Notes: generated by a model not told the origin, from the letters alone. Shown: positions 1 through 32,000, numbered from the stretch's first letter. The stretch: 32,000 nucleotides of DNA from an archaeon (GCA_028279805.1 JANQMZ010000007.1:510001-542000); one strand, 5' to 3'. Translations and numbers: made by a program.

Positions 1-70
1 ATGATGTTGAACTGAGGAAAATATTAAGAAAAGGAAAAATAAACCTGAATCAAATAAATTCTGTGATAAA

Positions 71-1039
71 ATGATAATACTGGGAATTGAAAGCACAGCA
101 CATACTTTTGGAGCCGGAATAATAAATGAAAAAAAAGAAATTTTAGCAAACGAAAAAAGTTCTTTTACAACAAAACAAGGGGGAATTCATCCCAGAAAAG
201 CAGCTGAACACCATTCCCAAAATGTTTTAAGTGTTGTAAAAAAAGCAATGGAAAAATCAAAATTATCATGGAATCAAATTGACGGAATAGCTTTTTCACA
301 GGGTCCGGGTCTGGGGCCCTGTTTAAAAGTCGGGGCAGTGGCTGCAAGAACATTATCTATTATACATAACAAACCGTTGTTTCCTGTGAATCACTGCATT
401 GCACATATTGAAATTGCAAAAGTTTTGGGCAAAGCAAAAAATCCCATTATTGTTTTCACTTCAGGTGCAAATACGCAGATAATCGGGCTTGAAAATAAAA
501 AATACAGAATTTTTGGAGAAACACTTGACACCGGTTTGGGGAATATGCTTGACTCTTTTGGAAGAAAGATTGGTTTGGGTTTTCCTGCAGGACCCGTGCT
601 TGACAAATGGTATTTTGAAGGAAAAAAACTGGTAGAACTGCCTTACACGGTTAAAGGAATGGATTTGGCTTTTTCAGGCCTGCAGACTGCTGCTGAACAA
701 AAAATAGGAAAAGAAAACAAAAAAGATTTGGCTTATTCTTTGCTGCATAATGCTTTTGCAATGGTTACAGAGGTTACGGAAAGAGCGTTGGCCCACACCA
801 GAAAAAAAGAAGTGATTATTACAGGCGGAGTTGCTGCTTCAAAAGCTTTAAGGCAAATGATTCAAAAAATGTGTTATGAACGGGGAGCAAAAGCTTTCGT
901 TCCTCCGGTAGAATTCTGTGTTGACAATGGTTTAATGATTGCATGGAACGGCCTACTTTTGTCAAAATCCAAACATAAAGAAAACAATTCGGAAATAAAA
1001 CCATATCAAAGAGTTGACCAGGTTAATGTTTCCTGGTAA
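71..1039 (+). CDS. kae1: Kae1, tRNA N6-adenosine threonylcarbamoyltransferase (KEOPS catalytic subunit)
   Basis: 322-aa ORF with N-terminal GIESTAHTFGAG, metal-binding NHCIAHIE and C-terminal VDNGLMIAW motifs typical of the Kae1/TsaD ASKHA fold. A GTGAT Shine-Dalgarno-like box lies 3 nt upstream of the ATG. Confidence 0.9.
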   Translation: MIILGIESTAHTFGAGIINEKKEILANEKSSFTTKQGGIHPRKAAEHHSQNVLSVVKKAMEKSKLSWNQIDGIAFSQGPGLGPCLKVGAVAARTLSIIHNKPLFPVNHCIAHIEIAKVLGKAKNPIIVFTSGANTQIIGLENKKYRIFGETLDTGLGNMLDSFGRKIGLGFPAGPVLDKWYFEGKKLVELPYTVKGMDLAFSGLQTAAEQKIGKENKKDLAYSLLHNAFAMVTEVTERALAHTRKKEVIITGGVAASKALRQMIQKMCYERGAKAFVPPVEFCVDNGLMIAWNGLLLSKSKHKENNSEIKPYQRVDQVNVSW

Positions 1040-1042
1040 TTT

Positions 1043-1612
1043 TTATTCTTTTCTTATTCTTCTTGCAAGTTGTTGAACAGGTGGTGAGTGAGTGAAAGTT
1101 TCACGGTATTCTTTTGTATACTTGTAAACAAACAAAAACAGAGCGGTTAAAACTATAAAAATTGTAACATTTAAAATTGTTGTAAAAGGTTCTGAAAGAT
1201 TTCGTTTCTCCCAGTCAATTAAAACAAATTCAGGGTCAAGATATGCGGCAATTGACATTGCAATTAAAACCGCAAAAACAAATTCAATTAAATTTAATGC
1301 TAAAATTCTGGGATCATTTTTAGCATCAGCAATTTTTGATTTTGTTGTAGAACTGATTAGATTGCCGGCATTTTTTTGAAGTTCATATGCAAACGGAAAT
1401 TTTTTTGAAATAAAAATCTGGAGTGCAATTATTGCAATTAAAATTGCTCCCAGAAAAATATAAGGCTGTTCTGACACTGCAGGACTGATTGAAACACTTT
1501 TTGCAGCAAGTGAAATGTCAATATTCAGGGTTTGAAACAAAAACCATAAAAAAGCAAAAGCCAGAACTATTTGCAAAGCCAAAATTGTTAAATCTGATTT
1601 TTTTAAATCCAT
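1043..1612 (-). CDS. hypothetical integral membrane protein (about 4 TM helices)
   Basis: 189-aa ORF with four long hydrophobic segments (e.g. LTILALQIVLAFAFLWFLF, IFLGAILIAIIALQIF, LIEFVFAVLIAMSIAAY, ILNVTIFIVLTALFLFVY) and a basic C-terminal tail. No family recognised. Confidence 0.6.
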   Translation of the reverse strand: MDLKKSDLTILALQIVLAFAFLWFLFQTLNIDISLAAKSVSISPAVSEQPYIFLGAILIAIIALQIFISKKFPFAYELQKNAGNLISSTTKSKIADAKNDPRILALNLIEFVFAVLIAMSIAAYLDPEFVLIDWEKRNLSEPFTTILNVTIFIVLTALFLFVYKYTKEYRETFTHSPPVQQLARRIRKE

Positions 1613-1719
1613 TAACAGAATATGATAAGCATTATTAATAAATTTGAGCCGTTTAACGGTTTTAAAACCAAAAAAGGCTTTTTAAAGATTATTCAGGCAC
1701 TTTGTTTTAGAGTGGTTTA

Positions 1720-4101
1720 ATGGCAAAACTAAATTTTAATGATTTAAGTCAAAAATGGCAAAAACAATGGGAAAATGAAAAAACCTATATTTTTGACCCA
1801 AAAGCAGGAAAATCTGTTTATTCCATTGATACTCCTCCGCCAACTGTCAGCGGCACGATGCACATAGGGCATGCTTTGGGTTATACCCAGGCAGATGTTA
1901 TTGCCCGTTATAAAAAAATGGCCGGATTTAATGTATTTTATCCTTTTGGATATGATGACAATGGTCTGGCTACTGAAAGATTTGTTGAAAAAAAAATCAA
2001 AAAAAGAGCAAAAGATTTTGAAAGGGAAAAATTCAGACAAATTTGTTTAAATGAAACACAGGAAGCTGAAAAAGAATTAAAAAAAAGTTTTCAAAGCATC
2101 GGATTAGGCTGTGACTGGAGCCAGATTTACAGAACAATCGACAATGATTCAATTAAAATTGCCCAGTTGTCTTTCCTGGATTTATGGAACAAAAAAAGAG
2201 TTTACAGGAAAAAAAGCCCTTCAATGTATTGTGTTCACTGTGAAACAAGTGTTGCACAAGCTGAACTTGAAGATAAAGAAAAAGAAACATTGTTCAGTGA
2301 AATTTTTTTTGAATTAGAGAATGGGAAAAAAATTTCAATTCAGACAACCAGACCGGAATTATTGGCTGCGTGTGTTGCAGTTTTTGTTAATCCTGATGAT
2401 AAAAATCATTCAAATTTGATTGGAAAAAAAGTAAAAGTTCCTTTGTTTGAAAAATGGGTTAAAATTAAAGCGGATAAAAGAGTGGATCCGGAAAAAGGCT
2501 CAGGAATTGTAATGTGCTGTACTTTCGGAGACCAGACTGATATGGAATGGTATCATGCATATGGTTTGGATTTAAAGCTGGCTATCGGAACCGACGGAAA
2601 AATGCTTAAAAATGCTGGAAAATATGAAGGGCTTAAAGTAAAAGAAGCAAGAGAAAAAATTTTAGAAGATTTAAAACAAAAAGGATTTCTAGGAAAACAA
2701 AAAAAAATTGTTCATGAAGTTAACACGCATGAAAGATGTGGCACGGAAATAGAGTTTTTGGTAACCGAACAATGGTTTTTGAAATATTTAGATTTGAAGA
2801 AAAAATTTATACAAGCCGGAAAAAAACTGAAATGGTATCCGAAACACATGCAAATAAGATATGAAAACTGGATTAACGGCTTGCAATGGGACTGGAGCAT
2901 TTCAAGGCAGAGATTTTTTGGCGTGCCAATTCCAGTATGGTATTGTGAAAAATGTGATTCTATAAAAGTGGCGGATGAAAAACAGTTGCCTATTGACCCT
3001 GTAAAAATGAAAATAACAGAAAAATGTGAATGCGGGGGAACTTTTAAAGGAGAAGAAGATGTTTTTGACACATGGTTTACTTCATCTTTAACGCCTCAGA
3101 TTAACGCAAAATGGGGCTTAAAAGATGAAAGAATGAATTTGTTTCCGATGTCTTTGAGGCCACAGGGACACGATATCATAACATTGTGGGCTTTTAACAC
3201 TGTTGTAAAAGGGTTAATGCACCATGAAAAAATTCCTTGGAAAGAAATTTTCATTAACGGTTTTGCATTAGATTCAAAAGGAAGAAAAATGAGCAAAAGC
3301 AGGGGAAACGTAGTTGACCCTGAAAAAGTTATTGAAAAATTTTCAGCTGATGCTTTAAGGTACTGGGCTTGTTCTGTGACAACAGGAGAAGATGTTCCGT
3401 ATCAGGAAAAAGAATTAACTTCTGGAACAAAATTTTTAAACAAAATTTATAATGCGTCAAAATTTGTTAAAATGGTTGCAAAAAATGCTATAAAAAAACC
3501 GGAAAAAAAAGATTTTGAAGTTGAAGATTTATGGATTTTAAGCCGGTTAAACAAAGTTATTCAAAATTCAACAAAAAACATGGATAATTATGATTTGTCT
3601 AAATGTTTAAATGAAACAAGAAATTTTTTCTGGTTAGAATTTGCAAATTTTTATCTGGAAGAAATAAAACACAGAGTTTACAATAAAAATGTTTCAAAAC
3701 AAAGCGCTGATGCTGCAAAATGGGTTTTGTTACAGGTTGTTGATTCAAGTTTAAAATTGTTGGCGCCCTTTGTTCCTCATATTACAGAAGAAGCATGGAG
3801 AAATATTTTAAAAAACAAAAAAAGCATTCATTTGGAAAAATGGCCCCAGGCAGACAAATCTTTTATCAGCGCAAAAGATGAAGAAACAGGTGAAAAAATG
3901 AATAACGTTATAACAGATTTGAGAAAAATAAAAGCTGAAAAAGGACTTGCTTTAAATGAAGAAGTTTCAGAGGCAAAAATTTTTGTTCAAAATGAAAAAG
4001 AAAAACAAATGATTCAAAAATCGGTTAAAACTATTAAAAACACGCTTAATATAAAAAACATTCATATTGAAATCGGAAAAAAAAGTGCTGAACTAAAATG
4101 A
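1720..4101 (+). CDS. valS: valyl-tRNA synthetase (class Ia)
   Basis: 793-aa ORF. HIGH region PPPTVSGTMHIGHALGY (the PPPxxxG context is typical of ValRS), KMSKS loop KMSKSRGN, and DWSISRQRFFGVPIPVWYC after the editing domain. The alternative IleRS/LeuRS assignment is less likely given the PPP motif and the length. Confidence 0.85.
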   Translation: MAKLNFNDLSQKWQKQWENEKTYIFDPKAGKSVYSIDTPPPTVSGTMHIGHALGYTQADVIARYKKMAGFNVFYPFGYDDNGLATERFVEKKIKKRAKDFEREKFRQICLNETQEAEKELKKSFQSIGLGCDWSQIYRTIDNDSIKIAQLSFLDLWNKKRVYRKKSPSMYCVHCETSVAQAELEDKEKETLFSEIFFELENGKKISIQTTRPELLAACVAVFVNPDDKNHSNLIGKKVKVPLFEKWVKIKADKRVDPEKGSGIVMCCTFGDQTDMEWYHAYGLDLKLAIGTDGKMLKNAGKYEGLKVKEAREKILEDLKQKGFLGKQKKIVHEVNTHERCGTEIEFLVTEQWFLKYLDLKKKFIQAGKKLKWYPKHMQIRYENWINGLQWDWSISRQRFFGVPIPVWYCEKCDSIKVADEKQLPIDPVKMKITEKCECGGTFKGEEDVFDTWFTSSLTPQINAKWGLKDERMNLFPMSLRPQGHDIITLWAFNTVVKGLMHHEKIPWKEIFINGFALDSKGRKMSKSRGNVVDPEKVIEKFSADALRYWACSVTTGEDVPYQEKELTSGTKFLNKIYNASKFVKMVAKNAIKKPEKKDFEVEDLWILSRLNKVIQNSTKNMDNYDLSKCLNETRNFFWLEFANFYLEEIKHRVYNKNVSKQSADAAKWVLLQVVDSSLKLLAPFVPHITEEAWRNILKNKKSIHLEKWPQADKSFISAKDEETGEKMNNVITDLRKIKAEKGLALNEEVSEAKIFVQNEKEKQMIQKSVKTIKNTLNIKNIHIEIGKKSAELK

Positions 4102-4688
4102 AAATAATTGAAAAAGGAGCTGAAGCTGATTTAATTTTAAAAAATGGCTTGCTGATAAAAAAAAGAATATCAAAAAAATACAGAAACAAGGAACTGGATT
4201 TTAAAATAAGAAAAGAAAGAACAAAAATTGAATCAAGTTTGATAAGAAAAGCAAGAACTTTGGGGATTAATACTCCAAAAATTTTTGAAACAGATTTAAA
4301 AAAAATGAAAATATCAATGGAATATCTTAAAGGAAAAAGGCTTAAAGACGAGTTGAATGAAAAAAATTTAAATTACTGTTTTGAAGCGGGAAAATTTATA
4401 GGATTAATGCATTCTGGCGGATTGATTCACGGGGATCTGACTACGAGCAATATTATTGTTTTAAACAAAAAACTGTATTTTATTGATTTTGGGTTAGGTT
4501 TTCATTCAAAAAAAAATGAAGATTTTGCTGTTGACCTGTTAAATTTTAAAAAAACGTTTATGGCAACCCATTCAGAATTTAAAAAAGGATGGCAAAAACT
4601 GGTTAAAGGCTATAATGAAAATTTTGGCAAATCAAAGCATGTTTTGGAACAACTGGAAAAAATTGAAAAAAGAGGAAGATACCTTTAA
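4098..4688 (+). CDS. bud32: Bud32/PRPK atypical protein kinase (KEOPS subunit)
   Basis: 196-aa ORF with the glycine-loop region GAEADLI, catalytic loop HGDLTTSNII and IDFGL. The size is typical of archaeal Bud32. Its start overlaps the valS stop (ATGA at 4098-4101). Confidence 0.8.
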   Translation: MKIIEKGAEADLILKNGLLIKKRISKKYRNKELDFKIRKERTKIESSLIRKARTLGINTPKIFETDLKKMKISMEYLKGKRLKDELNEKNLNYCFEAGKFIGLMHSGGLIHGDLTTSNIIVLNKKLYFIDFGLGFHSKKNEDFAVDLLNFKKTFMATHSEFKKGWQKLVKGYNENFGKSKHVLEQLEKIEKRGRYL

Positions 4689-4750
4689 AGTAGCCTTTTT
4701 AAATCTTTTGAGCCACTTTTAGTTTTAGTTGATTTTTTAAATTAACTCTT

Positions 4751-4771
4751 TTCCACGCCGGCAGGGTGGAA
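4751..4771 (+). other. isolated GC-rich hairpin (TTCCAC / 9-nt loop GCCGGCAGG / GTGGAA) in the uS15 upstream region
   Basis: Read directly: ttccac gccggcagg gtggaa. It is followed by A10-C-A8 (4775-4793) and then the uS15 ATG at 4804. This is the only strongly GC-rich stretch I saw in any intergenic region of the window. Confidence 0.3.
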
Positions 4772-4803
4772 CGGAAAAAAAAAACAAAAAAAAGTGTTAT
4801 TTT

Positions 4804-5256
4804 ATGGCTAGAATGCATTCTGGAGCAAAAGGTCAAAGCGGTTCAACAAAACCTGTTGAAGAAAAAGCAGACTGGGTTGAATACAAAGCAAATGAAATAA
4901 TAAAAATAATTATAGATTTGGCTAACACAGGGCTGAAAAAAAGCCAGATTGGAGTAATATTGAGGGACCAGTACGGAATTCCCAATGTTAAAACTTTAAC
5001 CGGGAAAAAAATTTCAGCAATATTAGATGAAAACAATTTCAAAGAAGAATTGCCTGAAGATTTATTAAATCTTATAAGAAAAAGCGTGGAGCTGCAGGAA
5101 CATTTGACAGACCATAAAAAAGATTTTAAAGCAAAAAGAGGCTATGAGCTGACTGTTTCAAAAATCAGGCGTTTGGCAAAATATTATGCTAAAAAGAAAA
5201 AAATTCCGGAAAGCTGGAAATACAGTGAGGAAACCGCAAAACTGCTGGTAAAATGA
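4804..5256 (+). CDS. rps15: 30S ribosomal protein uS15 (archaeal S15 / eukaryotic S13e type)
   Basis: 150-aa ORF starting MARMHSGAKGQSGSTKP, the characteristic archaeal/eukaryotic uS15 N-terminus. It has the C-terminal S15 helical region (RRLAKYYAKKKKIP). Confidence 0.9.
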   Translation: MARMHSGAKGQSGSTKPVEEKADWVEYKANEIIKIIIDLANTGLKKSQIGVILRDQYGIPNVKTLTGKKISAILDENNFKEELPEDLLNLIRKSVELQEHLTDHKKDFKAKRGYELTVSKIRRLAKYYAKKKKIPESWKYSEETAKLLVK

Positions 5257-5260
5257 TAAA

Positions 5261-5380
5261 ATGGATTTTAAATTAGTGTTAAAAATTAACGGAAAAAAAA
5301 TTGAACAAAAAGGAAACAAGAATTTAAAAAAAATTTTACAGGAAGGAGACAAAATAATAAAACAACAAATAAAAGTGTGA
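5261..5380 (+). CDS. unannotated 39-codon small ORF filling the uS15-eS1 spacer
   Basis: My own translation: MDFKLVLKINGKKIEQKGNKNLKKILQEGDKIIKQQIKV. The ATG lies 4 nt after the uS15 stop and the TGA lies 4 nt before the eS1 ATG. It is below the 60-aa cut-off of the supplied ORF track. No confident family. Confidence 0.3.
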   Translation: MDFKLVLKINGKKIEQKGNKNLKKILQEGDKIIKQQIKV

Positions 5381-5384
5381 AACA

Positions 5385-5972
5385 ATGGCTAAAAAAACAA
5401 TAAAAAGAAGCAAAACCGTTGACAAATGGAAAACAAAAAAATGGTTTACACTTGTCGCTCCAAAAATTTTTAACTTAAAAGAACTTGGAACAACTCCGAC
5501 CCAAAAGCCAAAAAATCTTGAAAACCGGGTTATAGAAAAAACATTGGATCAGTTAACGGGTAACAGAAAATTAAAACATGTTACAATCAGAATGAAAGTA
5601 AAAGAAATACAGGAATTAAAAGCTTATACACAAATTGTTGGACACGAAATCAAAGGGTCATACATTGCAAGAATGGTGAGAAGAAGAAAAAGCAAAATTG
5701 ACTCAGTTTTAACAGTTTTTGCTAAAAACGGGGAAAAAATCAGAATTACGGCAACAACTTTATGCAACATAAAACTAAAATCAAAAAAAGAAACAGATAT
5801 AAGAAAAATAATGGAAGAAGAAATAATAAAACTGACAAAAGAAAAAAATTATGAAAATTTTGTAGGAGATTTGCTTTCAGGAGAATTATCTTCAAATATT
5901 TTTAAAAGAATTAAAAGTATTGCTCCCATTAAAAGAGTTGAAATAATCAAATCAAGAATAATTTCCGGTTAA
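5385..5972 (+). CDS. rps3ae: 30S ribosomal protein eS1 (S3Ae)
   Basis: 195-aa ORF. The N-terminal KTVDKWKTKKWFTLVAPKIF matches the conserved S3Ae signature (W..K.W..v.AP..F), and the length is typical. Confidence 0.9.
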   Translation: MAKKTIKRSKTVDKWKTKKWFTLVAPKIFNLKELGTTPTQKPKNLENRVIEKTLDQLTGNRKLKHVTIRMKVKEIQELKAYTQIVGHEIKGSYIARMVRRRKSKIDSVLTVFAKNGEKIRITATTLCNIKLKSKKETDIRKIMEEEIIKLTKEKNYENFVGDLLSGELSSNIFKRIKSIAPIKRVEIIKSRIISG

Positions 5973-5975
5973 AAA

Positions 5976-6668
5976 ATGATTATACCAGCTGAATTTTCGC
6001 AAATTGTAAATGTTGTAATAGTTCTGCTTACCTTAATTGTTTTTACCCTTTTTTCAATGAAAAAAAAAGCACTTGACAGGGAAGGATTAATTGTAGGAAA
6101 TATTGTAGGAATAGCAATATATTTACAGGGAGGATTTCACCCTTTTTTAACACTGATTTTTTTCTTTTTTATAGCGGATATAAGCACAAGAATGACAAGA
6201 ATGGGAAATGCAGAAAAACATGAAATAAGAACAACGGGAAACATTATTGGAAACAGTTTGCCTGCATTGCTTGCATTATCAATGAATTCTTTCACAGGTT
6301 TTTACGGAGCAATGTCAGCAGCATTAGCCGACACTCTTTCAAGCGAATTGGGCTTGCTGAGCAAAAAAAAACCCGTTTTAATAACAACTTTTGAAAAAGT
6401 TAAGGCAGGAACGGACGGCGGAATAACATGGTTTGGCCTGGTTGCTGCACTGATTGGCGCGGTTTTTATTGCACTTGTACATTTTTATATTTTTCAAAAC
6501 ATATTACTCGCAATAATCATAATAATAGCAGGATTGTTTGGGTCAATTGTTGATTCTTTTTTTGGCGCTGTTTTTGAAAGAAAAAAAATTCTCACAAACA
6601 CTCATGTAAATTTTATCGGTTCAAGCGCGGGAGCAATACTTGCAGTATTATTAAGCCTGGTTTTTTAA
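5976..6668 (+). CDS. DUF92/TMEM19-family integral membrane protein (COG1836)
   Basis: 230-aa polytopic ORF with the family-typical LADTLSSELG motif and a glycine-rich C-terminal TM region (GLFGSIVDSFFGA). Confidence 0.7.
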   Translation: MIIPAEFSQIVNVVIVLLTLIVFTLFSMKKKALDREGLIVGNIVGIAIYLQGGFHPFLTLIFFFFIADISTRMTRMGNAEKHEIRTTGNIIGNSLPALLALSMNSFTGFYGAMSAALADTLSSELGLLSKKKPVLITTFEKVKAGTDGGITWFGLVAALIGAVFIALVHFYIFQNILLAIIIIIAGLFGSIVDSFFGAVFERKKILTNTHVNFIGSSAGAILAVLLSLVF

Positions 6669-7561
6669 GATTTAATGGTTAAAGGCTCGTAAGAAATGCC
6701 TTTTTTGAAACCTGCTCCGAGTGAAAAACCAAAATTTGAAAACAAGTCAAAAACACTTTTTTCCTTATTTGAAAAATCTTTCACAAAAGGTTTTTCAGTT
6801 ATGCCGCCCAGTTCCCCCGCTCTTTTAATAGCATAATCCCTTGAGCCAAGTTCATCTACCAAACCTATTTCTTTTGCCTGGGTGCCTGACAAAATTCTAC
6901 CGTCAATAATCTGTTCAAATAATTCAGTATTTAGTTTTTCCCCGCGGAATTGTTTAATGTCATTGACAAAATTTTCAAAAGTCTGGTCTAAAAGTGTTTG
7001 AAAAATTTTTCTTTCCTCTTCATCGAGGGAAGAAAAAGGGCTTCCGATATCCTTATGCTCTCCTTTTTTTAAAACTTCAAATTTTAAACCGATTTTTTCA
7101 AACAATTCACTGTAATCCGCAACAACTGAAATGACGCCAATGCTTCCGGTTATTGAATCTTCATCAGAAATAATCAGATCAGAAGCAGATGCAACATAGT
7201 ATCCGCCTGAAGCACCAATATCTGAAATCCATGCAACAACCGGTTTGTCAATGCTTCTTATTTTTTCAACAATTTGTTTTGTTGCAACAACCTGTCCTCC
7301 GGGAGAATTAATTTCAATCAAAATGCTTGAAACAGTTGAATCATTTTCAGCGAGTTCAAGTTTTTCCACAAATTGAAAAGCAGTTAAATCTGATGAAAAC
7401 AATGCTGAATCATTTGAAATTTCTCCATGCAAAGGAATTAAGGCAACATTATTCCCAAACAATGAATAATCCAGGAAAAGCGTTAAAAAAAACAAAACAA
7501 GCAGAACAATAACACTCAAAAAAATCAAAGGTTTAAATTTTTTCAAATTCAAAAAAATCAC
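6665..7561 (-). CDS. sppA: signal peptide peptidase SppA (S49 family, 36K type)
   Basis: 298-aa ORF with an N-terminal TM anchor, the serine motif SDIGASGGYYVASASD, the lysine region KKGEHKD, and the ClpP/crotonase-like pattern INSPGG. Confidence 0.8.
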   Translation of the reverse strand: MIFLNLKKFKPLIFLSVIVLLVLFFLTLFLDYSLFGNNVALIPLHGEISNDSALFSSDLTAFQFVEKLELAENDSTVSSILIEINSPGGQVVATKQIVEKIRSIDKPVVAWISDIGASGGYYVASASDLIISDEDSITGSIGVISVVADYSELFEKIGLKFEVLKKGEHKDIGSPFSSLDEEERKIFQTLLDQTFENFVNDIKQFRGEKLNTELFEQIIDGRILSGTQAKEIGLVDELGSRDYAIKRAGELGGITEKPFVKDFSNKEKSVFDLFSNFGFSLGAGFKKGISYEPLTIKS

Positions 7562-7616
7562 TCTAATTCTAATAGGCAGCAGAATGTTTTTATTAGTTTA
7601 ACGCCAATAGTTAAAC

Positions 7617-8138
7617 ATGATCTATGATACTGAGCTTATTATACGAATTTTACTGATAGCATGGCCTCTTTACATTACAAACGGCTCAGCACTGGCTTTT
7701 GGCGGAGGATTGCCAGTAGATTTAAATCAAAAATTTTTGGACAAAAAACCAATTCTGGGAAAAGGAAAAACTTTTCAGGGAACATTAAGCGGTTTTTTTT
7801 TCGGAGTGTTGTCAGCAATTTCTCTTGAAATTCTGCTGCCCCAATACACAGGAATTTTAACGCCTAATTATGCATTGCTCGGTTCAATGCTTGCATTCGG
7901 TGCAATAATAGGAGATTTTGTTTCCTCTTTTTTAAAAAGAAGACTTTCAATGAAACAGGGAAAAGAATGGTTTATTGTTGACCAGCTTGACTTTGTTGCA
8001 GGAGGCTTGCTTTTTTCCTCATGGATTTACATTCCAAAAGTAAGCGAAATAATTCTAATAGCTTTTTTAACACTGATTTTGCACAAATTTTTCAACTGGG
8101 TTGCATTTAAAGCAAAAATAAAAAATGTTCCATGGTGA
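7617..8138 (+). CDS. carS: CDP-archaeol synthase (CTP:2,3-digeranylgeranylglyceryl phosphate cytidylyltransferase)
   Basis: 173-aa polytopic ORF. YITNGSALAFGGGLPVDL and ILGKGKTFQGTLSGFFFG match the CarS/DUF46 signature (NG.P...GG.P.D.G, LG.GKT.RG). The size is typical. Confidence 0.75.
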   Translation: MIYDTELIIRILLIAWPLYITNGSALAFGGGLPVDLNQKFLDKKPILGKGKTFQGTLSGFFFGVLSAISLEILLPQYTGILTPNYALLGSMLAFGAIIGDFVSSFLKRRLSMKQGKEWFIVDQLDFVAGGLLFSSWIYIPKVSEIILIAFLTLILHKFFNWVAFKAKIKNVPW

Positions 8139-8620
8139 AATCCTTGGACATAAAAGAAAAAACATTTTTGGCAAAATTTTTTATCATATTTTTTACAGGA
8201 ACAATTTTACTGCAAACAATCCAAATTACTTTTTTAAACAACTGGCTTGCTGCTTTTCAGGGATTTTTAACAGGAATAAATTTTCATCAGAACATTCTTT
8301 TTATTGACAGTTCTGCGTATATTGTTAACAATGAATGTTCAGGCTTATTTTCAGGAATAGTTTTGGCAGCGATAGTTTTTGGTTTAAAAAAACCGGAAAT
8401 AAAACAAAAAATTGCAATATTTTTAGCAGGATTTGCTTTTTTGTTTCCTTTAAACATTGTAAGAATTTACACCGTGTTAATGGTCGGAAAAATTTTTGGA
8501 TTTGATGCGGCAATTTTTCTGCACACCATAAGCTGGTTTGTTACATCAGCATTAGTTATAGGATTCTGGTACTATTTAACCAAAAAAGTTTTAAAAAAAA
8601 GTTTTAAGGAAATGCTTTAA
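8132..8620 (+). CDS. exosortase/archaeosortase-family transpeptidase, minimal form
   Basis: 162-aa polytopic ORF carrying the family triad in the canonical order: Cys in IVNNECSGLFSG, Arg in PLNIVRIY, His in FLHTISWF. Its ATG overlaps the carS stop (ATGGTGA, 8132-8138). Confidence 0.7.
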   Translation: MVKSLDIKEKTFLAKFFIIFFTGTILLQTIQITFLNNWLAAFQGFLTGINFHQNILFIDSSAYIVNNECSGLFSGIVLAAIVFGLKKPEIKQKIAIFLAGFAFLFPLNIVRIYTVLMVGKIFGFDAAIFLHTISWFVTSALVIGFWYYLTKKVLKKSFKEML

Positions 8621-8621
8621 A

Positions 8622-10250
8622 CTATTTTTCCAGAACAAATCTGGCAATCTCACCATAAGCAGGCCGGGTGATTAAAACGCCAACACTAACCCCCACAATT
8701 GTTGCAATGGCAAAGCCAACCAGTTTAATCATTCCCGTTCCGAACAAAATAATCGGAAACATTACCGCCAGCAGGGTTACCGCAGCAGCAATAACAATAA
8801 AAAACGCGTTTTTAATTCTTGTAAGCAGGGAAGCTTCAACTCTTTCAGCTCCTTTCAAAAGCTCATCTGTTATGACAATCTGGTCATCTACCCCTGTTCC
8901 CACAGCAGCAATAATTCCTGCAATAACCGCCAAATCAATATTCCCGGTCAAGGATGTAAAACTTAAAGTTGTAAAAGCCTCAACTAATGCTGTAAAAACA
9001 ATTGCAATTGAAATTCTTGGATTTCTATATCTTAAAAAAATAACAGCAGAAACAGCAAGTAAAACAATTATTCCGATCCAGCCTGCCTGAATTAAAAAAT
9101 TTTCACCCAAAAGAGGTGAAATTGTTTCCTTGCTAATGCTTTGAACACTTACAGGCAAAGAACCTGATTGTAATAAAATTTTTGTTTCATCCCTTTCAGC
9201 AAATGCTTCTTCCTGCGAAGAAGATGATCCTGTTATAATCAAATCAGTGATAATTTGGGCTTCATCAGGAGAATCAACAAAAGGTTCATTGCCGGTAATT
9301 GAAGGCTGCAATCTTACAATTGAATTCAAACCGGAAGCATTCCAAAGCCACGGGATTCCATCAGTTGATTCGATTTGAATAAGTTTAAAACCCAGATTTT
9401 TAAGCTGTTCTTTTGCCTGTTCACTTAAATTTTCAGAAAAAACTGCATTTGAATACTGACCTGAACTGATTAAATTCTGAAGAGCCAAAATTTCTTTTTC
9501 ATCAAAAGAAGAAACTGTAAAAAAAGGAACATCAATGTTTTGCAAAACCTCATCAATCGAAGTGTCCTGCGGAATTCCCTCAGTAAAATTACCCTGTAAA
9601 AACAACTGAGTGTCCTGTGAAAAATCCTGATCTGAAAAAATCAAAACAGATGTTGTCGGGCGGTCAATAAAAAAATAAGTATAAGAACAGTCATACGTGC
9701 TGCCCTGCTGGCTGAAAGTAACAAGAGAGCATCTGTGAAAAGATAAGTCTCTGAAATTTTTAGCAGCAACAGTTTTCAAAGTGAAGGGCAGATTCCAGCC
9801 GAATAAAAATTCTGAATGCTGCTGAACCGCTGAAACATGGGATGCGCCCTGGTCAACCTGTATAACATCCGCACCTGTGAACATTACACTTGAACCGTTT
9901 GAATCTGAATCTGTTATTGTTACCTCAAAACGACCCTGTCTTTTTATAATTGATTCAATTCTTGCAACAGCTTCAGGATCCGTTTCAGGCAGTTCAATTA
10001 TGACAAACTCGTTTCCGAGTGAAAAAACACTAATATCCTTTAAACCCGAAGAATTGATTCTTTTTTCCATTACTGTAACAATTCTTTCCATTTCATCAGA
10101 TGAAACTTTTTCAGATAACTGAACCTGGAACAATGTGCCTCCCTGAAAATCTATTCCAAAATTCAAACCCGCAAACAGGAAAACACCCATTGAAGCTATT
10201 ATAACCAGGAATAATAGCCAAATTTTCCAGTTTCTGATTAAATCCGCCAT
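8622..10250 (-). CDS. secD: protein-export membrane protein SecD
   Basis: N-terminal TM helix then GIDFQGGT, a large extracytoplasmic domain, and a C-terminal six-TM bundle with GTGVDDQIVITDE. I place the start at the ATG at 10250 (MADLIRNWKIW...), 4 nt after the secF stop and preceded by GAGGAGTTAAAAAA. The ORF-track start at 10298 would overlap secF and add a non-native-looking 16 aa. Confidence 0.85.
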   Translation of the reverse strand: MADLIRNWKIWLLFLVIIASMGVFLFAGLNFGIDFQGGTLFQVQLSEKVSSDEMERIVTVMEKRINSSGLKDISVFSLGNEFVIIELPETDPEAVARIESIIKRQGRFEVTITDSDSNGSSVMFTGADVIQVDQGASHVSAVQQHSEFLFGWNLPFTLKTVAAKNFRDLSFHRCSLVTFSQQGSTYDCSYTYFFIDRPTTSVLIFSDQDFSQDTQLFLQGNFTEGIPQDTSIDEVLQNIDVPFFTVSSFDEKEILALQNLISSGQYSNAVFSENLSEQAKEQLKNLGFKLIQIESTDGIPWLWNASGLNSIVRLQPSITGNEPFVDSPDEAQIITDLIITGSSSSQEEAFAERDETKILLQSGSLPVSVQSISKETISPLLGENFLIQAGWIGIIVLLAVSAVIFLRYRNPRISIAIVFTALVEAFTTLSFTSLTGNIDLAVIAGIIAAVGTGVDDQIVITDELLKGAERVEASLLTRIKNAFFIVIAAAVTLLAVMFPIILFGTGMIKLVGFAIATIVGVSVGVLITRPAYGEIARFVLEK

Positions 10251-10264
10251 TTTTTTAACTCCTC
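10251..10264 (-). promoter_or_regulatory. Shine-Dalgarno plus spacer GAGGAGTTAAAAAA directly upstream of the secD ATG
   Basis: The reverse complement of 10251-10264 is gaggagttaaaaaa, followed by the ATG at 10250. It has the same architecture as the boxes at 11401 and 12435. Confidence 0.5.
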
Positions 10265-11370
10265 TTTTTCTGAGCAAACCATAACAAAATAGGAGCATTC
10301 ATAAACCAAGTGCTTATCAGATCCCCTATTAATCCGAACAAAATTACTGCTGCAATTTCATAAATAACAAACAGGCTTCCCATAAATGAAAGAACTGCCA
10401 TTAAAGTTACAGCAATCAAAGTTGTTCCGGTCATTGTTAAACCTGTTAAAAGAGAATCATTTGCCCTCTCAAACAAGTCCGCGTCACGTCTTTTCAAAAT
10501 TTTTGTTGTAAGCATAATATCCGTGTCAATGGAATAACCAATCAGTAATAATAATGCAGGAATTGAAGCCAGAGACAAAGGAATGTTAAACAAAGCCATT
10601 CCTGCCAATGCCGCCAAAACATCAAAAAATGCGGCAAGCATTACCGCAATGCTTGGAACAATTTGCCTGAAAAACAAAAAAATCACAATAGTAACGGAGA
10701 TGACTGCCACGAAAAAAACAAACAAAGCGTTTTGCCAGAAAAGATTGCCGATTGTAGGGCCGATTTCTTTTTTTTGAAACGCTACTTCATTTAAAATTCC
10801 AAGTTCTTTTTTGGCTATCTGCTGAAACTGCAAATCAAAAGATGTTTGAGCGTCTGCAAATTTTGTTTGCGAAAAATCAATTAACTGTTCAACATTTTGA
10901 GGAGCATTATTTACATTTGTTAAAGGTTTTAAAATTTGCAGAGCTTCCAAAGCAAGTTGTTTTGCCTGTGAAGGATTTTCCTGGGATAAAGAACGGGCTT
11001 GTGAAATTTTTTCCTCAGCCTGTGAAAACAAAGTGTTTTTTGAAAATTCAACAATCAGACTAAAACCGGCAGGGCCTGATGTTGTGTTCACTGACAAGTC
11101 TTCAAGAGTAAAATTTTGTTCAAGTTTTTGCTTAAAAGAATCAGCATCAAAAGAAGCAGGTGTCTGAGTTGTTCTTAAAATAATTAAAGTGCCTCCCTCA
11201 ATGTCAATGCCGGTGGGAATCCCGGGATAAACAAAAGCAATTACCGCAAACAAAACAAACATTAAAGCAGGCAATACTAACAGTCGCTTATAGCTTTTTT
11301 TATAAAAAGATTTAAAGCCCTTTAAAACCAAAAAAAAACACCTTATATGAACAAAAACGATGTTATACAA
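10255..11370 (-). CDS. secF: protein-export membrane protein SecF
   Basis: GIDIEGGT after the first TM helix, and a C-terminal TM bundle with IGYSIDTDIMLTTKIL. The exact start is uncertain: the first 15-20 residues of the ORF-track model look non-native, and an in-frame TTG near 11331 is an alternative. Confidence 0.85.
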   Translation of the reverse strand: MYNIVFVHIRCFFLVLKGFKSFYKKSYKRLLVLPALMFVLFAVIAFVYPGIPTGIDIEGGTLIILRTTQTPASFDADSFKQKLEQNFTLEDLSVNTTSGPAGFSLIVEFSKNTLFSQAEEKISQARSLSQENPSQAKQLALEALQILKPLTNVNNAPQNVEQLIDFSQTKFADAQTSFDLQFQQIAKKELGILNEVAFQKKEIGPTIGNLFWQNALFVFFVAVISVTIVIFLFFRQIVPSIAVMLAAFFDVLAALAGMALFNIPLSLASIPALLLLIGYSIDTDIMLTTKILKRRDADLFERANDSLLTGLTMTGTTLIAVTLMAVLSFMGSLFVIYEIAAVILFGLIGDLISTWFMNAPILLWFAQKKRS

Positions 11371-11400
11371 TAAAAAAGGAAACGATTTAAATATTAATAA

Positions 11401-11412
11401 GAGGCGTTAAAA
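11401..11412 (+). promoter_or_regulatory. Shine-Dalgarno plus spacer GAGGCGTTAAAA directly upstream of the NOG1-type GTPase ATG
   Basis: gaggcgttaaaaATG read directly. An AT-rich TATA-like stretch atttaaatattaataa lies immediately upstream. Confidence 0.5.
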
Positions 11413-12381
11413 ATGCGTTTTCTTTTTGTTTCAAATCCCAAAGAATTGCTGGACATTGCTTTCAGAAAAGCCAGAAAAAAATCTGCAAAAATAAGCAAAA
11501 GCAAAAACAGGTTAAGATATGAAAAAGGAAAACATTCAACTGAGGTTACTGTTGCCGGGGAAGAGCTTGGAAAAAATCTTTACAAATCGGTTCAAAGTGT
11601 TCCTTCATTTGAAGAATTAGTGGAATTTGAAAAACAATTAATTTCACTTGTTGTTGATTTGAAAAAATTAAAACAATCTTTGGCTCAAATGAGCAAAATT
11701 TCAATAATGGTTCAGAATCTTTCAAAAAAATATTATTCAAAAATTTTAAAATCAAAAAAAGAGGATGAACCAAAAAAATTAAAAAAAGAATTTTATGGCC
11801 GCATCAGTTCAATGATTAAATCTTTGGATAAAAGCATCCAGTATTACAACAGTTGTTCAAAAAAATTAAAGGAGATTCCGACATTAAAAAAAGAACATGT
11901 TAACATAATACTTGCAGGTTTTCCCAATACAGGAAAAACAACAATTTTGAAAAGATTAACAGGTTCAAAAGCAAAAATTGCATCATATCCTTTTACAACC
12001 CAGAGCATAAACCTTGGCTATTTTTATCACAAAACATTACAGTTTCAGGTAATTGATACTCCGGGTTTGCTTGACCGGCCTCCGGACAAAATGAATGATA
12101 TTGAAAAAAAAGCAATTCTTGCATTAAAACATCTGGCAGACTTTGTTGTTTTTGTCATTGACCCCACAGAACAATGTGGGTATTCTTTGCAAAAACAGTT
12201 AAAACTTTTAAAAGATTTAAAAAAAGAATTAAAATCAAAATTTTTAATAGTGTTAAACAAAACAGATTTGTCCTCAAAAGAACAGAAAAAAACTGTTTTG
12301 AGCAAAATAAAACAAAAAGCCTTTTTTGAAGGAAAAAAACACAAATCGGAGCTTAAAAAAGTTTTAATTGAAACAGCATAA
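11413..12381 (+). CDS. NOG1-family GTP-binding protein (ribosome biogenesis GTPase)
   Basis: 322-aa ORF. G1 GFPNTGKTT, G2 region YPFTT, G3 DTPG followed by LLDRP, G4 NKTD. The helical N-terminal domain is typical of archaeal Nog1 homologues. Confidence 0.8.
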   Translation: MRFLFVSNPKELLDIAFRKARKKSAKISKSKNRLRYEKGKHSTEVTVAGEELGKNLYKSVQSVPSFEELVEFEKQLISLVVDLKKLKQSLAQMSKISIMVQNLSKKYYSKILKSKKEDEPKKLKKEFYGRISSMIKSLDKSIQYYNSCSKKLKEIPTLKKEHVNIILAGFPNTGKTTILKRLTGSKAKIASYPFTTQSINLGYFYHKTLQFQVIDTPGLLDRPPDKMNDIEKKAILALKHLADFVVFVIDPTEQCGYSLQKQLKLLKDLKKELKSKFLIVLNKTDLSSKEQKKTVLSKIKQKAFFEGKKHKSELKKVLIETA

Positions 12382-12434
12382 CACCTAATTTAAACTTTTT
12401 CTTACATAAATTTTTCCGCTAATTCAATGCATCT

Positions 12435-12445
12435 GAGGCGTTAAA
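12435..12445 (+). promoter_or_regulatory. Shine-Dalgarno plus spacer GAGGCGTTAAA directly upstream of the UPF0147 ATG
   Basis: gaggcgttaaaATG read directly. It is nearly identical to the box at 11401. Confidence 0.5.
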
Positions 12446-12715
12446 ATGGATGAAAAAATTGGGTCGGATATAGAAGAAGCCAAAGAAATGCTGCTTGAAA
12501 TAACTGAGGACAGAAGCATTCCAAGGAATATACGTTCAAATGTAAAAGAAGCTCTTGACAAAATTGAGGAAAAAAAAATAGAAGGACTTCATTTATCAAG
12601 TGCTATTTATTTGCTTGATGATATAAGCAATGACATTAACATGCCTTCACATGCCAGGACAACAATATGGGAAGCCATAAGCATGCTTGAAAGCATTAAG
12701 GAAAGAATTGAATAA
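12446..12715 (+). CDS. UPF0147-family small helical protein
   Basis: 89-aa ORF. DRSIPRNIRSNVKEAL and LDDISNDINMPSHARTTIWEAISMLE match the conserved UPF0147 pattern (D.SvPRNiRr ... LDeisnDpNmP.h.RT.iW). Confidence 0.7.
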   Translation: MDEKIGSDIEEAKEMLLEITEDRSIPRNIRSNVKEALDKIEEKKIEGLHLSSAIYLLDDISNDINMPSHARTTIWEAISMLESIKERIE

Positions 12716-12727
12716 CAGTGATTTTAG

Positions 12728-14242
12728 GTGGAAAAAAGCCTTGCTAAAACTCAGGGAAAAAAAGAAAAAATTGCTTTGTATTCCGAAAAGCAAAATATTA
12801 TGCTCAGCCCGAAATCCATAGAAATACTTGAAAAACAGGAATTCTGGCAGGAAATTTTGGACAACCTGGTTAAAGAAGGGCAATTCATAATAACTCCTGA
12901 ACTTGTTGAAAAAAAAATTGTTAAAACAAAAATGAACATTGTTGAAAAAGAAACAATTGTAAAATCAAAAAACTTGCAGGCACTGGCAAAAGAAACAGAA
13001 GCAGATTTTCATATAATGAAAGAACTTGATGTAAGCAATCAAAGTTCGTCTGAAGGAAAAATTGAAGATTTTTTGGATTATTTTGAAAACAAATTCAAAC
13101 TTTTAAGCAACATGTTAAAAAAAAGACACTCGCTTAACCCGGTTCCCATTAAAAGAATTAAAGCAATTCCTGACAAGCAGGATGTTGACTTAATCGGAAT
13201 GGTTTCAAGAAAATGGATGAGCAAAAAAGACAATTTAATACTTGAAGTTGAGGATGGAGATGCAAAAACTTTAATTGTCATACCAAAACAAAGCAAAGAA
13301 CTTTCAAGAGAAGCCAACAAATTAATGCTTGACAATGTCATAGGAGTGAAAGGAAAAAAACTTGGAGATGATTTAATAATAGCTCAAACCATTTTATTGC
13401 CTGACTTGCCTGCAGACAGAAAACTAAAAACAATTGAAAAAGATGTAAGTATTGCAAGCGTTTCAGACATACATGTGGGAAGCAAGCTTTTTCTGGAAGA
13501 AGAATTTAAAGACTTTTTAAAATGGATAAATTTGGGTACAGGCTCAAAAACAGATAAAATAGAAACAGGAAAAATAAAATATTTGGTTATAACAGGGGAC
13601 AATGTTGATGGCATCGGAGTATACCCTGAACAGGAAAATGAGCTTGCAATAAAAGACATTTATGAACAATATGAAAAATTTTCAGAATTAATTTTACAAA
13701 TACCTGAATATATTGAAATATTTATTACCCCCGGAAACCACGATGCTGTGCGCGTTTCAGACCCGCAACCCATTATTCCGAAAAAATATATTCCAGAACT
13801 TTACAATGCGAAAAACGTTCATTTAATGGGTTCTCCAAGCTGGGTTGAAATAGAAAAATTTAAAACACTCTTATATCACGGAGCTTCCTTACATGACTTG
13901 TTTTCAAATGTAACCGGATTAGATGCTTCAAAACCGGAACTCGGAATGAGGGAATTGTTAAAAAAAAGAGATTTGTGCGCTTCTTACGGCTTAAAACATC
14001 CGTATGTTCCTGAAAAAAAGAATTATATGATAATAAACCATGAACCTGATCTGATTTTCATGGGTGAAATGCATCACAACGGTTACACTGATTACAGGGG
14101 AACAAGAATTATTTGCAACGGAACATGGCAGGACAGAACAGATTATCAGGTAAGACTGGGGCACGTGCCAACAGTCGGCAGAGTTCCCGTTATTAATTTA
14201 AAAACACTTCAAATGAAAGAAAATGTTTTTGCAGAGGAATAA
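12728..14242 (+). CDS. dp1: DNA polymerase II (PolD) small subunit DP1, Mre11-like 3'-5' exonuclease
   Basis: 504-aa ORF with the calcineurin-like phosphoesterase motifs SDIHVGS, ITGDNVDGIGVYP, PGNHDA and GEMHHNG. The model starts at GTG 12728, preceded by the AGTGAT SD-like box. A start at the in-frame TTG a few codons downstream cannot be excluded. Confidence 0.9.
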   Translation: MEKSLAKTQGKKEKIALYSEKQNIMLSPKSIEILEKQEFWQEILDNLVKEGQFIITPELVEKKIVKTKMNIVEKETIVKSKNLQALAKETEADFHIMKELDVSNQSSSEGKIEDFLDYFENKFKLLSNMLKKRHSLNPVPIKRIKAIPDKQDVDLIGMVSRKWMSKKDNLILEVEDGDAKTLIVIPKQSKELSREANKLMLDNVIGVKGKKLGDDLIIAQTILLPDLPADRKLKTIEKDVSIASVSDIHVGSKLFLEEEFKDFLKWINLGTGSKTDKIETGKIKYLVITGDNVDGIGVYPEQENELAIKDIYEQYEKFSELILQIPEYIEIFITPGNHDAVRVSDPQPIIPKKYIPELYNAKNVHLMGSPSWVEIEKFKTLLYHGASLHDLFSNVTGLDASKPELGMRELLKKRDLCASYGLKHPYVPEKKNYMIINHEPDLIFMGEMHHNGYTDYRGTRIICNGTWQDRTDYQVRLGHVPTVGRVPVINLKTLQMKENVFAEE

Positions 14243-14245
14243 AAA

Positions 14246-17200
14246 ATGAAACAAACAAATCCTTTTGAAACAAATGTAAACGCTGAACAGCATATTCAGA
14301 ATTATTACAAACAAATAGAAAAAAAAGCAGAAAAACAGTTTAACATTGCAACAAAAGCAAAAGAAAAAGGCTTTGACATTTCAAAAGAAGTTGAAACATT
14401 GCCAACATCCGACCTGGCTGACAGAACAGAAGCAATTATCGGACCAAAAGGAATTGCAAAAAGATATAGGGAGGTTTTAAAACAAAAAAAAGACAGAATG
14501 GAAACAATTTTTCAAATATTTGAAGAAATATTAAAACAAAAATGGGTTAAAATTCCCAATGAAGAAAAAAGAATAGAACAGGCAATTAAAACAAGTGTGG
14601 TTTTGAATACGGAAGGAGTAGTTGTGGCGCCAATTGACGGTGTTCCAAAAATAAAAATAAGCAAAAACAATGACGGCTCGGAATACTTGGATATTTATTA
14701 CGCGGGACCAATCAGGGGAGCAGGAGGAACTTCAATGGTTTTGCCTTTAATCTTGGGAGATTATGCCAGACAATTTTTTAACCTGTCAAAATTTAAGCCA
14801 AGTGAAGATGAAGTTGAAAGAATTGTGGAAGAATGCAGTGCTTACGAAGAAATTTTCAGCAGGCAATACAAGTTAACAGATGAGGAAGTGAGAAAAGTTG
14901 TAAGAGGCTGCCCGGTTTCCATTAACGGAGAACCAACCGAAGAAAAAGAGGTTTCAGTTAACAGGGACATTGCAAGAGTTCCCCATAACAGAATAAGGGG
15001 AGGAATGTGCCTTGTTATAGCGGAGGGAGTTGCACAAAAAGCCAAAAAAGTGCTTTCTTTTGCAAAAATGCTTGACTTGGACTGGTCCTGGCTTGAAGAC
15101 ATTATAACAATTGAAAAACAAACAGGTTCACAGGAAATAAAAGCAAATGACAAATATTTAACAGGAACAGCAGCAGGAAGGCCAATATTTGGTTATCCTT
15201 CAAGAGCAGGAAGCTTCAGGTTAAGGTATGGGAGAACAAGAGGCATGGGAATTATGGGCAAGGCAATTCATCCTGCAACAATGTATGCGTTGGATGAATT
15301 TGCAGCAATAGGAACACAGTTAAGGGTTGAAAGGCCGGGAAAAGCCGCGTCAATAAGTGCCTGTGATTCAATTAACGGACCGATAATCAGGCTCAAAAAT
15401 GGTGATGTTGTAAAATTTGATTCCGCTCAAAAAGTAATAGAAGAAAAAAACAACTTTGACAAAATTTTATTTTTAGGGGATATGCTTGTATGCTACGGTG
15501 ATTTTAAACAGTCTGTTGAAAAACTTGCCCCTCCAGGATACAATGAAGAATGGTGGCAAAAAGAATTACAAAAATCAAAAGCAAAAGGAAAGTTGGCTGA
15601 AAAAGTTTTAGAAAATTCTGATAATCTGGACGCGTTTGAAGCAGTGGAATTATCTGAAAAATTTAAAATTCCGCTACATCCAAAATTTACTCCTTTTTAT
15701 TCACTTCTTGAATTGCAGGAATTAAAAATTTTGGAAGAATATTTGAAAAAAGCTGAAAAAAAAGAAAAAAACGGAAAAATAACCGGATTAAAAATTGAAA
15801 AAAATGAAGAAATAAAAAAAATTCTGGAAAAAATAGGCTTGGAACACAAAAACTTGGACAAAATTTTAATAGAAGAAAAAATGGCTTTTGCTTTATTAAA
15901 AACATTCGGTTTTATTAAAGGAAAAAAACTTGATTATGAAAAAGAAAATGAAAACATTTTGAAAATTTTAAGCAATGCTTCCGGAATTATGATAAGAAAC
16001 ACTGCCGGCTCTTTTATCGGAGCAAGAATGGGCAGACCTGAAGCTTCCACTCCAAGAACAATGAAAGGAAATCCTCATGTTTTGTTTCCAATAGGAAATT
16101 TCGGAGGAAACACAAGAAGCATTACCAAAGCAATTGATGTCATAAACACTAATAAAAAACCTCTTTTTGTTGAGGTTAAAAATTATTTTTCAGAAGAAGA
16201 TGAAAAAATTCTGCCAATTCCGAGCCACCCGGTTTCAAAAAAAAGAAATGTGCCTTTAAAAAAAGATAAAACAGAAAAACTTGAAGTTAATTTGCCATGG
16301 CTTTTTGAAAATGCGTCAAAAAATCTTGCAATAAAAACACCTGAACTGGTTAAAGGGGTAAGAGGATTAATAAGCGAGGAAAAAGCAGCAGAACCTCTGG
16401 AAAAAGGCATTATAAGGGCAAAACACGGTGTTCATGTTTTTAAGGATGGGACGATTAGGTATGAACTGATTAACAATCCTTTAACGCATTTTAAGCCCAA
16501 TGAAACAGGAACAAGCATTGAAAAATTAAAAGAACTGGGATATGAAAAAGATATTTTTGGCAACTCACTGGAAAACGATGAACAGGTTGTTGAATTGCTG
16601 CCGCAGGATATAATTGTTCACCATGAGGCCGGAGATTTTATGGTAAAAGTTTCAAAATTTGTTGATGACTTGCTTGAAAGATTTTATGGTTTGCAAAAAT
16701 ATTATAACGCTAAAACAAGGGAAGATTTAATCGGGGAATTGGTTTTAGGCTTGGCCCCCCATACATCTGCAGCAATTATAGGAAGAATAATAGGGTATTC
16801 TGAGGGAAGGGCTTGTTTTGCCCATCCATATTTTCATCAGACAAAAAGAAGAAATGCAGACGGGGACCAGGATTCTGTAACCTTGCTGATGGACGGCTTA
16901 ATCAATTTTTCACAGTCTTATCTGGCTGAATCAAGAGGCGGGAGAATGGATGCACCATTGGTTTTTACAATTGCCTTGGATCCCAATGAAATTGATGACG
17001 AAGTTTACAAAATGGATGTAGTGTGGGATTATCCGTTAGAATTTTATGAAAAAGCATTGGAGTTTTCCCCGCCTGAACTTGATTTTATTGAAACCGTTAA
17101 CAGCAGGCTTAATACAAAAAAACAGTATTCAGATTTTGGTTTTACACATAAAGTTACAAGATTTGATGCGGGGCCGACAAGTTCAAAATATGTGCAGTTA

Positions 17201-17605
17201 GATTCAATGGAGGAAAAAATTTCAAGCCAGGCTGCTTTGCAGGTAAAAATAAAAGCAGTTGAAGGAAAAGATTCAATTGAAAAAGTTTTAATTAACCATT
17301 TTTTGCCTGACATTATCGGGAACGCCAGGTCTTTCTGCAAACAAAAATTCAGATGCACAAATTGTCAGGCAAAATACAGGCGTTTGCCGTTAACAGGAAA
17401 ATGTTCACAGTGTGACAAGGGAAACATAATTTTAACAATTGCACAGGGTTCTATCAGAAAATATTTGCCTTTAACAAAACAAATAACAAAACAATATGAG
17501 TTAAGCTCTTATTTAAAACAAAGAATTGATTTAATTGAAGAAGAAATTGATTCAATTTTTACAAATGAAAAAGCAACTCAAAAATCTTTAAGCGAATTTG
17601 CATAA
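14246..17605 (+). CDS. dp2: DNA polymerase II (PolD) large catalytic subunit DP2
   Basis: 1119-aa ORF with LGLAPHTSAAIIGRIIGY and the catalytic-centre-like KRRNADGDQD. It has the C-terminal zinc motif CTNCQAKYRRLPLTGKCSQC. GAGGAATAAAAA precedes the ATG, 3 nt after the dp1 stop. The motifs are contiguous and the length is normal, so there is no intein. Confidence 0.92.
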   Translation: MKQTNPFETNVNAEQHIQNYYKQIEKKAEKQFNIATKAKEKGFDISKEVETLPTSDLADRTEAIIGPKGIAKRYREVLKQKKDRMETIFQIFEEILKQKWVKIPNEEKRIEQAIKTSVVLNTEGVVVAPIDGVPKIKISKNNDGSEYLDIYYAGPIRGAGGTSMVLPLILGDYARQFFNLSKFKPSEDEVERIVEECSAYEEIFSRQYKLTDEEVRKVVRGCPVSINGEPTEEKEVSVNRDIARVPHNRIRGGMCLVIAEGVAQKAKKVLSFAKMLDLDWSWLEDIITIEKQTGSQEIKANDKYLTGTAAGRPIFGYPSRAGSFRLRYGRTRGMGIMGKAIHPATMYALDEFAAIGTQLRVERPGKAASISACDSINGPIIRLKNGDVVKFDSAQKVIEEKNNFDKILFLGDMLVCYGDFKQSVEKLAPPGYNEEWWQKELQKSKAKGKLAEKVLENSDNLDAFEAVELSEKFKIPLHPKFTPFYSLLELQELKILEEYLKKAEKKEKNGKITGLKIEKNEEIKKILEKIGLEHKNLDKILIEEKMAFALLKTFGFIKGKKLDYEKENENILKILSNASGIMIRNTAGSFIGARMGRPEASTPRTMKGNPHVLFPIGNFGGNTRSITKAIDVINTNKKPLFVEVKNYFSEEDEKILPIPSHPVSKKRNVPLKKDKTEKLEVNLPWLFENASKNLAIKTPELVKGVRGLISEEKAAEPLEKGIIRAKHGVHVFKDGTIRYELINNPLTHFKPNETGTSIEKLKELGYEKDIFGNSLENDEQVVELLPQDIIVHHEAGDFMVKVSKFVDDLLERFYGLQKYYNAKTREDLIGELVLGLAPHTSAAIIGRIIGYSEGRACFAHPYFHQTKRRNADGDQDSVTLLMDGLINFSQSYLAESRGGRMDAPLVFTIALDPNEIDDEVYKMDVVWDYPLEFYEKALEFSPPELDFIETVNSRLNTKKQYSDFGFTHKVTRFDAGPTSSKYVQLDSMEEKISSQAALQVKIKAVEGKDSIEKVLINHFLPDIIGNARSFCKQKFRCTNCQAKYRRLPLTGKCSQCDKGNIILTIAQGSIRKYLPLTKQITKQYELSSYLKQRIDLIEEEIDSIFTNEKATQKSLSEFA

Positions 17606-17618
17606 AATTAGAAAAAAC

Positions 17619-17642
17619 ACAGGAAATTGGTTTTATTCCTGT
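17619..17642. terminator. hairpin between convergent dp2 and sepF (ACAGGAA / 10-nt loop / TTCCTGT) flanked by an A-run and a T-rich run
   Basis: Read directly: aaaaaac ACAGGAA attggtttta TTCCTGT attcttctttt. On either strand it reads as a stem followed by a T-rich tract. The right arm overlaps the last sepF codons. Confidence 0.35.
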
Positions 17643-17995
17643 ATTCTTCTTTTGATTATTTTGACTCTTTGAGGCGTTAAAAGAATTCTGTCATGGGAAA
17701 TTCTTGCAATGTCCCCGTCAATTGAATCAACCTCAGTTTTTAACCCTTTAACCAATTCTGTTAATCTTAAAGAGTTTCTTTTGGCTAATCCTTCAATATT
17801 CAAAAGAATTATGTTTCCCTCTTTTAACTCTCCTACAACTGTGTCCGCGTCTTCTTTGCTTCCCAAAACCAATGGTTTTACAAAAGCGTCAGCGTCTTCA
17901 TATTGTGTTTCATCCTCAACATCCAAACTGTTCAAGAATTCTTCCATGTCCACGCTGCCTTGTCCGGCGAAAACTTTCTCCATAAAGCTCAACAT
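17633..17995 (-). CDS. sepF: SepF-like cell division protein (DUF552)
   Basis: 120-aa ORF with an acidic N-terminal half, then the VKPLVL...ELKEGNIILLNIEGL...DGDIARISHDRILLTP pattern typical of archaeal SepF. Confidence 0.75.
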   Translation of the reverse strand: MLSFMEKVFAGQGSVDMEEFLNSLDVEDETQYEDADAFVKPLVLGSKEDADTVVGELKEGNIILLNIEGLAKRNSLRLTELVKGLKTEVDSIDGDIARISHDRILLTPQRVKIIKRRIQE

Positions 17996-18101
17996 ATCAC
18001 CCCTGTTTTAAAAGCTTAATAAAAATTGCCTCATAACTTATTTTAAAACTTTATGCTGGGCGTTTTAAAGCAAAAAAAAGCGTAATTATATTTTAATCTT
18101 A
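17996..18101. promoter_or_regulatory. divergent sepF / cdc6 promoter region and candidate replication-origin-proximal spacer
   Basis: 106-bp AT-rich spacer with TATA-like boxes (taataaaaatt at 18019-18029, ttatatttta at 18086-18095) and three to four TTTTAAA cores. Its position directly upstream of orc1/cdc6 and next to polD is the classical euryarchaeal oriC neighbourhood. I could not find a clear ORB dyad. Confidence 0.35.
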
Positions 18102-19331
18102 ATGGTGGGAAAGATTTCTATGACAAAAAATTCTAACATTTTTCAGGGAGAATTAAGCAAAAGCACGGTTTTTTTGAATAAAGATATTATTACGCCTCAT
18201 TATATGCCCAAAAAACTGCCTTTCAGGGAAAAACAAATAGAGGAAATGGTTTCATCTTTAAGCAATTCTTTAAAAAATCAGAAATCTGACAATTTGTTCA
18301 TTTATGGAAAAACAGGAACAGGGAAAACAAGCACAACAAGATTTGTTTTAAACCAGTTAAAAAATTTTGCAGAAGAACAAAAAGCTTCAATAGAAACAGT
18401 TTATGTTAATTGCAGGAATTATAACAGCAAATATAAAGTTTTAAGCAAAATTATTGCCAATTTTTACCCTGAAAAAGAATTCACAGGATTTTCAAGCAGT
18501 TTTGTTTACGAAAAAATGACAAATTTTGTGGAAGAAAACAACACACAGTTAATTATTGCACTGGATGAAATTGACAAACTAAAAGAATTAGATGACTTAA
18601 TTTATTCACTGACAAGAGCAAATGACGAATTAAACAAAGGAGGCATTGGTTTAATCGGAATAAGCAACCAGCTAACATTTAAAGACAAGCTTGACCCGAG
18701 AACAAAAAGTTCTTTGTGTGAAAAAGAAATGGTTTTCCCGCCATACAATGCTGAAGAAATCAGGGCAATTTTAAACGGAAGAATAAAAAAAGCATTCAAA
18801 CCTGAAACGGTTGAGGAATCCGCAATAAATCTTGCTTCAGCAATAGCTTCAAAAGAATCGGGAGATGCAAGAACTGCAGTAATGTTATTATTGAGAGCGG
18901 GAGAACAGGCTGATAAAAATAAAACAGAAAAAATTACAGACAAAGAAGTTCAGAAAGCAAGAAAAAAAGTTGAAGAGCAAATAATTTTTGACATGATATC
19001 CACATTACCGGAACAAGAACAACTTGTTTTGTATACAATAGCAAATTTAACAATTCACACAAAAGGAGTTAAAAGGCTTGGAAAAGAAAATGAAAAAGCA
19101 ATGCTTTTATCAGGGGAAATTTATGACGAATACAACAAAATGGCTAAAAATTTTGAAGAAAAACCGGTCAGCCAAAAATGGTTCGGGCAATATTTAACAG
19201 AATTAAACATGTACGGCCTGATAAACAGCACAATAAGTGGGAAAGGGCAGAGAGGAACAGCCAGAATAATACAGCTGGTTTTTGACCCTGTTCAGATAAA
19301 AAAAACAATTGAAAAAGAATTAAACCGTTAA
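18102..19331 (+). CDS. cdc6: Orc1/Cdc6 replication initiator (AAA+ with C-terminal winged helix)
   Basis: 409-aa ORF with Walker A IYGKTGTGKTS, Walker B IIALDEID and sensor region SGDARTA. The start is ambiguous between ATG 18102 and ATG 18120 (MTKNSNIF...). The latter has GGTGG 11 nt upstream and a TATA-like box about 25-34 nt upstream. Confidence 0.9.
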   Translation: MVGKISMTKNSNIFQGELSKSTVFLNKDIITPHYMPKKLPFREKQIEEMVSSLSNSLKNQKSDNLFIYGKTGTGKTSTTRFVLNQLKNFAEEQKASIETVYVNCRNYNSKYKVLSKIIANFYPEKEFTGFSSSFVYEKMTNFVEENNTQLIIALDEIDKLKELDDLIYSLTRANDELNKGGIGLIGISNQLTFKDKLDPRTKSSLCEKEMVFPPYNAEEIRAILNGRIKKAFKPETVEESAINLASAIASKESGDARTAVMLLLRAGEQADKNKTEKITDKEVQKARKKVEEQIIFDMISTLPEQEQLVLYTIANLTIHTKGVKRLGKENEKAMLLSGEIYDEYNKMAKNFEEKPVSQKWFGQYLTELNMYGLINSTISGKGQRGTARIIQLVFDPVQIKKTIEKELNR

Positions 19332-22300
19332 GCCCCGCAAAGCCATTCATCTTTATCAGAAGCCGAATCAGCTATACTGTTTATCAAAGCCTGCTTATTC
19401 CAGTAATAAATATAATCATCAGTTTCCTGTTCCTGAATTACACAAAGTTTGCCGTCAGAAATTTGGGTTAAAAGATTTTCAAGAGTTTGAACTTTGAATT
19501 CTTCAGAATCAAAACCAGGGTTACCGGAACATTCATTTTGAACTGAAACAAGGTCATCATGAGCTGCATAAAACACTGAAGCTGATTTCAATTCATCATT
19601 TTCTCTGCCGGTTACATTTTCAAAAGTAAGACCAAAACCTGTTGAAGCACATGAAAGGGTGCCAGGTTTTGAGTCAGGTTTGCCTGAAAATAATCCTGAA
19701 CCGTACAAGTCTTTGCATTTACTTTCCCCGCCGGTTGCCCCCAAAGCAGTCCAGTTCAAAGCATAATCGTTTTTGCCTTCAAAAGTTTCAGTTCCGTTTA
19801 TTATTAAATTGTAAAACATTTCCGCTTTCTCATTTTCCACTTTTGCTGTTCCAAGAACAGGCAAAGCTTTTGTCGGTGAAAATTCCATAACAGTTGAGGA
19901 ATCATCAATTCTCAAAACAACGCCTGAATCATCATAATTAAAATGATTCAAAGAATCATAAACTTTTGTAAAAACACTGCCCCTTGTACCGGAATCAACT
20001 TCAGCACGAACATCAGAACTTACTTCAACAATGTTTTCATTAACCCCGAAATTGAAAGCCAGACCATAACCTGCCCTTGAATCTCCAATTCCAAGTTCTC
20101 CGTCAAAAGGAATTTCATACAACGGATTTGCAGGTGCGCCTGCAATTTTTTGCATTTCAACAGTTATATTTGACACAGGTTCACCCTGAGAATCAAAAAA
20201 AGCATTATTATAATTTTGAACATTTAAAATAATTTTGTATTTGCCGGCGTCAAACGAATTGGGTTCAAATGAAAGTTTTTCGGAATCCAGCAAATATTTG
20301 TGCCATTTTTCATTATATGATTCATCAGATTTTAAGCCACGGTAAACAGCGTCAAAATCCTGCCTAAAATCATCTGAAACTGCATCTTTCATTAAAAATG
20401 CAGTGAAAGGCATTTCAATATCAGCTTCAGGCTGGCCATCCAGTAATTCAAGCCTGTTAAGCAATGCAATTGCAAACTGTGTTGAATCACAATATGAAAC
20501 ATTTTGCAATAAAGCATCTTCTGATAACTGCTGGCCACAATTGTTTGTTTTTGAAATAATGTCAGCAAACCCGATTTCATTATAATTCCATGAATAAAAC
20601 AGGTCAGGTTTTGCATCTTCCCCTGTAAAACCTGTTTGCCCGTTAGGCAAAGTGCATTCATCCTGTGTCACAGCTGTTTCTTCAACAAGCAGCTTAAAAT
20701 TCATGTACTCTGTTTTTTTAACAGCAGATGAAAAATGCAAAACATCTGAAACGGAATTTGAAATATTAAAATTTCCGCCCGCATCAACAAAACTATAATT
20801 AACAGTCAAACTTATATCAAAAGGTTCAGGACCAGAATTTTCACTGTAATCCGCAGACATTCTTATAATCATGGAATCCTGAGGCAAAACTTTGTTTGCT
20901 CCGTCCAGGTCAGGAAACTCACATTCTAATCCAAACTGGTCACAGTTATGGGAAACTGAATCAATTTGAACAGTTCCTTCGTTCAAATTTTCAGGGTTTA
21001 TTTTTTCCAGATTCCAGAAAGTCCAGACCAAAACTGTTTTATCGGTTGGATTTGGCAAAGGCACAACTTTTTTGCCCGGAGCAGTTAAAGCGGTTGTTCC
21101 CGGCAATCCAATTGTAATATTCTGAGAATCTTCATGCTGTTCTGCCGCTTTGTCATTAGCTGTAAGATTCACAGCGTAAACTCCTGCAGCATCGTAAACA
21201 TGGTCAACTGAAAACTCGTTATTTGCATTTAGTGTTAAAGAACCTGAATTTGTTCCGTCACCAAAATCGAGAACACATGAATCAAGTGAATTCCCTGAAA
21301 CAACACAGGCATTGGCTGAATCATTATCAGCATCATTACAGCTTCCCGTAAAAGTAACGGTTTCATTAACCTCAAATTCAGGCACCAAAAACTGGAACAA
21401 ATCGGCAACCGGCATGTTGTTTGGCGGGGTAACCAAAAGCTTTACAGTATCCTCAACAAAAGCATCAGATGAATCTTTTGATGTTAAAACAACATCATAT
21501 TCACATTCAGGAGAATCTGAAAAAGCATGGGTTGTTGTTGCATCACACTGTGTTCCATCAGTATTTAAGCATTCTGAAGACAACAATTCCTGGGTTGTTC
21601 CGTCACCAAAATCAATATTGCATGAAACCAAGTCCTTGTTAACAGTTTCAGAGCATTTGGCATTAAAAGTCACATCAGTGTCCGGTCTTACGGATGCCTG
21701 TTCATCCTGTTCCTGACCTGAAGCATCTGTTGCTTTCAAATCAGATTCCAAAATGTTTCCCTGTTTTTGTTTTATTGTAAAATTAACATGCTCTGTCCAG
21801 GTAAAAGAACCTGAATTTTCTGATGAATTTGAACTGCTGTGCTCTTTTGCAAATTCTAAAGATAAAGGATGTTCTGAGTCATCAGCAGGGTTTGCAAAGC
21901 TGAAAACATGTTCAAAATTTTTTCTTCCAAAACACAAATTGTGGCCATTAGGAGTTGTTAGTTCTGGTCCAGAGCAATCCCATTCCAGTTTACCCAGACC
22001 TGAATTGTTTCCGGAACTGTTTGCAACCTCGCTTGAATCAAGTTTTAATCTCAGCAAAGGGTCAGTTGTTTTCATTTCAGCTCCGACAATATCCGGAACA
22101 GAGTAAAGCTCCTCATTTGTCAAACCGGAACAAGCATTTTCACAAACTCCTGAAACATTTGAAGAATCGCAAGTGTTTTCACGGTCCAGCGGATCCGTTC
22201 CTCCAGCTGACGCTTTCCAGTAATCACTTTCTTCACTGTTGCACATAATATTGTTTTCCAATTTGAAGGATGTGTTTCCACTGCCACTGCTTTCAACACC

Positions 22301-23617
22301 ATAAAAAAAATCAAGAATTTTGTTATTTTGAATTTTCATATCAGGAATAGAATCGCCGTGAATAACGGTTATTCCGTGAGGAGAATCATCTGTTTGTTCC
22401 TGGTTAAACAAAACATTATCTTTAACTGTTGTAAAAGGAGCCCAAGCAGCAATTCCTTGTACCCTAAAAGGCCCTTTTAACAGATTGTTTTGAATAAAAT
22501 TTGTTTTATTTATCTCTGACTCTGATCCTGAAAATATTATTCCCCGTCCCATTTTTTCCCGCCAAAATACGTCATTGGACAAAATTGTATTATTGGAAAC
22601 TTCATTTCCATTCGCCCCGACATTTCCGGTGACATTTCCGGTGGACACGCGAATTCCTTCATATATTGCTCCTTCAATTTCGTTATTGTAAATTTTTGAA
22701 TCAAACACCTTACTATTAATACCATAACCAAAATCGCCCTTAATTGAACAATTTGTTACGGTTGCATTTTTCATTTTTTTGACAGCCAATGCGGTATTCT
22801 GAACATCATACACTAAACCGGTTAGAATTGAATTGCCCAGACAATCCAAATTTGTTGGTAAAAATTCATCTTCTTCTCTTACAAAAAAAGTTCCAGGGTC
22901 ATTAACAGGAGAAAAACGTTCTTTTTTTACGCTGACTACTCCACCATTTCTTTCAAAATCCTCTTCCCCGACTCCCAGTTGCAAAGAATCTCTATTTCCG
23001 GTAAAAAACCCAGTAGTGTCAAAATCTTTTACAAGATAAAAAGTTTTAGGCAGATAACTTACAGGAATATCAACTCCGAATTTTTGAACGTTGTCATGCT
23101 CATCCCTTACTTTTGAGTCCCCCCACTGCCAAGGATAAGAATGATCTGTTACATGTGAAAAAGGATCATATTTTTGACCGTCTTTGTCTTCAGCCGGATT
23201 TGTGAATTCATGAAGCTTTGAACAGTTCCCGGCACGGTCAGAACAATGCTGGTGCCAGCCCGAATATGTTACAATAATATCTCCAACAGCAATATCAGAA
23301 CCGTATAATTCCACAGTATTATCCCTTAGAGGAGAATAGGTTTGCTTGTAATCAATTTTTTCAACAACAGCTTTTGAACCGTTTAAAAGCTCAATTGTAT
23401 CCCCGGCATTTATTGTGCTATTATCAGAATCCTCAGAATCATAAACCCCTATTTCATTGCCTGCAGGATCATAAAATTTGATTAAATATGAAAATGTTCC
23501 CGTGGTTGTATCCTCCAAATATAATTCCTGCTGGTCTGCATAAATAAGCTTGGCGGAAACAAAAGAAAACATCATTGAAAAACATAAAACTATGAGCAAA
23601 AATTTTTTCACATTCAT
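19328..23617 (-). CDS. giant secreted protein: signal peptide, unknown N-domain, right-handed beta-helix repeats, two PKD-like domains, about 580-aa unknown C-terminal region
   Basis: 1429-aa ORF.
- Signal peptide MNVKKFLLIVLCFSMMFSFVSA/KL.
- Parallel beta-helix-type repeats (NATVTNCSIKG..., IYNNEIEG..., VSNNTILSN..., FIQNNLLKG..., VKDNVLFN..., IQNNKILD..., LENNIMCN).
- PKD cores CNIDFGDGTTQ and CVLDFGDGTNSG...VDHVYDAAGVYAVNLTAND.
- Many Cys residues and more than 20 N-x-S/T sequons.
- No C-terminal anchor (the protein ends DKDEWLCGA). Confidence 0.8.
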   Translation of the reverse strand: MNVKKFLLIVLCFSMMFSFVSAKLIYADQQELYLEDTTTGTFSYLIKFYDPAGNEIGVYDSEDSDNSTINAGDTIELLNGSKAVVEKIDYKQTYSPLRDNTVELYGSDIAVGDIIVTYSGWHQHCSDRAGNCSKLHEFTNPAEDKDGQKYDPFSHVTDHSYPWQWGDSKVRDEHDNVQKFGVDIPVSYLPKTFYLVKDFDTTGFFTGNRDSLQLGVGEEDFERNGGVVSVKKERFSPVNDPGTFFVREEDEFLPTNLDCLGNSILTGLVYDVQNTALAVKKMKNATVTNCSIKGDFGYGINSKVFDSKIYNNEIEGAIYEGIRVSTGNVTGNVGANGNEVSNNTILSNDVFWREKMGRGIIFSGSESEINKTNFIQNNLLKGPFRVQGIAAWAPFTTVKDNVLFNQEQTDDSPHGITVIHGDSIPDMKIQNNKILDFFYGVESSGSGNTSFKLENNIMCNSEESDYWKASAGGTDPLDRENTCDSSNVSGVCENACSGLTNEELYSVPDIVGAEMKTTDPLLRLKLDSSEVANSSGNNSGLGKLEWDCSGPELTTPNGHNLCFGRKNFEHVFSFANPADDSEHPLSLEFAKEHSSSNSSENSGSFTWTEHVNFTIKQKQGNILESDLKATDASGQEQDEQASVRPDTDVTFNAKCSETVNKDLVSCNIDFGDGTTQELLSSECLNTDGTQCDATTTHAFSDSPECEYDVVLTSKDSSDAFVEDTVKLLVTPPNNMPVADLFQFLVPEFEVNETVTFTGSCNDADNDSANACVVSGNSLDSCVLDFGDGTNSGSLTLNANNEFSVDHVYDAAGVYAVNLTANDKAAEQHEDSQNITIGLPGTTALTAPGKKVVPLPNPTDKTVLVWTFWNLEKINPENLNEGTVQIDSVSHNCDQFGLECEFPDLDGANKVLPQDSMIIRMSADYSENSGPEPFDISLTVNYSFVDAGGNFNISNSVSDVLHFSSAVKKTEYMNFKLLVEETAVTQDECTLPNGQTGFTGEDAKPDLFYSWNYNEIGFADIISKTNNCGQQLSEDALLQNVSYCDSTQFAIALLNRLELLDGQPEADIEMPFTAFLMKDAVSDDFRQDFDAVYRGLKSDESYNEKWHKYLLDSEKLSFEPNSFDAGKYKIILNVQNYNNAFFDSQGEPVSNITVEMQKIAGAPANPLYEIPFDGELGIGDSRAGYGLAFNFGVNENIVEVSSDVRAEVDSGTRGSVFTKVYDSLNHFNYDDSGVVLRIDDSSTVMEFSPTKALPVLGTAKVENEKAEMFYNLIINGTETFEGKNDYALNWTALGATGGESKCKDLYGSGLFSGKPDSKPGTLSCASTGFGLTFENVTGRENDELKSASVFYAAHDDLVSVQNECSGNPGFDSEEFKVQTLENLLTQISDGKLCVIQEQETDDYIYYWNKQALINSIADSASDKDEWLCGA
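21250..21613 (-). repeat. internal domain duplication: 19-nt exact repeat marking two tandem PKD cores
   Basis: ttgttccgtcaccaaaatc occurs at 21250-21268 and again at 21595-21613 on the plus strand, encoding DFGDGT on the minus strand. The copies are 345 nt (115 codons) apart. Confidence 0.7.
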
Positions 23618-24138
23618 TTCATTTCACCTTTTTTTGTAGGATGCTTGCCTGTAATCGCTTTTAACTTTTTGTCTTTGCCTCTGCCAAAAACAAACACAAT
23701 TAGAACAATTAAAACAGCTAAAATTATTAAAATGTTTAAAGGGGATAAAAGGTTTGGTGTTGTTGTGGCCATGCCACTGTTTTCACCATGCCTTGCTAAA
23801 TTAAAATAAATTTTGGGATTCTGAAAGCCTGTTTTTTTGTTGTTAAAAATTAAAGCATATTCTCCCGGTTCAAGGGAAATGCTTTGAGAAAAACTTGTCG
23901 TGTTTTCAATGCTTTGTTCAAAAACCTGGTTATTTTCAGAATCCAGAATAAAAAAAGCTGCATTAATTGGTTCATTGTTCTGGGATGAAACACTTAAATT
24001 AAAATTTCCGGAAAAACTGCCTGAAACATTTAAACCGTTATCCTGAACAGTGAAAGGTAACACAGCATCAAAAGATTCCGCATTAACAGCTGAAAAAAGC
24101 ATGAAAAATGCCAAAATTGTGAAAATTTTTTTATTCAA
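23614..24138 (-). CDS. small bitopic surface protein (signal peptide + beta-rich ectodomain + Thr-rich linker + C-terminal TM helix + basic tail)
   Basis: 174-aa ORF beginning at TTG 24138 (TTGA overlap with the upstream stop, GGTGAGTGAT SD 6 nt upstream). The resulting N-terminus (M)NKKIFTILAFFMLFSAVNA/ES is a textbook signal peptide. The C-terminus is ATTTPNLLSPLNILIILAVLIVLIVFVFGRGKDKK.... Confidence 0.7.
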   Translation of the reverse strand: MNKKIFTILAFFMLFSAVNAESFDAVLPFTVQDNGLNVSGSFSGNFNLSVSSQNNEPINAAFFILDSENNQVFEQSIENTTSFSQSISLEPGEYALIFNNKKTGFQNPKIYFNLARHGENSGMATTTPNLLSPLNILIILAVLIVLIVFVFGRGKDKKLKAITGKHPTKKGEMK

Positions 24139-27100
24139 CCTGAATCACTCACCGTATCAGTAAAAATGCTGTAAAAATAACTTGTTGCCCTTACATCTTC
24201 ATTTGTCATTGTAAAATTGTACACCTGAGTGTTTCTTGACTCATCAAAAGGATAAGAACCTATTAAAGAACGGTTTTCAAGCCATACAACAATGTTTTGT
24301 TCAGACGCTTGCGCTGTAAAAGAAACAGATTTAACATCACTTGACTGCAAATTGTTTTGGGTTAAATAATCATCAAATTGTTTAAAAGCATCAAAAGGAG
24401 CAAGTTCCCTTGTCTGCCCCCTGAACAAGCCTTGTTGAGGATAATTTTCAGTATCTTCATCAACAGAATCATCTTTTAACACTACAATCATTTTAACAGT
24501 TGTGTCAAAAAACAAGCTTTCCTCAGTGTCAATTTCAGGCGTCAAATCGGTTATTGAAATCTTTGATGGTTCGCTTGTCGAAGCTTCAGCTGGCTCATCC
24601 GAATCAGTAAAGCACTTGTTTGTAAAAAAACCTGTTTCCCTTTTTTCTCCCAGTTCCAGGTTTATCCTGTAACTGTCCATTGAAAAACAATTATTTGGAT
24701 CTGTAACAAAAGCTTCAATGTCTTTTGCCAAAACCGGTGTTTCATTTTGAGCAAATCTTCCAAAAATTTTCACGGGAAACAATCCAGTTGTAGCAAGAGT
24801 GTTTGGCTGCAAATCAGATGAAACTGTAACAGTTTTTGATTCTGCATTGTTTAAAGAAAATTCTTCTCCAACATCAGGACTTGTAACCAAATCACTGCCT
24901 ATTGACAAAAATATTTCCTGAGAACATGATGAAAAAATTATAAAGTTTTCAGAGCCCTGCCTTTCAACTGAAACAGTTTCCTTGTCATAAGTCAGACAAC
25001 TGAACAAAGTGTTTTCAGATGAAGATGACTGAACGTCAAGAGTTTCATTATAAGTTCTGAAGCCCGATTTTGTTGCTCTGAATAAAATTTGCTGACCATA
25101 AGCACCCAAATTTGTTAACTCATTTTCAGGAATTGTAAACTCTCCCGCATCATTGCTTTCATGATTCCCTGTTATCTGGGTTGAATCCAGAGCAAACAAT
25201 GCAATCGTTGCACCTTCAACAGGTTCTGATTGTTCATCTGTAATTGTTCCTGAAATAAGAGGCTGGTTAACCGGTTCAACGGTTTCAGGCAGACCATTAA
25301 CAATTAATTCTTCAGAAGAAAGTGTTTTGAAAAAAATTGAAAACCTGTCATTTACTGAATTTCCCGAATCAAAATCAAATTTTAATTCAACATTGTCTTT
25401 TTCCTCAGAACCCTTAATGTTAAAAATGCCTGAATGAAAATTTTCATGGTTAATGGTTTCATTATTAAAAACAGTGAATTTTCCTGTCGGAACATTTTCC
25501 GGCGGGTTTAGCCAGATTGAAAAAATTTTGCTTGAAACACTTGAAGCATTTTCTTCAGTTTTTAAAGAAGCATTTGAAAAATCCTGTTCAGAACAATTAA
25601 ACGCAGAATAGCCTATTTGGTAAGGCTGTTTTACCGCAACTGAGGAAATGTTTCTTGAGCCTGTTAACAAAATGTTAGGGTTTTTGTCAGAATTTTGAGG
25701 CAATTCCTTTCCGGGATTTATTGAAAACTGCCATAACAAATCTTTTGATGAGGGAAAACACAAAACTTTTCCCATTTCAAAAACTTCAAGATGTGTTCCG
25801 GTTGAAGGGTCAAAAAGGGTGTTGCCTGAAACACTTGTAACGGCTGCATGCCTTAACTGTAATTTTTCAGTGGCATTTTTTTCAATTTCCAGTTCAGCAA
25901 TAATTGGAACAATTACAGGTCCTGAAATTAAATTAAAATTAATCAAGGATGATTTGGAGTTTTCACCCGGTGTTGTGTTTTTGCATCCCTGTTCATCTGA
26001 TGTAAAAAACTGGTCGGATGAATTAAAACAATTTGAAAGGGAAATGTCATCGGATAAAGCTGACTGAACATTTTTTAACGCAATTTTATAACCGGAATTT
26101 GGAATTTTGTTCTGAGATTCCAAGCCGACACGAATGTGCTGAATTAAATCAGTGTAAACGGAATCTTTTTGCATTATTAACAAAAATTTTGCAAAAACTT
26201 TTTGGTCCTGGTTTAATGATTCAATTATTGGAACCTGCCTCTGGCAATCCGAATCAAAGCATAAATATTCAAACCAGCTTAACAAATCAGAGTCAGGCAA
26301 ATCATCAAGGTCTTTTTCTGCCCACAATTCTATTGTGATTTTTTGAGTGTTTTTTTTCAAAACCGTTACAAGAGTGTTGGAATAAGATGAAATATATTCA
26401 GAAGCCGAAGCCTTAACATAAAAATTTTCACCAGCCTTCAAGTCAATTGAAGTGCATAACCCTTTTGAATCAGTTGTACATGAATCTTTTTCCGTGTCCG
26501 TTTCCGATTCAAAAAAAGTTACGGTTGCTCCGGAAACCGGTTCAGCTGTTTTATGGTCAACAATTAATGCTTCAATAAATCCTGTGCCTTTTTCCATTCT
26601 GATCTCAAAAGATTCTGTTTCACCCGCAGAAATTTCTTTATCATCTGACACTCCTTCCTCATTTCCTTTTTTTGCATTAACAAAATAATCCCCTTGAGGC
26701 AAAAACACATCGGAAAAAGAATAGGTTCCGTCTTCAAGCGTTAATTCACCCAAAGGATTGCTTATAACAACGCCAAAACTTGCTTCATGCAAAAAAACCA
26801 GTGCATTTGAAGCTGTTTCACCGGATTCTGAAAAAACGGTAACATCAGCCAAACCATAATTTTGATTCACTTTGTCAACTTTTTCAATTTCAATTTGTTC
26901 CGGGTTTTCAGGAATTGTGTCAAAAACCGGAAGTTTTTGAACTTTTAGAAAATAATCTTCAGCAGAAACAACAGCAATAATATCCTCATTTTGAATGTTT
27001 CCAACCGCAAAAGCTTTTGAGCCTTTTAAAGCAGAAAAACTTTTCAAAAAAACAGTGTTTTTGAAAAGACGCACATTTGAGGCAATGTTTTGTTTTGATT

Positions 27101-28142
27101 CAGAGTCAATTACCTCAAAAAAAACACGTTTTCCTTTTTCAATCGTTACAGTTATGTCAGTCCTTAAACCTGCATTAACCTGTACTCCCTCAGATTCGCC
27201 AAAAGCACCGGCATCAGTCGAAGCTGTTACAATATATGAACCGGGAGGAACATTTTCAAATAATTTGTCACCGGACTGGGTTGACTGTGTTTCCTGAAAA
27301 GGAGTTCCTGTAACAGAATCTGACACTGTTATGTCGGCGGATTGCACCGGAAGATTCTGAGAGTCAACAACTTTTACGTACAAAGAACCTGTTAAATTTT
27401 CAACATTTTTTGACAAATTAATAAAAGTTTCTTTTCTGGTTATTTTTTTTGAAGCTGAATCAAAACCGGAAGCTGAGGCTGTTACAGATAAATCCGAACA
27501 ATTTGAAACTGAAAAATTAAAAATTCCGTCAGCTCTTGTTAAAGGACTTGGAGATTCGCCCGAAGAACATGTAAAAGTTAATGTTACGGATGTTTCTCCC
27601 GGCCAGTTTCTTCCGTTTTCAACAACTCTCACAGTGCATCCGTCTGAACCGCAGACATCTGACAGCATAAAAGCTCCGGATGTTAGGGTTATTTCCTGAA
27701 CATTGTTTGCGGATAACAATAACAGCCTGTTAAACATCGGAAAATTTTCTTTTTCAACAGAAACATCTGCTTCAATTTCCGATTCGGGGATTGAAACAGA
27801 AACAAAACCAAAAGAATCTGTTGTTAAGTCGTGCTGCGTGTCATTGAAAAAAATTTTTACATTTGCTCCTTCCACAGGATTGCCGTCAGAGTCAACAACT
27901 TTTAATGCTGCTGTAAAACCAAATCCTGCAAAATTAAAAAAATAAAAAGCCAGGCCTGTTACAAGCACTGATAAGCCAAAAAACAATAAAAGGCTTGGAA
28001 CTATTCTGTCAATGGGGTCAATTATTTCATAAACAGGAACATATTGGTTTATTTTATCCAGAAAATCATACCATTTGTCTTCAATTTTGTAATAAAAATC
28101 CTTAATTTTATCAAAGGGACCTGATGTTGATTCATCTGCCAT
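24135..28142 (-). CDS. giant N-terminally anchored surface protein with repeated carboxypeptidase-regulatory-like (CarboxypepD_reg/Big-type) beta-sandwich modules
   Basis: 1335-aa ORF.
- An acidic/aromatic cytoplasmic head (FYYKIEDKWYDFLDKINQYVPVYEIIDPIDRI) with no signal peptide, then one TM helix (SLLLFFGLSVLVTGLAFYFF).
- Repeated modules of the type LKVVDSDGNPVEGANVKIF, LYVKVVDSQNLPVQSADITV...PPGSYIVTAS, IEALIVDHKTAEPVSGATVTFFE...GENFYVKASA and ISGTITDEQSEPVEGATIALFA.
- More than 15 N-x-S/T sequons. Confidence 0.8.
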   Translation of the reverse strand: MADESTSGPFDKIKDFYYKIEDKWYDFLDKINQYVPVYEIIDPIDRIVPSLLLFFGLSVLVTGLAFYFFNFAGFGFTAALKVVDSDGNPVEGANVKIFFNDTQHDLTTDSFGFVSVSIPESEIEADVSVEKENFPMFNRLLLLSANNVQEITLTSGAFMLSDVCGSDGCTVRVVENGRNWPGETSVTLTFTCSSGESPSPLTRADGIFNFSVSNCSDLSVTASASGFDSASKKITRKETFINLSKNVENLTGSLYVKVVDSQNLPVQSADITVSDSVTGTPFQETQSTQSGDKLFENVPPGSYIVTASTDAGAFGESEGVQVNAGLRTDITVTIEKGKRVFFEVIDSESKQNIASNVRLFKNTVFLKSFSALKGSKAFAVGNIQNEDIIAVVSAEDYFLKVQKLPVFDTIPENPEQIEIEKVDKVNQNYGLADVTVFSESGETASNALVFLHEASFGVVISNPLGELTLEDGTYSFSDVFLPQGDYFVNAKKGNEEGVSDDKEISAGETESFEIRMEKGTGFIEALIVDHKTAEPVSGATVTFFESETDTEKDSCTTDSKGLCTSIDLKAGENFYVKASASEYISSYSNTLVTVLKKNTQKITIELWAEKDLDDLPDSDLLSWFEYLCFDSDCQRQVPIIESLNQDQKVFAKFLLIMQKDSVYTDLIQHIRVGLESQNKIPNSGYKIALKNVQSALSDDISLSNCFNSSDQFFTSDEQGCKNTTPGENSKSSLINFNLISGPVIVPIIAELEIEKNATEKLQLRHAAVTSVSGNTLFDPSTGTHLEVFEMGKVLCFPSSKDLLWQFSINPGKELPQNSDKNPNILLTGSRNISSVAVKQPYQIGYSAFNCSEQDFSNASLKTEENASSVSSKIFSIWLNPPENVPTGKFTVFNNETINHENFHSGIFNIKGSEEKDNVELKFDFDSGNSVNDRFSIFFKTLSSEELIVNGLPETVEPVNQPLISGTITDEQSEPVEGATIALFALDSTQITGNHESNDAGEFTIPENELTNLGAYGQQILFRATKSGFRTYNETLDVQSSSSENTLFSCLTYDKETVSVERQGSENFIIFSSCSQEIFLSIGSDLVTSPDVGEEFSLNNAESKTVTVSSDLQPNTLATTGLFPVKIFGRFAQNETPVLAKDIEAFVTDPNNCFSMDSYRINLELGEKRETGFFTNKCFTDSDEPAEASTSEPSKISITDLTPEIDTEESLFFDTTVKMIVVLKDDSVDEDTENYPQQGLFRGQTRELAPFDAFKQFDDYLTQNNLQSSDVKSVSFTAQASEQNIVVWLENRSLIGSYPFDESRNTQVYNFTMTNEDVRATSYFYSIFTDTVSDSG

Positions 28143-28153
28143 AAAAAACGCCC

Positions 28154-28171
28154 AAAATTAATAACTTTATT
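28154..28171 (-). promoter_or_regulatory. candidate TATA-like box for the giant-protein operon
   Basis: On the minus strand aataaagttattaatttt lies 12-29 nt upstream of the ATG at 28142. No SD box lies between it and the ATG, which fits a leaderless or very short-leader mRNA. Confidence 0.3.
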
Positions 28172-28195
28172 GAATAGATTAGTGAATTTGTTTAT

Positions 28196-28216
28196 TAAAA
28201 AGTTTGCCTTTGAGGC
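28196..28216 (-). terminator. possible hel308 terminator: short GCCT/AGGC hairpin followed by a T5 run
   Basis: Minus strand, 15 nt after the hel308 stop: GCCTCAAAGGC aaac TTTTT. The stem is only 4 bp. Oligo-T is the main archaeal termination signal. Confidence 0.3.
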
Positions 28217-28230
28217 ATTAAAACAGCTTA

Positions 28231-30321
28231 TTATTGCTTTAATTGTTTTTTAACTGATTCTGCAACAACATCACTTTTGACTGCTCTTGACAAATCTTTA
28301 ACATCAGTTTTTTTAACATCTGTTAAAGTTTTTATTCCGCTGTTGTATAAACGTCTTGCCCTGACCCGGCCTATTCCTTTTAATTCAACCAGCTGCAATA
28401 ATTCTTCTTTAACCCCGCTTTTAAGTCTTTTTCTTATTTTTAAAATTTCAGGAATTTGTTTTTCCAGTTTTAATATTTTGGCTAACTCAATTGAAGCATA
28501 GGAAAGCCAGTCACATCTTTCCAGTTTTGTTCTTAAAATTCCCGGGGCAACACCAAACTTGTTCATTAATTCTTGCTCCCGGACTTCATTAATCCAGTCT
28601 TTTAACATTAAAGTTGAATAAAATTTTTCAACAAAATTTTGGTCCAAAAACTGTTCAGTGTCAACATCAAAAGGCAGTTTTTCATTAAAAGAATATAATT
28701 CTTCCAGTACAGAAGCTTCATCTTTTCTTGGCACATTAACCCATGGAAAAAATTCATTAGCTGAAGCTAACATATAAAGCGTGAAAAAACTGTTCAGTTT
28801 TTTATGCAAATATTCAATAATTTTTTTGGCAGAAAAAGGGTCAAGATACAAATCTGAAACTCTTCTTCCCACAGGGGTTATGAAAAATTTTTTGCCTTTA
28901 ATTGTAACAAATTTTAATTCTTCAAGTTCTTCAACCAGTTTTAACAATTTTTTAACCAGAGAATCAATGTTCTGATGTTTTGCATAAAAAGTTTTGGAAA
29001 AAAAATCTTTTAAGGAAACAGAGTCAAAAACAAATTCAGAGGAAATTAAGGCCAGCAAATGTGTTCTTAAAACTGATTCGTTTGACAACTGGCTTTCAAC
29101 TTCTTCCGGTGTTCCCAGAATAAAATTTTCAACAAGCAAATCTTTTTCCGATTCATGTTTTGCTATTAAAATTGATTCCCCTGAAGAATCATATTTTGGC
29201 CTGCCGGCCCTGCCTGCAATCTGCTTATATTCCGATACTTTAATGCGCTGCATTCCGTACTGGGAATAACGATACAAAGACGGAATAATAACACGAAAAG
29301 CAGGAATATTGATTCCTGCAGCAAGTGTGGGTGTTGAACAGATTACCTTTATTTTGTTTTGACGAAAAGATTCTTCAATTAAGTTTCTTTGTTTTGACAC
29401 CAAACCTGCATGATGAAATGCTACACCATTTTCACAATAAGATGACAATTTTTTGCATTGTTCTGTTGGAGATTCTAACGCATTTTTGATTTGAACTGAT
29501 TCTCTTTCAAGCATTTTTTTGTCTTTCGGCGTTAAAAGAGAGTAAACTGATGCAGACAAAGTTTTTGCAAAATTTTCCGCATTTCTCCGCGTATTGGCAA
29601 AAACTAATGCCTGTTTTTGTTTTTTTATTGTATCCAAAACAATTGAAACGGTTGCATTTTTTTCATCCTCAAGTTTTTCATCTTCATTTAGAAAAAAAAT
29701 TTTATTGTTTAAAAAAACACCCTCCTTTAATTCAACCGGCCTGAAATCACTTTGCACCAGTTCAGCGTCAAGCCACTCTGCTATTTCCATTGAATTTGGA
29801 ATTGTTGCAGATAAGCCGATTATTTTTAGTTCAGGGTTTAATGCTTTTAATTTTGTTATAACCATTTCCAAGGTTGGCCCCCTGTTGGAATCCAGAGTGT
29901 GAATTTCATCCACTATGAGCAAGCCAACATCCTTAAGCCATTCAGCATTATGCCTTATCAAAGAATCAATTTTTTCATTTGTTGCAAAAATCAAATCATA
30001 ATTTTTTAAATATTTAGAAGAAGAATCAAAGTCGCCTGTTGATAAAGCCATTTTTATTTTCAAAGACTTTGAATATTTTTGTTTTAAATCCTTAAAATGT
30101 TCAGAAGCCAATGCACGTAAAGGGCATGTGTAAATTACTTTCTTTTTTTTGTTGATGATTGAATTTAATGCTGCTAATTCGGCTATAATTGTTTTGCCTG
30201 AGGATGTTGGTGAAGAAACAATTAAACTTTTTTCAAATAATTTGGCGTTTAAAGCCTGCTGCTGCACTGTGTTGAATTGTTTGAACGAATTTAATTGCAG
30301 TACTTTTTCCTGAATGTTCAT
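28231..30321 (-). CDS. hel308: Hel308 / Ski2-like DNA repair helicase (SF2)
   Basis: 696-aa ORF with motif I SSPTSSGKT, motif II VDEIH, motif III SAT and motif VI QIAGRAGRP. The C-terminal helix-hairpin-helix domain 5 (LKGIGRVRARRLYNSGIKTLTDV) is characteristic of Hel308. Confidence 0.9.
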   Translation of the reverse strand: MNIQEKVLQLNSFKQFNTVQQQALNAKLFEKSLIVSSPTSSGKTIIAELAALNSIINKKKKVIYTCPLRALASEHFKDLKQKYSKSLKIKMALSTGDFDSSSKYLKNYDLIFATNEKIDSLIRHNAEWLKDVGLLIVDEIHTLDSNRGPTLEMVITKLKALNPELKIIGLSATIPNSMEIAEWLDAELVQSDFRPVELKEGVFLNNKIFFLNEDEKLEDEKNATVSIVLDTIKKQKQALVFANTRRNAENFAKTLSASVYSLLTPKDKKMLERESVQIKNALESPTEQCKKLSSYCENGVAFHHAGLVSKQRNLIEESFRQNKIKVICSTPTLAAGINIPAFRVIIPSLYRYSQYGMQRIKVSEYKQIAGRAGRPKYDSSGESILIAKHESEKDLLVENFILGTPEEVESQLSNESVLRTHLLALISSEFVFDSVSLKDFFSKTFYAKHQNIDSLVKKLLKLVEELEELKFVTIKGKKFFITPVGRRVSDLYLDPFSAKKIIEYLHKKLNSFFTLYMLASANEFFPWVNVPRKDEASVLEELYSFNEKLPFDVDTEQFLDQNFVEKFYSTLMLKDWINEVREQELMNKFGVAPGILRTKLERCDWLSYASIELAKILKLEKQIPEILKIRKRLKSGVKEELLQLVELKGIGRVRARRLYNSGIKTLTDVKKTDVKDLSRAVKSDVVAESVKKQLKQ

Positions 30322-30344
30322 ATTTTAATTCAATCCTTAAATGC

Positions 30345-30578
30345 TTAAATTGTTTCTTCTTTCAATGACAAATGTTCATATGCTTTGTTTAAAGCTAAAA
30401 CTGCTTTTGGAATATCGTTAATTCTTAAAGAGTTTGTTGATTTCCATTCATCATTTTTGTCTTTATAGTTTCTGCTTATGCTGATAGTATTGTATTTCCC
30501 GCCTTGCTTGTTTTCATTTTCCCAAACAGCAACATTTAAGCCGCCTGCAGTAAACTTTTGAACCGGTTTTTCACTCAT
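30345..30578 (-). CDS. small protein, possibly a PC4/YdbC-like single-stranded nucleic-acid-binding fold
   Basis: 77-aa ORF with a strong SD (GGGGGTGAAAAA before the ATG). Its pattern is a beta-rich core (LNVAVWENENKQGGKYNTISISRNYKDKNDEWKST) followed by a helix (INDIPKAVLALNKAYEHL). This resembles PC4-like proteins by eye only. Confidence refers to the CDS plus the family guess; the CDS itself is more certain. Confidence 0.45.
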   Translation of the reverse strand: MSEKPVQKFTAGGLNVAVWENENKQGGKYNTISISRNYKDKNDEWKSTNSLRINDIPKAVLALNKAYEHLSLKEETI

Positions 30579-30659
30579 TTTTTCACCCCCAAAATAATAC
30601 TAAATAATGTATTTTGAGGTGTTTTAAAATTCAACGAGAGTGAATTTCCGCTGAATTTT

Positions 30660-31199
30660 TTAACTCAGCCTTGGGTCCCCGGAATAATCTGGGGCAATTT
30701 TACATCTTCCGGTTTCAATGTCTTCTGAGTTTAATAATCTGTCAAGTTTTCCGTCACAAATGAAAGTGCTTCTGTCAACTCCGCATAAGCTGAATGTTTT
30801 ATCTGCGCTGGGACTATAATAATATTTGAATGGGAGAATTTCTTTTGGAAAAAATTTAATTCCCTCTGCTTCATCAATGTAAACAATTTCCAAATCAGGA
30901 AAATCTTTTTGAATTCTGCTTGCAGAACCGGGGTCATGTAATCTGTCATAAGCATCATCAATATTTTCCTGTAGTTCAGCGGACAAAGGAAGTTGTTCAG
31001 GTTCTTGAACAATTTCTTCTTTAACAGATTGTTCTTCAACAACAGGTTCTGATAATGTAGTTTCCGGTTCTTCATTCACAGGCAAATTTTGAGATAAAGA
31101 AGATTTTTGATCAGTTTGCTGAATTTGAGTTGTTGTGCACCCAGTTAAAAAAATTAAAATTGCTATTCCAAATAAAAAGCTGTTATTCATCGTGTACAT
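30660..31199 (-). CDS. putative secreted lipoprotein with an acidic linker and a Cys-containing C-terminal domain
   Basis: 179-aa ORF. The signal sequence ends in the lipobox-like LTGC (FGIAILIFLTGCTTTQ). A Glu/Pro/Gln-rich low-complexity linker follows, then a C-terminal domain with three Cys residues. Confidence 0.6.
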   Translation of the reverse strand: MYTMNNSFLFGIAILIFLTGCTTTQIQQTDQKSSLSQNLPVNEEPETTLSEPVVEEQSVKEEIVQEPEQLPLSAELQENIDDAYDRLHDPGSASRIQKDFPDLEIVYIDEAEGIKFFPKEILPFKYYYSPSADKTFSLCGVDRSTFICDGKLDRLLNSEDIETGRCKIAPDYSGDPRLS

Positions 31200-31243
31200 T
31201 ATTCAAAACCGGTTTATAATATTTTTGTAATGGTTTTGAAAGC

Positions 31244-32000
31244 TTATTTGAACATTAGGGCTCCGATGGCTGTCTGAATTCCTGAATTTTTGGAAAACAC
31301 AAATTTGATTTTTTTGTCCAGTATTTTTACTCTTTTTTTAATTATTTTTTGAACAATGCTCATTTCAGATAATTTTCCTCCGAAAACAATCCGGGAATGA
31401 TTAAAAGATTTGGCTGCAAAAACAGCATTTGAGCCAATTGACTGTGAAACCATGTTAATCAAGGCAAGAGCAATGTCAGATTTTTTAGGATTTTTTAAAG
31501 AACCAAAATGGGACGCTGTAGAATTAACATCGAGTAAGCCGATGCCTTTGGGATAAATTTCTTTCAAAGTCAGATCAACTTTTTTTAAATTTCCTTTTTT
31601 GGCAAGTGAAAAAAGAGCATTAACATTATTGATTCCCAAAAGCAATTCGGATAAACCCAGAAGAGTTTTTCCCCCTATTGCAGTTCCTCCGACATGTTTT
31701 ATTTTATTATTTTTAACAGAAACAAAAGCAGTTCCCGAGCCAAGTGAAACTGCAAGCACATTGTTTTTCCCGGAAACAAATTTTGCCCCGGTCCCTATTG
31801 CCTTAATTTCGTTCACGGTCTGAACAGGAATTCCTGAAATTTCTTTTTCAAAAAGATCAGCAAAACAGCCGGTTGCCTTAATTCCCGAAATTCTGTTTAT
31901 CGGGAAAGTTTTCAGCATTGAATAAAAATTTTTATTCTCAGAGGAAAAACTTTTCTTTTTTAAAATTTTATTTTTTTCCATTAAAACAAAATCGGTTGTG
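31244..32000 (-). CDS. type II (CoaW/eukaryotic-like) pantothenate kinase homologue, 5' end probably outside the window
   Basis: SLGSGTAFVS and VGGTAIGGKTLLGL match the type II PanK ASKHA motifs (compare VGTGTS and IGGGT in the staphylococcal enzyme), and the C-terminal SGIQTAIGAL also matches. The frame stays open upstream of the ATG at 31981 to the window edge (..TTDFVL M..). That stretch looks like the end of the phosphate-1 motif (DxGxTxxD), so the true start is likely beyond 32000. Confidence 0.6.
   Translation of the reverse strand, partial: TTDFVLMEKNKILKKKSFSSENKNFYSMLKTFPINRISGIKATGCFADLFEKEISGIPVQTVNEIKAIGTGAKFVSGKNNVLAVSLGSGTAFVSVKNNKIKHVGGTAIGGKTLLGLSELLLGINNVNALFSLAKKGNLKKVDLTLKEIYPKGIGLLDVNSTASHFGSLKNPKKSDIALALINMVSQSIGSNAVFAAKSFNHSRIVFGGKLSEMSIVQKIIKKRVKILDKKIKFVFSKNSGIQTAIGALMFK

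Follow-up and report, generated by a model that had tools for sequence, protein, structure and literature searches.

Three overlapping genes on the minus strand of a 32,000-nucleotide stretch of archaeal DNA (the window) belong to a family of giant surface proteins, usually encoded by one gene, and represent its split, three-gene state. The original prediction had treated their products, here called P1, P2, and P3, as a candidate undescribed cell-surface or host-interaction apparatus, whereas comparison with relatives places them as a split state of this giant-protein family. We favor, with a probability of about 0.6, the interpretation that the split parts reassemble into an adhesin-like fiber at the cell surface, in which the stalk and the C-terminal domain are conserved and the head varies.

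Organization of the three-gene operon

A scan of the window for open reading frames (ORFs) reveals that positions 19328–28142 are filled by three minus-strand ORFs arranged back to back:

24135–28142, minus strand: P1, 1335 aa, ATG start, membrane-anchored stalk protein
23614–24138, minus strand: P2, 174 aa, TTG start, type-I membrane protein
19328–23617, minus strand: P3, 1429 aa, ATG start, secreted and anchorless; head variable, C-terminal domain conserved
About 28154–28172, minus strand: AT-rich sequence preceding P1 that may contain a TATA box (read from the sequence)

The P1 stop codon overlaps the P2 start in a TTGA at 24135–24138, and the P2 stop overlaps the P3 start in an ATGA at 23614–23617. 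Just upstream of the internal starts of P2 and P3 are GGTGAGTGAT and AAGGTGA. Thus the gap-free layout, the overlaps, and the Shine–Dalgarno (SD) boxes are all as originally described, and the AT-rich box expected upstream of 28142 is present. No SD was found in the sequence read upstream of 28142, ahead of the P1 ATG, which would fit a leaderless first gene; the P1 mRNA is probably leaderless or short-leadered. A hairpin followed by a T-run at 28205–28217, after the Hel308 stop codon, suggests that the triad operon may have its own promoter. A sigma-70 promoter scan of the window was set aside because the host is an archaeon, and searches of the window for tRNAs and Rfam families gave no matches.

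The composition of the triad is of a surface type, with a pI of 4.3, 16 and 29 cysteines, and a sequon density of 1.3–1.75 per 100 aa versus 0.3–0.9 in housekeeping proteins. The proposal of one surface operon with closely coupled genes is supported, and its host is a DPANN archaeon. The arrangement of the three genes is judged not to be due to chance, since the same gene order, overlaps, and predicted topologies recur in independent genomes.

Fused and split members of the family

Members of the family come almost exclusively from Iainarchaeota (Diapherotrites, DPANN), along with a few MAGs labeled Micrarchaeota. Its two hallmarks, an N-terminal motif (NT) and a C-terminal domain (P3C), most often lie at the two ends of one protein of 1800–2700 aa in Iainarchaeota/Diapherotrites. 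The usual order is the NT motif, one transmembrane (TM) helix, a stalk of prealbumin/Ig-like beta-sandwiches, a poorly conserved middle, and P3C. Across 79 non-redundant loci there are 104 NT-bearing ORFs. Of these, 46 are fused, with a median length of 2399 aa, another 32 are complete but carry NT only, and contig ends truncate the remaining 26. The fused ORFs come from 36 loci, which makes it unlikely that they are assembly chimeras.

In the window, no polypeptide carries both hallmarks: NT resides on P1 and P3C on P3, with P2 between them. This split state of P1 is common to 31 other complete NT-only ORFs. P1 aligns to residues 5–1203 of a single 2236-aa protein (P0003), and P3 residues 966–1415 align to residues 1724–2211 of the same protein; two further proteins, P0005 and P0008, give the same double alignment. 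In many relatives the two parts form one polypeptide, which by the Rosetta-stone argument strongly implies that P1 and P3 associate physically.

The same chromosomal slot, Hel308–X–Cdc6–SepF–PolD, is occupied by different numbers of genes. There is one in L068 and L073, two in L016, L020, L023, and L037, and three in the window, L084, L007, and L062. In L084, genes for 1378, 173, and 1229 aa are joined by TTGA and ATGA overlaps identical to those of the window. Triad identity between the two loci is only ∼33%, compared with 53%–58% for the neighboring housekeeping genes. The three-gene order thus recurs elsewhere, as looked for on the basis of the original prediction, in genomes that include L084 and at least 10 with a larger middle protein. 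The family is large and multi-copy, usually with several copies per genome and one copy in the core-genome slot; tandem paralogs (two or more copies) occur in 19 of the 79 loci.

P1 is a membrane-anchored stalk

The following segments can be distinguished in P1:

27993–28127, minus strand: NT motif, P1 residues ∼6–50, YYxxEDKWYxxLDKIxxxxPVYxIIDPIDxxVPS, family-defining
27924–27992, minus strand: P1 TM helix/signal anchor, residues ∼51–73 (hydropathy core 51–69)
26283–27923, minus strand: stalk of prealbumin-like beta-sandwich repeats, residues ∼74–620
24408–26282, minus strand: beta-rich region with paired cysteines, residues ∼621–1245
24141–24407, minus strand: tail domain at the fission point, residues 1246–1334

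Hydropathy indicates a hydrophilic N-terminus of ∼50 residues followed by one TM helix, with no cleavable-type signal, and this single helix is kept in all homologs. Extracellular-type domains come after the helix, and from this order we infer an N-in orientation for P1, with a presumably cytoplasmic NT motif. All 15 invariant positions of the NT alignment are present in P1. A local hidden Markov model (HMM) of NT matches P1 with E=1e-32, the window sequence itself being in the seed; seed-independent support for family membership is provided by BLAST and tblastn matches.

The stalk carries strong Pfam matches. CarboxypepD_reg (PF13620) is found in six stretches (1.7e-36, 124.9 bits versus a gathering threshold of 32.3) and SpaA (PF17802) scores 1.9e-10 (41.2 bits versus 23.1), with Big_1/MG4-like matches in addition. 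Farther along, a CarbopepD_reg_2 match covers residues 963–1045, and the rest of the 621–1245 region matches no family. P1 can be aligned, at 23%–33% identity and with few residues left out, both with P1-like parts and with the first ∼1200 residues of fused proteins of 2200 aa. It is the counterpart of the N-terminal two-thirds of the giant fused chains. Conservation with both fused and split homologs extends to residue ∼1180–1200, and the sequence from there to residue 1245 can be aligned only to split-form P1 parts and the L084 ortholog. The tail domain (local HMM versus window P1, E=1.5e-20) is C-terminal in nearly all split P1 parts and internal, at approximately residues 1420–1490, in fused proteins. 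In most relatives the P1 tail ends in a hydrophobic-x-hydrophobic-x-D-Y(V)-like strand. A PDB sequence search with P1 returned nothing meaningful.

P2 is related to larger middle proteins

Hydropathy gives P2 a signal peptide at residues 1–20 (MNKKIFTILAFFMLFSAVNA/ES), and its other parts are a beta-sandwich domain at ∼29–120, a C-terminal TM helix at 134–152, and a basic tail. Together with the P1 signal anchor and a P3 that has a signal peptide only, this bears out the complementary topologies initially proposed. The public gene call places the P2 start at an ATG 12 codons downstream, yielding 162 aa. The TTG start is better supported, since only TTG would yield a proper signal peptide and the L084 locus has the same TTGA overlap. 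The L084 ortholog (173 aa) is 33% identical to P2 (E=5e-20).

Middle proteins of 571–612 aa, each with a signal peptide and a TM helix, lie tightly packed between P1-like and P3C genes in at least 10 further genomes. An hhalign comparison matches P2 to the membrane-proximal domain, the last of the ectodomain, of 560–610-aa middle proteins with a probability of 97.5% (E=6.3e-12), and P2 is thus a truncated homolog of this larger accessory membrane protein. P2 also resembles p24/EMP24 proteins in having a signal peptide, a beta-sandwich, a TM helix, and a short basic tail, but its EMP24/GOLD (PF01105) score of 20.5 bits (E=5.5e-4) is under the 25.9 cut-off, and the L084 ortholog scores 14.1 bits. 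A metagenome scan with the small-P2 alignment yielded one irrelevant match on a high-GC contig, and no meaningful match came from a PDB sequence search with a profile of the middle proteins. Two-gene and fused forms lack the middle gene, so its role is not obligatory in cis.

The start of P2, being non-ATG and called differently by a gene finder, could be taken as a sign that the split is an artefact or a product of decay. The triad would then be a frameshifted or pseudogenized single gene, or three unrelated neighbors that do not associate physically. The two-gene splits in L030, L045, and L070, where the second part has no signal peptide, may indeed be frameshifts. Against this stand the SD-preceded starts and proper signal peptides of both P2 and P3, and the nature of P2 as an intercalated gene with homologs of its own rather than a fragment of a fused protein. 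Moreover, the architecture and the 4-nt overlaps are kept in L084 at only 33% identity, and an identical sequence is present in the NCBI and Logan assemblies, two independent sources that both contain P3. This reading is highly improbable and appears largely refuted, and the split is better viewed as a genuine fission of the giant surface protein.

The head of P3 is variable

Ahead of P3C, P3 contains the following features:

23552–23617, minus strand: P3 signal peptide, residues 1–22, ending FVSA/K (hydropathy)
22178–22840, minus strand: probable right-handed beta-helix, residues ∼260–480, about seven PbH1-like xxIxNNxI turns
21113–21376, minus strand: PKD domain, residues ∼748–835

No TM helix follows the signal peptide (MNVKKFLLIVLCFSMMFSFVSA/K). 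As a rule, split P3 parts start with a signal peptide: among P3C-bearing parts of split loci, 18 of 27 have a hydrophobic N-terminus after removal of duplicate loci. Residues 91–850 cannot be aligned even to the L084 ortholog, and head modules differ among relatives, with three PKD domains and FlgD_ig in L016 and NosD/Beta_helix in L084. When residues 1–240, 230–520, and 500–760 were compared by phmmer with all collected relatives, only PKD-like pieces were recovered.

The modules named in the original prediction were found in part. Pfam supports CarboxypepD_reg in P1 and PKD in P3, where residues 748–835 match PKD_4 (PF18911; 8.4e-09, 35.8 bits versus 27) and PKD (PF00801; 6.5e-08, 32.9 bits versus 23.5), both above the gathering cut-off. 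A second PKD-like unit is probably present at ∼645–745, and residues 500–760 match a PKD-like ORF in L008 by phmmer. In contrast, neither Beta_helix (PF13229) nor NosD (PF05048) matches the whole of P3 or its first 639 aa at E≤1. The PbH1-like motif nevertheless occurs eight times in P3, compared with 1.0±1.0 in 2000 shuffles, at a spacing of 23–31 aa, and the L084 ortholog matches Beta_helix (1.8e-12), NosD (4.4e-11), and, weakly, Pect-lyase_RHGA_epim. A right-handed beta-helix at residues 260–480 is thus probable, on indirect support from the motif and the ortholog.

Such a helix recalls pectate-lyase-like proteins and tailspikes, and P3 might be a polysaccharide lyase, a hydrolase, or a tailspike-like depolymerase that is held at the surface by P1 and P2 as part of a polymer-degrading complex. 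PKD domains, too, often accompany glycanases. However, no catalytic family matches the triad in Pfam, NCBIfam, PHROGs, or PDB, and PHROGs gave no family at all at E≤0.1. The lyase, hydrolase, or tailspike relation that had been suggested found no counterpart in PHROGs or in Foldseek searches of P3C against PDB and BFVD. The single-sequence AF2 model of residues 236–505 is unusable (pLDDT 33.9), and PDB sequence searches with whole P3 and with residues 236–525 found nothing meaningful. The module is present in only one of the 48 P3C proteins surveyed, which argues that the beta-helix is an exchangeable accessory and not the function of the P3C family. Attachment to a partner cell and degradation of a polymer, the roles first proposed for the triad, are accordingly not supported by these analyses. 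We consider a degradative complex distinctly improbable, and the putative helix is more readily accommodated as one interchangeable head of the adhesin-like fiber.

P3C is a conserved domain without a structural match in PDB or BFVD

19331–20758, minus strand: P3C, P3 residues 954–1429, ∼470 aa, cysteine-containing, family hallmark

P3C is characterized by the motifs YCDxTQF, PFYYLPFDG, RxGYG, and FWWN, and in alignments it is always at the extreme C-terminus. The domain of the window protein matches many loci by BLASTP (E from 1e-30 to 1e-43) and shares the invariant columns of the alignments. An exhaustive search recovered 762 representatives (clusters at 50% identity) at E≤1e-3, of which 460 are at ≤1e-30. 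A word-index search recovered only P3 itself from the whole protein and nothing from a 34-sequence P3C alignment, a limitation of that method. The AF2 model of P3C is of good quality (pLDDT 83.9, pTM 0.83) and has no Foldseek match in PDB and none in BFVD at E≤1e-3. No Pfam match was found in 48 members, and a P3C profile identified no relative among PDB sequences. A reading of the invariant C-D-x-T-Q as a thioester was dropped, because its spacing is unlike CxEQ, there is no TED or A2M match, and P3C has enough conserved cysteines for disulfides.

The most conserved part of the protein thus lies at its C-terminal end, which would be unusual for a ligand-binding tip. Its role may instead lie in self-assembly or in binding to the envelope of the cell that carries it. 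High conservation of this kind is also expected of a lattice domain, and the triad could be a basic cell-wall component in which P3 forms a canopy or S-layer-type lattice on membrane stalks made of P2, P1, or both. In Sulfolobales, the co-transcribed pair SlaA and SlaB comprises a large glycoprotein that is secreted without an anchor, together with a smaller protein that has a signal peptide, beta-sandwiches, and a C-terminal TM helix. The acidic, sequon-rich, anchorless P3 (∼1400 aa) and the P2-like middle proteins mimic this secreted-plus-anchored architecture by analogy, and one copy of the family is syntenic across the phylum at a conserved core-genome position. The triad nonetheless has no sequence or fold similarity to SlaA/SlaB (PDB sequences, SlaA included; Foldseek for P3C), adds an N-anchored 1335-aa stalk, and consists of parts that form one chain in most relatives. 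TIGR01564 and TIGR01567 are absent at E≤1 in NCBIfam, and tandem paralogs and a hypervariable middle are atypical of lattice proteins. Furthermore, Iainarchaeota are predicted to build their S-layer from another protein, an MSTP-like one of 1039 aa (10.1101/2024.05.28.596244). A structural S-layer role is therefore unlikely, and a fibrillar adhesin-like protein is preferred.

Comparison with known surface proteins

Searches of Pfam, NCBIfam, PDB sequences, and Foldseek (for P3C) matched the triad to no characterized S-layer or adhesin family, in agreement with the proposal that it was undescribed. A close resemblance in design is to the giant fibrillar adhesins of bacteria, of the SpaA/Sdr/Bap type, in which a stalk is joined to a terminal functional domain. 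They likewise have a long stalk of prealbumin-like or Ig-like repeats and a single anchor, terminal domains that are not repeats, a composition that is acidic and of extracellular type, several paralogs, and a variable binding region. In contrast to these, the present family is archaeal and is anchored by an N-terminal TM helix after a ∼45-aa motif rather than by LPXTG/sortase, a lipobox, or PGF-CTERM. Its P3C matches no known fold in PDB or BFVD, and its gene has repeatedly been divided into two or three that are coupled and are accompanied by an accessory type-I membrane protein.

Within DPANN, the SPEARE protein of Nanohaloarchaeum is one large surface protein proposed to mediate host contact. 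Large cysteine-rich proteins have been given the same role in other lineages, such as Ca. Huberarchaeum (PMC6792436). The family described here is similarly very large, extracellular, membrane-anchored, and cysteine-containing. It is set apart by its own hallmarks and by its place in a conserved core slot, and searches of the NT/P3C proteins analyzed here detected no domain of protease, nuclease, or haemolysin type.

A model for the split surface protein and its significance

In this genome, the giant gene is divided at a domain boundary, leaving P1 as the signal-anchored stalk. P3 has gained its own Sec signal peptide and bears the variable head (the probable beta-helix plus PKD) and P3C, and a shortened copy of the accessory type-I membrane protein, P2, lies between them. 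These data are consistent with the following model. All three genes would be expressed from one mRNA, and the TTGA and ATGA overlaps, together with the SD boxes, would couple translation of the downstream genes. Exported P3 would then dock on the C-terminal tail domain of P1, with P2 possibly helping or tethering. Docking would restore a long adhesin-like fiber, acidic and rich in N-glycosylation sequons, which projects from the cell and presents a fast-evolving, ligand-binding head that may serve in adhesion or glycan recognition.

A broader version of this model is speculative and unlikely. The modular fiber might be the main contact organelle of Iainarchaeota, in which NT could couple to an intracellular partner while the stalk and P3C, with its new fold, flank an exchangeable head cassette (beta-helix, PKD, or others). 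Repeated fission, accompanied each time by gain of a signal peptide, would together with the accessory type-I membrane protein let heads be swapped or re-docked, and P3C would represent a previously unseen fold for self-assembly or envelope binding. If true, the fiber would serve to recognize hosts or substrates and would diversify as its modules are exchanged.

To our knowledge, no member of the Iainarchaeota (Diapherotrites) has been cultured, and next to nothing is known of their cell surface. The present work defines a large surface family in this lineage. Much of the triad resists annotation, as the original prediction had anticipated, and its two hallmark domains, NT and P3C, lack models in both Pfam and NCBIfam, P3C also being without a structural analog in PDB. 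The series of fused and split forms gives precise domain boundaries for the P1 and P3 parts, and since the stalk and the C-terminal domain are conserved whereas the head between them cannot be aligned, ligand specificity probably resides in the head. The finding is a well-delimited, uncharacterized family rather than a new kind of machine, and its weight would grow if a ligand, such as a host envelope, a glycan, or the cell's own S-layer, were identified.

Organization of the three genes

The window is archaeal DNA (GC content ∼34%) and contains genes for Kae1, ValRS, Bud32, S15, S3Ae, SecDF, PolD DP1 and DP2, SepF, Cdc6, and Hel308. Three surface-protein genes, called P1, P2, and P3 like their products, lie back to back:

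24135-28142, minus strand, P1, ORF of 1335 aa
23614-24138, minus strand, P2, ORF of 174 aa with a TTG start
19328-23617, minus strand, P3, ORF of 1429 aa

Both the stop/start overlaps (TTGA and ATGA) and the GGTGA-type boxes were found by inspection of the sequence, in agreement with the original prediction. The topologies that had been claimed are borne out by hydropathy. P1 begins with ∼50 hydrophilic residues followed by a single TM helix. P2 combines a typical signal peptide with a C-terminal TM helix and a basic tail, and P3 shows nothing beyond a signal peptide. The signal peptide of P2 is obtained only with the TTG start. The public gene call (9516-10004 in locus L001) starts at an ATG 12 codons downstream, which yields a 162-aa product and deletes the n-region and half of the h-region. 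The TTGA overlap is also kept in an orthologous locus (L084). Judging from the sequence, the public ATG start is probably mis-annotated.

P1 (16 cysteines) and P3 (29 cysteines) are acidic, with a pI of 4.3, and have N-glycosylation sequons at two to four times the density of neighboring housekeeping proteins. Their sequences are identical in the 853-kb NCBI contig and the Logan assembly of SRR20820740. The 3′ ends of P3 and the convergent Cdc6/Orc1 gene (18102-19331, plus strand) share 4 nt (19328-19331), so that no intergenic space remains for a terminator on either strand. A 179-aa ORF at 30660-31199 (minus strand) encodes a putative archaeal lipoprotein that starts MYTMNNSFLFGIAILIFLTGC and has a lipobox-like signal; no family match is recorded for it in L001.

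Domain content and the head of P3

Carboxypeptidase-regulatory-like, PKD, and beta-helix modules had been recognized originally, and Pfam confirms the first two. P1 matches six CarboxypepD_reg stretches (1.7e-36) as well as SpaA-like and related beta-sandwich models, and P3 matches PKD at residues 748-835. The beta-helix lacks an HMM match in P3, as neither Beta_helix nor NosD was matched by Pfam in the whole protein or in its first 639 residues. The sole Pfam match of P2, EMP24/GOLD, is sub-threshold, and NCBIfam, PHROGs, and PDB sequence searches returned nothing further.

A PbH1-like core motif occurs eight times in P3 260-480 at a spacing of 23-31 residues (1.0 ± 1.0 in 2000 shuffles), and the L084 ortholog of P3 scores above the Pfam models Beta_helix (1.8e-12) and NosD (4.4e-11). 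This periodicity and the matches of the ortholog make a beta-helix probable in the P3 head of the window. The single-sequence AF2 model of residues 236-505 has a pLDDT of 33.9. A beta-helix was found in one of 48 surveyed family members, and other members carry three PKD domains, FlgD_ig, or no recognizable domain. On this domain survey, the beta-helix is an accessory module of the family. The probable beta-helix is also the only basis for regarding the three proteins as a depolymerase complex.

Fused and split forms of the family

P1 homologs, which provided entry to the family, led to three kinds of locus. Loci L002 (a Diapherotrites MAG) and L004/L005 have three tightly packed genes. Downstream of the P1-like gene comes one whose 571-610-aa product has a signal peptide and a C-terminal TM helix, and then one for an 1122-1204-aa secreted protein whose C-terminus matches P3 966-1429. 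In the single proteins P0003 (2236 aa), P0005, and P0008, the N-terminal ∼1200 residues align to P1 and the C-terminal ∼480 to the end of P3; from these alignments, they are Rosetta-stone fusions of P1 and the P3 C-terminus. P0005 has a lysine-rich extension of ∼165 residues (1-165) ahead of the N-terminal motif. At L003 9432-13840, a Peptidase_A24 (prepilin-peptidase-like) gene lies downstream of the P0003 gene, and beyond it lie HxsD and two radical-SAM genes.

A scan that used the P1 alignment and covered one genome for each GTDB species gave 143 relatives, nearly all labeled Candidatus Iainarchaeum or Diapherotrites, along with a small number from Micrarchaeota. The conserved N-terminal segment (NT) consists of the motif YYxxEDKWYxxLDKIxxxxPVYxIIDPIDxxVPS, with 15 invariant positions, plus the TM helix. 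Local HMMs were built for NT and for the conserved ∼470-aa C-terminal domain of P3 (P3C) and were used to sort the ORFs of the collected loci. NT is borne by 104 ORFs in 79 nonredundant loci. Forty-six are fused to P3C (1803-2739 aa, median 2399), 32 are complete NT-only parts, and 26 are cut by contig ends. Downstream of most NT-only parts lies a P3C gene, either immediately adjacent (two-gene form) or separated by a middle gene (three-gene form). Two or three family members occur in tandem in 19 of the 79 loci.

An exhaustive P3C profile search yielded 762 representative clusters (460 at E ≤ 1e-30), and the domain is always located at the extreme C-terminus. NT is also present in 77 of 148 newly retrieved top matches (P0010-P0157), and these 77 proteins measure 1949-3100 aa. 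The AF2 model of P3C, based on a 48-sequence alignment, is a confident mixed alpha/beta structure (pLDDT 83.9, pTM 0.83). Foldseek found nothing in PDB or BFVD at E ≤ 1e-3 (TM about 0.1), the P3C profile has no relative in PDB, and none of 48 surveyed members has a Pfam match within the domain. Both NT and P3C are without a family model, and P3C is also without a detectable structural relative. An invariant Y-C-D-x-T-Q-F (P3 residues 1043-1048, window ∼20474-20491) lies at the N-terminus of a predicted helix of P3C.

P2 and the middle proteins

A profile of the middle proteins (571-612 aa) matches P2 weakly (E = 2.6e-4) and collinearly with the TM helix. When the three small P2 sequences were compared profile to profile with 12 middle proteins, the probability was 97.5% (E = 6.3e-12), and P2 29-119 aligned to the membrane-proximal domain. 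By this match, P2 is a truncated middle protein that retains the last ectodomain, the TM helix, and the tail. Middle proteins are of the Ig/arrestin-like beta-sandwich type with a Cys-rich juxtamembrane region, match no characterized family, and do not correspond to a piece of the fused proteins. A lone full-length homolog (L011 3296-4975, minus strand, 559 aa, E = 1.8e-149) lies upstream of both Hel308 and a fused gene for 2255 aa and has the opposite orientation, which indicates that the accessory protein is not confined to split loci.

Conservation and fission of the locus

The slot Hel308–X–Cdc6–SepF–PolD DP2 is conserved. X is a single fused gene in L068 (2079 aa) and L073 (2064 aa), a gene pair in L016, L020, L023, and L037, and a triad in the window, L007, and L062. 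The same neighborhood is found in L084, reached via P0079, the closest relative of P3. The three-gene order, proposed originally as a dedicated apparatus, recurs in the same slot in L084, L007, and L062. A third small middle gene occurs in L015, truncated by the contig end.

The L084 triad (1378, 173, and 1229 aa) shares both overlaps, TTGA and ATGA, with that of the window. Housekeeping neighbors of the two loci are 53-58% identical, and identity is ∼33% for P1, P2, and those parts of P3 that can be aligned; no part of P3 ∼91-850 aligns to the L084 counterpart. An artefactual split of one gene is largely excluded, since the starts and signal peptides are independent, a homologous P2 is intercalated, and the architecture is conserved in L084.

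In a rough NJ tree of P3C, the window and L084 are sisters and split forms are spread over several clades, which means that fission or fusion occurred more than once. P1 closes with a conserved tail domain of ∼90 residues, which ends the split P1 parts and is internal in fused proteins (residues ∼1420-1490). The cut therefore lies at a domain boundary. Among the 27 listed P3C parts of split loci, counted without duplicate loci, 18 have a hydrophobic signal-like N-terminus; a few have none and may be frameshifts.

The order SecD/SecF–NOG1-like GTPase–PolD DP1–DP2–SepF–Cdc6–giant surface gene(s)–Hel308 (window 8622-30321) is kept in many Iainarchaeota MAGs, among them the loci L084, L007, L016, L020, L023, L037, L068, and L073, and the surface locus adjoins replication and division genes. 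Two loci that carry the family are titled “Thaumarchaeota archaeon” (L006, JAFCCH010000004.1) and “Chloroflexi bacterium” (L007, JAFCCG010000021.1). Their Hel308 proteins are archaeal and 46-51% identical to that of the window, and L007 also has Cdc6, SepF, and PolD (about 53%). These MAGs are probably mis-binned or mislabeled.

Proposed mechanism and role

With anatomy, homology, the fusion/fission series, synteny, and conserved overlaps as observed, a mechanism can be proposed. One promoter would lie in the AT-rich stretch upstream of 28142, beyond a hairpin and T-run 3′ of Hel308. P1 would be leaderless, and P2 and P3 would be translated by coupled, SD-dependent initiation, a pattern known in archaeal operons. 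P1 would insert N-in, and Sec would export P2 and P3. P3 may then dock on the P1 tail, rebuilding the fiber of stalk, head, and C-terminal domain that relatives make as a single chain, with P2 as a membrane partner. The fibrillar-adhesin-like architecture and fast-evolving head suggest a function in adhesion or glycan recognition.

An S-layer-type role would fit the core genome position, the conservation of P3C, and a SlaA/SlaB-like topology. However, no similarity to any S-layer family was found with NCBIfam, PDB sequence, or Foldseek searches. Tandem paralogs also speak against this role, and a preprint points to another, MSTP-like protein as the predicted Iainarchaeota S-layer protein (10.1101/2024.05.28.596244).

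We place the NT/P3C family among the giant surface or adhesin-like proteins with Ig repeats. Large, Cys-rich surface proteins of DPANN archaea are known as a general category only (PMC6792436), and no description of this family was found in the literature. Beside NT and P3C, the features not covered by any family model include the repeated fission into coupled operons. The family, whose function we infer, is well delimited, widespread within the phylum, and experimentally tractable.
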